Positions 1-64,000 of a DNA stretch of 64,000 nt are shown here, one piece after another; the stretch's first letter is position 1, and each line of letters starts with the position of its first letter. Source of the stretch: Oscillospiraceae bacterium (GTDB taxonomy: Bacteria > Bacillota > Clostridia > Oscillospirales > QAMX01); contig SVLQ01000001.1 in assembly GCA_015067825.1 (NCBI GenBank), forward strand, positions 396,485 through 460,484, written 5' to 3'. Both the position numbers and the translations under genes were made by a program. The notes below the pieces were generated by a model. The model did not search any database. It was given only the letters and a program-made list of their open reading frames with translations, and was not told the DNA's origin.

Positions 1-468
1 CGGCTGCATATCGGTGTGCTCGGCGTTGATCGCCATAACGCTGCGGCGCAGATTGGCTCCGCCCGGGATCCGCACAATATCATCGGCGTTCTCCAAAAGG
101 CGCTGCATCGGACCGTAGATGTCGGCGGCAGTATCCGGCGCATCGGGCACACGGGATATGGCAAAACGCAGATCATAGGCGAGGTCGATCCCATCCGGGC
201 TGACATCACGGCGGTAGTGCGGGACGCCGGCAGGCACGATGAAGCACTCACCGACCCGGAAACGATATGTACCTTTCAGCGTTGTAACCTGCGTGATGCC
301 CATCTTCACAAAGAACAGCTCATGGTAACGATGGGTGTGGTAGAGCGGCAACTGCGTAAAATAGTTCGTAAAGCCACACGGATACAGCTGAACGCCGATA
401 TTTTCCACTTTGATGTTGACGATATTGCGCCAAAGGCCGGTGTTGCGGTTGCTGGCAATCGTTTCCAA
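1..468 (-). CDS. AraC-family transcriptional regulator, N-terminal cupin (ligand-binding) part; 3' end runs off the window
   Basis: Absent from the ORF track because it is truncated by the window edge. My reverse-strand translation from TTG at 468 (GAGGTG 7 nt upstream) reads METIASNRNTGLWRN...LYHTHRYHELFFVKMG...GECFIVPAGVPHYRR. That is the AraC-type cupin pattern, and the frame stays open to position 1. It replaces the + strand ORF 16..537. Confidence 0.6.
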   Translation of the reverse strand, partial: METIASNRNTGLWRNIVNIKVENIGVQLYPCGFTNYFTQLPLYHTHRYHELFFVKMGITQVTTLKGTYRFRVGECFIVPAGVPHYRRDVSPDGIDLAYDLRFAISRVPDAPDTAADIYGPMQRLLENADDIVRIPGGANLRRSVMAINAEHTDMQP

Positions 469-570
469 ATGTCCACACCTCTTTTCTCATCGCTTTGTTT
501 TGCTTTTATATATTATACACAATTTTTTCCGATTTGAAAAGAGGGCTGTATCGTTTTTTCGACGATCGTA

Positions 571-1857
571 TCAGGCCAAAGCCAATGCGGATGTCATCAA
601 ACCGACATTCTCGGCGTAGATCGGCCCAAAATCGCGGAGCGGCAGCGGATTTTCACCAAGCCCCGCTTCTACCGTATAACCAGGACGGTTATACTGCGCG
701 ATAAACCAGTCCTTATAGCCGGCAAACGACGATTCGTACGGGGTTTCTGCCAAAGTATATCCGCTCACCTCGGCCAAGGCCAGCCCGATCGTTTCGGCAC
801 GCGGCGGACGGTAGTCGAGAAACTGCCAGAAGATCACTTCGCCCTGCGTATGGTACGAAAGCGTCAGGCGAAAGTCATGCGCACGCGTGTAGTCATAGAC
901 TGAACGGCTCTCTCCGGCTTCCAGCGGTTCACTGCCGACAAAATCGCGCGGGGCCGGGCGCGTATAGCCTTGGGCAAACTTAATCTCCCTGGCACGCTCC
1001 CACTCGGCCGGGTACGAGAGATTCGGATCGATCCCGACGATATTGGCCTTCCACCCCTCCGGAAATGGGATCTGCGGAAACTCCGCGGCAATCGCGACTG
1101 CACGCTCGTATGCAGTTCCGTCAGTCAGAGCACCGGTCACCAGATCGACGCCATCGGGATTGACCATCGGCACGACCGACAGCGTCGTGCGTTCCATCAG
1201 TGCGGCGGCATCCTGATCGCCGATCCGGCCGCCGAATGCGGCTGCCGCGGCGTACTGTTCACAGAACTTCAGGAGAAGCAGCGCGGTGATCCATTCGTTG
1301 GCATGGTGCGCACCGTTGAAAAAGACCTCGGCCGCACCATTACCGATCGTCAGGCTTTGCAATGGTTTGCCCATCACGCTCTCACCGATCGTGCCCGTGC
1401 GGAGAAACGGATAGCGCGCGGCAAGTCCGGCAATATATACCGCGGCAATGTCCGAAGTGATCGGGATCTCACCGCTGACCACGTCGAACCCAAGCGGGAT
1501 CACCAACCTTTGACCGATTTGCAGACGGTCAGAGCGCAGACGCGGATTGGCCGCGGCAATCGCCGAAGTAGTTGTTCCATAGCGGCGGGCAAGGCGGTAG
1601 AAGGTGTCGCCGCGGGCAACGGTATGGCGGCGAAAGCCCGTGTAGAACGGCATCAAAGCTTCCTGTGTGCGCGGGCCGGCAATGCCGTCGGGAACAAGGT
1701 CGCTTTGGGTTTGGAATTTGGTCACGGCAAGGGCCGTGTTATGACCGAAGATGCCGTCGGGTTGGCCGGGATCAGTTTGTGCGCGGTACAGCGCAAGCTG
1801 TAGGAAGGCAACTGCCGGACCGCGGTCGCCGGAACGCAGAGTTTTGATGGGTGCCAT
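571..1857 (-). CDS. Peptidoglycan-binding + LysM + M14 metallocarboxypeptidase (gamma-D-glutamyl-diamino acid peptidase-like cell-wall hydrolase)
   Basis: PG_binding_1-like N-terminus (GDRGPAVAFLQLAL...PDGIFG). LysM-like segment (HTVARGDTFYRLARRYGTTTSAIAAANP). M14 zinc-site pattern (GAHHANEW...PMVNPDG). Start is ambiguous: ATG at 1857 sits directly after AAGAAGGGAG, while the track uses TTG at 1872. Confidence 0.8.
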   Translation of the reverse strand: MAPIKTLRSGDRGPAVAFLQLALYRAQTDPGQPDGIFGHNTALAVTKFQTQSDLVPDGIAGPRTQEALMPFYTGFRRHTVARGDTFYRLARRYGTTTSAIAAANPRLRSDRLQIGQRLVIPLGFDVVSGEIPITSDIAAVYIAGLAARYPFLRTGTIGESVMGKPLQSLTIGNGAAEVFFNGAHHANEWITALLLLKFCEQYAAAAAFGGRIGDQDAAALMERTTLSVVPMVNPDGVDLVTGALTDGTAYERAVAIAAEFPQIPFPEGWKANIVGIDPNLSYPAEWERAREIKFAQGYTRPAPRDFVGSEPLEAGESRSVYDYTRAHDFRLTLSYHTQGEVIFWQFLDYRPPRAETIGLALAEVSGYTLAETPYESSFAGYKDWFIAQYNRPGYTVEAGLGENPLPLRDFGPIYAENVGLMTSALALA

Positions 1858-1984
1858 CTCCCTTCTTTGCAAAAAACATAGTTGGTTTCACTCCATCCTA
1901 TGCGTTTTTGCCCGGATTTGTCCAAACAGTGCGGTTCCAAGAGAGCTTCCGCAAAAAAATCTCTGATTTTGTCGAATCTGCTCA

Positions 1985-2013
1985 TTTACTTATGAGGGAT
2001 CATATGCTATAAT
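1985..2013 (+). promoter_or_regulatory. Sigma-A-type promoter for the NifU-like/GGGtGRT operon
   Basis: TTTACT (1985-1990), 17-nt spacer ending in TGC, TATAAT (2008-2013). It lies 58 nt upstream of the ATG at 2071. Confidence 0.5.
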
Positions 2014-2070
2014 ATTGAGTAATGGAAATCGGTTTCGGCCACCGCGCCGAAGCATAAAAGGAGCAGACGT

Positions 2071-2763
2071 ATGAACTATTCTCATGAAGTTGAAAACATG
2101 TGCGTCGTTGCCAAGGGTTGCGACCATGGCCCTGCCCCGATCCCGGAAGAAGGCAGATGGGTCAAGTCGAAGGAGATCTCGGATATCTCCGGTCTGTCGC
2201 ACGGTATCGGCTGGTGCGCACCGCAGCAGGGCTGCTGCAAACTCACGCTGAACGTCAAAAACGGTATCATCGAAGAAGCGCTCGTTGAAACGCTCGGTTG
2301 TTCCGGTATGACGCACTCCGCGGCGATGGCCGCCGAAATCCTCCAGGGCAAAACGCTTCTGGAAGCGCTGAACACCGACCTCGTCTGCGACGCGATCAAC
2401 GTCGCTATGCGCGAGATCTTCAAGCAGCTCGCTTACGGCAGAACCCAGACGGCGTTCTCCGAAAACGGCCTGCCGGTCGGCGCCTCGCTGGAAGACCTCG
2501 GTAAGGGTCTCCGCTCCCAGGTTGGTACGATCTTCGGCACGAAAGCCAAGGGTGCCCGTTACCTCGAAATGTCCGAGGGCTACATCCTCAGCATCGCGCT
2601 CGACGCCAACAAGGAAATCACCGGTTACAAATTTGTCCACATCGGCAAGATGATGGAAGCCATCCGCAACGGCGTGGATCCGAAGGAAGCTTACGAAAAG
2701 AACATCGGTACCTACGGTCGTTACGAAGGCGCGGATTCCTACATCGATCCGCGTAAGAACTAA
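2071..2763 (+). CDS. NifU/IscU-N-terminal-like Fe-S scaffold-domain protein, conserved partner of GGGtGRT proteins
   Basis: RBS AAAAGGAG upstream. Cys-containing segments GIGWCAPQQGCCKL and LGCSGMTHSAAMAAEILQGKTLLEAL resemble the IscU GCGSAIASSS...KGK..EA core. Confidence 0.7.
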   Translation: MNYSHEVENMCVVAKGCDHGPAPIPEEGRWVKSKEISDISGLSHGIGWCAPQQGCCKLTLNVKNGIIEEALVETLGCSGMTHSAAMAAEILQGKTLLEALNTDLVCDAINVAMREIFKQLAYGRTQTAFSENGLPVGASLEDLGKGLRSQVGTIFGTKAKGARYLEMSEGYILSIALDANKEITGYKFVHIGKMMEAIRNGVDPKEAYEKNIGTYGRYEGADSYIDPRKN

Positions 2764-2780
2764 GAAAGGGGGCTTTTGCA

Positions 2781-3776
2781 ATGTTGTTTGAAGGCTATGA
2801 AAGACGTATTGCGAAGATCAACAAGGTCTGCGCCGAATACGGACTGGAAAAAATCGAGGATGCAAGAGACCTCTGCCTCTCCAAGGGCATCGACGTAAAC
2901 GCGATCATCAAGAGCACCCAGCCGATCGCTTTCGAAAACGCTGTCTGGGCCTACACGCTCGGCTGCGCCATCGCCATCAAGAAGAACTGCACCAGCGCTG
3001 CTGACGCCGCCGAAGCCATCGGTATCGGCCTGCAGGCGTTCTGCATTCCGGGTTCGGTCGCCGAAACCCGCGCTGTCGGCCTCGGCCACGGCAACCTGGG
3101 CGCCATGCTTCTCCGCGAAGAGACCCAGTGCTTCTGCTTCCTCGCCGGCCACGAATCTTTCGCCGCCGCCGAAGGCGCGATCAAGATCGCTCTGACCGCC
3201 AACAAAGTCCGCACCTCCCCGCTCCGCGTTATCCTCAACGGTCTGGGCAAGGACGCTGCGTACATCATCTCGCGCATCAACGGCTTCACCTACGTTGAAA
3301 CCGAATACGATTTCGCCACCAGCGAACTCAAGATCGTCCGCGAAGTTCCGTTCTCGGACGGCGACCGCGCCAAAGTTAAGTGCTACGGCTCCAACGACGT
3401 TCTCGAAGGTGTCGCTATCATGATCCACGAAGGCGTTGACGTTTCGATCACCGGTAACTCCACCAACCCGACCCGCTTCCAGCACCCGGTCGCCGGCAGC
3501 TACAAAAAGTGGAGCTACGAAAACGGCAAGAAGTACTTCTCCGTCGCTTCCGGCGGTGGTACGGGCCGTACCCTGCACCCGGACAACATGGCGGCGGGCC
3601 CGGCTTCTTACGGTCTCACCGACACCATGGGCAGAATGCACGGCGACGCGCAGTTTGCGGGTTCGTCCTCTGTTCCGGCGCACGTCGAAATGATGGGCCT
3701 CATCGGTATGGGTAACAACCCGATGGTCGGCGCCACCGTCGCCTGCGCGGTCGCAGTCGAAGAAGCTCTGAAATAA
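2781..3776 (+). CDS. GGGtGRT family protein (function unknown)
   Basis: The literal family signature SGGGTGRTLHPDNMAAGPASYG is in the translation. RBS AAAGGGGG. It starts 17 nt after the upstream gene. Confidence 0.85.
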   Translation: MLFEGYERRIAKINKVCAEYGLEKIEDARDLCLSKGIDVNAIIKSTQPIAFENAVWAYTLGCAIAIKKNCTSAADAAEAIGIGLQAFCIPGSVAETRAVGLGHGNLGAMLLREETQCFCFLAGHESFAAAEGAIKIALTANKVRTSPLRVILNGLGKDAAYIISRINGFTYVETEYDFATSELKIVREVPFSDGDRAKVKCYGSNDVLEGVAIMIHEGVDVSITGNSTNPTRFQHPVAGSYKKWSYENGKKYFSVASGGGTGRTLHPDNMAAGPASYGLTDTMGRMHGDAQFAGSSSVPAHVEMMGLIGMGNNPMVGATVACAVAVEEALK

Positions 3777-3791
3777 GCTTTTCCGCTTTCC

Positions 3792-3833
3792 AAAGAATCC
3801 TTTGTGCCTCGCGCACAAAGGATTCTTTTTTTC
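3792..3833 (+). terminator. Rho-independent terminator of the GGGtGRT operon
   Basis: Stem AGAATCCTTTGTGC (3794-3807) pairs with GCACAAAGGATTCT (3813-3826) and is followed by a T-run. Confidence 0.75.
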
Positions 3834-3894
3834 GGAATTGACAATTCCGGAAATTATGCTATCATATACCCATAACCACCAAGGAGGAACCGCC

Positions 3895-4683
3895 ATGAAA
3901 TTTGTGATCAACCACGACCTGCATCTGCATTCGCAGCTGTCTTCCTGTTCGCGCCATCCCGAGCAGACCGCGGAAAACCTTCTTCGCTACGCCAAGGAAA
4001 ACGGCCTCCGCCACCTTTGTCTGACCGATCATTTTTGGGACGATGCGATCCCCGGCGCCAATGGTTTTTATCAGCCGCAGAACTATCCGCACGTCGCACA
4101 GGCACTCCCCTTGCCCACCGACAGCGACGTGACGTTTGACTTCGGCTGCGAAACGGATTTTGACAAGCACATGACCCTTGGGGTCAGCCACGAAACGCTC
4201 GATAAATTCCGCTTTATCATCGTGCCGACGAGCCATCTGCACATGACCGGGTTTACCATCGAACCGGACGAAAACGGCATCCGGGAACGCGCAGAGCTTT
4301 ATATGCGGCGCAACCACGCGCTGCTCGATCTGGATCTGCCGTTTGCAAAAATGGGGCTCGCGCACTTTACCTGCGGCCTGCTCGACCGAAATTGCGAGGG
4401 CTCGCGCGACGACATCATCAACGCGATCGGCGACGATGCGTTCGAAAAATTCTTCGTTCGTCTTGCCGCCAGCGGCATGGGACTGGAGCTGAACCTCCCC
4501 TTGGAGGATTGCACGAACGAAGCCGTACTTCGTCCCTACCGCATCGCCCGCGCCTGCGGCTGCAAGTTCTACCTCGGCTCCGACGCGCACACGCCCGACG
4601 GACTGAAAGAAGCGATGGCTCGCTTCACCGCCATCGTCGACGCGCTCGACCTGACCGAAGAGGACAAGTTTACGTTTGCATAA
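3895..4683 (+). CDS. PHP-domain (histidinol-phosphatase-like) metal-dependent phosphoesterase
   Basis: MKFVINHDLHLHSQLSSCS...LCLTDHFW is the PHP H-x-H motif. AAGGAGG lies 7 nt before the ATG at 3895. The track start at 3802 falls inside the upstream terminator hairpin. Confidence 0.75.
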   Translation: MKFVINHDLHLHSQLSSCSRHPEQTAENLLRYAKENGLRHLCLTDHFWDDAIPGANGFYQPQNYPHVAQALPLPTDSDVTFDFGCETDFDKHMTLGVSHETLDKFRFIIVPTSHLHMTGFTIEPDENGIRERAELYMRRNHALLDLDLPFAKMGLAHFTCGLLDRNCEGSRDDIINAIGDDAFEKFFVRLAASGMGLELNLPLEDCTNEAVLRPYRIARACGCKFYLGSDAHTPDGLKEAMARFTAIVDALDLTEEDKFTFA

Positions 4684-4697
4684 GCTGCATAAGTGAG

Positions 4698-4740
4698 AAA
4701 CCGCCCCGGATGCAATTCAATTTGCATCCGGGGCGGTTTT
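4698..4740. terminator. Bidirectional terminator between convergent genes
   Basis: 18-nt arms AAACCGCCCCGGATGCAA (4698-4715) and TTGCATCCGGGGCGGTTT (4722-4739) with A/T runs on both sides. Confidence 0.8.
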
Positions 4741-4760
4741 GGGGTTGTCAGAAATTTGTG

Positions 4761-7700
4761 TTACTCGTTAACAGTAACCTTTTTATCCTCATCGATCGTC
4801 ATCGTTTTACCGTCGAGGGCGAGAGTGGTGTACTCCTTGCCGTTGACGGTAACGATATTGCCGTTATCATAGAAAGTCTTGATTCTCCACTCGCCGGAGA
4901 AATCTTCATCGATGATGTTGCCAGATGTAGTCAAAGTGATTTTGGACTGGTAGTTATCGATCTCAATAGCCGCACAGTTTTGGTTGACGATAGCGCCAGC
5001 TGTGTCACCGGCAGAGGCATTAAAGGTGCAGCCGGTCACAGAGACTTTGTTATTGATCTGACCGCCGTCCTTATAAAGAAGAATCGCCTTACCAGCAGTA
5101 TTGAAAGTGCATCTGTTAAACTCAACTTCTAACGCACCATATACTTTGACATACTGGCCCTTGGCCAAATTAAAAGTACAATCATTGAACACGACTTTAT
5201 TACCGTACAGATTCATCATTCCATCGATAACACAGTCATTATAGGTTACAGTACCAACATGCTGAACACCGGTATAATCGCCGCTACCTTTAATAGTCAC
5301 TCCATTAAACTCCACAATACCAGTGTTGTTAAATGCAGGCTTGTTGATGGTAATAACCGTGGCTTTCGTGCCAGATATTTTTACCTCGGTAACCGTTTCG
5401 GTAGTCTGATTACCAGTACCGGCCAAAGTGTAGTCTCCAGCATTCAGTGTCACATCGGCCGCTTCGCCAGCTTTTATAGCGCTATTCAGAGAAGCCGAAG
5501 ATGAGACTACTTCTTTACCGTCGATGATAAGTACACCGGTCGTTCCGGGAACAAAGCGACCATAAATATTGGTATCAGTATTATAGTTGCCGGTCACGCC
5601 AGCATAGGAAACATCGTTGATAATGGTTTCACCAACATGGGCAGTGCCAACCGCGATACCGGTATGCGCCGCATCTTCACCGTTGATGGCAGTACCACTA
5701 ACGATCAAGCCCGTAATGGTGCTGGTGGTGTCAACGTTGCCGCCGGAATGGCCGATTGCCGCACCGACAGAGCCACCACCGGTGATAGAGCCGCCGGTCA
5801 CAGAGCAATCCTCAATGGTAATGTCGCTATAAACAGGGCCATCGTTTTGAACATTCCAACCAGCTGTATAACCCACGAATGCGGCTGCATACTTGGCACT
5901 CTCCACACTGCAGTTCTTCACATGGCAGTTCGTAATCGTAATAGCATCGCTGGTGTCGCCATCGCCAACAAACAACGCGCCATAGTTGGTCGTGGAAACA
6001 ACGGAGCAGTTCTCCAAAACAACACCGTCAAAGGTGTAGGCAGAGGAACCGCTATGGGCTACAAACAGTGCGCGTTCAGTGCTGTTCAGGTTGCTGATCG
6101 TGTTACCGTTACCGAGCATAGTGAAGGCCTTATTGCCCGTAACAGGAGTGATGGTCTTACCGGTCATGTCGATATCATTGGCGATATAAATGATATCTTT
6201 TGCTTGCAGATTGGCAAATGCAGCAACGAGTTCATCCGCCGTCTTAACAACAACAACATTCGTTCCTTCAAGCTTCTTGTCACCACCGGTAACCGTGACC
6301 AGATCGTAAGAAGCAGCAGCATCTTCGTCGACCCAAACTTCGAAAATGCTATCCGCGGCAACATCGCTGATATTGACTTCGGACAGAGTGATATCAGCAC
6401 CGGCAGCGCTCTTGACCAAAATTGCAGCCTTCTCTTCGGTCTTGAAGCCGGTACCGGATACGGTCAGAGTAACCTTCGCAGGAGCATCTACATACTGTTC
6501 ATCAATCTTAATGCCACGGCCGTCGGTAGCATCAGTCGTGTCGATGGTGCACTCGGTCAGAGTAACGGTTTGGCCTTCAGCAGTGATCCACAGACCATAA
6601 ACGTCAGAACGGCTAGTATCATTGATGGTAACCTTATTCATAGTGGTGGTCTTGCCGGCGTTATCCAGCGCGACAGACTTTTCAAAGGTCACCTTTTCAA
6701 TAACATAGTTACAGTTACTGAATCTGAGATCGTAAGCATTCCAAGTACCGGCGCTGTTACCGGTGCTGGTCATGATACCATTCTGAATGGTAATGGTAGC
6801 ATCATCGTTCTTTGCGCCAATTGCCGACCAATAAGTGGTGGTAATGTTCAGTTTCTTTTCATTCAGATCGATGATGATAGTCTCGGTTTCCTCGCCACCC
6901 AGCTTATACTCGCCGCTGCCGCCAGTAATAGTGCCCAGAGAAGAAATCGGCAGGTCGATATTATTCAGCAAGATAACGTGAATGTTTTCATCAGCAGCGG
7001 TCAGGGCTTTCGCCAGCTGATCAGCAGTCTCAACCTCGGTCACGCCGCAGTGCGGGCACTTTACGCCTGCAATATGCGCGTAGACAGGAACAAAATCATC
7101 GTTTTTGCTACTGCCGCAGGAACAGGTATAAGGAGTATAGCCTTGGGTGGTACAGGTGGGCTCAACAGGAGTTCCGGCAACCCACTCATGCGTATGCGCG
7201 ATCACGATGTAGCGCGTCCACTTGGCGAGGACGGTGACGTCGGATTCGATCGCCGCGTCGAAATCGAAGGCTTTGCCGTCGGCGGTGTACCAGCCCTTGA
7301 AGTCGTAGCCGTCGCGGGTCGGATCGGCGGGTTTTTCAACCGTTTCGCCGACTTCGACGGTGACTTCCGTCACCTTGCCGTCGGTGTAGTTTTCGTCAAA
7401 GGTCACCGTGACTTTATTGGCCGCGGGAACCACTTTTTCGCTGTAGCGATACAGGATCGCCGCGATCTGGCCGCGAGACGCGTCGGCCTCCGGCGAGAGC
7501 TTATCGGCAGCAGTGCCGTTGAACAGGCCAACGCCGACCGCCCAGTTCATCGCTTCAACCGCCCAACTGCTCACTTCGTCGGCATCGTTGAACTTGGCGA
7601 GGTTATCCTCGTCCGTCTCGACGTCCATGCCCTTGTAGACAGAGTAGCGGTAGAAGGTGACCGCGAGCTGTTCGCGGGTCATTTCGTCCGCCGGGCCCAT

Positions 7701-8051
7701 TTTACCGTCGCCGTAGCCTTTGATGATGCCGGCATCGGCAGCCCAAAGGATCGCGTCGGTGTACCACTGTCCTTCCGGAACGTCGGTGAAGGGGTTTTCG
7801 GCGTCGACGGCCGGTTCGCCTTCGAAACGCCAAAGAGTCGTCACGACCATGGCACGCGTTGTCGTGCCGGCGGGATCGAACTGATCGTTGCCGATACCGT
7901 TCATCAGGCCGTTTTCGCTGACGTAGGTAATTTCGTCATAGAACATATGCGTTGGCGGAACGTCGCCGTAGGTGTCTGTCGCAAACGCTGTGGGAACAAG
8001 CGACAGAAGCATGCAGAGCGTAAGAAGCGATGCAAGTATTCTTTTTCTCAT
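4761..8051 (-). CDS. Large secreted cell-surface protein: signal peptide, three SLH domains, Listeria-Bacteroides (Flg_new) repeat, Cys-rich linker, long beta-helix-like passenger
   Basis: Signal peptide MRKRILASLLTLCMLLSLVPTAFA. SLH-like repeats (FTDVPEGQWYTDAILWAADAGIIKGYGDG; FNDADEVSSWAVEAMNWAVGVGLFNG). DGYDFKGWYTADGKAFDF matches Flg_new. The C-terminal roughly 800 aa are rich in N/G/T/V with repeated xNCxV turns. RBS AAGAGGAAAAA. Confidence 0.85.
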   Translation of the reverse strand: MRKRILASLLTLCMLLSLVPTAFATDTYGDVPPTHMFYDEITYVSENGLMNGIGNDQFDPAGTTTRAMVVTTLWRFEGEPAVDAENPFTDVPEGQWYTDAILWAADAGIIKGYGDGKMGPADEMTREQLAVTFYRYSVYKGMDVETDEDNLAKFNDADEVSSWAVEAMNWAVGVGLFNGTAADKLSPEADASRGQIAAILYRYSEKVVPAANKVTVTFDENYTDGKVTEVTVEVGETVEKPADPTRDGYDFKGWYTADGKAFDFDAAIESDVTVLAKWTRYIVIAHTHEWVAGTPVEPTCTTQGYTPYTCSCGSSKNDDFVPVYAHIAGVKCPHCGVTEVETADQLAKALTAADENIHVILLNNIDLPISSLGTITGGSGEYKLGGEETETIIIDLNEKKLNITTTYWSAIGAKNDDATITIQNGIMTSTGNSAGTWNAYDLRFSNCNYVIEKVTFEKSVALDNAGKTTTMNKVTINDTSRSDVYGLWITAEGQTVTLTECTIDTTDATDGRGIKIDEQYVDAPAKVTLTVSGTGFKTEEKAAILVKSAAGADITLSEVNISDVAADSIFEVWVDEDAAASYDLVTVTGGDKKLEGTNVVVVKTADELVAAFANLQAKDIIYIANDIDMTGKTITPVTGNKAFTMLGNGNTISNLNSTERALFVAHSGSSAYTFDGVVLENCSVVSTTNYGALFVGDGDTSDAITITNCHVKNCSVESAKYAAAFVGYTAGWNVQNDGPVYSDITIEDCSVTGGSITGGGSVGAAIGHSGGNVDTTSTITGLIVSGTAINGEDAAHTGIAVGTAHVGETIINDVSYAGVTGNYNTDTNIYGRFVPGTTGVLIIDGKEVVSSSASLNSAIKAGEAADVTLNAGDYTLAGTGNQTTETVTEVKISGTKATVITINKPAFNNTGIVEFNGVTIKGSGDYTGVQHVGTVTYNDCVIDGMMNLYGNKVVFNDCTFNLAKGQYVKVYGALEVEFNRCTFNTAGKAILLYKDGGQINNKVSVTGCTFNASAGDTAGAIVNQNCAAIEIDNYQSKITLTTSGNIIDEDFSGEWRIKTFYDNGNIVTVNGKEYTTLALDGKTMTIDEDKKVTVNE

Positions 8052-8150
8052 TTTTTCCTCTTGTTTGGATTGATTTTATTTGCATACAAGGTCAGCATTC
8101 AGATTGCCACCCTTGCCACTGCCGATATGTTACAAGAGAGCAGAACATCT

Positions 8151-8825
8151 TTATATGACGTCCAATGCTTTTCGATCGCCTGTTTCAAGGAGGTTCATCC
8201 TTAAAAGAAAGGCTCCGTAGACCTCTTCTTCTGCTCTCTGCCGCACTTTCACGGCATCTTCATACTTGTCGTAGGAGCCCAAATACATCAGTTTTCCCTG
8301 AAAGCGCAATCTCACATACCATTTGTTTTGCTTTTTGTGCCAATATACGCCTCGCGTTCCACTGGTGTTGGCAGCTGACGGACGCATATCACTGATTTTG
8401 GAAAGCTGCGTGCCTTCAACGAACCCCGCCGCCTGTACCATAGATTCAGCATTTGCACGGCGCAGACAATTGACACACATTCTCTCTTTTTTATCAGTCA
8501 GAGAGTCGCTGGAACGGTAAACTATCTCGCCGCATTCGCACCGACATTCCCATAGCAAGTTCGTGCGGCTGCCGCGTTTGCGTTTTTCGTCTGCTCGGCG
8601 CAGAACCGTCAGTTTTCCAAACACCTTGCCGGTCAAATCTGGCGATCTCCCGCAGCCGCAGCTCGTGATGTGGCCATTTTTCAGATTTCCGGTCGTTGCA
8701 ATATGCGTATTTCCGCAATCGCAAAGACACCCCCATCGTCTATGACCCTTGCTGTTGGAAGGCAGCAATTCCGTCACGACAAGCTTTCCAAATCTTTGTC
8801 CAATCAGATTCTCATACTCGCGCAT
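8151..8825 (-). CDS. AP2-domain DNA-binding protein with two N-terminal Cys-rich (Zn-ribbon-like) repeats
   Basis: C-terminal GVYWHKKQNKWYVRLRFQGKLMYLGSYDKYEDAVKVRQRAEEE fits the bacterial AP2 pattern. The N-terminus carries a duplicated module, FGKLxV...W.C.C.CG...C..C. Confidence 0.65.
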   Translation of the reverse strand: MREYENLIGQRFGKLVVTELLPSNSKGHRRWGCLCDCGNTHIATTGNLKNGHITSCGCGRSPDLTGKVFGKLTVLRRADEKRKRGSRTNLLWECRCECGEIVYRSSDSLTDKKERMCVNCLRRANAESMVQAAGFVEGTQLSKISDMRPSAANTSGTRGVYWHKKQNKWYVRLRFQGKLMYLGSYDKYEDAVKVRQRAEEEVYGAFLLRMNLLETGDRKALDVI

Positions 8826-8901
8826 TTATCTCTGATTCCCCCGGTAACAATCGTATACATCTTGACAGTCCCGATGAATTGTTTTCAAACTGTGCGTAAT
8901 G

Positions 8902-9023
8902 GTACACATTTTTACACTCTCTGTCAAAAGAATAACGAGCTTCTAAATACATACAAATATCATCTAATATTATATCTTATTCCCTTTAAAAATGCAAGAG
9001 AAAAAACGCGTAAAAATGTGTAC
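8902..9023. repeat. Perfect 14-bp inverted repeat pair bracketing a 94-bp AT-rich segment (candidate invertible element)
   Basis: GTACACATTTTTAC at 8902-8915 and its exact reverse complement GTAAAAATGTGTAC at 9010-9023. The line 8941-9000 has 13 G+C out of 60. Confidence 0.9.
8969..8997 (-). promoter_or_regulatory. Near-consensus sigma-A promoter lying wholly inside the IR-flanked segment, firing towards 8825
   Basis: The minus strand reads TTGCAT (8997-8992), a 17-nt spacer, then TATAAT (8974-8969). Confidence 0.55.
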
Positions 9024-9050
9024 TTTTTTTCCATTCTTTTCTCACCGCCG

Positions 9051-9659
9051 TTAAGAATGTGTGCACGTCCATTTTATAAAGGTATGGCTGGAGACACCGA
9101 GAATTTCGGCAGCTTTCCGAGCCGAGATTTCCCCCGCCTGCCATTTTGGATAAACCAGATCAAACGAACTCGGAACCGGAAGCGGCAGACGTCCAAAACG
9201 CACACCGCGCGCTTTGGCAGCGGCAATCCCCTCGGCTTGTCGCTGCCGGATAAATTCCCGCTCTGTTTGCGCCACATAGCTTAAAAGCTGCAGCACGATA
9301 TCGGCAATGAGCGTACCCGTCAGATCTCTGCCTTGGCGTGTATCGAGCAGCGGCATATCCAAAACAACGATTGCGGCGTTTTTCTCCCGCGTGATCATGC
9401 GCCATTGCTCTAAAATCTCGTTGTAGTTTCGTCCGAGTCGATCAATGCTTTTTACCACAAGGGTATCTCCGGGCTTTAGCTTGCGCAGCAGTTGTTGGTA
9501 TCCCGGACGGTCGAAATCTTTGCCGGACTGTTTGTCCATATAGATTCGATCCTCCTCTACGCCAAATTCCCGCATCGCCGTACGCTGTCGGTCTTCGTTT
9601 TGATCTCTCGTGGATACGCGGACATATCCATACATTTTTCCTGCTTCCTGCATGGTCAT
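9051..9659 (-). CDS. Small serine recombinase (resolvase/invertase family)
   Basis: MYGYVRVSTRDQNEDRQ catalytic-Ser motif, DRLGRN, and a C-terminal HTH (ISARKAAEILGVSSHTFIKW). About 200 aa. The true start is probably the ATG at 9653 (GGAGG 7 nt upstream) or the MYGY methionine. Confidence 0.9.
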   Translation of the reverse strand: MTMQEAGKMYGYVRVSTRDQNEDRQRTAMREFGVEEDRIYMDKQSGKDFDRPGYQQLLRKLKPGDTLVVKSIDRLGRNYNEILEQWRMITREKNAAIVVLDMPLLDTRQGRDLTGTLIADIVLQLLSYVAQTEREFIRQRQAEGIAAAKARGVRFGRLPLPVPSSFDLVYPKWQAGEISARKAAEILGVSSHTFIKWTCTHS

Positions 9660-9721
9660 TCCTCCTTATCATTCCCAGTGTTGATGCCAGCGGCTGTCAT
9701 AATTTTATCATGAGCCGTAGG

Positions 9722-9768
9722 AGCAAAATAATGCCCCCGAAGGATTACAATATCCTTCGGGGGCATTT
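9722..9768 (-). terminator. Terminator downstream of the beta-helix gene
   Basis: 16-nt arms AATGCCCCCGAAGGAT (9730-9745) and ATCCTTCGGGGGCATT (9752-9767). The minus strand continues ATTATTTTG. Confidence 0.7.
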
Positions 9769-9837
9769 GCGTCTTCCGTTGTGTACAACACACGAAATTG
9801 TCGGCGTTTCGCACGATTGCGCCAGTTTTCCACGGTT

Positions 9838-11277
9838 TTAATCCTCTGCGATCAGCCAAAGAGTGTCGCCATGGGCTTTTTCATCGAGATAGGCCACAAT
9901 CTCCTCACAATACGTCCGCCGTTTGTTATCACGGTATGCAAGAATCCCAAAAGAGTCTCCCCTGCGGCCGACAAAGTGATTACTCTCCAATGTCGGCATA
10001 CTGTCTCCTCCGTCCGGGCCTTGTCTCTCGGCATAAATATGCACCAGCATATTAAAGGAATCGACCATCAGATTGTTGCGGATCCGATAATTCTTTGCCG
10101 GGTTGTCGCTTGACCAGCTTTTGATATGTGCGCTTTCTGTTTTATCGGGGCGTTGAGCGCAGAAACCGCGTCCGGCATGCCACATCAAATTGTCTTCGAT
10201 CACCAGATTTTCCATATGGCTGGGATTATCCTGCGGAAGGCCTGAGAGGAAATACTCAATGGAATAATTGCAGTATTCCATCACGTTGCCGGAGTAGCAA
10301 ATATTCGTCTGAGAGAAATCGTCTTTGTTCGTCCGTTCAAAGCCGCGCATCGTAAACTGCTGCGTCACAGCCGCGTCGTATATTTGGGTAAACCAACAAT
10401 CGCGCACCGTATACCGGTCGCATCCGCCGTAAATTTCCACGGCGTTGCCGTACCGGGTGGCATAGTTCCGCCCAAAAAGTCCTTCCTCCTGTATCGAACC
10501 GCCGATCCAATGGAATTCGCAGTTCTGCACCGTCAGTCCCTGCATCGTGCCGGTGCCGACGCCATGGGAACCGACGTAGCAAATGCAGAAATTGTCGATC
10601 GTGACGTCGGGGCCCCGCGTAACAAATCCGTGGCGTTTCACAGAAAACTCGATGGATCTAAACCGTTTTCCCGGGTTTTCACAGCTGTAGAGATAGACCA
10701 TACCGTCGGAGAGATCGTGCCAGAAATGCAGATCCGTGGTCAGATCTCGCCAATCGGCAAACGGTTCTCCGGTCGTATTGTTCCAGGTCGTTCCGTCGCT
10801 TTCCCGACGGAGAATGCATTTGATCGCGTGGGCCTCACCGTGATTGAAAACAATCGTCCCAATATCGTCCTGCCAGCCCTCAAAGCGCCAGATATGTTCC
10901 ACACCCGTAGGAATCCATTTTTCCGCCACTGCACCATCTTCGGGCGAACCGTACAGTTTCGGCTTCGCGCCTTCGCCGTAGGCCGTATACGTAACACCGG
11001 CCGCCGCACAGATTTGCCCCCGCCACAGATCCCCCCGGTGGAACCGTACCACAGAACCGGGTGCCAACACTGCTTCATTGACTTTATGCAGCGTTTTCCA
11101 CGCAGTTTGCGGAGAACGTCCGTCGGCCTCGTCGTTGCCGTCGGCGGAGACATAATAGGTATCCCCTTCGGCCGGCATGGGCAGATTGGGACGATGCACA
11201 ATCGCATCAATTCGTTCGTCTGTCATGTGTCGCCACAGCTTCAATTGTTCTTCAGTACAGTTTCGGACGTTTGTCAT
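9838..11277 (-). CDS. Right-handed parallel beta-helix repeat protein (pectate-lyase-fold, probable glycan-active enzyme), no signal peptide
   Basis: N-terminal YYVSADGNDEADGRSPQTAWKTL is typical of pectate-lyase-fold proteins. Repeated NC/GN turns follow (VQNCEFHWIGGS, VRDCWF, IEDNLMW). RBS AGGAGGGAATT. Confidence 0.65.
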   Translation of the reverse strand: MTNVRNCTEEQLKLWRHMTDERIDAIVHRPNLPMPAEGDTYYVSADGNDEADGRSPQTAWKTLHKVNEAVLAPGSVVRFHRGDLWRGQICAAAGVTYTAYGEGAKPKLYGSPEDGAVAEKWIPTGVEHIWRFEGWQDDIGTIVFNHGEAHAIKCILRRESDGTTWNNTTGEPFADWRDLTTDLHFWHDLSDGMVYLYSCENPGKRFRSIEFSVKRHGFVTRGPDVTIDNFCICYVGSHGVGTGTMQGLTVQNCEFHWIGGSIQEEGLFGRNYATRYGNAVEIYGGCDRYTVRDCWFTQIYDAAVTQQFTMRGFERTNKDDFSQTNICYSGNVMEYCNYSIEYFLSGLPQDNPSHMENLVIEDNLMWHAGRGFCAQRPDKTESAHIKSWSSDNPAKNYRIRNNLMVDSFNMLVHIYAERQGPDGGDSMPTLESNHFVGRRGDSFGILAYRDNKRRTYCEEIVAYLDEKAHGDTLWLIAED

Positions 11278-11329
11278 AATTCCCTCCTGTTATTCTGCAG
11301 AGCATTCTTGGCCGCGATGCTTAATGCTT

Positions 11330-11366
11330 ACGCCCTGCATAATCAGATCATGCAGGGCGTATTTCT
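11330..11366 (-). terminator. Hairpin downstream of the ABC gene (weak U-tract)
   Basis: ACGCCCTGCAT (11330-11340) pairs with ATGCAGGGCGT (11350-11360). There is no strong T-run on the minus strand. Confidence 0.4.
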
Positions 11367-11372
11367 ATGCAA

Positions 11373-14372
11373 TTATTCGGTTCGGAGCGCGACGACCGGG
11401 TCTTTTTTGGCCGCACTTCTCGACGGGATGATGCCGGAAATCAGCGTTAAGAGCATGCTGATGGCAATCAGAATCAGAGCCGTCGGAACCGGCAGATAGG
11501 CGCTCAGGTTGGAGAGACCGGTCAGGCCCTGGATGATCGCGTTGATCGGGATGCAAAGCAGGTACGTGACCAGCACACCGAGCAAACCGGAAGAGCAGCC
11601 GATGATGAGGGTTTCGGCGTTGAACATTCGCGAGACATTGCGCTTGGAAGCGCCGATTGCGCGGAGGATACCGATTTCTTTCGTGCGTTCCTGCACGGAG
11701 ATCAGCGTGATGACACCGATCATGATCGACGAAACAACCAGCGAAATAGAGACAAATGCGATCAGAACGTAGGTGATGGCGTTGATGATCGTCGTGATCG
11801 ACGACATCATCAGACCGATATAGTCGGTGTATTTGATCTGCGAGAGTTCGTCGACATCGGCGTTGTACTCTGCAATTGCGGCTTCGATCTGGTCTTTTTC
11901 TTCAAACGAAGAGGCAAAGAGGTTGATCGACGCCGGCTTTGCCAGATCGACACAGCCGAGCTTTTCGAGGTTATCTTCGTAGGTCGATTCAGAGAACGAG
12001 AGCACCTCGTCGTGATAGAGCGCGCACTGTTCGGTCGTGTACATCGCCAGCGACTGCGTCAGCGCAAACGCGAGTTCCTGTGCACTCATGGCACTCAGCT
12101 GCGCACGCACACCGGCCGCATACTCCGTTTTAACCTGTTCGGCGATCATCTGCGCAAAGAGCGCGGTCATATCTTCGTCGCTCATCGCCGTGATATACTG
12201 CTGGATTTGTTCTTCGCCCATGCCCATCTGCTCGACCATCGCCGCGCTCATTGCCGCTTCCATATCCGCACGGGTCATCGAGCCCAGCGTCTGCTGCACA
12301 ACGGCATCGAGCTGTTCGGCGGAAGGAATGCTCATGATCGCAATGTAGGTTTCGGCCTTGCCCTGTTCATCGAGCGAATTGACAAAGTTTTTGAATTCCG
12401 TTTCTTTTTCGACCGCGGTCATGCTGCCGGTGCTTTCGGAGAACGGCAGACCGGAGAAGATATCGGTCATCGGATCGGCCTTTTGCGCCAGCACCGCCGC
12501 AGATTCCTGCGACTGGCCAATCACGTACTCGGTCAGCTTGCTCGTGTAGGCGATCGCGCCGGTGAGCATCGCCGAAACCGCATCTTCGTTGGGGCGGATG
12601 ATACCGGAGACCTTGAGGACGGTGGCGTTATCGTAGAGGTAGCGAAGGCCCGCATCGCTCTCACGGAGATCAACGTAGAGGCCGCTCTTTTCATCGAGCG
12701 AATAGCAGTCGGAATTGAGGATCACGCGGAAATCCATATTACAGATTTCTTCGTAGCTCCATTTTTTCGTATCCGTCGGGATCTCGCCACCGGTCAGCGC
12801 AGCCTGCATGATGGCGTCGATTTCGGCTTCAGGCTTGAGGCCGAGGGCATAGAGCGTGATGTCGTCGAGCTCGTTATTCTCGTCGACGACGAGTACGATC
12901 TCGTTATACTGCGTCGGCCACGAACCGTAGATGACGTCGTACTGTTTTTCCAGCAGCGGACTGATGAGCTTGCCGTTGTCGCCGGGCAGCATTTCCTGCC
13001 AGATACTCATGCCGCTGGAGGCCATCATATCCATCATCGGATTGCCGGCGTTTTCCGACATCGTAATCATCGCCGACATATCCATGCCGAGGTGTTCGAC
13101 AATCAGTTCCTGCATCATCTGCTGGGCATCCGAGCGAATCACCGTATTGTCGACACCCTTGGTATAGACGAGCAGATCCAGATCGTAGGTATACTGCACA
13201 CCGTTGATGGCGGTGGCAAGCGCGTTTTCGGGATCGGAACGCTCGGTTTCGATAAAGGTTTTGAAGGAGGCGAGGTCATTCTCAATGGCTTCCACGCGGT
13301 TGAGCGCGTTGATCAGGCTATAGATCGCGGATTTGCTGTAGATCGCGTCTTTTTCATGCTGTTGGATCGATTCCGCCGCACCGATAAACGACTCCATCAG
13401 TGAGCCCATATCCATATGCGTTTCGCGGATCGTCAGCGGATAGGACGAAAGCGTGTCCTCCTGTACGGTATCGATATAGGTGGAAAGCCCCTGCGACACC
13501 GCGTAGATCAGCGCGATGCCGATGATGCCGATGCTGCCGGCAAACGAGGTCAGCAGCGTGCGGCCTTTTTTGGTGAACAGGTTTTTCAGCGAGAGACCAA
13601 ACGACGTTACAAACGACATCGCCGGTTTCTTTTCTTTTTTGGTTTCGGCAGCGAGTGCGGCGTCCTTTTTGCGATAGGCCTCCACTTCAGCATCAGAAAG
13701 CGGAGCGCTGTCAGAAGTGATCACGCCGTCGAGCATGCGGATGATACGGGTCGAGTAGGTTTCGGCGATGTCGGGGTTATGCGTAACCATGATAATCAGG
13801 CGGTCTTTGGAGATCTCTTTGAGGATATCCATAACCTGCACGCTCGTTTCGGTGTCGAGCGCGCCGGTCGGCTCGTCGGCGAGGATGATATCGGGGTTAT
13901 TGACGAGTGCACGGGCGATCGCCACGCGCTGCATCTGACCGCCGGACATTTCCGCCGGTTTCTTCGAAAGCTGATCGCCCAATCCGACGTCCTCGAGCGC
14001 TTTTTTGGCGCGGGCACGGCGTTCGGACTTGGAGACGCCCGACAGCGTCAGCGCCAGTTCGACGTTTTGCAGGACGGACTGATGCGGGATCAGGTTATAA
14101 CTTTGGAAGACGAAGCCGATCGAATGGTTGCGGTAGGTATCCCAGTCGCGGTCCTTGTAGTCTTTGGTCGAACGGCCGTTGATCACGAGATCGCCTTCGG
14201 TGTACTGGTCGAGACCGCCGATGATGTTGAGCATCGTGGTTTTACCGCAGCCGGAGGGACCGAGGATCGAGACAAATTCGTTTTCCCGAAACTTCAGATC
14301 GATCCCCTTGAGGGCATGAACGGTACCGCTGCCGGCGGGATAATCCTTTTTGATTTGTTTGAGTTCTAACAT
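11373..14372 (-). CDS. Fused ABC transporter ATP-binding/permease protein, MacB/FtsX type, with a very large extracytoplasmic domain
   Basis: Walker A GPSGCGKTT, signature SGGQMQR, Walker B ILADEPTGALD. One TM (LLTSFAGSIGIIGIALIYAVS), then roughly 560 aa without TMs, then a C-terminal FtsX-like three-TM bundle ending PSRSAAKKDPVVALRTE. Start ATG at 14372 (MLELKQIKKDY) has GGAAAGGAA upstream. Confidence 0.9.
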   Translation of the reverse strand: MLELKQIKKDYPAGSGTVHALKGIDLKFRENEFVSILGPSGCGKTTMLNIIGGLDQYTEGDLVINGRSTKDYKDRDWDTYRNHSIGFVFQSYNLIPHQSVLQNVELALTLSGVSKSERRARAKKALEDVGLGDQLSKKPAEMSGGQMQRVAIARALVNNPDIILADEPTGALDTETSVQVMDILKEISKDRLIIMVTHNPDIAETYSTRIIRMLDGVITSDSAPLSDAEVEAYRKKDAALAAETKKEKKPAMSFVTSFGLSLKNLFTKKGRTLLTSFAGSIGIIGIALIYAVSQGLSTYIDTVQEDTLSSYPLTIRETHMDMGSLMESFIGAAESIQQHEKDAIYSKSAIYSLINALNRVEAIENDLASFKTFIETERSDPENALATAINGVQYTYDLDLLVYTKGVDNTVIRSDAQQMMQELIVEHLGMDMSAMITMSENAGNPMMDMMASSGMSIWQEMLPGDNGKLISPLLEKQYDVIYGSWPTQYNEIVLVVDENNELDDITLYALGLKPEAEIDAIMQAALTGGEIPTDTKKWSYEEICNMDFRVILNSDCYSLDEKSGLYVDLRESDAGLRYLYDNATVLKVSGIIRPNEDAVSAMLTGAIAYTSKLTEYVIGQSQESAAVLAQKADPMTDIFSGLPFSESTGSMTAVEKETEFKNFVNSLDEQGKAETYIAIMSIPSAEQLDAVVQQTLGSMTRADMEAAMSAAMVEQMGMGEEQIQQYITAMSDEDMTALFAQMIAEQVKTEYAAGVRAQLSAMSAQELAFALTQSLAMYTTEQCALYHDEVLSFSESTYEDNLEKLGCVDLAKPASINLFASSFEEKDQIEAAIAEYNADVDELSQIKYTDYIGLMMSSITTIINAITYVLIAFVSISLVVSSIMIGVITLISVQERTKEIGILRAIGASKRNVSRMFNAETLIIGCSSGLLGVLVTYLLCIPINAIIQGLTGLSNLSAYLPVPTALILIAISMLLTLISGIIPSRSAAKKDPVVALRTE

Positions 14373-14500
14373 AGGCGTGTTCCTTTCCGGTCTGCCCAAT
14401 ACAGCACACACAGCCAAAATATGGTACTATCGATTCGCAGTATATTATAACATAGTTATACCCCATAAAGAAAAGAATGAATTGTAAATTTTTTGGGTTT

Positions 14501-14791
14501 TCACAAGTTTTTTTCGTCGTCCTGTTTTTTGTTTCCAACAGAGTACGGATTCTTATTCGGCCGGTACGGCGTCGGCTCGTTTCCGACCGAACCCAGCCAG
14601 CCAAATACCCACATCCGCACACAGATCGCTGCCACCCAAAGTCCCAGCGCGATCCACACAAGCCAAAACGGCCAACCGAGCAAAAAGTGCAGCGCGGCCA
14701 ACAAGATCGCAGGGACGAGCCCCTCGAGGTTTAGAAGCAGATTGATCAGCAACGTGAGAAAAAATCCGCGCCGCCTCCTGGTCGTTCGCAT
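14501..14791 (-). CDS. Small hydrophobic membrane protein (hypothetical)
   Basis: 96 aa with two to three predicted TM stretches (FFLTLLINLLL, VPAILLAALHFLLGWPFWLVWIALGLWVAAICV). Strong RBS AAAGGGGGGAG. Confidence 0.5.
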   Translation of the reverse strand: MRTTRRRRGFFLTLLINLLLNLEGLVPAILLAALHFLLGWPFWLVWIALGLWVAAICVRMWVFGWLGSVGNEPTPYRPNKNPYSVGNKKQDDEKNL

Positions 14792-14832
14792 CGTCTCCCC
14801 CCTTTCGTTACAGCATTCGGTATCACGTTACC

Positions 14833-14866
14833 GCAAACAAGGCACAGCAAATGCTGTGCCTTGTGG
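14833..14866 (-). terminator. Terminator of the fucosidase gene
   Basis: ACAAGGCACAGC (14837-14848) pairs with GCTGTGCCTTGT (14853-14864). The minus strand continues TTTGCGG. Confidence 0.6.
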
Positions 14867-14875
14867 AAAATACGG

Positions 14876-16180
14876 TCAGATGCCGCGCACGTTCTCGAGG
14901 CGAACGACAAAAACGTGTTCGGAGCTTTGCGCCATCGGGTTGAGCGGCGGGAAGCAAAGGCGCGCCGCACCGTTGTCGTCGACGATCTTGATCTCCGCAC
15001 CCGTACGGTCGCCCAAAAGCGTCGCTTTGAGCTCCGGCGCATACGGAACCGCCTTTAAGAGGCGTTCTCCAAACGGATAGGCGTGGAGCATCGCGTAGAC
15101 CTTGCCATCGCGCTTGGTGTAGCAGAGGTCGGCCTCGGCGTTGTCGGTATACTTGCGGGAGGCATAGATCGCTTCGCCGTTGACTTTGAGCCACTTGCCG
15201 ATCTGCAGCAGGCGTTCTTCCTGCAGCGGCGGGATCTTGCCGTCGGCAGAGGGACCGACGTTCAGGAGCAGGTTGCCTCCCTTGGAAACGAGGTCACAAA
15301 GCATCCAAATCAGCGCGTCGGCGGTCTGGTAATCCTCGCAGCGCTCGTTGCGGTTGAGGCCGAAGGAATGGCCGATGCCTCGGCATTCCTCAAACGGACG
15401 GCCATCGGGATTTTCCAGCAGGCGCTTACCGTCGACCGTGCCGTATTCGGTCGTGAAGTTGCCGCCCAGACGGCCGCGGGTCTCGTTGCCCCAGCGGTCG
15501 TTGGGCACGATCAGATCCTTCATCGAGGATTCGTTATAGAGCCACTGCAAAAACTCGGTGCTGTGCCAGACGCTGCTCGGGTGCGACCATTCGCCGTCGG
15601 TAAAGAGCGTATGCGGATGGTACTTCTCGACCAGTTCTTTGAGCATGGGGATCAGGTGTTCGAGCGCGTAGCGTTCGGGATTTTCGAGGTACAGCGGGTG
15701 GAACCACTCGTAGACGGAGTGGTAAACACCGAAGCGCACGTCGGTTTTGGAGAGCGCTTCGCTCAGTTCGGCACAAAAGTCGCGGTGCGGGCCGACGTCG
15801 TAGCTGTTCCAGTTCCACGCGTAATCGGTTTTGAACATACAGAAGCCGTCGTGGTGCTTACTGACGAGGTTCATGTACTTCGCACCGCTTCTCTGGAAAA
15901 TATCCGCCCATTCGTCGGCGTCGAAGAGTTCAGCCTTGAAATCGGCGACAAAATCGGCGTACTGCTTGCGCTCGCCGTAGGCGCGGTTGTGGAAATCGCG
16001 GGTATATTGATGCTCCGGCTGCAGCACGCTCCAGCCGTACCATTCGGCGTAGTCTGTCGGCTTGGCGTAGGACGGCACAGAATAGAGACCCCAGTGGATA
16101 AAGATGCCGAATTTTGCATCCTCAAACCATGCGGGCACATGGCGTTTATTCAGAGATTCCCAGTTATTTTCGTAAAGCAT
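14876..16180 (-). CDS. Alpha-L-fucosidase, GH29
   Basis: WFEDAKFGIFIHWGLYSVP and SKHHDGFCMF are GH29 hallmarks. ATG at 16180 (MLYENNW) follows GAGAGGAG. The track start at 16267 adds 29 aa with no RBS. Confidence 0.9.
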   Translation of the reverse strand: MLYENNWESLNKRHVPAWFEDAKFGIFIHWGLYSVPSYAKPTDYAEWYGWSVLQPEHQYTRDFHNRAYGERKQYADFVADFKAELFDADEWADIFQRSGAKYMNLVSKHHDGFCMFKTDYAWNWNSYDVGPHRDFCAELSEALSKTDVRFGVYHSVYEWFHPLYLENPERYALEHLIPMLKELVEKYHPHTLFTDGEWSHPSSVWHSTEFLQWLYNESSMKDLIVPNDRWGNETRGRLGGNFTTEYGTVDGKRLLENPDGRPFEECRGIGHSFGLNRNERCEDYQTADALIWMLCDLVSKGGNLLLNVGPSADGKIPPLQEERLLQIGKWLKVNGEAIYASRKYTDNAEADLCYTKRDGKVYAMLHAYPFGERLLKAVPYAPELKATLLGDRTGAEIKIVDDNGAARLCFPPLNPMAQSSEHVFVVRLENVRGI

Positions 16181-16298
16181 CGGACAGCTCCTCTCTGCGG
16201 TTTGCTTCTTTTCTACATGATACCATATTTGGGAGAAAACCGCAAGTGGCTTTGAAGATCCTTTCATTATATCGGGCTTATAAAGGGCGGTGTATCAA

Positions 16299-16327
16299 TT
16301 GTTTTTCTTCCGAATTTGTGCTATAAT
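16299..16327 (+). promoter_or_regulatory. Sigma-A-type promoter of the LRR protein gene
   Basis: TTGTTT (16299-16304), 17-nt spacer ending in TGC, TATAAT (16322-16327). Confidence 0.5.
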
Positions 16328-16361
16328 GAATGTATTGCAACGTTACTTTCGGAGGGATCTT

Positions 16362-18320
16362 ATGAAACAAACAAAGCGAATTGTCAGCTTGTGTCTTCTG
16401 TTTGTCATGCTCCTGGGCGTATTTCCGCTAAGTGTATTTGCAGACGACCTCGTCATTTATTGCCTGCCCGACGGCAATATTTGGTTCGACCGCGAGACCG
16501 GAACCATCGTCAGCGCAGACCCCGAGCTTCATTCTGCCCAACTTCCATCCAACATTTTCGGCACGAAAGTCACCGCAATCGGTGATTGGGCATTTGCCAC
16601 CTGTCCGAACCTGACAAAAGTGGTCCTGCCCGGAACGATTACTTCGATCGGTGAACACGCTTTTGCCGACTGTCACTCATTGGGATATGTGGTCTTTCCT
16701 CGCAGTCTGAAGGAAATCGGTGATTGTGCATTTAACTGTTGTACCTCGCTTGAAGCCGCTATTATTCCCGAAGGGGTTACTTCAATCGGCAAATATGCGT
16801 TTGCGGATTGTGTGCGTTTGACAGAGGTGGATATTCCGGCAAGTATAACATTCATCGGAGACGGTGTATTTGCCCGTTGCGAGCGTCTGATGCGCATTTC
16901 GGTGGATCCTGCCAACACCGCATACGTTGCGGTTAACAATGTTTTGCTTAACAAAGCGCAAACACATCTGGTTTCAGCAGCGTGCACACTCAGAGGCAGT
17001 TACGTACTCCCCAAAAGTGTAACAACACTCGGTTCGGGCGCGTTTGGCGGCTGTACGGAACTGAGCGAGATCATTCTCCCCTCCGGCCTGATGCACATCG
17101 GCTTCGCTGCCTTTAGAAATTGCAGATCGCTTACGCACCTTGTGATTCCGCAAAGTGTGACCACAATTGAAAACATCGCGTTCGATAGTTGTACCGGTAT
17201 CACAGAAATCGTAATTCCCGACAGTGTTACGTCGCTCGGCGAATCGATCTTCCAAAACTGTACGTCGCTGACAAAAGTACGGCTCCCGGAAAATATTACA
17301 CGCATCTATGAGGGAATGTTTGGGGGATGCAGTTCCTTAAAAAAATATGTCGTCCCTGAAACGGTTGTTGTGATCGAGGCAGGCGCATTTTACGCCTGCT
17401 CCGCCCTTACGGATATTACCATCCCGGACAGCGTAACGTATATCGGTGAGCTCGCATTCGGCGACTGTATTGCGCTTGAGAAGATTAATTTGCCTGCTAA
17501 CCTGACCGAAGTAGGAGAGCGCCTGTTTGAAAACTGCACATCGCTCAAGCAGGTCGGTTTGCCCCGACACCTAACACAAACCGGTCATGGTACATTTATG
17601 GGCTGCACTGCACTGAACGATCTTGTAATCCCAAGCGGTATTTCCGTGATTTCAGCGTATACGTTTGAGAATTGTTACGGGCTGGAGACACTCTGGATTC
17701 CGAAGAGTATTACCACAATTGAAGAAGACGCCTTTTGGAATTGCATCGCCTTAGCAGACATATACTACGAAGGCAGCGAAGAACAGTGGAAACAAATCGT
17801 AACGCCCGCCGTAACAAATGAGCTTCGGGCTGTTACCATTCACTTTAATTGCAAGCAGCCGATCCCGCCGCTCGGTACGGCATACGCCTCTACATACCAG
17901 ATCAGCATTGACGGCACACCGGTCAAGTTGCAAACATACGCGCTGAAGAACGAAAAGGGTTACGAAACCAACTACGTCAAGCTGCGCGATATCGCCACTC
18001 TCATCAACGGCAGTGCCACACAGTTCAACGTCGATTGGGATGGCGCGGTCAATATCATCACCGGCACAGCTTACGAACCTAACGGCACCGAAATGGCGAC
18101 GCCGTTTGCGGGCGACCGGAACTACGAGGCCGCGTTTGCCGAAACCAAGATTGACGGCACTGCGATTGACGTGCAGGCAATCCTTTTGAAGGATGACCAA
18201 GGCGGCGGCTACACTTACTACAAGCTCCGCGACATCGCCGAAGCGCTCGATTTCGACGTCAGCTGGGTTCCCGGCACAGGCATCGTGATCGACACCGATC
18301 AGCCTTACACAGAAGATTAA
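16362..18320 (+). CDS. Secreted BspA-type leucine-rich-repeat protein with C-terminal copper-amine-oxidase-N-like (stalk) repeats
   Basis: Signal peptide MKQTKRIVSLCLLFVMLLGVFPLSVFA. About 18 repeats of the form ..IP.SVT.IG..AF..C.SL. The C-terminus carries two YVKLRDIA../YYKLRDIAEAL modules. GGAGGG precedes the ATG at 16362. Confidence 0.85.
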   Translation: MKQTKRIVSLCLLFVMLLGVFPLSVFADDLVIYCLPDGNIWFDRETGTIVSADPELHSAQLPSNIFGTKVTAIGDWAFATCPNLTKVVLPGTITSIGEHAFADCHSLGYVVFPRSLKEIGDCAFNCCTSLEAAIIPEGVTSIGKYAFADCVRLTEVDIPASITFIGDGVFARCERLMRISVDPANTAYVAVNNVLLNKAQTHLVSAACTLRGSYVLPKSVTTLGSGAFGGCTELSEIILPSGLMHIGFAAFRNCRSLTHLVIPQSVTTIENIAFDSCTGITEIVIPDSVTSLGESIFQNCTSLTKVRLPENITRIYEGMFGGCSSLKKYVVPETVVVIEAGAFYACSALTDITIPDSVTYIGELAFGDCIALEKINLPANLTEVGERLFENCTSLKQVGLPRHLTQTGHGTFMGCTALNDLVIPSGISVISAYTFENCYGLETLWIPKSITTIEEDAFWNCIALADIYYEGSEEQWKQIVTPAVTNELRAVTIHFNCKQPIPPLGTAYASTYQISIDGTPVKLQTYALKNEKGYETNYVKLRDIATLINGSATQFNVDWDGAVNIITGTAYEPNGTEMATPFAGDRNYEAAFAETKIDGTAIDVQAILLKDDQGGGYTYYKLRDIAEALDFDVSWVPGTGIVIDTDQPYTED

Positions 18321-18332
18321 TTTTTCTATTCC

Positions 18333-18378
18333 AATCAAAAAAACGCGTAAGGCAAAAGCCTTACGCGTTTTTTGATTG
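18333..18378. terminator. Bidirectional terminator between convergent genes
   Basis: ATCAAAAAAACGCGTAAGGC, loop AAAA, GCCTTACGCGTTTTTTGAT. Perfect stem with A- and T-runs. Confidence 0.8.
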
Positions 18379-18384
18379 ATTCTC

Positions 18385-19953
18385 TTATTCGCCTTTGAGG
18401 AATCCGTAGTAGCGGCCAAGCCAATACGGGAAGGTGAAGATCGTGCCGGTTTCTTCGTAGAGCGGGCTGCCGCTGTCCATCGGGATGAACGGGTTTCCGT
18501 TCCACTTCATGATGCGGCGTTCGTCGGGCGGCAGAAGCGTTTTGATTTGGCGTTTGCCGAAGCGGTCGACGTCTTCTTCGAATTCGAGGTCATCGCGTTC
18601 GGTGTTGTTCGGCGAGAAGGCGCGCAGGTCGAGCGGCAGATGGCGCAGCGTCCACAGGCAGCCTTCCATATCGTAGTCGATTTCGGTGTCGAGGAGTTTA
18701 TAGATGTAGGTCCAGAGCGGGTTGAGCTCACGCTGGATATTGCGCCAGAGCTCGCCCATGCCGTACTTGTACTTCGCGAGCAGCTCCGGATCGGTCTCCA
18801 AGAGGATCAGCGGCAGATAGGTCAGGTAGGCAAGCTCTTCGTCGGAGTAGTTGATCGTCGGTTCTTTGCGGGCAAGGTAGGTGCAGCAGAGGTCGGCGTA
18901 ACCGAGGTCGAACGCAAGCTTTTTATACTCGCGCTCGAAGCGCTCTTCGCCGGTCAGGTAAGCGGCGACCTTGACCATCGTCAGCATTTCGGCGGCGTTG
19001 AGGAAGGTATCTTCGTAGCCGCGGCCGTTGAAATAGTCGAGGTTCCAGTTGCCCCACATCGTCGGCCGGCCGGTGACGTCGATGAAATAGTAGTCGTTGG
19101 CGACGACGTAGTCGACGATATCGGCGGCGGTCTGGCGGATCTTGGCCTTCAGTTCTTCGTCGGGCAGCAGGTCGTGGGCGACGAGGTAGAGCATGAAGTG
19201 GCCAACGACTTCGTCGCTGGAAGTATCGGATTTCCAGAAAACTTCGCCGTCGTCCTTAGCCAGCCAGAAGCCGTCTTCGGGCAGGTGTTCATCTTTGGTG
19301 ACGAACGAACGGGCGAAATAGCCCTTGATGCCGGTGACATCGACCAGGCTCAGAACGGCTTTCGTCGTGGTGATCGCGCGGTTGAGCGCATCTTCGGAAC
19401 CGGTCACGGCGTATTCGTAGCAGGCACCGGCGGCATACATCGCCGTCCACAGACCGTCGTTGTCTTCACTTTCGAGATGGTATTCCGTAAAATCATCTTC
19501 GCGGGCAAAATGCGGCGAGGTGACAAAGCCATGGCGCATCTGGCGTTCGAGCACACGGGCGTCATAGATCGCGGATTTTTCCGCCATCGTCATTTCTTTG
19601 TAGTAGAAATGGGAAATGCCTGTTTCGGTCCAAACCCAAACACCATTTTTATCATCCGGCGCGATCGCTTTCACCGCATCATCGGCGAGATAGCGCGGGC
19701 CATTGAAGTACTGGACGTTATCACGGGAATATTCCTCCTGCGCCATGCGCAGAGCACCGCGCTTGCTGCCCATCCAAAGCGCACCGTCTTTGGCATAGCA
19801 CCAGCAATCGGCCGAGCCATTGGGCAAGGGATTGGCCTTGGGGCGAGCCGGCGCACCGGCATAATCGAGCGGAAATTTTTCGACCATTTTCTGCAGGAAG
19901 GGACGCAGTTCGATCGAATCCTTGGGAGCGGCTTTCAGGCGATTGATCAGCAT
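18385..19953 (-). CDS. Hypothetical cytoplasmic protein, possibly (alpha/alpha)-toroid glycoside-hydrolase-like
   Basis: AAGGAGG lies 8 nt before the ATG at 19953 (MLINRLKAAP). Coding-like composition throughout, but I recognise no diagnostic catalytic motif. DGLWTAMYAAGACYEYAVTG resembles six-hairpin glycosidase helices. Confidence 0.6.
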   Translation of the reverse strand: MLINRLKAAPKDSIELRPFLQKMVEKFPLDYAGAPARPKANPLPNGSADCWCYAKDGALWMGSKRGALRMAQEEYSRDNVQYFNGPRYLADDAVKAIAPDDKNGVWVWTETGISHFYYKEMTMAEKSAIYDARVLERQMRHGFVTSPHFAREDDFTEYHLESEDNDGLWTAMYAAGACYEYAVTGSEDALNRAITTTKAVLSLVDVTGIKGYFARSFVTKDEHLPEDGFWLAKDDGEVFWKSDTSSDEVVGHFMLYLVAHDLLPDEELKAKIRQTAADIVDYVVANDYYFIDVTGRPTMWGNWNLDYFNGRGYEDTFLNAAEMLTMVKVAAYLTGEERFEREYKKLAFDLGYADLCCTYLARKEPTINYSDEELAYLTYLPLILLETDPELLAKYKYGMGELWRNIQRELNPLWTYIYKLLDTEIDYDMEGCLWTLRHLPLDLRAFSPNNTERDDLEFEEDVDRFGKRQIKTLLPPDERRIMKWNGNPFIPMDSGSPLYEETGTIFTFPYWLGRYYGFLKGE

Positions 19954-20019
19954 AGGGATCCTCCTTTGATGATTCCCGCGCGCAAACGGCGGGAGGATGC
20001 GTCCGGAAATCCGGACAGA

Positions 20020-20058
20020 TAAAAAATTCGGGCTGTCAGAAAATCCACAGCCCGAATT
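20020..20058 (-). terminator. Terminator of the membrane-protein gene
   Basis: ATTCGGGCTGT (20026-20036) pairs with ACAGCCCGAAT (20047-20057). The minus strand continues TTTTTTAT. Confidence 0.7.
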
Positions 20059-20076
20059 GATTGACAAAACGATCGC

Positions 20077-20886
20077 TCAGATCAGCTGCAGAATATAGTA
20101 GACACCGTAGCCGACAAGCAAAACAACGGCCGCAAAGACCGCGTAATAGAAATACTGCGAACCCAAAATCATGCAGCCGACGAACAAGAGCGCCACCGCA
20201 GCCAGGGCGATGAACACCGGGAGATAGTTAAAACGGTCGTTTAAGAACCGGATTTTGAGCGAACCGAGCGAAATCTCACCTTTTTTGCGCCACAAGAGCC
20301 ACAAAAACGCCGCCGACAGCACCAAAACCGCCGCGTAGATGATCTCCAGCACTTTCCAGCCGCCCATCCAAAGAAGCAGCGCATTCGGAAGCGTGTAGAG
20401 GAGGTAAAACACAACGGCACTCAACCCGAGAACCAGCATGGAAACAAAGCATTCACGCCGCACAAGCCAATAGAGAATCGCGAGCGCAGCTGCAGCAATG
20501 ACGATCATCATCGAAACACGCGCGCCCAAACCGCTGAAGAAATACTGCACAGACGTGCTGAAAAAGAGCATCAGCGCCGTCAGCGAAACATTCATCCAGT
20601 TGATCAGCTTGTCCTCCGGCTTGCCACCCTTACGGCGCATCTTCAGATGCAAGACCGCACCGACAACCGTCATCACCGCGCTCAACACCATCGTCGCGAT
20701 ATACGCGATCGTGGTGGCCAGCGTACGTTCACGGCCGCCAATCACACCGCTGTTTTTGATCAGCGTGATCAGAAAAATATATACGGTAGCAGCACCGAAA
20801 ACAAGCAGCATCTTATTGGTGATCAGATCTTCTCTCTGCTTTTTGGCTTTCAAAGAAGCCTGCACGGTCTTGCGATCGCCCTGCAT
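20077..20886 (-). CDS. Polytopic membrane protein (hypothetical, about 8 TM)
   Basis: Continuous hydrophobic helices. The start is taken at ATG 20886 (MQGDRKT) to avoid overlapping rsmE; the track start is 20967. Confidence 0.6.
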   Translation of the reverse strand: MQGDRKTVQASLKAKKQREDLITNKMLLVFGAATVYIFLITLIKNSGVIGGRERTLATTIAYIATMVLSAVMTVVGAVLHLKMRRKGGKPEDKLINWMNVSLTALMLFFSTSVQYFFSGLGARVSMMIVIAAAALAILYWLVRRECFVSMLVLGLSAVVFYLLYTLPNALLLWMGGWKVLEIIYAAVLVLSAAFLWLLWRKKGEISLGSLKIRFLNDRFNYLPVFIALAAVALLFVGCMILGSQYFYYAVFAAVVLLVGYGVYYILQLI

Positions 20887-20924
20887 ATCTATAAACAACC
20901 CTTCGTCAAATAATCTCAGTTTCG

Positions 20925-21656
20925 TCAAAACTCGCCGAACGCATACATCAATGCGGCCAGCACACACATCGGCGCGGTTTCACAGCGAAGGATACGTTTG
21001 CCGAGTGTAATCATATTATAGCCTATTTTTTCGGCATTGTCAAATTCTTTTTCCGAAAAACCACCTTCCGGTCCGCTGAAAACGCTGATCGACTGCACTT
21101 GTGCGCAGTTTTTTTCGCTGAGTACGGCTGAAAGCGGTTTTGCGTCCGGTTTTTCGCTGCAAAAGAGCGCAAGATCCGCTTTTCTTCCGCGGGAAAGTGC
21201 AGCTTCAAACGTCATGATTGGCAGAACCTGCGGTACGACCGCACGGCCGCATTGCTTGGCAGCTTCGGCCGCGATCTTCGCGCGGCGCTCGCCTTTTTTT
21301 TCCACGCTGCCGCCTTTGGTCACGCAGTGATCCGACCAAAACGGGATGATCTCGGTCGCACCGAGCTCGACACATTTCTGGATGCAGAGATCCAGCTTAT
21401 CGCCCTTGGGCACGGCAATATACATGCTAACGGAAACGGCAGGCTCAGTCGAATCGCACAGGCGCTCGGGAACGAGTGTGACCTCCGAGGCGGTAAAGCC
21501 GTCGATCACGCAGTCGTAGGCGTTGCCTGCCGAGCAGACGACGAGCCGCTCGCCCACGCGCATGCGCAGCGAAAACGAAATATGCCGCGCGGCCTCACCG
21601 TCGAGACAAAACGGTACGCCCGGTTCGATCGCGGTATCCGTAAAAAATCGTGGCAT
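20925..21656 (-). CDS. rsmE: 16S rRNA (uracil1498-N3)-methyltransferase
   Basis: MPRFF...EAARHISFSLRMRVGE, GDKLDLCIQKCVELGATEIIPF, GPEGGFSEKE...LGKRILRCETA are the RsmE/SPOUT motifs. ATG at 21656. Confidence 0.9.
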   Translation of the reverse strand: MPRFFTDTAIEPGVPFCLDGEAARHISFSLRMRVGERLVVCSAGNAYDCVIDGFTASEVTLVPERLCDSTEPAVSVSMYIAVPKGDKLDLCIQKCVELGATEIIPFWSDHCVTKGGSVEKKGERRAKIAAEAAKQCGRAVVPQVLPIMTFEAALSRGRKADLALFCSEKPDAKPLSAVLSEKNCAQVQSISVFSGPEGGFSEKEFDNAEKIGYNMITLGKRILRCETAPMCVLAALMYAFGEF

Positions 21657-21768
21657 CTCCCCTGCTCCTTTCCGACAAATCATACAACTTTAATTATACT
21701 ATGGAAGGGGCTGTTTGTCAACTTTTTCCGTGAAGCGCAAGACAGTTTCGCACTTGCCAACCAATCAA

Positions 21769-22317
21769 TCAGCAGGACTGTTGGGCTGAATCCGGCGTGA
21801 TCCAGAATCTTTTGATCCAAACCTTCGCGTTCGGTTCATAAACAGTAGTTTCATACACTCCACCGTTTGCAAGGATCGTCTTCTCGCTCCCGATATTGCC
21901 GTCGATACAGGTGATAAGCACCTTTTCGATTCCGATACTTTTGCAAAACGGAAGTGCTGCCTTCAACATTTTTTTAGCATATCCCTTTCGCCTTTCATCT
22001 GGTCTCACGGAGTATCCGATGTGGCCGCCGAACTTTTCAAGATACTCGGTAAAATAATGCCGCACCTGAATCATACCCACAAGTTTGTCATCCGTTGTGC
22101 GGACAAACAAAAATTGCGTCGCGGCAGCTCGATCGTTCGGAACGGCGGCAGCATCCTCGTTTGCTTCGCAGAACCTGATATATTCTCCCGGATCTGCCAT
22201 TCTGCGCAGAGATCCTGTACCGTCCATGGAATCACCGGCAGCCAGAAATGCACTTCTATATTCTGCGATTTGTTCCGCATATTTCATGGTTGGTTTCATC
22301 AGAATGTAGTCTTCCAT
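21769..22317 (-). CDS. GNAT-family N-acetyltransferase
   Basis: GHIGYSVRPDERRKGYAKKMLKAAL is the acetyl-CoA-binding R-x-x-G-x-A motif. The ATG at 22317 follows GGAGGACGCG. Confidence 0.85.
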   Translation of the reverse strand: MEDYILMKPTMKYAEQIAEYRSAFLAAGDSMDGTGSLRRMADPGEYIRFCEANEDAAAVPNDRAAATQFLFVRTTDDKLVGMIQVRHYFTEYLEKFGGHIGYSVRPDERRKGYAKKMLKAALPFCKSIGIEKVLITCIDGNIGSEKTILANGGVYETTVYEPNAKVWIKRFWITPDSAQQSC

Positions 22318-22369
22318 CGCGTCCTCCACTTCCCGGCTATCGTAACGGCACTATAGCATCATCGTTTGT

Positions 22370-22398
22370 ATTATACCATACTCCCCCGTTTCCCGCAA
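22370..22398 (-). promoter_or_regulatory. Sigma-A-type promoter of the GNAT gene
   Basis: The minus strand reads TTGCGG (22398-22393), 17-nt spacer ending in TGG, TATAAT (22375-22370). Confidence 0.45.
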
Positions 22399-22510
22399 CG
22401 CGCAAAAGAAAGGACTGTGCTATAAAGGACAGTTTTTCATTTCAACAGGAAATAGCACCTACCAACAGGAAAAGGACAGAGAATGTTTTTACACGCTCTG
22501 TCCTTTTTTC

Positions 22511-22730
22511 TTCACAAATGCATATCGTGAAATATTTTGCTTTGCAAAATGTGAAATCATGTTCTGTCGAACATTGTGAAATATCTCGCTCTGCTCGATG
22601 TGAAATGAAATAAATCCCCTCACGCCCGCAGGCATTTCACTCGCTGAAAGCGAATTTCACGCACAAAGTGCATTTCACAAATCCCGTAAGGGATTTATTT
22701 CGTTGCGCAGTGTCCTTTAGGACACTGCGC
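22511..22730. repeat. Heptamer/hairpin array: GTGAAAT four times forward, ATTTCAC three times reverse, interleaved with short perfect palindromes
   Basis: GTGAAAT starts at 22527, 22551, 22576 and 22600. ATTTCAC starts at 22634, 22654 and 22672. TTCACA is at 22511. The spacer palindromes are listed in the findings. Confidence 0.85.
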
Positions 22731-22743
22731 ATAGGCTCGGATA

Positions 22744-24357
22744 TTACTTCGCCGATTCGTTCTGTCCGTTTTTCAGAGCTTCTGCCTGTTCCTTTTGGGT
22801 CTTGGGATCGTAGGAAAGCATCGGCTCGACCGACAGTCCGCGCAAATTACGGTCGACGTAGTTTTTGGTGATCTTCATAACGATACCGGAAAGCGTGATG
22901 ACACCGATCAAGTTGGGGATCATCATCAGGCCGTTGAAGGTATCGGAGATATCCCACGCAAGCGACGAGGTCATCATCGAACCGGCCATAATGACGATGA
23001 CGAACACAGTCTTGAAGCCGACCGTCGCTTTTTCGCCGAAGAGGTAGGCAAACGCAGTAGAACCGTAGTGCGACCAGCCGAGAACGGTCGTGAAGGCAAA
23101 GAGCAGGAGTGCGATGGCGATGAACATGCTGCCGAAATCGATGCCGCCAAAGGTAAAGACCGTACCGAAGGCCTTGGCGACCAGCGTCGCGTCGCCGCCG
23201 CTGCCGGCTGCGATCGCGCCGGTTTCGAGGTCGATCACGCCGGAGGTGAGAACGACGAGCGCCGTCATCGTGCAGACGATCATCGTGTCGGCAAAGACCT
23301 CAAAGATACCCCACATACCCTGCTGAACCGGTTCCTTGACGTTGGAGTTGGAGTGGACCATGACCGACGAACCGAGACCGGCTTCGTTGGAGAACACGCC
23401 GCGCTTGAAGCCCTGCGTGACTGCCTGCATCACCGTGAAGCCGACCGCGCCGCCCCAAGCGGAATTGGCCGTAAAGGCATCGGTAAAGATCGCCGAGAAG
23501 GCCGCACCGATCTGATTGTAATTAACGCCGATGACGATGAGCGAACCGAGAACAAAGAGGCAGACCATGAGCGGGACGATCTTTTCCGCAAAAGAAGCAA
23601 TGCGCTTTAAGCCGCCGAGGATGATCAGCGCGCCGAGGATCATCAGCGCCACGCCGATAAGGATCGCGTAGAGCGAAACGCCGCCGACCGGCACCGACGA
23701 GAGCGACTCGATTGGGAATGCGCTTTCGATGTTGGCGACGATCTTGTTGACCTGACCGACGTTGCCGATACCGAACGCCGCCAAAACCGTGAAGCAGGAG
23801 AAGAGGATCGCCAGAATTCGGCCGAGCTTTTTGCAGTGCTTTTTGGCGCCGAGGCCGTCCTGCAGATAGTACATCGCGCCGCCGGCCCATTCGCCCTTGG
23901 CGTTCTTGCGGCGGTAGAAGATACCGAGCACGTTTTCGGAGTAGTTGGTCATCATGCCAAAGAAGGCCGCCAGCCACATCCAGAACACCGCACCCGGGCC
24001 GCCCACGACGATCGCCGCGGCGACGCCGGCAATGTTGCCGACACCGATGGTCGCAGCAAGCGCCGTACAGAGCGCCTGGAACTGCGAGATCGAGCTCTTA
24101 TCCTTCGTATGGCCGATGACGTTGCGCTGGAAAAGGCTGCCAAGCGTATGCTTGAACCAAAGGCCGATGTGCGAGATCTGGAACACCTTGGTCAGCACGG
24201 TCATCAAAATACCGGTGCCGAGCAGGATAAAGAGACCGCTTTTGACCCAGACAAAGTCGTTGATCACGCTGTTGATCTCGGTGATCGTTTTTTCGGCCTC
24301 ACAGCCGCATAAGAGAAGCGGCAGAGCGGCCAGCGCGAGTAGTTTTGCTTTTTTCAC
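22744..24357 (-). CDS. agcS: Alanine/glycine:cation symporter (AGCS family)
   Basis: SQFQALCTALAATIGVGNIAGVAAAI, GGPGAVFWMW and AGGAMYY are AGCS signatures. GTG start at 24357 with GGAG 8 nt upstream. A glycine riboswitch lies upstream. Confidence 0.9.
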   Translation of the reverse strand: MKKAKLLALAALPLLLCGCEAEKTITEINSVINDFVWVKSGLFILLGTGILMTVLTKVFQISHIGLWFKHTLGSLFQRNVIGHTKDKSSISQFQALCTALAATIGVGNIAGVAAAIVVGGPGAVFWMWLAAFFGMMTNYSENVLGIFYRRKNAKGEWAGGAMYYLQDGLGAKKHCKKLGRILAILFSCFTVLAAFGIGNVGQVNKIVANIESAFPIESLSSVPVGGVSLYAILIGVALMILGALIILGGLKRIASFAEKIVPLMVCLFVLGSLIVIGVNYNQIGAAFSAIFTDAFTANSAWGGAVGFTVMQAVTQGFKRGVFSNEAGLGSSVMVHSNSNVKEPVQQGMWGIFEVFADTMIVCTMTALVVLTSGVIDLETGAIAAGSGGDATLVAKAFGTVFTFGGIDFGSMFIAIALLLFAFTTVLGWSHYGSTAFAYLFGEKATVGFKTVFVIVIMAGSMMTSSLAWDISDTFNGLMMIPNLIGVITLSGIVMKITKNYVDRNLRGLSVEPMLSYDPKTQKEQAEALKNGQNESAK

Positions 24358-24410
24358 AAAAAATCTCCGTCCTTTCTTTTCGCAAATCCATATCGCTGCA
24401 AAAAAGGCAG

Positions 24411-24440
24411 CAAAAAAGGAGCACTAAAAATAGTGCTCCG
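24411..24440 (-). terminator. Intrinsic terminator forming the expression platform of the glycine riboswitch
   Basis: The minus strand reads GGAGCACTA, loop TTTTT, TAGTGCTCC, then TTTTTTG. Confidence 0.7.
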
Positions 24441-24477
24441 AAGATCCCGCCTATGCCAAACAGTGCATAAACAAAAA

Positions 24478-24665
24478 GTTCTGTCCTTTTGCCTGAGAGT
24501 TTGTCTGCATTTGCAGAGTTTCACCTTCGGCCCCCGCGTATTTCATCGGGCTTCTCCAGAGCACCGTCCGTTATCAGTCTTTGATTATAAATCACCTGAG
24601 AGCGTTACCCCTTCGGTCGCCTTGCGGCTGTTTCCTGACAACTTCATCCGGTCGATATGAATTTG
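24478..24665 (-). promoter_or_regulatory. Tandem glycine riboswitch (cis-regulatory RNA)
   Basis: The distal aptamer is near-canonical on the minus strand: CTCTGGAGAA...GGCCGAAGGTG...CTCTCAGGCAAAAGGACAG. The proximal aptamer is more divergent: CAGGAAAC...GACCGAAGGGGTAACGCTCTCAGGTG...AAAGAC. It sits upstream of an AGCS transporter, a typical target. Confidence 0.85.
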
Positions 24666-24673
24666 TTGGGTTT

Positions 24674-24702
24674 ATTTTACCACAAATAGTTGCAGAAAGC
24701 AA
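24674..24702 (-). promoter_or_regulatory. Sigma-A-type promoter driving riboswitch-agcS
   Basis: The minus strand reads TTGCTT (24702-24697), 17-nt spacer, TAAAAT (24679-24674). Confidence 0.5.
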
Positions 24703-24768
24703 GCACATTTCGACAATTAAACAATTCTTTTTGTTTTGCCGTTTCCGGCAGCCATCGCGTTTTTTACA

Positions 24769-24797
24769 TTGACTTTTTCTGCACAATTCGTTATAAT
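24769..24797 (+). promoter_or_regulatory. Sigma-A-type promoter of the zinc-ribbon membrane protein gene
   Basis: TTGACT (24769-24774), 17-nt spacer, TATAAT (24792-24797). Confidence 0.6.
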
Positions 24798-24857
24798 TAA
24801 TGTATAGAAATGATCGGGAATACCGTTTTTAATTCCGTAAGAATGTGAGGAGATCGT

Positions 24858-26483
24858 ATGAGTTCATCATTCTGTACCAACTGCGGCAATCCGCTGACGG
24901 AAGGTGCAAAGTTCTGTGCCAATTGTGGAACGCCGGTTGCCCAGCCGGAACCGATTCCGGAAGTTCCGGCAGAGGAAGTTTCCGTGGAAGAAATTCCGGA
25001 AGCCGTCGCCGAAGTTGCTCCCCTGGCGGTTGAAGATACGGCAGAAGCCGTCAAACAGGCTGCGGAAGATGTGGCCGCCGAAGAAGCTATGACTGAAGAA
25101 CCCGTCGCGGAGCTTTCGGAAGTTCCGGCGGAAGAGGAACTTGCGGAACCGTTTGCCGAAGAAACCGCTGCTGAAACGCCGACCGAGCCGGTCGTTGAAG
25201 AAATCGCCGCAGAATCGGCTGTCGAAGAAACCGTTGCTGAACCGGTCCGGGAAATCCCGCAGCAAGCGCCGGTTTATGTCGCTCCGTCTTATGCCGCACC
25301 TGCACCCGCTCCCGCACCTGCACCCGCTCCGGTCTACGTCGTGCCGATGCCCGTGCCGCAGACGGTCGTCGTGCCCGGCCCGGGTACCGCAGAAGAGGAT
25401 GCCCGTAAAGCCAGACGATTCGGCGCCAAAGAAGGCAAGCGGATCCGCTCGAAGGTCGGTTTTTTCCGCCGCTTCTTTGCAGTTCTCGTTTCGTTCCTCC
25501 TCTTTGTCAGCGTTTTGGTCACGATCGTGGTTTTCGACGTCCGCAATCTCTCGTCGCAGGCCGTGATCGAAAACATTGTGGAAGACATCGATCTTTCCAT
25601 CATCCCCGAAGAACAGTTTGAAGAGATCCTTGATGAAACCGGTGTTACGCCGCTGAGAAAAAATGAGAAGCTCGACAGCATGATCAACGACCTCTACACC
25701 GGCAAGGGCAACACCACCATCACAGACGACGACGTTATGCACTTCTTTGAAGAAAACCGCATCTATTTGGAGAACGAATTTGGTTTCTCGGCATCGCAGT
25801 ATGAAGTGCGGCAGACGCTGAATGAGATCGAATTTGAACGGATCTCCACGGAAGATCTGCGCGACCTGCTCGACGATTCGCCGATCGCCACGCTCATTGC
25901 CGCCAAGGCTTCGTCTGTACTGGAAGGGCTCTACTCCGGCGAGGAAGTTTCCCTCCCGCGTAAGGAAGTCCAGCGCATGGTCAAGAACATCAACAACTAC
26001 CTCGAAGACGAATTCAACGTCACGATGCCGGAGGAATACCAGGAAAACATCACGGAATTCTTCACCGAAGGCGAGATTTTTGAAGAGCTGAAGCCCGAAA
26101 TGATCGAAGAAAACGCACCTGTCGTCTACACGGCGCTGCAGATCGGCTTCTCGGTTTATCTGCTGATCTTCCTTTTGGTTCTCTGCCTGATCTGGATGCT
26201 GCTGATCTTCCTCTGCGGCCGCTGCAGTTGGACGCGTGCGGCAAAAACGATTGGCATCGTGCTTCTGATCCCCGGCATGATCTTCACGCTGGCGACCGGT
26301 ATTGCCGAAGCGCTGCCGGCACTTTGGGCGACGATCTGCGGCAACATCACCGCCATCAGCGTCGCCGCCGCGACCGTGCTGACGGCGAATGCAATGGTCA
26401 GCCTCGGCGTTCTCATTGCGGGTTTTGTCCTGCTGATCGGCGGCTGCATTCTCTCGAGAGTGTTCCGCAAAGTCGGCGCGTAA
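24858..26483 (+). CDS. Zinc-ribbon-domain membrane protein with an acidic Glu/Ala/Pro/Val-rich linker (hypothetical)
   Basis: N-terminal FCTNCGNPLTEGAKFCANCG zinc ribbon. About 140 aa of low-complexity acidic sequence. One TM (FFAVLVSFLLFVSVLVTIVVF), a soluble domain, then four C-terminal TMs. RBS GAGGAG. Confidence 0.75.
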   Translation: MSSSFCTNCGNPLTEGAKFCANCGTPVAQPEPIPEVPAEEVSVEEIPEAVAEVAPLAVEDTAEAVKQAAEDVAAEEAMTEEPVAELSEVPAEEELAEPFAEETAAETPTEPVVEEIAAESAVEETVAEPVREIPQQAPVYVAPSYAAPAPAPAPAPAPVYVVPMPVPQTVVVPGPGTAEEDARKARRFGAKEGKRIRSKVGFFRRFFAVLVSFLLFVSVLVTIVVFDVRNLSSQAVIENIVEDIDLSIIPEEQFEEILDETGVTPLRKNEKLDSMINDLYTGKGNTTITDDDVMHFFEENRIYLENEFGFSASQYEVRQTLNEIEFERISTEDLRDLLDDSPIATLIAAKASSVLEGLYSGEEVSLPRKEVQRMVKNINNYLEDEFNVTMPEEYQENITEFFTEGEIFEELKPEMIEENAPVVYTALQIGFSVYLLIFLLVLCLIWMLLIFLCGRCSWTRAAKTIGIVLLIPGMIFTLATGIAEALPALWATICGNITAISVAAATVLTANAMVSLGVLIAGFVLLIGGCILSRVFRKVGA

Positions 26484-26560
26484 ACCGAAAAACAGAAAAA
26501 CGGATACCGTTAGTCACATATTCTTAAGGACAGTTTTGAGAATATGTTAGCTGCAAACAG

Positions 26561-26600
26561 AAGAAGACAGAGAATGTTTTGCGTTCTCTGTCTTCTTTTA
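26561..26600 (+). terminator. Rho-independent terminator (second copy of a repeated terminator module)
   Basis: GAAGACAGAGAA (26563-26574) pairs with TTCTCTGTCTTC (26584-26595), followed by TTTT. Confidence 0.75.
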
Positions 26601-26634
26601 TAAGTACTGTATTTTGCCCACAAATACCTCTACA

Positions 26635-26663
26635 TAGACGAATGCAAAGAATCATGATATAAT
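26635..26663 (+). promoter_or_regulatory. Extended -10 promoter of the long sigma-factor gene
   Basis: TAGACG (26635-26640), 17-nt spacer ending in TGA, TATAAT (26658-26663). Confidence 0.45.
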
Positions 26664-26727
26664 TTTATAAACGAATGCACCCAAATTCAAAAGCGCCACA
26701 CTATATGGATGAAAGGAGGCGAGAAAA

Positions 26728-28377
26728 ATGCAAGAAGCGAACGAAATGCGAGATCGGCTTATCCATGAATTTGTCGAAAACTATATGCAAAAGCTGTTTT
26801 ACTTCTGTTTAAAAAAGACCGGGAGTCATATGAAAGCTGAAGATTTAACACAAGATATCGCGCTTCAGATCATCACGGCTTTACATAAAGGCACGATTCC
26901 AACAAGTTTTTCGGCATGGGTATGGCAGATCGCGCGCAACTGTTATTCCGTATGGGCAAAGGAAAAGCATAAGCGCAACGAGTCGGTAACCGGTTCCGAT
27001 ATCAGCGACTATGAAATTGAAGACGAAAGCGAAAATATTCTTGATGAAATGATACACACAGACGAAATGGCTCTGCTTCAGCGTGAGCTGGCGTTCATCA
27101 AAAGCGATTACCGCAACATCGTCGTTGCCTACTACATAGAAAACAAGAGCGTTCGTGAAATTGCAGACTCACTCTCACTTTCAACAAATACGGTGAAGTC
27201 ACGACTTCTCCGTGCAAGACAAATTCTGAAAGAAGGTATGGATATGGCAAGAGAATTTGGGAAACGCAGTTATAAGCCAGAAGAAATAGTGTATTCAAAT
27301 ATTTGTACTGCCCCCGGCGAACTCGGACAGCCTTGGACACTAATGGATCCCAAACTGAACCAAAATATTTTCCTCGCATGTTATGACAATCCTATGACTG
27401 TGGAGGAACTTGCTATAGAGGTTGGAGTTGCTTTTCCATACATAGAAGATACGGTAAATCATTTGACGGCACAAACGCTGCTCGTCAAAAACGGTGACAA
27501 ATATGAAACGAACTTCCCGATCATCAGTCGCGAGGCACAACAAAAGATTCATTTTTACTACGAGGGAATTCTTCCGCAGTTGATTGCGCTAATAACAGAA
27601 AATATCGACAGATTGGTAGCACAGTACGAAGAATCGGATCTGTGTCTTTACGGCGAGTATCAGAGCTATGAAGAAGCCAAATGGATGCTGTTGATGGATT
27701 TTTATAAAGGCATGTATTCACTATGTGACAACTCTCCCAAAGACAGACTCGGCAACACACCAAGGCCAAACAGAGGTGTTTGGGACGTTGTAGGCTTTGA
27801 AAAATGCGATTTTTGTCCGGAATCAGTAGGTCACCATTGTCAATACGAAGGCTTCGTGCATTATCGTTTTGAATATTGCGGCATAAACAGCAGAACCCCT
27901 GCAAATCTTTCCGAGATCGAAGTACACGAGTTGCGTCTTATGGTAGAGGGAAAGGCTCCGGAAAATCTTTCTATCGCTGAAAAGCTTGTTGAATATGGGT
28001 ATGCTTATAAAAGAGCAAATGAGTATATTCCAAATGTGGTAGTAATCAGGCAAAATACCAATCAAAAGTTCTTGAAATTTTGCGAACGAAAGAATTTCAG
28101 CGCCGAATTTATGGAACACGCCAATGCACGCGGAATACTGCATAGGAGTATTCTGAATACAATCGAAAAAATCAATTGCACCGTTCGTGAAATCTTGTAT
28201 GCAGATCTTCCTGAGTCTGTCCGCACAAACACAAAAATGGTTAATGCACTACTCGAATCGATATGTTCAGCAAGTCATACTCTTGGTTACATCGTGAAAT
28301 ATGCCCTCGCTATCGGTTGGCTGAAATACGATGAAAACACATCTCCTGCTATTGGCGCATACTTTATGATTCCATAA
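26728..28377 (+). CDS. Sigma-70-family (ECF-like) RNA polymerase sigma factor fused to a roughly 370-aa soluble C-terminal extension
   Basis: Region 2 (DLTQDIALQIITAL...FSAWVWQIARNCY) and region 4 HTH (VREIADSLSLSTNTVKSRLLRARQILKE) lie in the first 180 aa or so. The rest has no TM segment and includes a wHTH-like stretch (MTVEELAIEVGVAFPYIEDTVNHL). RBS AAAGGAGG. Confidence 0.85.
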   Translation: MQEANEMRDRLIHEFVENYMQKLFYFCLKKTGSHMKAEDLTQDIALQIITALHKGTIPTSFSAWVWQIARNCYSVWAKEKHKRNESVTGSDISDYEIEDESENILDEMIHTDEMALLQRELAFIKSDYRNIVVAYYIENKSVREIADSLSLSTNTVKSRLLRARQILKEGMDMAREFGKRSYKPEEIVYSNICTAPGELGQPWTLMDPKLNQNIFLACYDNPMTVEELAIEVGVAFPYIEDTVNHLTAQTLLVKNGDKYETNFPIISREAQQKIHFYYEGILPQLIALITENIDRLVAQYEESDLCLYGEYQSYEEAKWMLLMDFYKGMYSLCDNSPKDRLGNTPRPNRGVWDVVGFEKCDFCPESVGHHCQYEGFVHYRFEYCGINSRTPANLSEIEVHELRLMVEGKAPENLSIAEKLVEYGYAYKRANEYIPNVVVIRQNTNQKFLKFCERKNFSAEFMEHANARGILHRSILNTIEKINCTVREILYADLPESVRTNTKMVNALLESICSASHTLGYIVKYALAIGWLKYDENTSPAIGAYFMIP

Positions 28378-28383
28378 TCAATA

Positions 28384-28424
28384 AAACAAAAACCGGGGCG
28401 GTATCCTTGCGGATACCGCCCCGG
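28384..28424 (-). terminator. Terminator of nifJ
   Basis: CCGGGGCGGTATCC (28393-28406) pairs with GGATACCGCCCCGG (28411-28424). The minus strand continues TTTTTGTTTT. Confidence 0.8.
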
Positions 28425-28448
28425 TGCTTTCATGCTGGATCAGGTCAA

Positions 28449-32021
<3,573 letters not shown>

Positions 32022-32137
32022 GGATATTTTCCTCCTATAATAAGAATATCATAAGTTCACCCGGCATTGCAACCGGAGCGCATAACAGACAAGCCCCTGC
32101 CGATCGGCACAGACTTACACACTACACGCTATTCTAT

Positions 32138-32166
32138 ATTATACAATTTTTTTCTTCGTTTGTAAA
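32138..32166 (-). promoter_or_regulatory. Sigma-A-type promoter of nifJ
   Basis: The minus strand reads TTTACA (32166-32161), 17-nt spacer, TATAAT (32143-32138). Confidence 0.5.
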
Positions 32167-32306
32167 CTGTTTTCGGGAAATAATTCGTAGATTTTCGCTG
32201 GCACTTATGGTATAATATGCACAAGGATGTATAATACCCCAATGTTTCCTCTTTACATAAAACGATCTCCGTCCGCCCTGCGGACTTCGGAAAGGAATCC
32301 GACGAT

Positions 32307-33515
32307 ATGAAATACGCGATCATTCTCTGCGACGGCATGGCCGACCGCCCAATCGAACTGCTCGGCGGCAAAACGCCGATGGAAGCCGCAAACTGCCCGA
32401 ACTTTGCCCGTGTAGCCGAAAAGGGGCGCGTCGGCAGAATCCGCACGCTTTACGAAGAGCTGCCGACTGGCAGCGACGTTGCCAACCTCTCCGTCCTCGG
32501 CTACGATCCGCACGTTTACTATACCGGCCGTTCGCCGATCGAAGCGCTCGGTCTCGGCATTTCACTCAAAGAGACCGACATGGTCTTCCGTCTGAACCTG
32601 GTAACGATCTCGGACGATGCGGTCTTCACCGATAAAACGATGGTCGACCACAGTTCCGACAAGATCACCACCGAAGAAGCCAACGAGCTCGTCGACGCGC
32701 TGGCGGCGGAATTCGGCTCGGACATGATGCAGTTCTACCACGGCGTGAGCTACCGCCACGTTTTCGTGCTCAACGATCCGAACTACACCGGCGAGCTGAC
32801 ACCGCCGCACGATATCCTCGGACAGAAGATCACCGCCTACCTCCCCCAAGGCGATATGGCGGCGGAATTCTCTCAGATGATGGAAAAGAGCTACGAAATT
32901 CTGATGGCGCATCCGGTCAACAAAGCGCGCGTTGCCCGCGGACTGCGCCCGGCCAACTGCCTGTGGCTTTGGGGTGCGGGCAAAAAACCGGCTTACGAAT
33001 CCTTCGCCGAAAAGACCGGGATTCAAAAGGCGCGCATGATCACGGCCGTTCCCCTTCTGAAAGGTCTGGCCGCCGGTATGGGCATGGAATACCCCGAGAT
33101 TGAGGGGGCGACCGGCGATTACGAAACGAACTACGCCGGCAAAGCCGCTTCTGCAATCGATGCGCTGCAAAACGGCTACGAATTTGTTTTCATCCACATC
33201 GAAGCGCCCGATGAATGCGGCCACGACGGCGACGCCGAGCTGAAGGTCAAGTCGCTCGAACAGATTGACCGCCACATCGTCGGCCCGGTTTTCGACGCAC
33301 TCAAAGCGCTCGGCGAGCCCTTCAAGCTGATCATCACGCCCGACCACGCAACGCCGTGTGCCGTACGTACGCATACCGCCGAGATGATCCCCTTCGTGCT
33401 CTACGACAGCCAAAAGGACTTCGGCGGGATCGAATTCACTGAAAAAGGCTCGCTCGCATCCGACTACGTGATCGAAGACGGCCACACTCTTTTTGCCACA
33501 CTTCTCGAGAAATAA
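32307..33515 (+). CDS. apgM: Cofactor-independent phosphoglycerate mutase family protein (ApgM type)
   Basis: MKYAIILCDGMADRP...GKTPMEAANCPNFARVA...TGSDVANLSVLGYDP and IHIEAPDECGHDGD are metalloenzyme-superfamily/ApgM motifs. Confidence 0.85.
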   Translation: MKYAIILCDGMADRPIELLGGKTPMEAANCPNFARVAEKGRVGRIRTLYEELPTGSDVANLSVLGYDPHVYYTGRSPIEALGLGISLKETDMVFRLNLVTISDDAVFTDKTMVDHSSDKITTEEANELVDALAAEFGSDMMQFYHGVSYRHVFVLNDPNYTGELTPPHDILGQKITAYLPQGDMAAEFSQMMEKSYEILMAHPVNKARVARGLRPANCLWLWGAGKKPAYESFAEKTGIQKARMITAVPLLKGLAAGMGMEYPEIEGATGDYETNYAGKAASAIDALQNGYEFVFIHIEAPDECGHDGDAELKVKSLEQIDRHIVGPVFDALKALGEPFKLIITPDHATPCAVRTHTAEMIPFVLYDSQKDFGGIEFTEKGSLASDYVIEDGHTLFATLLEK

Positions 33516-33521
33516 ACCGAC

Positions 33522-33554
33522 GCCCGGACAGAGATCCTGTCCGGGCATTTTTTT
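33522..33554 (+). terminator. Rho-independent terminator of apgM
   Basis: GCCCGGACAG (33522-33531) pairs with CTGTCCGGGC (33537-33546), followed by ATTTTTTT. Confidence 0.8.
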
Positions 33555-33605
33555 ATATCCACCAACATTTTCCGCGCAAAAACGACAGAAAACCGCGGTT
33601 TTCTC

Positions 33606-33634
33606 TTTACAGCAAATGCGAAATATGGTATAAT
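33606..33634 (+). promoter_or_regulatory. Sigma-A-type promoter (extended -10) ahead of the SSS transporter leader
   Basis: TTTACA (33606-33611), 17-nt spacer ending in TGG, TATAAT (33629-33634). Confidence 0.6.
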
Positions 33635-33640
33635 ATCCGA

Positions 33641-33798
33641 CATAGGATTTGCAGAACGGCAGTACGGTAGATTCCCCGGTAGTACAGTATTTTGGCAGGA
33701 TGGTAGATTTATGACAAAAAGGATGCGATTCTTCTTCGGCTGACAGGTTTTTGCGGTAGTTTTCTGCAAGTCCGCAAAAGGAACCGAAGGAGTTTTTT
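33641..33798 (+). promoter_or_regulatory. Roughly 160-nt 5' leader with a 10-codon uORF (MTKRMRFFFG) and alternative pairings; candidate cis-regulatory element of unknown class
   Basis: uORF ATG 33711 to TGA 33743 with TTC TTC TTC at 33729-33737. Long-range stem 33645-33656/33762-33773 (11 Watson-Crick pairs plus 1 G-U). Competing local stem TTTTGCGG 33749-33756/CCGCAAAA 33772-33779. Confidence 0.35.
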
Positions 33799-35316
33799 AT
33801 GTTTATCAAAATAGCTTTATTGATCGTTTTCTGTGCCGTTATGATCGGCATCGGTATTTATTCCCGCAAAAAGACCACCGGTGTTGACGGATTCGTCCTT
33901 GGCGGCCGTTCGATCGGCCCGTGGCTGACCGCATTCGCCTACGGTACCAGTTATTTCTCCGCCGTCGTATTCATCGGCTACGCCGGTCAGTTCGGCTGGA
34001 AATACGGTATGGCGTCGACCTGGATCGGCATCGGCAATGCCGTGATCGGTTCGCTGCTCGCATGGGTCATCCTCGGCCGCCGCACGCGTCTGATGACCAA
34101 GCACCTCGGCGCAGCGACGATGCCGGCGTTTTTCGGTTCCCGCTTTGCGAGTAAGGGACTGAAGATCGTCAGCTCGGCGATCATCTTTGTTTTCATGATC
34201 CCCTATACCTCGTCGGTCTACACGGGTCTTTCAAATCTCTTTTCGATGGCGTTTGATATCCCCTACGCTTACTGCATGGTCGCCATGGCCGCGCTGACGG
34301 CGGTCTACGTCATCCTCGGCGGCTACGTTGCCACCGCGATCAACGACTTCATTCAAGGAATCATCATGCTCGCCGGTATCGCGGCCGTGATCATCGCCGT
34401 GCTCGCCGGACAGGGCGGTTTCACCGAAGCCGTGCGGAAGCTCTCGGAAATTTCGGCTGACGGTGTTGCCGCAGGCGGCTTCACCAAGCTCTTCGGGCCC
34501 GACCCGCTCTCGCTCCTCGGCGTCGTCATCCTGACCTCGCTCGGCACGTGGGGTCTGCCGCAAATGGTGCAGAAATTCTACGCGATCAAGTCGGAAAAAT
34601 CGATCAAGACCGGCACGATCATCTCCACGCTCTTCGCACTCGTTGTCGCCGGCGGCTCCTATTTCCTCGGCGGTTTCGGGCGTCTCTTCTCCGGTTCGGA
34701 CGCGATCTACTCCGCGACCGGCGCGGTCAAGTACGATATGATCGTCCCCACGATGCTTTCGAGCCTCTCCGATATTCTGATCGGCATCGTTGTCGTACTC
34801 GTTCTGAGCGCATCAATGTCCACCCTTTCGAGCCTCGTTATGACTTCGAGCTCGACTCTGACGATCGATCTGATCGGTGGAACCTTCGTCAAGGACATGA
34901 CCGACAAGAAAAAGGTCCTTTGGATCCGCATTCTGATCGCCGTGTTTATCGTGCTCTCCGTCGTTATCGCGCTGGATCCGCCGGCGTTCATCGCCCAGCT
35001 GATGGGCATTTCGTGGGGCGCTTTGGCCGGTTCGTTCCTGGCCCCGTTCCTCTACGGCCTCTTTTCGAAGAAGGTCACCCGCGGCGGCGTCTGGGCCTGT
35101 TTTGTGTCCGGTGTCGGCATCACGGTTCTGGCGATGCTCTCCAACTTTTTCGGTCTCTCGGCCGCTTCGCCGATTTTGAGCTTTGTCTGCAACCCGATCA
35201 ACGCCGGTGCGATCGCCATGCTCGCCGGTCTGATCATCGTCCCGCTCGTCAGCGCGGTTACCCCGAAGCTCGAACCCAAAACGGTCGAGCACTGCTTCGC
35301 CGCCTACGACAAATAA
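33799..35316 (+). CDS. Sodium:solute symporter (SSS family), substrate unknown
   Basis: 13-TM profile. N-terminal GGRSIGPWLTAFAYGTSYFSAVVFIGYAG is typical of SSS (PanF/PutP-like) carriers. RBS GAAGGAG. Confidence 0.9.
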   Translation: MFIKIALLIVFCAVMIGIGIYSRKKTTGVDGFVLGGRSIGPWLTAFAYGTSYFSAVVFIGYAGQFGWKYGMASTWIGIGNAVIGSLLAWVILGRRTRLMTKHLGAATMPAFFGSRFASKGLKIVSSAIIFVFMIPYTSSVYTGLSNLFSMAFDIPYAYCMVAMAALTAVYVILGGYVATAINDFIQGIIMLAGIAAVIIAVLAGQGGFTEAVRKLSEISADGVAAGGFTKLFGPDPLSLLGVVILTSLGTWGLPQMVQKFYAIKSEKSIKTGTIISTLFALVVAGGSYFLGGFGRLFSGSDAIYSATGAVKYDMIVPTMLSSLSDILIGIVVVLVLSASMSTLSSLVMTSSSTLTIDLIGGTFVKDMTDKKKVLWIRILIAVFIVLSVVIALDPPAFIAQLMGISWGALAGSFLAPFLYGLFSKKVTRGGVWACFVSGVGITVLAMLSNFFGLSAASPILSFVCNPINAGAIAMLAGLIIVPLVSAVTPKLEPKTVEHCFAAYDK

Positions 35317-35445
35317 CATTCACCCACTTCTGCACGGAGCCGTTTGTGCTCCGTGCGGTCTCATAAAAAAGCCGTACGCCGCCCCCCCGACCGGCAGCAA
35401 GGCACGCACAGAGATTTTTTCGGGGGAGGAAGGATTTGACCGATC

Positions 35446-36753
35446 ATGCCAATGTTTCAACCGCAGATCGAAACCATGCCGCGCGAGGAGCTCCGTGCGC
35501 TCCAGCTGGCAAAACTGAAAAAACAGGTGGAGCACGCCTATAACGACGTTCCGTTTTACAAAAAACAGCTCGACGAACGCGGTGTTCGCCCCGAACACAT
35601 CAAAACCCTGAAAGACGTCGCGCTCCTGCCGCTGACGACCAAAGAGGAGTTGCGCCAGAACTATCCGTTCGGGATGTTCGGCGTGCCGCAGAAGGACGTC
35701 GTGCGCATTCACGCATCCTCCGGCACGACCGGCAAGCCGACCGTCGTCGGCTACACCAAGCAGGATCTTGACGTCTGGAGCGACTGTGTCGCCCGTTTCT
35801 GCGCCGCCGTCGGCGTTACCGCCGAAGACACCGCGCAGATCTCGTTTGGCTACGGCCTCTTCACCGGTGCGCTCGGTCTGCACATGGGGCTGGAAAAGCT
35901 GGGCGCTTCGGTTATCCCGATCTCCAGCGGCAATACCGACAAGCAGCTCATGCTGATGGAAGACTTCGGCACGACCGTTCTGATCGCCACGCCTTCCTAC
36001 GCGCTCTATCTCGCCGAAGCGATCCACGAACGCGGCCTCGCCGATCGTTTGAAGCTGAAGATCGGTCTCTTTGGCAGCGAATGCTGCACGCCGGAAATGC
36101 GCGCGCAGATCGAAAAACACATGAACGTTTTCGCCACCGATAACTACGGTCTGAGCGAATGCGGCGGTCCGGGTATGAGCGGCGAATGCCATCTGCGCAA
36201 CGGTCTGCACATCAACGAAGACCACTTCCTCTGTGAGATCCTCGACGCCAACACCTTTGAACCGGTGGAAGAAGGCGAAAAGGGCGAACTGGTCATCACC
36301 TGTCTCTCCAAGCAATGTCTGCCGGTGCTCCGCTACAGAACCAAGGATATCACCTCGATCGACTACTCTCCCTGCGCGTGCGGCCGTACCTTCGCCCGCA
36401 TGGCAAAAGTCACCGCCCGCACCGACGATATGCTCATCATCAAGGGCGTCAACGTCTTCCCCTCGCAGATCGAATCCGTGCTGATGGGCATGGAAGGCGT
36501 CGCGCCGCACTACCAGCTCGTTCTGCGCAAAAAGCGCCTGATGGATACGCTGGAAGTTAAGGTCGAACTCGGCGACTCCGCCTCGCTCGAACGCTTTGCC
36601 GAACTGGAAACCCTGCAGAGAAATATCCACGACCGTCTGAAGTCGGTTTTGGGTCTGGAATGCAAGGTCACGCTGGTCGAACCCGGTTCGCTCGAGCGCT
36701 TCCAGGGCAAGGCCAAGCGCGTACTTGACCTCAGAAACGAAGAAAACGCCTAA
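35446..36753 (+). CDS. paaK: Phenylacetate-CoA ligase family (PaaK-like) adenylate-forming enzyme
   Basis: ELRALQLAKLKKQVEHAYNDVPFYKK, HASSGTTGKPTVVGYT, YGLSE and RTDDMLIIKGVNVFPSQIE are PaaK-family motifs. Confidence 0.9.
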   Translation: MPMFQPQIETMPREELRALQLAKLKKQVEHAYNDVPFYKKQLDERGVRPEHIKTLKDVALLPLTTKEELRQNYPFGMFGVPQKDVVRIHASSGTTGKPTVVGYTKQDLDVWSDCVARFCAAVGVTAEDTAQISFGYGLFTGALGLHMGLEKLGASVIPISSGNTDKQLMLMEDFGTTVLIATPSYALYLAEAIHERGLADRLKLKIGLFGSECCTPEMRAQIEKHMNVFATDNYGLSECGGPGMSGECHLRNGLHINEDHFLCEILDANTFEPVEEGEKGELVITCLSKQCLPVLRYRTKDITSIDYSPCACGRTFARMAKVTARTDDMLIIKGVNVFPSQIESVLMGMEGVAPHYQLVLRKKRLMDTLEVKVELGDSASLERFAELETLQRNIHDRLKSVLGLECKVTLVEPGSLERFQGKAKRVLDLRNEENA

Positions 36754-36787
36754 TGCAAACTGACCGGAAAGGTATGGTAACAAGATC

Positions 36788-38530
36788 ATGAATCAGTCCG
36801 AAAAAACTCTGCTCCTCGGCAATGCCGCCGTCGCACGCGGCCTCTATGAAGCCGGCTGCAGCTTTGTCTCCAGCTACCCCGGCACCCCCAGCACCGAAGT
36901 CACCGAAGAAGTCGCAAACTATCCGGAAGTCTACGCAGAGTGGGCTCCGAACGAAAAGGTCGCTTTGGAAGCGGCGTTTGGCGCATCGCTCTCGGGCGTG
37001 CGCAGCTTCGCCGGTATGAAGCACGTCGGCCTGAACGTCGCCGCCGACCCGCTCTTTACGATGGCCTACACCGGCATCAACGGCGGTCTCGTCATCGCCG
37101 TCGCCGACGACATGGGTATGCATTCGTCGCAGAACGAACAGGACAGTCGCCACTACGCCATTTCCGCCAAGGTTCCGATGGTCGAACCGGCGGATTCGGA
37201 AGAATGCCGCAGCTTTGTGAAGGCGGCTTACGAGCTGAGCGAACGTTTCGACACGCCCGTGCTCTTCCGCCTGTCCACGCGCATTGCACATTCGCGTTCG
37301 CTGGTTGCGCTCGCCGACCGCGAAGACGTCGCTCGCAGGGAATACGTCAAGAACCCGCAGAAGTACGTTATGATGCCCGCCAACGCCCGCGGCCGCCACG
37401 TCTTCGTGGAAGACCGTATGGCCAAGCTCGCCGAACTCGCCGAAACGACGGGCCTGAACAAAATCATCCCCGGCGACAAAAAGCTCGGCATCATCGCCTC
37501 CGGCATCGCTTACTGCTACGCACGCGAAGCCCTCGGCGACAACGCGTCGTACTTAAAGCTCGGCCTCATCCATCCGCTGTCGGAAAAGCTGATCCGCGAA
37601 TTTGCCGCCTCGGTCGACCGTCTGATCGTCATTGAAGAACTGGACGACGTTTTTGAATCGCAGATCAAAAAGATGGGCATTGCCTGCGAAGGCAAATCGC
37701 TCTTCTCTCTGCTCGGCGAATACAGCGCCGAGCTGATCGAAAAGGTCATTTGCGGCAAGGAAACAAGCGGCTACGACCTGCCCGCTCCGGTTCCCGGCCG
37801 CCCGCCGGTGCTCTGCCCCGGCTGCCCGCACAGAGGCGTTTTCTACGTGCTTTCCAAGCTGAAGCTCACCGTTTCCGGCGACATCGGCTGCTATACGCTG
37901 GGGGCGCTCGCTCCCCTCTCCGCGCTCGATACGACCCTTTGCATGGGTGCGTCGATCTCGGGTCTGCACGGTTTTGTTAAGGCCGGCGGCGAAGAAGCGG
38001 CGAAGAAGAGCGTTGCCGTCATCGGCGACTCCACCTTTATCCATTCGGGCATTACCGGCCTGATCAATATCGTCTACAACCAGAGCAACGCGACCGTGAT
38101 GATCCTCGACAACTCGATCACCGGTATGACCGGCCACCAGCAGAACCCCTGCACCGGCAAAACGCTGCAGAACGATCCGACCTACGCGGTTGATCTCGAA
38201 GCGCTCTGCAAGGCCGTCGGCGTCAAGCGTGTTTCGGTCGTCGATCCGTTCGACATCGCCGCGGTGGAAGCGACGGTCAAGGAAGAGCTCGCCGCCAACG
38301 AGCCGAGCGTGATCATTGCGCGCAGACCGTGTGCGCTTTTGAAATCGGTCAAGGCACAGCCGGCGCTCAAGGTCGATGCGGACAAATGCCGCCGTTGCAA
38401 GGCGTGCATGAAGATCGGCTGCCCGGCGATCTCGTTTGACGCCGAGCACGGTGCAAAGATCGACTTCTCGCTCTGCACGGGCTGCGGCCTCTGCGAAAAG
38501 CTCTGTAAGTTCGACGCGATCATTGGCTGA
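36788..38530 (+). CDS. iorA: Indolepyruvate:ferredoxin oxidoreductase, alpha subunit
   Basis: LLLGNAAVARGLYEAGCSFVSSYPGTPSTE. TPP-binding GDSTFIHSGITGLIN. C-terminal 2x[4Fe-4S] (CRRCKACMKIGCP, CTGCGLCEKLC). Confidence 0.93.
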   Translation: MNQSEKTLLLGNAAVARGLYEAGCSFVSSYPGTPSTEVTEEVANYPEVYAEWAPNEKVALEAAFGASLSGVRSFAGMKHVGLNVAADPLFTMAYTGINGGLVIAVADDMGMHSSQNEQDSRHYAISAKVPMVEPADSEECRSFVKAAYELSERFDTPVLFRLSTRIAHSRSLVALADREDVARREYVKNPQKYVMMPANARGRHVFVEDRMAKLAELAETTGLNKIIPGDKKLGIIASGIAYCYAREALGDNASYLKLGLIHPLSEKLIREFAASVDRLIVIEELDDVFESQIKKMGIACEGKSLFSLLGEYSAELIEKVICGKETSGYDLPAPVPGRPPVLCPGCPHRGVFYVLSKLKLTVSGDIGCYTLGALAPLSALDTTLCMGASISGLHGFVKAGGEEAAKKSVAVIGDSTFIHSGITGLINIVYNQSNATVMILDNSITGMTGHQQNPCTGKTLQNDPTYAVDLEALCKAVGVKRVSVVDPFDIAAVEATVKEELAANEPSVIIARRPCALLKSVKAQPALKVDADKCRRCKACMKIGCPAISFDAEHGAKIDFSLCTGCGLCEKLCKFDAIIG

Positions 38531-38556
38531 GCGGTTCAGCGGAAAGGAAACGAATT

Positions 38557-39135
38557 ATGACCAATATTTTGATCGTCGGTGTCGGCGGCCAGGGTTCTCT
38601 GCTCGCCAGCCGCATTCTCGGCGCATTTTACACCAAACGCGGACTGGACGTCAAACTCAGCGAAGTCCACGGCATGAGCCAGCGCGGCGGTTCCGTCGTC
38701 ACTTACGTGCGTGCCGGCGAACGCGTTGACTCGCCTATCATCTCTCGCCACACTGCCGACATGATCCTCTCGTTTGAAGCGATCGAAGCGGCGCGTTATC
38801 TCGAATATCTGAAGCCCGACGGCGCTCTCATTACCAGTACGCAGGAGATCGATCCCATGCCCGTCATCACCGGCGCGGCAAAGTACCCGTCGGACATCCT
38901 CGACCAAATCGCCGATCTCGGCGTCAAGGCCGTCAGCATGGATGCGCTCTCGCTGGCGGTCGAAGCAGGTTCGCCGAAAGCTGCCAACGTTGTTATGATC
39001 GGTGCGGCCTCCAACGTTCTGGGCGGAAGCGAAGAAGAGTGGCTGGAAGTTCTCGCCGCCTGCGTACCGCCGAAGTTTTTGGAGATGAACCGCAAAGCCT
39101 TCCTTTTGGGCAGAGCGGCACATTGCTCGAAGTAA
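38557..39135 (+). CDS. iorB: Indolepyruvate:ferredoxin oxidoreductase, beta subunit
   Basis: NILIVGVGGQGSLLASRILG...HGMSQRGGSV is the POR-gamma/IorB motif. It immediately follows iorA. Confidence 0.9.
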   Translation: MTNILIVGVGGQGSLLASRILGAFYTKRGLDVKLSEVHGMSQRGGSVVTYVRAGERVDSPIISRHTADMILSFEAIEAARYLEYLKPDGALITSTQEIDPMPVITGAAKYPSDILDQIADLGVKAVSMDALSLAVEAGSPKAANVVMIGAASNVLGGSEEEWLEVLAACVPPKFLEMNRKAFLLGRAAHCSK

Positions 39136-39174
39136 ATTCGCTGATTACACACCGAACACAAGGAGGAATTCGCG

Positions 39175-39606
39175 ATGTTGATCGACCAAATCTCTATTTT
39201 TGTCTCCAATCAACAGGGACGACTGACGGACATCACCTCGGTCCTTTCGGATGCGGGCATTGATATCCGTGCGTTTTCGCTCGCAGATACCACGGAATTC
39301 GGCATTCTGCGCCTGATCGTGGACGATCCCGACGGCGCAATGGAGGCTCTCAAAGGTAATAACCTGATCGTTCGTAAGACCAAGGTCATTGCGGCCCGCT
39401 TCGGCGATACACCCGGCTCGTTGAACAAGGTCCTGCAGTATCTCACCGACGCCAATATTCCGATCGAATACGCCTACGCCTTCGTCACGCCGGAAAACAA
39501 CGAAGCCTGCGTGATCCTGCGCGCAGGAGACAACGATCTCGCGTTCAAGATCCTGGCCGAAAACGGCGTAAAACTACTGACTTCCGGAGATATCTGCAAA
39601 TTATGA
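39175..39606 (+). CDS. ACT-domain (amino-acid-binding) protein
   Basis: Two ACT-like halves (ISIFVSNQQGRLTDITSVLSDAGIDIRAF; GDTPGSLNKVLQYLTDANIPIEYAY). RBS AAGGAGG. Confidence 0.85.
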   Translation: MLIDQISIFVSNQQGRLTDITSVLSDAGIDIRAFSLADTTEFGILRLIVDDPDGAMEALKGNNLIVRKTKVIAARFGDTPGSLNKVLQYLTDANIPIEYAYAFVTPENNEACVILRAGDNDLAFKILAENGVKLLTSGDICKL

Positions 39607-40856
39607 GTAATTTGAGCATAGAAGCACTGGTGAAGCAGGCGGAGACGGATATTGCCCCTGCCGTTTCCCGGATCGACGAAATTTCATTTACTAACACGAA
39701 GCGCGTGATGCGTGCATTCGCCGAGCATCGCGTTTCGGAGGCGCATTTTATGGCGACGACCGGCTACGGCTACGACGACAACGGCCGCATCACGTTGGAA
39801 AAAGTCTTCGCCGATGCGCTCTGCGCGCCCGCCGCGCTCGTGCGCCCGCACTTTGCCAACGGCACCCACGCGATCGCCTGTGCGCTATACGGTACGCTGC
39901 GCGCCGGAGATACCCTGCTCTGCGCAACGGATCTCCCCTACGATACGCTGCGTCCCGTCCTGTACGGCGAAAACTGCGGTTCGCTCAAAGACTACGGCAT
40001 CGACTATGCCGTCACGGCGCTTTGCGAAGCCGACGGCAGCTACGAGCACGCCGCCCATTTAGCGCGCCTGCGCGCCGATGCCCGCCGCATTCAGCCGGCC
40101 GCCGCGCTCTTGCAGCGCTCCCGCGGGTATTCGCTGCGCCCGGCGCTGACGGTTTCGCAGCTCGAAGCGCTCGCCGCAGCGATCAAAGAGGAAAGCCCGA
40201 AGACCATCGTTATCATCGATAACTGCTACGGCGAATTCACGGAAGAGCGCGAGCCCGATACCTTCGGCAACGTCGACCTGATCTGCGGTTCGCTGATCAA
40301 GAACCCCGGCGGCGGTCTGGCTCCGACCGGTGGTTACGTCGCCGGCAAGGCGGAATACGTGGAGTTTGCCGCCTGCCGTCTGACCGTCCCCGGCGTTGGC
40401 AGCGAAGTCGGCTCGAACCCCGACGGTTACCGCCTTTATTATCAAGGCCTCTTCTTCGCCCCGCATACCGTTGCCCAGGCGCTCAAGACGGGGGTCTTCG
40501 CCGCCCGCATCTTCGAGCTCTGCGGCTACGAATCCTCGCCCGCAGCTCTCACCCCGCGCACGGATATCATCCAAGCGATCACCTTCAACGCGCCCGAACC
40601 GATGCTCAAGCTGATGCGCGGCATCCAGGCCGGCGCACCGATCGACAGCTACGTCACGCCCGAACCGTGGGCGATGCCGGGCTACGCCGACGAGGTCGTG
40701 ATGGCGGCCGGTGCGTTCATTCAGGGTGCATCGATCGAGCTCTCGGCCGACGGCCCCTTCAAGGCGCCGTACACGGCGTTCCTGCAAGGCGCGCTGACGT
40801 ACGAATCCGGCAAGCTCGGCATCCTGCGTGCGCTGGAAGAAATCTCGGAGATATAG
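39603..40856 (+). CDS. YnbB-like PLP-dependent enzyme (methionine gamma-lyase family / aluminium-resistance family)
   Basis: FTNTKRVMRAFAEHRVSEAHFMATTGYGYDDNGR and GSLIKNPGGGLAPTGGY (PLP-Lys region) match the YnbB family. The ATGA start overlaps the ACT gene stop. Confidence 0.8.
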   Translation: MSNLSIEALVKQAETDIAPAVSRIDEISFTNTKRVMRAFAEHRVSEAHFMATTGYGYDDNGRITLEKVFADALCAPAALVRPHFANGTHAIACALYGTLRAGDTLLCATDLPYDTLRPVLYGENCGSLKDYGIDYAVTALCEADGSYEHAAHLARLRADARRIQPAAALLQRSRGYSLRPALTVSQLEALAAAIKEESPKTIVIIDNCYGEFTEEREPDTFGNVDLICGSLIKNPGGGLAPTGGYVAGKAEYVEFAACRLTVPGVGSEVGSNPDGYRLYYQGLFFAPHTVAQALKTGVFAARIFELCGYESSPAALTPRTDIIQAITFNAPEPMLKLMRGIQAGAPIDSYVTPEPWAMPGYADEVVMAAGAFIQGASIELSADGPFKAPYTAFLQGALTYESGKLGILRALEEISEI

Positions 40857-40889
40857 GAAAAAGGATTTAATCGCCACCATTATAAAAAT

Positions 40890-40954
40890 AAAACTATAAA
40901 TCGGCACTTATTATCTGTTTTATATGGATAATAGGTGCCGATTTATAGTTTTTT
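40890..40954 (+). terminator. Very long hairpin/terminator at the GC-to-AT junction
   Basis: 26-nt arms at 40890-40915 and 40927-40952 (one mismatch), 11-nt loop, followed by TTTT. Confidence 0.8.
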
Positions 40955-41020
40955 ATTTAACCATGTTTTAAGTTTTTTATATATATGTATGTATCTATGT
41001 AAATATAATTTCTGTATATA

Positions 41021-41049
41021 TTGACATTTTCAGTTTATAGAGTTATACT
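41021..41049 (+). promoter_or_regulatory. Strong sigma-A-type promoter of the AT-rich islet
   Basis: TTGACA (41021-41026), 17-nt spacer, TATACT (41044-41049). Confidence 0.6.
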
Positions 41050-41140
41050 TTTTATTGATCAAAGGAGGGATAATTATGCCACCATAAATTTTCAGACTAT
41101 CTATTTTTAAATTATTTATTATCTATTTAGGGAGGGTATC

Positions 41141-41902
41141 ATGAAAATACATAAAGTGAAAGTTTCTGTATGTATTATCAGCATTCTTTTCTCTATCCTA
41201 GGCACCTCTTCTATCTCATTCGCAGATTGTACGTTACCGCCGCAGGTTACTGTTGAGGCAATGGGTGAAGACATCTATCAGATGATTGATGATTATGAAT
41301 CCGGAATTTATAAGGCAACTATTGAGGATCCGAATTTTAATGCCAAAGCACTTTTTTCGGAACCGGCGAATTCCTCCAATGATCTAATCAAAGAGGATAT
41401 TTATCAAGTTAAATGTTTAGATGCACAAAACAATACATATGAGGCCACCTGTATTTCTAAATATTCCACCCGTTCGCTCGGATTAGAGAGAGAAGAACAG
41501 GCTGAACACAAAAACGTATACATTATGGTACGCATTGTGTATAACACGATTTCAATTACGAGCGGTGGCGGTTCCTTCACAGCATACAATATTACAACGG
41601 TGAAAGGAGGCGTTGTGCGGACCACCAATTTACATGTTGTTTCTCATGTTAAGCTAAGTAGCACAGGTAATGGGCAAGCCTATGACGCATCAGGTAACCG
41701 TGTCGGTATCAAACGCGAGGGAACTAGTCAAATGATTACATATCTTCCCGTTACAGGTCAGGTTTATAGTATTCCTTCCGAAATCAACTATTATTACATC
41801 CCTGGTTCAGGCGGCGGTACAGGCGGTATAAACGAGTGCCGAATCATCGGGGCTCATACGTCTTACGAGTACCTTTTAGAGGCCTCGGCAGGATGGGTTT
41901 AA
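41141..41902 (+). CDS. Secreted hypothetical protein (253 aa)
   Basis: Sec-type signal MKIHKVKVSVCIISILFSILGTSSISFA. RBS GGGAGGG. I recognise no family motif. Low GC (21 of 60 in line 41161-41220). Confidence 0.7.
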   Translation: MKIHKVKVSVCIISILFSILGTSSISFADCTLPPQVTVEAMGEDIYQMIDDYESGIYKATIEDPNFNAKALFSEPANSSNDLIKEDIYQVKCLDAQNNTYEATCISKYSTRSLGLEREEQAEHKNVYIMVRIVYNTISITSGGGSFTAYNITTVKGGVVRTTNLHVVSHVKLSSTGNGQAYDASGNRVGIKREGTSQMITYLPVTGQVYSIPSEINYYYIPGSGGGTGGINECRIIGAHTSYEYLLEASAGWV

Positions 41903-41918
41903 TGAACAAGTTAGTACC

Positions 41919-42320
41919 ATGCAAAAAAAACTCTATTTTATAATATCCGTTTTGATATCCGCAGGAGTCTATGTGTTTGGCGGACAAGCTGTCCAGCTTG
42001 CTGAAACATATAGAAAAAAAGAATTTCTCGCTATTTCTCCTTGGAATATTATGGAGGTGCTCTACCCGCTACTGTTGTTCGGCGCGCTGCTGTTTCTGTA
42101 CCAGTGCGCCGTGGCATTGTTCCGAAAAAAAAACGTCGTCACCGCTGTGCTGCTCGCTATCAGTCTTGTGTTAGCTTTCCTACACTTACTTCTTTTTTGG
42201 ATTCCGTCCGGCAACATCGGAGGCATGATATGGGCGCCAGCCCGACGAGCCTCACCGGTCATGGCCTGTTACTCGGTGTGGCTGATCTATGCACTCCTTC
42301 GGTACCGGAGAGAGAGGTAA
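41919..42320 (+). CDS. Small four-TM membrane protein (hypothetical)
   Basis: Four hydrophobic helices in 133 aa. It starts 16 nt after the secreted-protein gene. The RBS is weak. Confidence 0.55.
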   Translation: MQKKLYFIISVLISAGVYVFGGQAVQLAETYRKKEFLAISPWNIMEVLYPLLLFGALLFLYQCAVALFRKKNVVTAVLLAISLVLAFLHLLLFWIPSGNIGGMIWAPARRASPVMACYSVWLIYALLRYRRER

Positions 42321-42389
42321 GCCTCCTTTCGCAAAACACCCCTCTTGGCTGGCACTCATCATAACCATTTCCTGCTAAGGAACAATTTT

Positions 42390-42427
42390 CAGCCCTGCCG
42401 GAACCCATCCGGCAGGGCTGATTTTTA
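42390..42427 (+). terminator. Rho-independent terminator closing the islet
   Basis: CAGCCCTGCCGGA (42390-42402) pairs with TCCGGCAGGGCTG (42408-42420), followed by ATTTTT. Confidence 0.75.
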
Positions 42428-42511
42428 ATGACGCGGTTTTCAAACAAAGAACGGGCTTCGCGTCATGTGTCCGAATCAACACGCATCCGCTCCGCCGCCA
42501 GTTGAAACCCG

Positions 42512-43252
42512 TCAGGCGTCTTCCTGGCCGGCTTTTTCGACCAAGCCCTGCAGGTACTCGACTTCTTTTCTGGTCGCCGGGCGGCATTCGCCGGGCTTCA
42601 TGCCTTCCAGCTTCAGTTTGCCCTCGGCGACACGCACCAGTCGGCGTACGGTCAAACCGGCCGCTTCGCACATCTTACGCACTTGGCGGTTATGGCCTTG
42701 GGTAATGACCACCGAGAGAACCGTTTTTTCTTCGATCGTTTTGATCACGCGCACTCTGGCCGGTGCGGTATGGAAGCCGTCTTCCAGTTCCATGCCTGCC
42801 TCAAACTTCGGGATCGCCGTTTCGACGTCGCCGAGAACCGTCACGTGATATTCTTTTTCGATGCCGCCGGAGGGATGCATCATCAGCTTGGCGAGCTCGC
42901 CGTCATTGGTCATCAGAAGCAAGCCTTCCGACGCCATATCCAGCCGGCCGACCGGATAGACGCGTTCGTTGACGTCCTCAACCAGCTCCATAACCGTTTT
43001 GCGGCCGCGTTCGTCCGATGCCGTCGTCACGTAGCCGCGCGGCTTGTAGACGAGCAGATAGGTATCCTTCTGGCGTTTGCCGGCAATGCGCTTGCCGTCG
43101 ATGGTGATCAGGTCGTTTTTCGTATCGCACTGCGCACCGATCACGATGCGGCGGCCGTTGACCTTCACGCGGCCCTCCATGATCAGTTTCTCTGCCGCTC
43201 GGCGCGAGCAGACACCGCGCTCGGCGATGATCTTCTGTACTCTTTCTTTCAA
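42512..43252 (-). CDS. rluB: 23S rRNA pseudouridine synthase, RsuA/RluB family
   Basis: S4 domain (RVQKIIAERGVCSRRAAEKLI) and catalytic GRLDMASEGLLLMTNDGEL. TTG start at 43252 with AAGAGG 8 nt upstream. Confidence 0.9.
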   Translation of the reverse strand: MKERVQKIIAERGVCSRRAAEKLIMEGRVKVNGRRIVIGAQCDTKNDLITIDGKRIAGKRQKDTYLLVYKPRGYVTTASDERGRKTVMELVEDVNERVYPVGRLDMASEGLLLMTNDGELAKLMMHPSGGIEKEYHVTVLGDVETAIPKFEAGMELEDGFHTAPARVRVIKTIEEKTVLSVVITQGHNRQVRKMCEAAGLTVRRLVRVAEGKLKLEGMKPGECRPATRKEVEYLQGLVEKAGQEDA

Positions 43253-43303
43253 GGTATAACCTCTTTCAAACCGCGCATTTTTTCCAAAACGCGCGTCATT
43301 TCC

Positions 43304-44374
43304 TTAGTAGTTGGCGGTCGGAGCAGTCTGCACTGCAACCGATCCGTTCAAGCGGAGTTCGGCAACTGCAACGCTCCGCCCATCCAGCATCCACAAAACC
43401 CTGCCCACCGCCGTACCGAACGCAAGCGGCGCATAGTCAAACCGCGGCAGTTCGATCACAATTTGCAGGCGTTTTCGTTCCTCTGCCGTCAGTGAGATCT
43501 CTGCCGCATCCGTCAACAGAGGTACGGTATCGCAGTCACCGCCGACGACACAAAGCGAAAGCTCCGGCAGCAGAGACGACAGGTCGAGCATTTCGAAGCG
43601 GGCAAATGCCGAATCGTAGAGCGTTTTGTGGTCGTCCCAGTCGTCAGGTGCGTTCAGTGTGACAACGACAAGTCGGCGGCCGTTGCGGATCGCGGTCGAC
43701 ACAAGGCAGCGGCCCGCCGCCTTGGTATAGCCGGTTTTGCCGCCGTCCACGCCTTCGACCGTATGCAGCAGGCGATTGTGGTTGACGACCGTACGGCCAT
43801 CCAGAACCGCCTCACGCGTGCCGCAGATTCGGGCAAACACCTCGTTCCGCATGGCCTCGGCCATGAGCATCGCGAGATCTTCGGCCGACGAATAGTGAGT
43901 TTCATCCGGCAATCCGCTGGGATTTTGGAAGTGCGTGTTTTTCAGCCCAAGCAGCACAGCTCTTTCGTTCATCTGCGCGACAAAGGCCTCAACCGATCCC
44001 GCCGCTGCCTCGGCTAAGGCCAAAGCGGCATCGTTCCCGCTGGCAAGCAGCAAGCCGTAGAGCAGATCGGAGACCGAGATCGTTTCGCCGGCACGCAGAT
44101 ACATCTTTGACCCCTCGGCTAAGGTATGCGACTCCGAGATCGTCACAGTCTTCTCCGGTGAGAGCGATTCGAGCACGAGAAGCGCCGTCATGATTTTCGT
44201 CGTTGAGGCGCACGGCAGGCGCAGATCGGCGTTTTGCGCCGCAAAGATCTCGCCGCTTTCGGCATCCAACACAACGTAGGCCTGTGCGCTGATCTCCGCG
44301 GCAGAAACGCGCAGACAAACAGGCACAAGCAGAAAAAAGCTCAGCAACAAGGCTGTGAGCCGGATCGGTTTCAT
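43304..44374 (-). CDS. dacB: D-alanyl-D-alanine carboxypeptidase (S11 penicillin-binding protein)
   Basis: Signal peptide. SxxK (ASTTK), SGN (LASGNDAA) and KTG (GGKTGYT) boxes. Confidence 0.9.
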   Translation of the reverse strand: MKPIRLTALLLSFFLLVPVCLRVSAAEISAQAYVVLDAESGEIFAAQNADLRLPCASTTKIMTALLVLESLSPEKTVTISESHTLAEGSKMYLRAGETISVSDLLYGLLLASGNDAALALAEAAAGSVEAFVAQMNERAVLLGLKNTHFQNPSGLPDETHYSSAEDLAMLMAEAMRNEVFARICGTREAVLDGRTVVNHNRLLHTVEGVDGGKTGYTKAAGRCLVSTAIRNGRRLVVVTLNAPDDWDDHKTLYDSAFARFEMLDLSSLLPELSLCVVGGDCDTVPLLTDAAEISLTAEERKRLQIVIELPRFDYAPLAFGTAVGRVLWMLDGRSVAVAELRLNGSVAVQTAPTANY

Positions 44375-44436
44375 AAACTCCCCTCACCCATCAAGAGATA
44401 CTCTATCCTATGGGCGAAGGTGGGATTTTAGAAGTA

Positions 44437-44958
44437 TTACTGGGCGTCGGTTTCCGCTTCGGCGGTCTGGCCGACCACGGCAATTTCGCCGTCGCCTTCT
44501 TCGGCGGCCTTGGCAGCCTTCTTGGCCTTGCGGTCGGCGAGGAACGCTTCGACCTTTTCGATCAGGCCCGGAACCGTCTCGACGGCCTTTTCGACTGTGG
44601 CGATGATGCTGCTGGGCGACACAGGTGCCGCGACCGTACCGCCGGCCGGCAGAACGTCGACGCGGTCGCCGCGGATGACGATGAACGAGACCGGCGTGAT
44701 CTCAACGCCCGCTCCGCCGCCGCCACCAAACAGCACGGCATTGGAATTGTGGCGCGTATTGAAGTCCGAACCACCCGTGCCGAAACCGCACGAGAGCTTG
44801 GAAACAGGGATCACGGTCACGCCGTCGGGCGTAACGACCGGCTTGCCGATGATCGTTTCGGCATCGCCGAGCTCACGCACTTTGGCCAAAGTGGTCTCCA
44901 TGAGTTTGGTGATCGGATGAGTCTTGGGGTCGGTCGGTTTTTTCGTGGTATCCGCCAT
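44437..44958 (-). CDS. ytfJ: Sporulation protein YtfJ (GerW family)
   Basis: IIGKPVVTPDGVTVIPVSKLSCGFGTGGSDF...GGGGGAGVEITPVSFIVI is the YtfJ/GerW pattern. RBS AAGGAGG. Confidence 0.88.
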   Translation of the reverse strand: MADTTKKPTDPKTHPITKLMETTLAKVRELGDAETIIGKPVVTPDGVTVIPVSKLSCGFGTGGSDFNTRHNSNAVLFGGGGGAGVEITPVSFIVIRGDRVDVLPAGGTVAAPVSPSSIIATVEKAVETVPGLIEKVEAFLADRKAKKAAKAAEEGDGEIAVVGQTAEAETDAQ

Positions 44959-45036
44959 ATTATTTCCTCCTTTTGATCGTTCCGCAGGAAAATCCGGGAA
45001 GGTAAATTGTTGATTGTATCCGCAGGTGCGGATCGG

Positions 45037-45891
45037 TTACGCGGGTGGGAGCTGCGCGGGCGTTTCGGCTTTGGGTTCGGATTCCGATTCGCTTCTGCCG
45101 CTGACGGTGAGTTCTTCGGTCTTGGGCTGGGGCTTGCAGTAGATCAGCTTGTTGCGCTTGAAGGAGCGCCAGAACGCAAGAGCCGCGCGCAGGAATTTAT
45201 ACAGAGTGATCGTCACGGTGAGATCGAACTTGATCTGCGTTTTGTTGTGGGCAAAATCGGGATTGACGTGGATACGGTGGCGCTTGATGTGGAAGATACG
45301 CGTCACGTACGGGTAAAGGATCCCGAAGTATTCCGCCGCTTTGCCGTAGTTGCGGCCGGTTTCGGCCGGGCCGTCGCCGCCGATGGTGGCGACCAGCGTC
45401 AGATCGCGCACGCAGAAGAGCTTGGCGTAGGGATAATCGTAGTCGCGGAGAGAAGCCCACAGCGCCCGCACCATACCGAGGGTATCTTTTTCCTTCGGCG
45501 GTTTCGGCAGCTTTTTCGATTTCTTTTTCTTCTTTTTGGTCTTGGGCTTCGGCGGTTTGTTTTTCGCCTTTTCGGCCTTCCGCCGTGCCTTTTCTTCGGC
45601 TTTTTGTTTTTTCTTTTCTTTTTTGGCTTTTTTCTTGGCGGCTTTGGCATCTTTTTTGGCTTTTTTCGCCGCTTTTTCTTCTTCGGTCAGTTCTTTTCCC
45701 GGCGAGAGCTTGATTTTGAAAAACCAGATCTTCAGCCAGACGTGCATTTTTTCGTAGCCGTTATTCAGCCGCACACCGATGGGCAGGACGAGAAGCAGGA
45801 TCACGATGAGCAGCACGAGCGCGAGGATCCCGCCGAGCAAGGCGAGAATACCCAAGAAGATCCACAAGAGGATATTCAGCGCAGTCATCAT
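45037..45891 (-). CDS. DUF2953-family (YtfI-like) sporulation-associated membrane protein with a Lys-rich insert
   Basis: N-terminal TM, a roughly 70-aa K/A/E/P run, and a conserved C-terminal half (YPYVTRIFHIKRHRIHVNPDF). It sits upstream of ytfJ, as in Bacillus ytfI-ytfJ. Confidence 0.7.
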   Translation of the reverse strand: MMTALNILLWIFLGILALLGGILALVLLIVILLLVLPIGVRLNNGYEKMHVWLKIWFFKIKLSPGKELTEEEKAAKKAKKDAKAAKKKAKKEKKKQKAEEKARRKAEKAKNKPPKPKTKKKKKKSKKLPKPPKEKDTLGMVRALWASLRDYDYPYAKLFCVRDLTLVATIGGDGPAETGRNYGKAAEYFGILYPYVTRIFHIKRHRIHVNPDFAHNKTQIKFDLTVTITLYKFLRAALAFWRSFKRNKLIYCKPQPKTEELTVSGRSESESEPKAETPAQLPPA

Positions 45892-45931
45892 AATCTACTC
45901 CCCCTTTCCTCAAAAGTAACGGTGATGCGGC

Positions 45932-46573
45932 TCAGGCTTCGGATTCTTCCGGTACAACTTCCGCTTCGGTCACTTGTTCCGATTCCGCGCCGGCCAGTTT
46001 CAGTTGTCCTTCGGCCGCCTGTTCCAGTTCCATATTCGGGAGCTGCAGTTGGCCGTCGGCCCCCTCTTCGGGCAGCGGCGTCAGATCCGCGAGCGACGAC
46101 AGACCGAACACGCGCAGGAATTGCTCGGTCGTTTTGAAAAGCACCGGTCTTCCCGGAACTTCCAGACGTCCGGCTTCCTCCAGAAAGCCTTTTTCCGCCA
46201 GCGACGACACCGTATAGGCGCTGTCGACACCGCGCACCTGCTCGATATACGCACGCGTGACCGGCTGGCGGTAGGCGACGATCGCCAACACCTCGAGCGC
46301 GGCCTGCGAAAGTGCAGGAGCCTTGCGGGTTTCGAGTGCAACACGGATACAGGCGGCGTAGTCGCCGCGCGTACAGAGCTGCGCTTTGTCGTTCAGACGG
46401 ATCAGGCGCAGTCCGCTGTTTTCAGACTCCAACCTTGCTGCCAGCGCCGTCAGCACTTCTTCCGCGTCGGCCGTGCTCTGATCGAGCGCAAGCGCGATGC
46501 GGTCGACGGAAACAGGTTCGCCGGCGGCAAAGAGGATCGCCTCCGCGGCGGCGACACATTGATAAAATTCCAT
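45932..46573 (-). CDS. scpB: Segregation and condensation protein B
   Basis: AAEAILFAAGEPVSVDRIA...LSQAALEVLAIVAYRQPVTRAYIEQVRGV...GRPVLFKTTEQFL. Confidence 0.92.
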   Translation of the reverse strand: MEFYQCVAAAEAILFAAGEPVSVDRIALALDQSTADAEEVLTALAARLESENSGLRLIRLNDKAQLCTRGDYAACIRVALETRKAPALSQAALEVLAIVAYRQPVTRAYIEQVRGVDSAYTVSSLAEKGFLEEAGRLEVPGRPVLFKTTEQFLRVFGLSSLADLTPLPEEGADGQLQLPNMELEQAAEGQLKLAGAESEQVTEAEVVPEESEA

Positions 46574-46575
46574 AG

Positions 46576-47328
46576 CTACGATAAACTCTCCGTTTTCATT
46601 TCGTCTTCCTCCACGCGGATCGTCGCGCAGTCATCGTCATCGATCCAGATCAGACTGTCGCGGCACAGCTCTAAAAGTGCAAGGAAGGTCGCGATTGCCG
46701 CGTGGCGACTGCCGGCTTCGGCAAGGATATCCATGATGCTCGCCTTGTGCTGGCTGCGGATCAGGGCCAGTACGCGCTTGGAAGCGTCCTCGATCGTTTC
46801 GCTTTCACGGCCGACGAGTTCGGAAAACACCTGCGGCAGCGGCTCGGCTTCGATCTCTTTGTTCGACGCCGCCATCCGCAAAAGCGCAGCCAATAACTCG
46901 GCCTCATCGTGGCGGCGGGTATACTCGGGTTTACCGGGCAGCGGCTCGGCATCCTTGACACACAGCTCGCCCATCTGCTTTGCGCGTTGGCCGAGCCATG
47001 CGGAAGCCATTTTGAAGAGGCGGTATTCCTCCAGTCGGCGCACCAGTTCGCGGCGAGGATCTTCCTCGGCCGTTTTTTCCGGGCGCGGCAGCAGCATGCG
47101 CGATTTGATCAGGATCAGCTGCGCGGCCATGACGATAAAATCGCTCGTGACCTCAATGTTTAACGACCGCATCGCCTCCAGATAGGAGAGATATTGGTCG
47201 AGGATCATAGCGATCGGGATATCGTCGATCGACACCTTGTTTTTGGAGATCAGGTGCATCAGGAGATCGAGCGGACCTTCAAACCCATCCAGTCGGAAGG
47301 TCACGTCGGTCATTTCGGTGAATTCCAT
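46576..47328 (-). CDS. scpA: Segregation and condensation protein A
   Basis: FRLDGFEGPLDLLMHLISKNKVSIDDIPIAMILDQYL. Adjacent to scpB. Confidence 0.92.
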   Translation of the reverse strand: MEFTEMTDVTFRLDGFEGPLDLLMHLISKNKVSIDDIPIAMILDQYLSYLEAMRSLNIEVTSDFIVMAAQLILIKSRMLLPRPEKTAEEDPRRELVRRLEEYRLFKMASAWLGQRAKQMGELCVKDAEPLPGKPEYTRRHDEAELLAALLRMAASNKEIEAEPLPQVFSELVGRESETIEDASKRVLALIRSQHKASIMDILAEAGSRHAAIATFLALLELCRDSLIWIDDDDCATIRVEEDEMKTESLS

Positions 47329-47344
47329 CCGTGTTCCGCCGTTT

Positions 47345-48082
47345 CTACAAGAATAAGTTAAAGACAGGCTCTAAAATGTCGATGAAGAGATTCCCGACAA
47401 ACGAGCGGGCAATGCCGAGATAATAGCTCAGGTCGAACCAACGCGTGATCGACGAAGAGACGTGCAGGATGTTTAGGAACCGGCCGGGCAGATCGAACAA
47501 CAGCACGATCAGCACGATAAAGCCGTAGCGCTCATACTGCAGCACCTTGTTGTAGGCGCGCATGGGAAGAAACGCCGCGAGGATCTTGGACCCGTCGAGC
47601 GGCGAGATCGGGATCAGGTTGAAGATTGCAAGACCAATATTCAGGCTGATCGCCGTCACAAGCAGCTGGTAGATCACAAGCAGCACGGTCATATACGTTC
47701 CGCTCTCGCCAGCAAACAGGCGCGTATTGTAGCGGATGGCGACGAACATCGACACAGCCGTCAGCAGAAACGCCGTCAGGATATTGGCGATCGGGCCGGC
47801 AAGCGCGACCAGGCTCATCCCAAGCTTTTTGCGCTTATAGTAGCGCGGATCGACCATGACCGGCTTCGCCCAGCCGAAATGCACGAGGAACAGCAGCAGA
47901 AAACCGATCGGGTCGATATGGCGCATCGGGTTCATCGAGAGTCGGCCGGTCGCTTTGGGCAGCGGGTCACCGAGCTTTGTCGAGACAAATGCGTGGGCAA
48001 ATTCGTGGATCGTCAGCGCGAGAATAATGCCCGGCAAGAGGTACAGCGCGTCGGTGAGAAAATCCTTGAGGTAGGCACCCAT
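47345..48082 (-). CDS. Site-2 protease family (M50) membrane metalloprotease
   Basis: HEFAHAF HExxH motif in TM1 and NLIPISPLDGSKIL (NxxPxxxLDG) motif. Confidence 0.85.
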   Translation of the reverse strand: MGAYLKDFLTDALYLLPGIILALTIHEFAHAFVSTKLGDPLPKATGRLSMNPMRHIDPIGFLLLFLVHFGWAKPVMVDPRYYKRKKLGMSLVALAGPIANILTAFLLTAVSMFVAIRYNTRLFAGESGTYMTVLLVIYQLLVTAISLNIGLAIFNLIPISPLDGSKILAAFLPMRAYNKVLQYERYGFIVLIVLLFDLPGRFLNILHVSSSITRWFDLSYYLGIARSFVGNLFIDILEPVFNLFL

Positions 48083-48084
48083 GC

Positions 48085-49734
48085 TTACTTTCCTTTGCTG
48101 TCGCGCAGCGTAACGATGCGGTTAAAGCTGCCGGGATACTTGGAGTCGGCGCAGAAATAACCAAGGCGGACAAACTGGAATTTTTCGCCCGGAGCAGCGT
48201 CTTTCAAGCTCGGTTCGACCTTGCAGCCTTCCATTTTGGTCAGCGAATCGTGGTTGATATAGTCGGAATACGTCTTGTCTTCGGGCATATCGCTGACGTT
48301 TTCGAGGGTAAAGAGGCGGTCGTAGAGGCGGATATCGCAGGTCTCGGCGGTTTCGGCGTCGAGCCAATGGATCGTGCCCTTGACCTTGCGGCCATCGACC
48401 GGGTTGCCGTTGCCGGTTTCGAGGTCGGCCGTGCAGTAGATCTTGGTGACCTTGCCGGTCTCGTCGATCTCGACTTCGTTGCACTTGACGATATATGCGC
48501 CCATCAGACGCACCTCGCCGTCTTTCTTCATGCGGAAGAACTTCGGCGGCGGAACGAGCGCGAAGTCTTCGCGGTCGATCAGAATGTGCTTGGAGAAGCG
48601 CACCTTGCGCGTACCGGCGTCTTCGGCGTTCGGGTTGTTGGCAATTTCAAAGAACTCTTCTTTGTCTTCGGGGTAATTGGTGATCTCGACCTCGACCGGA
48701 TCGAGGATCGCGATGCGGCGCAGCGCCGTAGCGTTGAGTTCTTCACGGATGCAGAACTCGAGAAGACCGATATCGACGAGCGAATAGGCCTTGGCAACGC
48801 CGGCACGCTTGACGAATTCCAGGATCGACGACGGCGTATAGCCGCGGCGGCGCAGACCGCAGAGGGTCGGCATACGCGGATCGTCCCAGCCGTCGACGAC
48901 GCCGGTCTCGACCATTTCACGCAGGTAGCGCTTGCTCATGAACGTATTGGTGACGTTCAGGCGGGCAAATTCGTACTGATGCGGATGGTTTTCGACACCG
49001 GTGTTGGCAACGACCCAGTCGTAGAGCGGACGGTGGTTTTCGAATTCGATCGAGCAGAGCGAATGGGTAATGCCTTCGATCGAGTCCTGGATCGGATGGG
49101 CATAGTCGTAGAGCGGATAAATGCACCACTTGTCGCCCTGACGATGGTGCGAACGGTGGAGAATGCGGTAGATGGCCGGGTCGCGCATATTCATGTTGGG
49201 GCTGGCCATGTCGATCTTGGCGCGCAGCGTTTTCGTGCCGTCGGCGAATTCGCCGTTCTTCATGCGCTCAAAGAGGTCGAGGTTTTCTTCGACGCTGCGG
49301 TTACGATACGGGCTTTCCTTGCCCGGCTCGGTCAGCGTGCCGCGGTATTCGCGCATTTCGTCGGCGTTTAAATCGCAGACGTAGGCGAGACCTTTTTTGA
49401 TCAGGCCGATGGCGAGCTCATAGCACTTATCGAAATAGTCCGAGCCGTAGAAGATGTTGTCCGGTTTGGCACCGAGCCAACAGAGATCTTCGTAGATCGA
49501 GCGGACGTATTCGTCGTCTTCCTTGACCGGGTTCGTATCGTCGTAGCGGAGATTGAATTTGCCGCCGTATTTTTTAGCGGTGCTGTGGTTGATCCAGATA
49601 GCTTTGGCGCTGCCGATGTGCAGGTAGCCGTTGGGTTCGGGCGGGAAACGCGTATGGACGTGGTTTTCGCGGCCTTCGGCGAGGTCAGCGTCGATGATAT
49701 CGTGGATAAAATTAGAGTTGGTCGTAGTTTCCAT
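48085..49734 (-). CDS. glnS: Glutamine--tRNA ligase
   Basis: TRFPPEPNGYLHIGSAKAI (HIGH) and FMSKRYL (KMSKS-like). Length and C-terminal anticodon-binding barrels are typical of GlnRS. Confidence 0.95.
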   Translation of the reverse strand: METTTNSNFIHDIIDADLAEGRENHVHTRFPPEPNGYLHIGSAKAIWINHSTAKKYGGKFNLRYDDTNPVKEDDEYVRSIYEDLCWLGAKPDNIFYGSDYFDKCYELAIGLIKKGLAYVCDLNADEMREYRGTLTEPGKESPYRNRSVEENLDLFERMKNGEFADGTKTLRAKIDMASPNMNMRDPAIYRILHRSHHRQGDKWCIYPLYDYAHPIQDSIEGITHSLCSIEFENHRPLYDWVVANTGVENHPHQYEFARLNVTNTFMSKRYLREMVETGVVDGWDDPRMPTLCGLRRRGYTPSSILEFVKRAGVAKAYSLVDIGLLEFCIREELNATALRRIAILDPVEVEITNYPEDKEEFFEIANNPNAEDAGTRKVRFSKHILIDREDFALVPPPKFFRMKKDGEVRLMGAYIVKCNEVEIDETGKVTKIYCTADLETGNGNPVDGRKVKGTIHWLDAETAETCDIRLYDRLFTLENVSDMPEDKTYSDYINHDSLTKMEGCKVEPSLKDAAPGEKFQFVRLGYFCADSKYPGSFNRIVTLRDSKGK

Positions 49735-49747
49735 TGTTTTTCAGTCC

Positions 49748-51391
49748 TTATCTTTCGATCATAGCATTCAGGCGGGCAACGACACGATCCTTGCCCAGAA
49801 TTTTCATCACTTCGTAGAGATCCGGCGAGTTCTGTCGGCCGGTGACGGCGACGCGCAGCACCATGCTGATATCGCCGACGTGGCCCTTGTAGCTTTCGGG
49901 GTTCTTTTTAAAGAGCTTCGTTTCGGGCGCGTAGCCGAGGTTGGCGGCGATCTGCTTCATCTTGTCGAACCAAACGGTCTGCTCGTCGGCCTCGTTGTAG
50001 CCCGCGGCAAACTGCTGGCAGATCGCCTTGGCATCGTCGGCCGAAACCGCCGCCGGCAGCGTGTATTCCGGAGCAAAGAGGCTGTCGTAGAAGAAGGAGA
50101 CGTAGTCTTTGGTATCCTTCCAGAGTGTCAGGTCCTTGCGCGGCTTGTTGCCGCCGCGGCCGATGGCAAAGATCGATTTGGCATAGGCCGGATCAGCCGC
50201 GAGGATGGCGGCGTAGTCGGCGTCGTTTTCATTCGCCCACGCCAGCGTATTTTCGTACACCTCGTCGGCGTTCATGCGGGAGATGACGTTTTTGGAGATA
50301 TCGTTTAATTTATCGAGGTCGAAGATCGAGCCGGAAACGCCCATCTTCTTCAGCGAGAACTTAAAACTCTCCATGTCGGCGGTTGGATTGGCGATGCGCC
50401 ATTCTTCAAAGTTGGAGTTTTGGATCGTCAGCAGATATTCGCGGACGGCGGCCACCGGATAGCCCTCGGCGTGGTAGAAGGTCAGGGCAAATTCGGGGTC
50501 CTTGCGCTTGGAGATCTTGCGCTTGTTGCCTTCGTCGAGCTTCAGAACCTGCGCGGTGTGGCAGTACTTCGGCAGCTTGAAGCCGAGCGCCTTGAAGAGC
50601 TGGATGTGGAACGGCAGTGTAGAGAGCCAGCTTTCGTCGCGGATGACGTGCGTGGTGCGCATCAGGTGATCGTCGACGGCGTGGGCAAAGTGGTAGGTGG
50701 GGATACCGTCGCTCTTGAGAATGACGTGGTCAATGTCGTTTTCGGTGACGTTGATGACGCCCTTGATCTCATCGGTGAACTTGAACTTATTTTCGACGTT
50801 GCCGTCCGAATGGAAGCGGAGCACGAACGGCGCGCCTTCAGCGAGCTTTTCCAGGATCTTTTCCAGCGGAGCATCGCGCCACGGCGCAAATTCGCCGTAG
50901 TAGCCCGGCGTGAGCTTCAGTTCTTCCTGTTTGGCGCGGTTGGCATCGAGCTCTTCCTCCGTGCAGAAGCAGGGGTAGGCCTTACCTTCGCGGACGAGCT
51001 GTTTGGCGTAGGTCTGGTAGATCTCCGCGCGTTCGCTCTGGCGGTACGGGCCGTAGTCGCCCTTGTCACCGTCTTTGACCGCGCCTTCGTCGAAGTGCAC
51101 GCCGAGCTTGGCGAGCGTTTCGATGATCAGCTCAACGCCGTTTTCGACGGTACGCTTGGCGTCGGTATCTTCGATGCGGAGGTAGAAAACGCCGTCGGTC
51201 GTATGGGCAAGACGCTCATCGGCGAACGCGCCGTAGAGGTTGCCGATATGGAGAAAGCCCGTGGGCGACGGAGCAAAACGCGTAACCTTGGCGCCTTCGG
51301 GAAGTTGGCGCGGCGGATAACGCTTTTCCATGTCTTCGGGAAGCGTTTTGATATGCGGATAAAGCAGTTCTGCAAGCAGTTGATAGTCCAT
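49748..51391 (-). CDS. gltX: Glutamate--tRNA ligase
   Basis: TRFAPSPTGFLHIGN (HIGH) and KISKRK (KMSKS). Confidence 0.95.
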   Translation of the reverse strand: MDYQLLAELLYPHIKTLPEDMEKRYPPRQLPEGAKVTRFAPSPTGFLHIGNLYGAFADERLAHTTDGVFYLRIEDTDAKRTVENGVELIIETLAKLGVHFDEGAVKDGDKGDYGPYRQSERAEIYQTYAKQLVREGKAYPCFCTEEELDANRAKQEELKLTPGYYGEFAPWRDAPLEKILEKLAEGAPFVLRFHSDGNVENKFKFTDEIKGVINVTENDIDHVILKSDGIPTYHFAHAVDDHLMRTTHVIRDESWLSTLPFHIQLFKALGFKLPKYCHTAQVLKLDEGNKRKISKRKDPEFALTFYHAEGYPVAAVREYLLTIQNSNFEEWRIANPTADMESFKFSLKKMGVSGSIFDLDKLNDISKNVISRMNADEVYENTLAWANENDADYAAILAADPAYAKSIFAIGRGGNKPRKDLTLWKDTKDYVSFFYDSLFAPEYTLPAAVSADDAKAICQQFAAGYNEADEQTVWFDKMKQIAANLGYAPETKLFKKNPESYKGHVGDISMVLRVAVTGRQNSPDLYEVMKILGKDRVVARLNAMIER

Positions 51392-51493
51392 GACAGGCTC
51401 CTTTTGTATCGTGGATTTCCGGCGATTCGGTTGGGTGGAATCAGCCGAATCCCGAAATTTGCGTATACTGATTGATTCTAATTTATCTTATAG

Positions 51494-51522
51494 ATTATAG
51501 CACAAATCCGCTGGAAAATCAA
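51494..51522 (-). promoter_or_regulatory. Sigma-A-type promoter of the gltX-led operon
   Basis: The minus strand reads TTGATT (51522-51517), 17-nt spacer ending in TGC, TATAAT (51499-51494). Confidence 0.6.
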
Positions 51523-51548
51523 CAGGAAAAAGAAAAACAACGCGCCAC

Positions 51549-51593
51549 AAAACAAAACGTGCCGCCGGCAAGCAAGCAGCTCGCCGGCGGCAC
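51549..51593 (-). terminator. Terminator of the GH78-like gene
   Basis: GTGCCGCCGGC (51559-51569) pairs with GCCGGCGGCAC (51583-51593). The minus strand continues GTTTTGTTTT. Confidence 0.8.
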
Positions 51594-51608
51594 GAAAATT
51601 CAATTCGA

Positions 51609-53720
51609 TCAGACACCCAAAACGTCGCGCAGAAGAACCGCGATATACGAAGCAAAACCGTGGTTACAGCTGGCGACCTCGCCGTCATGCTCCCAGAGTG
51701 TGCCGGTTTTGTCGGCCATGTGCAGGAAGTACCCGCGGATCTCCTCGGTCAGTTTTTCTTTCATGCCGTAGCGGCGGAGCAGATCGAGGCGGAGATAATT
51801 GCCGATGAACGAATTGGCAAAGTGGATCTTTGGGTGGCGGTTATCGGCTTTGCGGTGCGGGCCGAAATCGGTCATGAGGATGCGCCAGAGTTCCGGATGG
51901 GTCTCGGGCGTGGCCACGTTCATAAAGAAGGCGTAATACTGGCAGGCCTCGGTGCATTCGCCCGAAAGCTCCAGACTGCCATCGGCGCGGCGGTAGGAGT
52001 TATCGCAGAAGAAACCGTTGACCACCGTGTTTTCACGGATATAGGCCTCAATTTTTTCAGCTTCGGCGATCAGCGATGCATCGCCGTAGATCGCAGCGAC
52101 CGCACGCTTGACGCGGGCATAGAGCATATTCGTGGGATAGCTGATATCCTGCACCAGATCGTTGGCCTTCGACCACTCGACGAACACCCACGCATCCAGT
52201 TTTTCCAGCAGACCGTCGGCGTTTTCGTAGCGGCGCAGGAAATCCATCAGCCCCATAACGCGGCTTTTGGCCTGTTCGGCAAAGGCGCGGTTCCCGGTAA
52301 AGGCGAGATACTCCTCCAGTTCCATCACGTACCACATCGCCCAGTTCGGGATGTACAGATGGTCGGTATGGTCGGAGGGATAGCACATGGGGAGCATGCC
52401 GTCGGGCAGATCGGGATCGGTCGGATGGGCGACGAAGTTCCAGAGGAAACAATCCTCCACCTCAGTCTTTCCGGTGAGCGCACGCTCGACGCGGGCGGTG
52501 AAGAAGCTGTCGCAGAGCCAACCGGCGCGTTCACGCGAGGGACAATCCATAAACACGTCGTAGGTGTTTTGGCGGAAGGTCTCGACGGCGGCATCGTAGA
52601 TGCGCCCAAGCTCGGCATCGGCGATCTGCGGACGGTCCGGCAGCGCATAGAAGCTCACACGGCGCAGGCAAATTTCGTCGATGCGCACGCTCCCCTTGCG
52701 GCAGACCGCACGGAGATATTTGAAGACGTAGGGTTCCTGGGTAAGCAGGTGGTAACTGCCGGGTTCGGCATCGATGCGGATCACGTTGGCGCAGTTCAGG
52801 CGCAGAAAATCCACGGTCTCGTTGTTATAGATCTCGTCAAAGAGAAGCAGCAGCTCGCAGGCTTCGGTAACGGTAAAGCGCAGCTCGATCAGGCCGGTCA
52901 GATTGCAGCGCCACGCGAGGTCGGCAAAGCGGTCGGCGGTCAGATCAGCAGGCTTCCACGGTATGGCGGTGCGGTCGGTCTTGGCAAACGCGAGCGACCG
53001 CGCTTCGTCGAGGCAGCGGTATTCCAGTTCGTCTTCGGCAAAACAATCGAGGATCTCGCTCTTTTTATGTTCGCGGCTGCGGTAAAGCGGCTGTTCCACG
53101 CCATCGCTGACCGTGCCGCTTCCGAGAATCTGCTGCGGTTCTTCCACCGAAAACTCCGGCAGAAAAAGCGAACGCGGGATAAAGGTCTTATCCGCCTGCA
53201 CCGCCAACGTCACGCTGCGATGGCCGGATTCCGCCGGGGAAACGTCAAACAGGCCGTAGCGCGCATCCAGACGGTAAGCCTCGGAGAAATTTCGCTGGAA
53301 GGAATAGCGGAACACCTTCTGCACCCGCTCGTCCAGCGCAACACAGCCAAATCCCCCGTCGCAAACGTCCGTAAAGCGCACGACTTCCCCACCCTGCACG
53401 ACCTCGGCACACAAGAATCCGGGGACGTCCAGGAACGAAAAGCTGTTGCAGTTATAGGCGGAAAGACGCACCGTGAGCACGTTTTCGCCTGTTTTGAGAT
53501 AGTTTCCGATCGGCAGCTCGTCCACGCGGTAGTAACCGTGCGCCGCTCTGGCCGGGCCGGTGAAGATAAATTCGCCGTTGACCGCCACGGAATAGACCGA
53601 AGAACCGGCAATTTTCAGGATCGTGTCGGCATTGTAGGGCAATTTGGTGTAAAACCCGTAAAAGGTATTCATTTCGGTTTCTTTGCCCGCTTCAAAAACA
53701 GGCAGAGCACGTTTAAACAT
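51609..53720 (-). CDS. GH78-like glycoside hydrolase (alpha-L-rhamnosidase six-hairpin domain family)
   Basis: DCPSRERAGWLCDSFF matches the D-x-P-x-RER-x-GW-x-D motif of the rhamnosidase catalytic domain. No signal peptide. Start taken at ATG 53720 (GGAG 9 nt upstream); the track start is 53741. Confidence 0.7.
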   Translation of the reverse strand: MFKRALPVFEAGKETEMNTFYGFYTKLPYNADTILKIAGSSVYSVAVNGEFIFTGPARAAHGYYRVDELPIGNYLKTGENVLTVRLSAYNCNSFSFLDVPGFLCAEVVQGGEVVRFTDVCDGGFGCVALDERVQKVFRYSFQRNFSEAYRLDARYGLFDVSPAESGHRSVTLAVQADKTFIPRSLFLPEFSVEEPQQILGSGTVSDGVEQPLYRSREHKKSEILDCFAEDELEYRCLDEARSLAFAKTDRTAIPWKPADLTADRFADLAWRCNLTGLIELRFTVTEACELLLLFDEIYNNETVDFLRLNCANVIRIDAEPGSYHLLTQEPYVFKYLRAVCRKGSVRIDEICLRRVSFYALPDRPQIADAELGRIYDAAVETFRQNTYDVFMDCPSRERAGWLCDSFFTARVERALTGKTEVEDCFLWNFVAHPTDPDLPDGMLPMCYPSDHTDHLYIPNWAMWYVMELEEYLAFTGNRAFAEQAKSRVMGLMDFLRRYENADGLLEKLDAWVFVEWSKANDLVQDISYPTNMLYARVKRAVAAIYGDASLIAEAEKIEAYIRENTVVNGFFCDNSYRRADGSLELSGECTEACQYYAFFMNVATPETHPELWRILMTDFGPHRKADNRHPKIHFANSFIGNYLRLDLLRRYGMKEKLTEEIRGYFLHMADKTGTLWEHDGEVASCNHGFASYIAVLLRDVLGV

Positions 53721-53824
53721 CCGCATCATCTCCATTATCATTTTCGCTGATTTCTAAATTCATCATATCACAAAACCGGAAATTTCGCAAGTGGCTGTTT
53801 TCGGTTTTCAAACCGCACCGCTAC

Positions 53825-53853
53825 TTGCAATCACCGGACAGAGGTGATATAAT
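53825..53853 (+). promoter_or_regulatory. Sigma-A-type promoter of the EamA transporter gene
   Basis: TTGCAA (53825-53830), 17-nt spacer, TATAAT (53848-53853). Confidence 0.55.
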
Positions 53854-53880
53854 TGTGATCAAAACAAACCGTTTTCAGAG

Positions 53881-54810
53881 GTGCTTGCATTGAAGCTCAA
53901 CCACTCGTCCGCAGCAAAAAACTATCTCTTTGCGATCATAACCGTACTCATCTGGTCGACGATGGCCGCAACGGTCAAAAAGATGCTGTTCGATATCCCC
54001 AATCTGGAAGCACTTTCCGTCAGCAGTATATTTGCGGCACTTTTTCTTTTCATCGTCAACATAAAAACCGGCGCGATCAGAAAAGCGAAAACCTACTCCG
54101 CCAAAGACTACGGGATCATGAGCGGGCTCGGGTTCCTCGGCTTGTTCCTCTACTCCGCCCTCTATTATTACGGGCTCGCGCAGCTCACCTCGCAGGACGC
54201 GTGCATATTAAATTACCTTTGGCCAATGATGCTGGTGGTCTTCTCGTGCATCATTCTGAAAGAAAAACTGACGCTCTCGAAAGTACTCGCCATGCTCTGC
54301 TCGTTTGGCGGGATCATCGTTCTCTCGCTCGGAAACGAGGGGCTTACCGCCGGAAATACGACTTTGGGCATGATCGCCTGCATTGTTGCGGCAGCTTGCT
54401 ACGGGTTGTTCTCGGTTCTGAACAAAAAGGCCGATTACCATCAGGGGATCTCGATGATGGTCACTTGGCTGGTCGTTGCGGTCTGCGCCTTGGCGCTTGG
54501 GCTGCTGACCGAAACGTGGGTGCCGATCCGAGGAAGCCAATGGCTCGGCATTTTGTGGCTGGGGATCGCAACCGACGCGGTGGCGTATCTGCTGTGGGCG
54601 CTCGCTTTGAAGGGCGTTGAAAACACGGCAAAGATCGCAAATTTAGCGTATCTGACGCCGTTTTTATCCCTGCTCGTATCGGCTCTCGTTTTGAAAGAAG
54701 CGATCAAGCTCCAAGCTCTCACAGCGCTCGTTTTGATCATCGGCGGCATCTTGCTGCAAAATTTTTGGGATTCTAAAAAAACACAGAAAGAAAAAGGAAT
54801 AAAGGAATAG
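53881..54810 (+). CDS. DMT-superfamily (EamA) transporter
   Basis: Ten TM helices in two EamA halves. The start is uncertain: GTG 53881 or the in-frame TTG 53890 after GAGGTG. Confidence 0.85.
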   Translation: MLALKLNHSSAAKNYLFAIITVLIWSTMAATVKKMLFDIPNLEALSVSSIFAALFLFIVNIKTGAIRKAKTYSAKDYGIMSGLGFLGLFLYSALYYYGLAQLTSQDACILNYLWPMMLVVFSCIILKEKLTLSKVLAMLCSFGGIIVLSLGNEGLTAGNTTLGMIACIVAAACYGLFSVLNKKADYHQGISMMVTWLVVAVCALALGLLTETWVPIRGSQWLGILWLGIATDAVAYLLWALALKGVENTAKIANLAYLTPFLSLLVSALVLKEAIKLQALTALVLIIGGILLQNFWDSKKTQKEKGIKE

Positions 54811-54823
54811 TTGAGGAACGCAG

Positions 54824-55363
54824 ATGAAGATCATTGCAATTGCCGCCGTGACGGCGGGCGGAAAAACGACGATCGTCAACGAACTGAAGAAACGGCTCCC
54901 AAATACCCTATCGCTCCATTTCGACGACTATTCGTTTGTGGGCGAGGTAGATGATTTCCACGCTTGGGTAACCGAGGGCGCAGACTACAACGTCTGGGAT
55001 CTGGCTCCGCTGATCAGCGATATCGAAAAAGTGAAGGACGAAGCAAATCCCGATTATCTGCTGCTCGATTACCCGTTTGCCTATTGCCACGACGAAATGC
55101 GCCGATATATCGACTGCGCCATCTTCATCGACACGCCGTTGGATATCGCCATGGCGAGAAGGATCCTGCGAGACCGGAAAGATGCTTCCGGAGACGAGAT
55201 CAGAGAAGATCTGGAGATGTATCTGAAATACGCGCGGATCGCTTACGTGCAAATGCTTGAGGATATTCTGCCGTCGTCGGACTACGTGATCGACGGAACA
55301 AAAGAACTCGGGGAAAAGGTAGATGAGATCGCAAAGATCATATTGGCATTAGGCACCAATTAA
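54824..55363 (+). CDS. P-loop kinase of the uridine-kinase/PRK fold (substrate unknown)
   Basis: P-loop AVTAGGKTT and the Udk-like FIDTPLDIAMARRILRD lid motif. RBS GAGGAA. Confidence 0.7.
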   Translation: MKIIAIAAVTAGGKTTIVNELKKRLPNTLSLHFDDYSFVGEVDDFHAWVTEGADYNVWDLAPLISDIEKVKDEANPDYLLLDYPFAYCHDEMRRYIDCAIFIDTPLDIAMARRILRDRKDASGDEIREDLEMYLKYARIAYVQMLEDILPSSDYVIDGTKELGEKVDEIAKIILALGTN

Positions 55364-55504
55364 TTACCACAGAATATCATTTCAGAACCGTTTGGTGAGG
55401 CTTTGGTTTGGATCGTTGGGGATTCGCCTTTGTTTTTCAGTTTGCTTCAAGCCAAAAAAATCAGCCTAACATAATACGGTCTGCTATTTCATGGAGGGTT
55501 GGAA

Positions 55505-56065
55505 ATGACTTATGTTATCGGAATTGCCGGCGGCACGGCCAGCGGAAAAACTACATTTACCAAGACTCTGGAAGCCGCGTTGGAGGGCTATGCGCTTAAA
55601 GTCATACATATGGATTCGTATTTTAAGCCGCGAGAAGAACGTCCATATTCCAAGGCACCGATCACCGGCAAAATGTATGTCGATGACAACCATCCCTTAA
55701 CGATGGATTTACCCAAATTGGCGGGAGAACTGCGCGATTGGAAAGCGTCGGGTGAATTTGACGTTATGATTGTAGAGGGTTTGCTCACGCTATGGGAGGA
55801 AACGATCGAAAGTCAACTGGATCTGCGTTTGTTTGTGGACTGTCGGGATGATGAACGGACTGTGCGCAGAATCAAACGGCATATGAACTGGGGGCAGAGC
55901 TTCGACGAGATCACAAGTGTTTATCTCGATCTGGTTCGCTACCGCCACGACGAATATGTCGCGCCGTCCAAATGGAAAGCCGACTTTTTCCTAAACGGCT
56001 CCAATCCTTCGGAACTTGCATTAGAAAGTATCAAGGCACTGGTCGATAAAAAACTTAAGAAATAG
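55505..56065 (+). CDS. Uridine-kinase-family protein
   Basis: IGIAGGTASGKTT P-loop, MDSYF, IVEGLL, and FVDCRDDERTVRRIKR. The ATG at 55505 lies 6 nt after GGAGGG. Confidence 0.8.
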   Translation: MTYVIGIAGGTASGKTTFTKTLEAALEGYALKVIHMDSYFKPREERPYSKAPITGKMYVDDNHPLTMDLPKLAGELRDWKASGEFDVMIVEGLLTLWEETIESQLDLRLFVDCRDDERTVRRIKRHMNWGQSFDEITSVYLDLVRYRHDEYVAPSKWKADFFLNGSNPSELALESIKALVDKKLKK

Positions 56066-56142
56066 GAAGCCACAGAGGATGTATCGGATCAGATGCTCGT
56101 TGTTTATCTGCTGGTCAAGATTGTAGACTTGGGGAGATCGCG

Positions 56143-57096
56143 ATGAATAAAGAATCTTTTTTGTTTAGAGAAGTGACCCGTGAAGATATCCGCAATATTA
56201 CGGCGAGCGCATTGTGCTATACAGGTACGTTCGAGTACAGCCTATTAGACGGAGGTTTGTTTAATACGACATATTTGGTGACTTGTGAAGATACTGCCAA
56301 GTACGTCCTGCGCTTAGGCCCTGTCAATCGGCATTTGATTCTCGAATTCGAACATAATCTGATGAATGCTGAATGCCACGTTTACAGTTTGTGCAGAGAA
56401 AATGGGATTCCCTGTTCAGAGGTTGTGTGCTGCGACACCTCTAAAACGATCATAGATCGAGACTTTATGATTGTAAAATACATTAATGGTGATTCTCTGT
56501 GCGGAGCAAAAATTGCAGAGGAAGAGAAACGCAGCATCTACCGCGAAGTCGGGAAATACACGAAAATACTCCACTCAATTAAAAACAACTGTTTTGGGAG
56601 AGTTTCGGAAGTATTGCAAGGAACAAAATTCGATTCGTGGGCAGAATATCTTTTATTTGAAGTGAGATCTATTCTGAATCAAGGTAAGACGGTTGGGTTG
56701 TGGGATCAAGCGTATCAAAATCGTATAGAACAGATCTTTATCGATCACCGCGAGCTCCTAAACAAAGTTACGTGCGCATCTTTGATTCATACGGATTTAT
56801 GGGAAGGAAATGTGTTGGCAAGGGACGGAAAGTGTCTTGCTATCATTGATCCCGACAGGGCAATCTACGGTGATATCGAGATGGAATTTGCAAGTCCATG
56901 GATGATCACCGATGATTTTCTGTTCGGCTATGGAGCAATTAACCACAGTCCGGAATGGGGTAAAAAGCAAAAGATATATAAGATTTTCTTTTATCTGATC
57001 GATGCTTATGTTTGGAAATGTGAATACGGACAGCCCAAACGAACAAAAGAACTACTGGATAAAATCGAGAACATACAAGCATCAATGGTGGAGTAA
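56143..57096 (+). CDS. Aminoglycoside-phosphotransferase-fold (APH/choline-kinase family) kinase
   Basis: Brenner motif LIHTDLWEGNVL followed by IIDPDRAIYGD. Low GC (21 of 60 in line 56461-56520). Confidence 0.85.
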   Translation: MNKESFLFREVTREDIRNITASALCYTGTFEYSLLDGGLFNTTYLVTCEDTAKYVLRLGPVNRHLILEFEHNLMNAECHVYSLCRENGIPCSEVVCCDTSKTIIDRDFMIVKYINGDSLCGAKIAEEEKRSIYREVGKYTKILHSIKNNCFGRVSEVLQGTKFDSWAEYLLFEVRSILNQGKTVGLWDQAYQNRIEQIFIDHRELLNKVTCASLIHTDLWEGNVLARDGKCLAIIDPDRAIYGDIEMEFASPWMITDDFLFGYGAINHSPEWGKKQKIYKIFFYLIDAYVWKCEYGQPKRTKELLDKIENIQASMVE

Positions 57097-57145
57097 GTAC
57101 ACAAAACTGCCTCCACCTAGTTCCCGTTTATCTATCAAGCTCCAT

Positions 57146-57185
57146 AAAAACGCCGCCGGAGATTTTTTCTCCGGCGGCATTTTTC
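57146..57185. terminator. Bidirectional terminator between convergent genes
   Basis: GCCGCCGGAGA (57152-57162) pairs with TCTCCGGCGGC (57168-57178), with an A-run before and a T-run after. Confidence 0.8.
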
Positions 57186-58107
57186 ATCCGATAAATTCCT
57201 GGATCAAGCTGTCTTTAGGGATCCGTTCTTCCGCGATCGGCGGCAGATCGTAGAGACGGGCAAAAATGGCGGCGATCTCGGCGTATTCTTCCCCGAGCGG
57301 GTGATTTTTTAGCGCTTCCGCCAGCTGATAGCCGTAGAGAAACGGCTCGTAGGCGTGGGCGGTGTCGATCTTGAAATCGGCGGTTTCGCGGTGCGGATGG
57401 ATATAGCGCTCTTCGCCCATGCGGATATAACGCCACATCCCGACCGTTTCGTTTGCATCGGTGTTCCGGTGCGTCACGTCGCGGAGCATCCGGCGGGCCA
57501 GACGCAATAGTTTTGCCGGCAACACGACTTCGCCGTCGGCGCAGAAATCGCTGTGCGTGCTGATATACACCCGCAGGCAGCGATTTTCCGAAAACGCAGC
57601 GGCCACGAGCGGATTCAGCGCGTGCAGGCCTTCGACGATCAGCACGTCCCCTGCCCTGTGCTCGATCACAAACGGTTCGGCGTTGCCGCCGGTCTTGAAA
57701 TCGAAGACCGGGAATTCGGCGCGGCCTTCGGTGTGAAGCGTTTTGCACAAACGGGAAAAGAGGGCGATATCGAGGCAATCGATGCTCTCGAAGTTGATCG
57801 TGCCGTCTTCCCAGTAGGGCATTTTGCTGTTGGGTAGGTAGAAATCGTCGAGCGAGATGCGCGCGACGCGTTTTCCCGCCGCCGCAAGACGGCGCAAAAG
57901 CCGATCCGAGGTCGTGGTCTTCCCCGCTGCCGACGGACCGCAGAGCAGGATCACGTCGCAGTTACGCTCAAGGCAAGCGGATGCGACCGCGTCGATATTG
58001 GCGTGGTAATTCTCCTCCGCCGCGCCGATCACCGCGAGCGGATCGGATGCGAGAAGTGCGGCAACGGTTGGCAGAGAGATGCAGTTTTTGTGTTCGCTGT
58101 AATGCAT
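57184..58107 (-). CDS. Uridine-kinase/PRK-fold nucleoside kinase-like protein with an N-terminal extension
   Basis: P-loop GPSAAGKTTT, LDDFY, IVEGLHALN, and LARRMLRD lid. RBS AAAGGAG. Confidence 0.75.
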   Translation of the reverse strand: MHYSEHKNCISLPTVAALLASDPLAVIGAAEENYHANIDAVASACLERNCDVILLCGPSAAGKTTTSDRLLRRLAAAGKRVARISLDDFYLPNSKMPYWEDGTINFESIDCLDIALFSRLCKTLHTEGRAEFPVFDFKTGGNAEPFVIEHRAGDVLIVEGLHALNPLVAAAFSENRCLRVYISTHSDFCADGEVVLPAKLLRLARRMLRDVTHRNTDANETVGMWRYIRMGEERYIHPHRETADFKIDTAHAYEPFLYGYQLAEALKNHPLGEEYAEIAAIFARLYDLPPIAEERIPKDSLIQEFIG

Positions 58108-58135
58108 ATGGGACTCCTTTGGGAAAAGCAGCGGC

Positions 58136-59533
58136 TTACCAGCCGTATTTTTCCGGTCCCCACGGCTTGTGGATGAGTTCCTGTTTCAAAAGCACCACTT
58201 CGTTCGACGGGATATCCTCGGTGACGACGACACCCGGGCCGACCGCGACGTTGCAACCGATCGTCACGCCGGGATAGAACGTGCAGTTGACGCCCGTGCG
58301 CGAATGGTCACCGATGTAGGTGGCGTTGGCGCAGAAACGAGGCGTTTCTTTGCGGCCGTTGATCGTATGACGGCTGGCTTTGTTATCAAAGCGCAGCGTG
58401 CCGCAGACGCAGGAAGCGCCGATATCGACGTTGACACCGAGCAGGCCGTGGATTTCCATGTAATGATAGAGATAGGCGCCGTCGAAGAGCACGCCGTCGA
58501 ATTCGGCCGCGTGCAGAACCTTGCAGCCGTGGCCGATGGTCGAGCCGCCTTCGATGTAGCAGTAGTTGCGGATTTGGACGCGATCGCCGATGACGGCATC
58601 GCCGTCGATGATCGCGCCGTTGTCGATCACGGTGTTGTCGCCGACGATCACGCTGCCGTTGATGATGACGTTGCGGCCGATGCGGCTGTTTTTGCCGAGC
58701 TGCACAAAGCCCTTGATCTGCGCCGACGGATCGATCGATGCGCCATCGGCGAGTTTATTGGCGGTGAGGGCAGCCGTTTCGGCCCAAACCGTCGTGTAGC
58801 AGGCTTCCATGATATGCCACGGCTTATCGATATCGACAAACGTGCCCGTGCCGACGCATGCCGGGATCGCACCCTCGCGTGCGGCGTAGTGGTGCAGCGT
58901 TGATTCGACGTGGCGCTCATTGCGCGGCGGCATACCGCCGATCTCAGAGCCCGGGAACACGCCGGCCGTCGGCAGATACGCGGCAAACGGCTGGCCGTTA
59001 GCGGGAGCGGCACGGAAGGCAAACGCCTCCATCACCTGATAGGTGCGTTCGTCGGTGTGGCCGGCAAAGGAGGTGACCGCACCGGAATCGTCGGTGTGGG
59101 CAAAGATCCAGTCACCGGAAGCATCGTCCTCACGAACCTGGCTGAGAAGCGCGGTCGCACCGGCCGCGGTCGAGCGATGCGTGCGCACGAGCGCATCGAG
59201 ATCCGAGGCGCTATAGAGGCAATCGCCGAAGAGGACGATCGCATCGTCCGTACACGGCACGGCAGCCAACGCGGCTTCCAGTGTTTCGGCGCTGCCGGAA
59301 GTATCACGCGTTTCAATAACGGTGACGCGCGGATCGCCGAAGAAGATCTGCTGCAGCCCGGCCATATGGTGCGAGCCGGCGATCACGACGGAATCGGCAC
59401 CGGCGGCGCAAACGGCCTCGACCGTGCGGACTGCGAGCGGACGATTGGCGATCGGGAGAGATGCTTTGTTGCGGTATTCGTTATAAGGCCAAAGGCGCGA
59501 GCCTTTGCCGCCTGCGAGAATATATGCTTTCAT
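58136..59533 (-). CDS. Sugar-phosphate nucleotidyltransferase with a C-terminal left-handed beta-helix (hexapeptide-repeat) domain
   Basis: MKAYILAGGKGSRLWP (G-x-G-x-R-L NTP-transferase motif). Hexapeptide repeats (IGRNVIINGSVIVGDNTVIDNGAIIDGDAVIGDRV). The ATG at 59533 follows AAAGGAGAA. Confidence 0.8.
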   Translation of the reverse strand: MKAYILAGGKGSRLWPYNEYRNKASLPIANRPLAVRTVEAVCAAGADSVVIAGSHHMAGLQQIFFGDPRVTVIETRDTSGSAETLEAALAAVPCTDDAIVLFGDCLYSASDLDALVRTHRSTAAGATALLSQVREDDASGDWIFAHTDDSGAVTSFAGHTDERTYQVMEAFAFRAAPANGQPFAAYLPTAGVFPGSEIGGMPPRNERHVESTLHHYAAREGAIPACVGTGTFVDIDKPWHIMEACYTTVWAETAALTANKLADGASIDPSAQIKGFVQLGKNSRIGRNVIINGSVIVGDNTVIDNGAIIDGDAVIGDRVQIRNYCYIEGGSTIGHGCKVLHAAEFDGVLFDGAYLYHYMEIHGLLGVNVDIGASCVCGTLRFDNKASRHTINGRKETPRFCANATYIGDHSRTGVNCTFYPGVTIGCNVAVGPGVVVTEDIPSNEVVLLKQELIHKPWGPEKYGW

Positions 59534-59626
59534 AAGGTTTCTCCTTTGTATATCGTACCCGGTTTGCACCGGTTTATCCCCTTTGCTTCTATTATATGCC
59601 AATTTACGGCAAAAGTAAAGTCTTTT

Positions 59627-60226
59627 TCAATGTTTCGGCATCGTTCCTCGAAGAAGAAGCGGCTGGAGCTGTCGATTTTCCAGCGCAGCAGCAACCGTTT
59701 CCTCGATTTTCCCGAAATCGGCAACCAGCGAATTCGGTTTTTCGACCGGATCATCCTGGCCAAACGGAACGAAATAGAGATGCTTGCGTGCAAGCAGCTT
59801 TCCGATCGACGCGGCGTTGGCTCCAAGCCCATCGTTGGTCGAGACCGCAAGGACGACCGGGCGATTGTTGCGAAGGTGCGATTTGACTGCCAGCGTGACC
59901 GGCGTATCGGCGATCCCGGCGGCGATTTTAGCGAGAGTGTTGCCCGTGGCCGGTGCGATGACAAGAACATCAAACAGCTTTTTGGGGCCGATCGGCTCGG
60001 CGGCGGCAATGCTCGTGATCATCGGTTTCGCACAGATCGCTTCGATTTTGCGAACAAAGTCTTCTGCTTTGCCAAAGCGGGTATCGGTGGTATGGCTCGC
60101 CGTGCTCATGATGGGCGTGACGTCCCATCCGTTTCCGGCGAGCCGTTCGATCGCCTGCACCACCTGAGAAAAGGTGCAGAACGACCCGGTAAGGGCAAAG
60201 CCCACTTTTTTTGCTTCAGATCCCAT
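59627..60226 (-). CDS. dpaB: Dipicolinate synthase subunit B
   Basis: Flavoprotein fold: VGFALTGSFCTF...VIAPATGNTLAKIAAGIADTPVT. It lies directly downstream of dpaA. Confidence 0.9.
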   Translation of the reverse strand: MGSEAKKVGFALTGSFCTFSQVVQAIERLAGNGWDVTPIMSTASHTTDTRFGKAEDFVRKIEAICAKPMITSIAAAEPIGPKKLFDVLVIAPATGNTLAKIAAGIADTPVTLAVKSHLRNNRPVVLAVSTNDGLGANAASIGKLLARKHLYFVPFGQDDPVEKPNSLVADFGKIEETVAAALENRQLQPLLLRGTMPKH

Positions 60227-60298
60227 GTGATTTCCGTTTCTCCGCGGCTGACCTTACCGCATCCTTCCTGCCGCGGTCGGAAAGATGCGGCGATCGGT

Positions 60299-61168
60299 TT
60301 ACAAAAGTCCCTGCTCGGTTAAGATCGCAAGTACCGTTTCTGCAACGGCGATCCCGGCGGATTTGGGTGCGACCTTGCCCGGCAGGCCAAGCGCATGGAT
60401 CGCGTTGAGACCGAGCTCCGCAGCGGCGGCAAAATCGGTGCCGCCCGGCCGGCTCGCAAGGTCGATCACCACGCAGTCCGGCCGCAAGCGTTCAAGGCGC
60501 GATCCCGGCAAAACCATCGCCGGAACGGTGTTGAACACGACGTCGAACGAACCAAGGCAGCTATCCACGAACGCCGTCTGCACCGCATCCATGCCGTTAC
60601 CAACGATCCACGCAAGATCCGCCGCCTTTCGCGCCGAAACCGTAACCGCGCACCCAAGCCCCACAAGCATCCGCGCCAAAACCTTGCCGATGCGGCCGCA
60701 GCCGATCACCAGCGCGTGCGCGCCGTGCAGCGTACGCGGCAGCGCTTCCATCGCGATCCCGATCGCACCTTCCGCACTCGGGATCGCATTTTTCACCTGC
60801 AGATCCTCGCGCTGGCCATAGTCGAAAAGCGTCAGCCGGTGCTCATCGGCCAATGCCCGAACCTGCGGGCCGCATTTTCCGGCAAGCACCGGCGTTTGCG
60901 GTGGGATCGCGGCGAATACCTCCGCAAGCGTGATCGGTTTGGCCGTCAGCGGCGCGTGCAGTTTTCCCTCGCCGGACTCGACCGGAAACGGCAGCAGCAC
61001 ACAATCGGCCCCCAAAGCTGCCGTCGCGAGAGGCCTCGCAAGGATCGGCTTGGGCAAGGGCTGCGGGCTCCCATCCAGACAGGCCGTGGCAAGAGAATGT
61101 CCGGCGGATACGAGCGTTTCGGCCGCATAGATCTGGCGCAGGTCTCCTCCGATAACTGTGATCTTCAT
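60299..61168 (-). CDS. dpaA: Dipicolinate synthase subunit A
   Basis: NAIPSAEGAIGIAME...ALVIGCGRIGKVLARML (Rossmann) ...VIDLASRPGGTDF is the SpoVFA pattern. Confidence 0.9.
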   Translation of the reverse strand: MKITVIGGDLRQIYAAETLVSAGHSLATACLDGSPQPLPKPILARPLATAALGADCVLLPFPVESGEGKLHAPLTAKPITLAEVFAAIPPQTPVLAGKCGPQVRALADEHRLTLFDYGQREDLQVKNAIPSAEGAIGIAMEALPRTLHGAHALVIGCGRIGKVLARMLVGLGCAVTVSARKAADLAWIVGNGMDAVQTAFVDSCLGSFDVVFNTVPAMVLPGSRLERLRPDCVVIDLASRPGGTDFAAAAELGLNAIHALGLPGKVAPKSAGIAVAETVLAILTEQGLL

Positions 61169-61246
61169 AGCAATCCTCCGTTTTCCGTTTCGTTCTGCTT
61201 CAGTCTATTCGGGCGACAGGAACTTTGTGCGCCAAAGAAAAAACGC

Positions 61247-61275
61247 TTGCGCCAAGGCGGTTTCTGTGTTACAAT
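61247..61275 (+). promoter_or_regulatory. Sigma-A-type promoter of the URO-D-family gene
   Basis: TTGCGC (61247-61252), 17-nt spacer ending in TGT, TACAAT (61270-61275). Confidence 0.5.
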
Positions 61276-61307
61276 ACAGGCAAGAAACGCAGAAAGGTCA
61301 GAGAATT

Positions 61308-62423
61308 ATGACACATCGAGAACGAGTTCGTGCTGTGCTGCACTACCAACCGGTCGACCGCATTCCACTGGTCCACTTCGGTTTTTGGAACGAGACCTAT
61401 GAAAAATTTGCTGCCGAAGGGCATATCTCGCCGCGGCTCGACGAGAACGGACAGCCCGACGGTTTTTCCGAACGCGCCGTTGCCGAACAGCTCGGATTCG
61501 ATTTCGGGTGGGATCCTTCCGCCGGTGGTCAGACAGGCCTGTACCCGGGATTTGAAAGCAAGGTAATTGAAGAATTCCCCGACGGCTCGCGCCACGAGCT
61601 CAACGGCGACGGCGTTATCATCAAGGTGCGCCCCGGTGCGGTCTCGATCCCCGCTGAGATCGGACACACTTTGGTCGACCGCGAGAGCTGGGAGAAGGAA
61701 TATCTGCCGCGGCTGCGCTTTTCGCCCAATCGCGTGCCGATTTTTTCGAAGGAGCGAATTGAGGCATTCAACAACTCCGAATTCCCCATCGGCGTACACT
61801 GCGGCTCGCTCTACGGCAATTTCCGCAACTATGCCGGTGTTGTCGGCACCTGTTATCTGCTCGCCGACGACGAAGACCTCTTCAAAGAGATCATCGACAC
61901 GATCGCCGATACCTGCTACAACGTAACAAAAGGGATCCTCGAACAAGGCATAAAGGTCGATTTCGGCCATTTCTGGGAAGATATCTGCTTCAAAAACGGC
62001 CCGCTCGTCAATCCGGACGTCTTCGAAGAATTCTGCGGCCCGCACTACCAGCGCATCACCGATCTGTTTGTCGCGAACGGCTGCGACATCGTCTCGCTCG
62101 ACTGCGACGGCTGCATCGACGCGCTGATCCCGACGTGGCTCAACCACGGCGTCAACACGATGTTCCCCATCGAAGTCGGCACTTGGGAGGCTTCGATCGC
62201 ACCGTGGAGAGAGCAATACGGCAAGGCGCTGCGCGGCGTCGGCGGTATGGATAAGCGCGTGTTCGCGCAGGACTACGCGGCGGTCGACAAAGAGATCGAG
62301 CGCCTGCGCGCGCTGACCGAGCTCGGCGGCTATATCCCCTGCCCCGACCACCGGATTCCGCCGGATGCGAAGTGGGAAAACATCCAGTACTACTGCGACC
62401 GCTTCCGCAAGGTCTTCGGCTGA
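61308..62423 (+). CDS. Uroporphyrinogen-decarboxylase (URO-D) family protein, MtaA/CmuA-like
   Basis: MTHRERVRAVLHYQPVDRIP and the C-terminal GGYIPCPDHRIPPD are typical of URO-D-fold methyltransferase-like proteins. ATG at 61308. Confidence 0.75.
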   Translation: MTHRERVRAVLHYQPVDRIPLVHFGFWNETYEKFAAEGHISPRLDENGQPDGFSERAVAEQLGFDFGWDPSAGGQTGLYPGFESKVIEEFPDGSRHELNGDGVIIKVRPGAVSIPAEIGHTLVDRESWEKEYLPRLRFSPNRVPIFSKERIEAFNNSEFPIGVHCGSLYGNFRNYAGVVGTCYLLADDEDLFKEIIDTIADTCYNVTKGILEQGIKVDFGHFWEDICFKNGPLVNPDVFEEFCGPHYQRITDLFVANGCDIVSLDCDGCIDALIPTWLNHGVNTMFPIEVGTWEASIAPWREQYGKALRGVGGMDKRVFAQDYAAVDKEIERLRALTELGGYIPCPDHRIPPDAKWENIQYYCDRFRKVFG

Positions 62424-62440
62424 TACGAGAAAGGAACGCC

Positions 62441-62878
62441 ATGATCACACTCCGGGAAATCACACAGGATAACCTCGACGACGTGCTTGCGCTCCGTGTC
62501 GGGGACGATCAGACCGCCTACGTTTCCACTACGGCGCACGCCCTCGCCCAGGCATACGTCAGCCCCAAAACGGCGTTTCCGTTTGCGGTCTGCGCGGACG
62601 AAACGATCGTCGGCTTTCTCATGCTCGGGTACTATGAAGCCCGAAACCAGTATACGGTGTGGAAATTTCTGATCGACCAGCGGTACCAAGGGCGCGGCTA
62701 CGGTAAGGCTGCGTTGAAGCTGGGGATCGATTTTTTGCAGGAACGCTTCGGCGTCAAAGAGATCTTCCTCGGGGTTTCCGCCGGAAACGAAGCGGCCAAG
62801 CGCCTCTACCGCTCTGCCGGATTCCGCCCGACCGGCGCGATCGACGGAACGATGGAAGAAATGCGACTGGAGTGCTGA
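62441..62878 (+). CDS. GNAT-family N-acetyltransferase
   Basis: IDQRYQGRGYGKAALKLGIDF (Q/R-x-x-G-x-G/A) and AKRLYRSAGF. ATG at 62441 after AAAGGAA. Confidence 0.85.
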   Translation: MITLREITQDNLDDVLALRVGDDQTAYVSTTAHALAQAYVSPKTAFPFAVCADETIVGFLMLGYYEARNQYTVWKFLIDQRYQGRGYGKAALKLGIDFLQERFGVKEIFLGVSAGNEAAKRLYRSAGFRPTGAIDGTMEEMRLEC

Positions 62879-62980
62879 TGGCAATAGAAAACGACCTGAC
62901 GAATAGCTGCACGCAAAACACTTATAGCAGAACAAAGCAAACAATTCGATAAATACCAATTTAGCAAAGGGTGCATCATT

Positions 62981-63406
62981 TTGGCAGAGATACTATACAA
63001 GTATGCATTAAGAGAAAAAAAGGAAATCGATCCTTCGCTTTGTATCAAATGGTTAAGCAAAGAAGAGCTGCACGTATTTAATAATCACTTAGAATTGTGT
63101 GGCCAATCAGTAATTGGTAACACATTGTGGGACGAAATATTCGAAGAAGGGACCAGATATGCCGGCTTGTTCATTGATTCCAAGATGGTAGCACGAGCCT
63201 GTGTGGAAAAGTATTCCGATGAGGCGTGGGAAGTAGCCGACGTTAGAGTAGCGCGTGAGTTTCGGAATCATGGATTTGCCTATAACGTGTGTGCGTATGT
63301 TTTGGAATATATTTTGGAAAACAACAGAATCCCGACCATCAGAACCGAAGAGGATAACTATCCCATGCAGAAAGTGATTTCCAAGTTAGGATTTGCTGCT
63401 ATATAG
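62981..63406 (+). CDS. GNAT-family N-acetyltransferase (divergent)
   Basis: VRVAREFRNHGFAYNVCAYVLEYIL and MQKVISKLGF. TTG start with AAGGGTG upstream. Confidence 0.65.
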   Translation: MAEILYKYALREKKEIDPSLCIKWLSKEELHVFNNHLELCGQSVIGNTLWDEIFEEGTRYAGLFIDSKMVARACVEKYSDEAWEVADVRVAREFRNHGFAYNVCAYVLEYILENNRIPTIRTEEDNYPMQKVISKLGFAAI

Positions 63407-63449
63407 TCGTTTCCCAGCAAAAAGTTCAAATAAACAGCATATTTACAAT

Positions 63450-63482
63450 CAAAACCACCAGTTGAACTGGTGGTTTTGATTT
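63450..63482 (+). terminator. Rho-independent terminator
   Basis: AAAACCACCAG (63451-63461) pairs with CTGGTGGTTTT (63467-63477), followed by GATTT. Confidence 0.7.
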
Positions 63483-63888
63483 ACCTTCAAGTGCGTACTT
63501 ACTCACTCTTTATTGTAGTGGTATATTTTCACAAAGTAATAGCCTCCGACAAGGATTTTCCCTATCAGAGGCTTAACTATTAGATTTTTTCATCGTGTTT
63601 TTCGAGATCAGAAATAATCTTTTTGAAGGACGTTTCATTTCTCACGAAATCATTTTTTCAAGCGGTTTGCCACCGGAGCCGTGTAATCCATATCTTTCAG
63701 ATTGGCTTCAACAATTGCATATCGGCAACTTTCCTCAAAATTATTTAAGGTGTTTTCCTATCATCCAATTCTGCATATTCAAGTGCAATATAAAGATAAT
63801 AAAGTTTTGCGTGTTTGAACCTTTTTCGTTCGGCAAACGACTATATCTGCGAAACCGGTTTTATACAGAATGAAATGGAGGTGATGAT

Positions 63889-64000
63889 ATGGATTCCTTT
63901 GAATCTCTCTTTGCCAATTGCCGCAACGCGCTGGAGCGGTTTGTGCGCTTTAAGATCTCTGATCCGCAGGATGCCGACGAGGTCATTCAGGACGTTAGCA
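63889..64000 (+). CDS. Sigma-70-family (ECF-type) sigma factor, N-terminal fragment; continues past the window end
   Basis: My translation reads MDSFESLFANCRNALERFVRFKISDPQDADEVIQDVS, which resembles the region 2.1/2.2 start (D-A-x-D-x-x-Q-D). The ATG at 63889 follows GGAGGTGATGAT. Confidence 0.5.
   Translation, partial: MDSFESLFANCRNALERFVRFKISDPQDADEVIQDVS

Follow-up and report, generated by a model that had tools for sequence, protein, structure and literature searches.

Among the described systems closest to the locus considered here, serine invertases of the Hin/Gin type act on segments of 1-4 kb and need a Fis-bound enhancer and supercoiling, and the segment inverted by Hin includes the recombinase gene itself; the hix site reads AAAACC-AA-GGTTTT (hyphens, here and below, set off the two central bases). 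To our knowledge, Fis is absent from Firmicutes. In Bacteroides fragilis the invertase Mpi acts in trans on approximately 13 loci, whose segments measure roughly 170-230 bp, and the first genes past the promoter of the capsule invertons encode the regulators UpxY/UpxZ. The Sin and beta recombinases build their synapse with an HU-type DNA-bending protein, and beta recombinase can invert. The switch segments of Clostridioides difficile measure approximately 150-200 bp. For Mpi, PMC11602134 cites Coyne 2003. The C. difficile switches at cwpV and flgB, which operate via RecV, and hCom2 inverton group 139 involve tyrosine recombinases (PMC2784873, PMC5386303, PMC11892184), and by their coordinates the group 139 segments span approximately 200-230 bp (PMC11892184). 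The inverton literature that was searched deals mainly with Bacteroides and ties invertons of Clostridia to tyrosine recombinases; the class of serine-recombinase switch presented below is undescribed in that literature, and individual members may stand in inverton catalogues.

An inverted repeat and both orientations of its segment

The window, a 64-kb stretch of DNA, contains a perfect 14-bp inverted repeat around a 94-bp AT-rich spacer, as had been reported in a first-pass annotation of this DNA. The left arm, GTACACATTTTTAC, lies at 8902-8915 (plus strand) and the right arm, its reverse complement, at 9010-9023 (minus strand), and the enclosed segment (8916-9009) has a GC content of 27.7%, rather than the value of about 22% that was initially given. 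The window holds only two copies of GTACACATTTTTAC at up to 2 mismatches, where shuffled sequences average 0.17, and perfect 14-bp inverted repeats with a gap of 10-200 bp arise at 0.1 per Markov-simulated window; the remaining real 14-bp inverted repeats of the window are short-loop hairpins of the terminator type.

Among 13 same-species contigs obtained through protein-identity look-ups, 11 carry, like the window itself, the unflipped orientation and two the flipped one (L010, ENA ERZ28653715 scaffold_31429; L202, ENA ERZ28018977 k141_686605), a count that does not equal 13 independent observations, as some ENA/JGI contigs may represent one sample assembled more than once. In both flipped contigs the 94 bp are exactly reverse-complemented, with unchanged flanks and with junctions exactly at the 14-bp repeats; compared to the window with 8916-9009 reverse-complemented they show 1 distant SNP in 422 bp, and blastn returns a 122-bp minus-strand piece that is 100% identical. 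Judging from record names like k141, the assembly k-mers exceeded 14 bases, so that a 14-bp repeat cannot yield such an inversion as an assembly artefact. An exact-pattern scan for flank plus repeat in one metagenome contig collection, evidently one without these samples, gave no match. The source contigs derive from independent gut metagenomes, some labelled as goat or other herbivore gut, and the organism is an uncultured Oscillospiraceae/Ruminococcaceae-type bacterium.

The presence of both orientations in independent gut metagenomes supports the conclusion that this 94-bp promoter-carrying segment beside a recombinase gene is a real flip-flop switch (inverton). The proposal of an inverton beside a serine invertase is thereby borne out, through exact inversions in two same-species assemblies that are independent of each other and through two related modules that also occur in both orientations with identical flanks (see below). 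The same annotation had allowed that the repeats could instead form an operator pair, and each arm does overlap promoter-like sequence; yet regulation of the AP2 gene or the recombinase by such a pair, or by an RNA/DNA hairpin, with no inversion taking place, is now extremely improbable. The inversions observed at this locus and in the related modules exclude the operator pair as an alternative to inversion, a hairpin with a 94-nt loop is not terminator-like, and an Rfam search returned no matches.

Both flipped contigs fall into a single sub-lineage, which shares 98.6-98.9% identity with the window and is marked by the recombinase changes N19H and P101Q, and the two states at the window locus are thus documented between lineages and not yet within one clone. 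Orientation in fact follows lineage, all 11 window-type contigs being in the ON state and both N19H/P101Q contigs in the OFF state, a pattern that could have been left by a single flip in the ancestor of the sub-lineage, with lineages that are now fixed and a recombinase that is, for example, inactive or very slow. This fossil inversion is considered unlikely, because the recombinase gene is intact and conserved and retains its catalytic motif, the repeats remain perfect and close relatives switch on identical backgrounds. In addition, consensus assemblies give the majority state only, and a biased or slow switch would likewise yield lineage-correlated majorities. We infer that the window locus is reversible within a clone and that switching is ongoing in the species.

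The recombinase gene and the crossover sites

The gene next to the right arm (9051-9653, minus strand) encodes a small serine recombinase, as judged from Pfam, PHROG and solved structures, and its stop codon lies 27 bp from the repeat, as had been stated for a recombinase gene of approximately 200 aa. Its start is probably the ATG at 9653, which gives a protein of 200 aa: AAGGAGG is located 7 nt upstream, public gene calls likewise have 200 aa, and the protein-identity look-up contains the 200-aa form, with no record of the 202-aa form that would begin at an alternative ATG at 9659. The protein matches Pfam Resolvase (PF00239, 9e-34, residues 10-153) and PHROG 125 'DNA invertase' (1e-56), and its nearest solved structures are Sin/Bin3 (3e-29), gamma-delta resolvase (6e-23) and Gin (2e-19). 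Two motifs, YVRVSTRDQ and DRLGRN, can be aligned with both Sin and gamma-delta resolvase, the former with the nucleophile serine of Sin, and the catalytic domain has the family's conserved arginines. Assignment to the Mpi family (NCBIfam NF009949) was rejected, with a score of 54.7 bits versus a cut-off of 272. Upstream, an intrinsic terminator belonging to a 479-aa gene (9730-9767, minus strand; a 16-bp perfect stem, then a T-rich tail) is predicted to isolate the recombinase transcription unit, and a candidate extended -10 promoter of the recombinase gene, TGATAAAAT (9702-9710, minus strand), sits between this terminator and the ribosome-binding site.

It had been objected that the repeats are not dyad-symmetric like hix or gix; this symmetry appears once flanking bases are included, each 14-bp repeat being the inner portion of a dyad-symmetric site AAARGT-NN-ACYTTT whose 2-bp core is non-palindromic. 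Read along the recombinase-sense strand, the recombinase-proximal site has the core sequence AAAAGT-AC-ACATTT (9014-9027, 15/16 in the palindromic site model) and the distal site AAATGT-GT-ACCATT (8898-8911, 14/16), with central dinucleotides at 9020-9021 and 8904-8905, respectively. The distal core GT is the complement of the proximal core AC, as sites in inverted orientation require, and the crossover centres lie 116 bp apart, or approximately 11 helical turns. This layout is that of a serine-recombinase crossover site, and cleavage would occur at the core dinucleotide. A third pseudo-site, AGATGT-AT-ACGATT, approximately 49 bp past the distal site, was discarded as its core does not match.

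Predicted promoters and downstream genes

Within the segment lies a predicted promoter, P1 (8969-8997, minus strand), that consists of TTGCAT (8997-8992) and TATAAT (8974-8969) with a 17-nt spacer; it is located entirely inside the segment, points toward the AP2 gene in the window orientation and has a -35 that begins 22-23 nt from the crossover centre. These elements had previously been described as a near-consensus sigma-A promoter, and both hexamers and their spacing are indeed present on the minus strand, but 'near-consensus' overstates the -35, which matches TTGACA at only 3/6 positions, this also being the reason why a consensus scan left P1 unlisted. That scan did detect a promoter-like site, P2 (8899-8927, minus strand, 10/12), with TTGACA (8927-8922), 17 nt and TACCAT (8904-8899), which arises only in the window orientation since its -35 is within the segment and its -10 on the repeat boundary. 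The -10 of P2 falls on the crossover site's outer half, so that P2 may result from the sequence of that site. In the flipped state the best promoter facing the AP2 gene scores 8/12, and the segment is expected to have promoter activity.

The first gene downstream of the switch (8151-8825, minus strand) encodes a 224-aa protein for which Pfam, PHROG and AlphaFold indicate two Cys-rich repeats of the Zn-ribbon type and, at the C-terminus, an AP2-like domain. Its match to Pfam AP2 (PF00847; 3.6e-4, 21.2 bits) falls under the gathering threshold of 33.3, some homologues pass this threshold, and the Cys clusters are invariant throughout the family. PHROG families 374 and 99 ('HNH endonuclease') match the protein in their DNA-binding parts only, and no nuclease domain was found in Pfam/PHROG domain searches; PADLOC likewise returned no match. 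In the AlphaFold model (pLDDT 81) residues 160-215 form a beta-beta-beta-alpha arrangement, for which the best PDB match in Foldseek is the AP2 factor WRINKLED1; this match is weak (E=0.015, probability 0.93, low TM-score) because the three domains of the protein are flexibly linked. A general tie between this protein family and invertons was rejected, since homologues also follow a type IV pilus-like operon or a tyrosine integrase without inverted repeats.

The next gene (4761-8051, minus strand) encodes a 1096-aa SLH-anchored surface protein (three SLH domains, 1e-29; Flg_new, 7e-16), whose C-terminal part varies between strains. It is separated from the AP2 gene by 99 bp, the gap length given in the first-pass annotation, and this gap contains no intrinsic terminator and no consensus promoter. 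The SLH gene probably belongs to the same transcription unit as the AP2 gene, and it could own a weak promoter within the gap. A weak candidate, CTGAAT-18-TAAAAT, is visible there by eye.

A family of related compact switches

On the basis of its sequence layout, the window locus is assigned to a widespread family of compact switches of gut Clostridia. The family has roughly 8000+ members, and Lactonifactor longoviformis DSM 17459 and Cuneatibacter sp. NSJ-177 are examples of isolates with a module in their genome. A strict scan yielded 42 non-identical modules with sites at the 3' end of the recombinase gene, and pairs of sites with complementary cores just 3' of that gene occur at 43 of 157 related loci (25/82 and 18/75) versus 1 of 1210 control windows, this co-conservation of recombinase and site pair being scored under criteria passed by only approximately 30% of the related recombinase loci. 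This recombinase is presumably the enzyme that flips the 94-bp segment. The complementary cores that recur in the 42 modules are AC/GT, AG/CT and GT/AC, together with TT/AA in one locus. Two related recombinase modules, 75-77% identical, were found in both orientations: the P0096 module in 7 contigs one way and in 3 the other, and the P0038 module with an inversion between its sites A and C in 3 contigs (L105, L107 and L109), in both cases with 0 mismatches across 600+600 bp (1.2 kb) of flanking sequence.

The segment had been considered short for a serine-invertase synapse, but crossover centres of related modules are spaced 93-137 bp apart, and 94 bp is thus not too short. Centre-to-centre distances among the 42 modules fall on multiples of approximately 10.5 bp (95, 105, 116, 126, 137, 147), with a Rayleigh R of 0.71 (jitter-null p<5e-5), and this phasing persists after collapse to 38 sequence clusters (R=0.73, p approximately 2e-4). 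The exact period cannot be derived from the Rayleigh test, in which R is high between 9.25 and 11.25 bp, since the majority of distances cover only approximately four periods; for this reason the jitter null and a lattice fit were used instead, and the latter places 81-83% of the modules at most 1.5 bp from a lattice of 10.3-10.6 bp, where 29% would be expected. In at least 19 of the 42 modules the best-scoring sigma-A-type promoter begins 21-23 nt from one crossover centre, the most frequent offset, and by species the best promoter is oriented toward the cargo in approximately one third and toward the recombinase in approximately two thirds. The AA/TT periodicity of the segments at 10.5-11.5 bp is 2.5 times that of matched AT-rich controls (p=5e-5), with the window module ranking 8th of 42, and may partly reflect the 23-bp spacing of the promoter hexamers.

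The cargo of the relatives comprises pilins, SLH/LRR proteins, methyltransferases and helicases resembling restriction enzymes, which is the usual phase-variable repertoire of surface and defence genes, and at L038 the first gene of a teichoic-acid-type operon is an AP2 homologue. Members of the family were also found on predicted viral contigs. Together with the fact that the module precedes unrelated cargo, this location would suit a mainly self-regulating or mobile recombinase cassette, either a res-like site belonging to a transposon or prophage resolvase or a switch that acts chiefly by antisense control of the recombinase, for which any effect on the AP2 and SLH genes is incidental; among solved structures those nearest to the recombinase are the resolvases Sin and gamma-delta, and in the OFF state the promoter would run antisense into the recombinase gene. 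Such a cassette appears quite improbable, however, as inverted sites with complementary asymmetric cores give inversion and not resolution, the promoter at fixed offset faces the downstream gene in one third of the species, the cargo is typically phase-variable, and there is no transposase or second resolution site nearby.

Proposed mechanism and significance

A DNA-inversion ON/OFF switch operating by the following mechanism is, with good confidence, the best explanation of the locus. Dimers of the 200-aa recombinase would bind two dyad-symmetric sites of approximately 14-26 bp, centred at 9020/9021 and 8904/8905, that are in inverted orientation and have complementary, non-palindromic 2-bp cores, AC and GT. 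The two dimers would then synapse through a tight 116-bp loop, its approximately 11 whole turns aligning the two sites on one helical face; this loop geometry, and any aid from HU-type bending proteins, we infer. Cutting at the core dinucleotides, 180-degree rotation of half of the tetramer and religation would leave the 94-bp segment flipped. In the ON state, that of the window, P1 would drive transcription across the distal site and on into the AP2/Zn-ribbon gene, from which it would probably continue into the SLH surface-protein gene, while in the OFF state P1 would enter the recombinase gene in antisense from its 3' end, with no comparable promoter directed toward the AP2 gene.

As a more tentative proposal, in which we place somewhat less than even confidence, the family may constitute a class of mini-invertons of gut Clostridia and prophages, that is, a portable cassette of fixed layout with enhancer-free loop synapsis. 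Such a cassette would jointly comprise a Sin-like 200-aa invertase gene, a crossover site that lies at its stop codon or overlaps it, a promoter that begins 21-23 nt from the centre of one site and a second site exactly 9-14 turns off. In this proposal the quantised spacing, together with the phasing of the A/T tracts, points to synapsis that closes a DNA loop of less than one persistence length and needs no Fis-type enhancer. If true, it would provide the smallest natural substrate for inversion by a serine recombinase and a mechanistically distinct invertasome assembly, and the OFF-state promoter would feed back on the recombinase by antisense transcription.

Through the switch, a DNA-binding protein would become phase-variable, as probably would the 1096-aa SLH surface protein; surface heterogeneity of this kind shapes phage sensitivity, adhesion and immune recognition. 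The family also offers a sequence-only signature by which switches of Clostridia may be sought, namely the 3' end of a recombinase gene, a pair of AAARGT-NN-ACYTTT sites, a spacing of n x 10.5 bp and a promoter at fixed offset. How serine invertases may assemble a synapse free of Fis and enhancer is a long-standing question, and the quantised spacing of 9-14 turns makes both such synapsis and the choice of inversion by the invertase testable on a minimal substrate of approximately 150 bp. Furthermore, compact, self-contained one-gene switches of this kind would be appealing components with which to build synthetic memory circuits in Gram-positive hosts.

Comparison with known systems

The clostridial tyrosine invertons resemble the window switch in that short regulatory segments ahead of surface or motility genes can invert, and differ from it in enzyme class and in their larger segments; cwpV, moreover, is a terminator switch and not a case of promoter inversion. 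The capsular-polysaccharide invertons of Bacteroides fragilis share with it a serine invertase, short promoter-only segments and a link to surface structures, and the first gene past the promoter, a DNA-binding protein here, encodes a regulator at those capsule loci. Unlike the trans-acting Mpi, however, each recombinase of the present family adjoins one segment of 93-137 bp.

Hin/hix of Salmonella, Gin/gix, Cin and Pin likewise rely on a serine recombinase of approximately 190-200 aa with a C-terminal HTH, and sites of the Hin/Gin type are likewise dyad-symmetric, with A-tract half-sites around an asymmetric 2-bp core, the counterpart here being AAARGT-NN-ACYTTT. In Hin an outward promoter within the segment gives ON/OFF control, similar to that proposed for the window switch. 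In contrast to the kilobase scale of the Hin/Gin type, the present segment measures 94 bp (116 bp centre to centre) and the recombinase gene is outside it, with no enhancer evident, and the enzyme is less similar to Gin (2e-19) than to Sin (3e-29).

With the Sin/beta recombinases of Firmicutes plasmids the locus has in common its Firmicutes origin, and Sin is the best sequence match among solved structures; their HU-assisted synapse is a plausible precedent, by analogy, for the closure of a tight loop. Sin and beta nevertheless belong to resolution systems, with multi-subsite res/six sites of approximately 90 bp in direct repeat upstream of the gene, whereas the window switch has two simple inverted sites that are located at the 3' end of the recombinase gene and bracket a promoter.

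Inversion at the 14-bp repeats

The inverted-repeat arms are formed by GTACACATTTTTAC at 8902-8915 and its reverse complement at 9010-9023, with a gap of 94 bp, and the repeat has only these two copies in the 64 kb, even allowing two mismatches (shuffle mean 0.17). In first-order Markov simulations, a perfect 14-bp inverted repeat with a gap of 10-200 bp turns up 0.1 times per window, and the remaining real 14-bp inverted repeats of the window are short-loop hairpins of the terminator type.

Look-ups of three proteins in public assemblies, namely the exact AP2 protein, the upstream 479-aa protein and the recombinase, yielded 13 distinct contigs of the same species with the common gene order ABC transporter, 479-aa gene, recombinase, AP2 and SLH. 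The segment has the orientation of the window in 11 of these, and it is exactly reverse-complemented between the repeats in two, L010 (ENA ERZ28653715 scaffold_31429) and L202 (ENA ERZ28018977 k141_686605), bearing out the invertible segment proposed here in the first-pass annotation. L010 is identical to the in-silico flipped window over 422 bp save one distant SNP, and blastn aligns it with the window as a 122-bp piece of 100% identity on the opposite strand. An inversion created during assembly would be an alternative explanation; the assembly k-mers, judging from record names such as k141, are longer than 14 bases, and a 14-bp repeat therefore cannot create such an artefact. The two flipped contigs come from a single sub-lineage, which shares 98.6-98.9% identity with the window and has the recombinase substitutions N19H and P101Q, so that the two states are documented between lineages and not within one clone. 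There is hardly any doubt that inversion happens at these 14-bp repeats, and the full switch model is considered quite probable.

Crossover sites

The first-pass annotation had cautioned that the repeats lack dyad symmetry, an objection that disappears once the flanking bases are counted, since the consensus then becomes the dyad-symmetric AAARGT|NN|ACYTTT, represented in the window by AAAAGT|AC|ACATTT and AAATGT|GT|ACCATT. The central dinucleotides of a site pair are non-palindromic and mutually complementary, being AC/GT, AG/CT or GT/AC in relatives and TT/AA at one locus. As read from the sequence, this anatomy is that of a serine-recombinase crossover site with a 2-bp overlap, and inverted crossover sites with such an overlap lead to inversion. 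A strict scan, requiring at least 12/16 matches at both sites, complementary cores, inner halves forming inverted repeats and a first site no more than 160 bp from the recombinase stop, recovered site pairs at 25 of 82 loci in species-representative genomes and 18 of 75 in metagenomes, as against 1 of 1210 control windows taken from the same loci. In most cases the proximal site is located from -44 to +73 bp relative to the recombinase stop codon. Overlapping the recombinase stop codon and the left arm of the repeat is a degenerate 30-nt inverted repeat (9033-9062 versus 8904-8933; 70% complementary), whose score falls short of the site model.

Quantised spacing and proposed loop geometry

Centre-to-centre distances were compared among 42 non-identical modules, each consisting of a recombinase gene and a pair of crossover sites. 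The distances fall at 77, 93-95 (5 modules), 105, 107, 114-117 (14 modules), 125-128 (9 modules), 134-137 (4 modules), 146, 149, 153, 161, 176, 177 and 218 bp, following a ~10.5-bp lattice without offset that corresponds to 9, 10, 11, 12, 13 and 14 helical turns; the window module, at 116 bp, has 11 turns. The Rayleigh R of 0.71 was reached by none of 20,000 data sets jittered by +/-5 bp (p<5e-5), and among the distances of 90-150 bp, 81-83% deviate from the lattice by no more than 1.5 bp, versus 29% expected. When modules with more than 65% identical interiors are collapsed, the resulting 38 clusters give R=0.73 (p about 2e-4), and interiors of equal length are otherwise only ~59% identical. 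Each core type occurs in several length classes, so that a constraint, and not simple inheritance, underlies the pattern.

The module interiors also show an AA/TT periodicity of 10.5-11.5 bp that is 2.5 times that of matched AT-rich controls (Mann-Whitney p=5e-5), with the window module ranking 8th of 42, although the 23-bp spacing of the promoter hexamers may add to this signal. Together, lattice spacing and periodicity point to synapsis in which the DNA between the two sites closes into a tight loop, in the right phase and probably bent beforehand. Going by the known subunit-rotation mechanism, the inner half-sites plus the loop could rotate as one body in the serine-recombinase tetramer, so that a small loop would hinder synapsis only and spare strand exchange.

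Predicted promoter within the cassette

A candidate promoter read from the spacer (TTGCAT at 8997-8992, 17 nt, TATAAT at 8974-8969, minus strand) had been called near-consensus. Its hexamers, the inverted repeat and the 94-bp spacing all lie at the coordinates first assigned, but the -35 matches TTGACA at only 3/6 positions, for which reason the consensus scan omits it, and the spacer measures 27.7% GC and not about 22%. The scan detects a second promoter-like site on the minus strand (TTGACA 8927-8922, 17 nt, TACCAT 8904-8899), which exists in the sequenced orientation only, with its -35 within the segment and its -10 on the repeat boundary.

The best sigma-A-like promoter begins at 21-23 nt from one of the crossover centres in at least 19 of the 42 modules, usually as TTGCAT, TTGCAA or TTGACA, 17 nt and TATAAT, and the window promoter has identical placement. 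Across species, about one third of reference assemblies have the promoter pointing to the cargo, the gene or genes beyond the distal site, and about two thirds have it pointing to the recombinase, as expected of an invertible element. From its sequence the window is assigned to the ON state, with predicted transcription starting near 8962 and a 5' UTR of ~137 nt to the AP2 start at 8825. After flipping, the top promoter toward AP2 scores only 8/12, and the cassette promoter would run antisense into the recombinase gene, making antisense feedback on the recombinase possible. For the recombinase gene itself a candidate extended -10 element, TGATAAAAT (9710-9702, minus strand), can be read, and a sequence scan places a strong terminator upstream of it (9767-9730, minus strand).

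Related recombinase modules

Relatives of the recombinase number in the thousands in Clostridia (~200 aa, 63-81% identity). Some lie on predicted viral contigs, and two of the latter show lattice spacings of 95 and 137 bp. Two relatives represented by many contigs were analysed further. In module P0096 (recombinase 77% identical), the segment between AAAAAGTACAGGTTA and TAACCTGTACTTT has one orientation in 7 contigs and the opposite in 3, with no mismatches in 600 bp of flank on each side. Its recombinase ORF (L111-L120) extends through the proximal crossover site and ends inside the invertible segment, at TAG or TAA according to orientation. The P0096 cargo comprises a gene for a 195-aa protein and, after it, one for a non-ribosomal peptide synthetase (NRPS) of 2738 aa. 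Module P0038 (75% identical; L101-L110) combines a forward site with two reverse ones, all three ~20-175 bp past the recombinase stop, which makes more than two states possible, and 3 contigs are inverted between the outermost pair with identical flanks. Its reverse sites lie at 120 and 153 bp, and the sequence just past the -10 varies by contig (TATAAT followed by TTAAT, ATAAT, nothing or TACAT, then TACAG). Since both modules occur in both orientations with identical flanks, active switching is probably a property of the recombinase family. In modules other than that of the window, cargo includes SpaA-type pilins, SLH/LRR proteins, EcoRI-like and Eco57I-like methyltransferases, HA-domain helicases akin to type IV restriction enzymes, Zn-finger proteins (DUF4379, HNH_repeat) and an NRPS.

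Genes proposed to be under the switch

The 224-aa AP2/Zn-ribbon protein (8151-8825, minus strand), whose match to Pfam AP2 is sub-threshold (3.6e-4), contains two Cys-rich repeats with invariant clusters (C33/C35/C37...C56/C58 and C94/C96/C98...C117/C120) and a predicted C-terminal beta-beta-beta-alpha domain (AlphaFold, pLDDT 81), and the top PDB match of its model, a weak one, is the AP2 factor WRINKLED1. Overlap with PHROG 'HNH endonuclease' families is confined to their DNA-binding parts, and domain and PHROG profile searches found no nuclease domain. The product is most likely a DNA-binding protein; a role as regulator is conjecture. Homologues amount to at least 1289 proteins in Clostridia and are known outside invertons too (L213-L224), for example, at sites without inverted repeats, as the final gene in a type IV pilus-like operon or directly 3' of a tyrosine integrase gene. 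At L015 and L038 the homologue is again the first gene past the switch, followed at L038 by a TagF/IspD/epimerase operon of teichoic-acid type.

The 1096-aa SLH protein (4761-8051, minus strand; three SLH domains, Flg_new repeat) lies 99 bp beyond the AP2 gene, and sequence scans of this gap found neither an intrinsic terminator nor a consensus promoter. Co-transcription of both genes is plausible, and co-regulation of the SLH protein by the switch is slightly favoured. In L098 (NCBI GCA_017396245.1, JAFQMJ010000038.1), recombinase, switch and AP2 protein match the window at protein level, and ~99% DNA identity to 7184-8051 stops within the SLH gene at about codon 289, past which a distinct 1315-aa protein with LRR_5 repeats is encoded; between these strains the anchor is kept and the exposed part swapped. 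L005 (JGI 3300018878) carries an A5-to-A4 deletion near window position 7332 that splits the SLH gene into three ORFs, as well as four clustered SNPs at 5668-5701, changes that could reflect natural loss of function, slippage variation or assembly error.

Other features of the window

An intergenic GTGAAAT array (22521-22700) has four direct copies ~20 bp apart and then three inverted ones (ATTTCAC), and a 12-bp inverted repeat, GAAATAAATCCC / GGGATTTATTTC, has one arm in the array and the other just past it; the whole resembles a region bound by a regulator at several sites, or else a small structured element. A long AT-rich hairpin at 40880-40955 (perfect arms ~20 bp, loop ~23 nt, then a T run), probably a bidirectional terminator, precedes a very AT-rich region (39% GC) that has promoter-like sequence and a small gene from 41141.

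Comparison with known systems

The window recombinase (9051-9653, minus strand) is a PF00239 serine recombinase (Pfam Resolvase 9e-34; PHROG 'DNA invertase' 1e-56), closest in sequence to Sin (3e-29), then gamma-delta resolvase and then Gin. Membership of the Mpi family was rejected (54.7 bits versus a cut-off of 272). Among the invertons described in Clostridia are ones of ~200-230 bp linked to tyrosine recombinases (PMC11892184), and RecV switches have been reported in C. difficile (PMC2784873, PMC5386303). In the literature searched no account was found of the present serine-recombinase class or of quantised spacing, and catalogues may already list individual members. The logic of the switch is one it shares with Hin/H2, fimS, the Bacteroides capsule promoters and other classical invertons, and it agrees with them in those features that can be assessed in silico; it does not match the Hin/Gin architecture of kilobase segments and a Fis enhancer. 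In conclusion, the finding of the first-pass annotation is real and its inverton interpretation supported: the single locus is a fresh example of a familiar inverton type, and the recombinase-module family stands apart as a variant that is very compact and helically phased.
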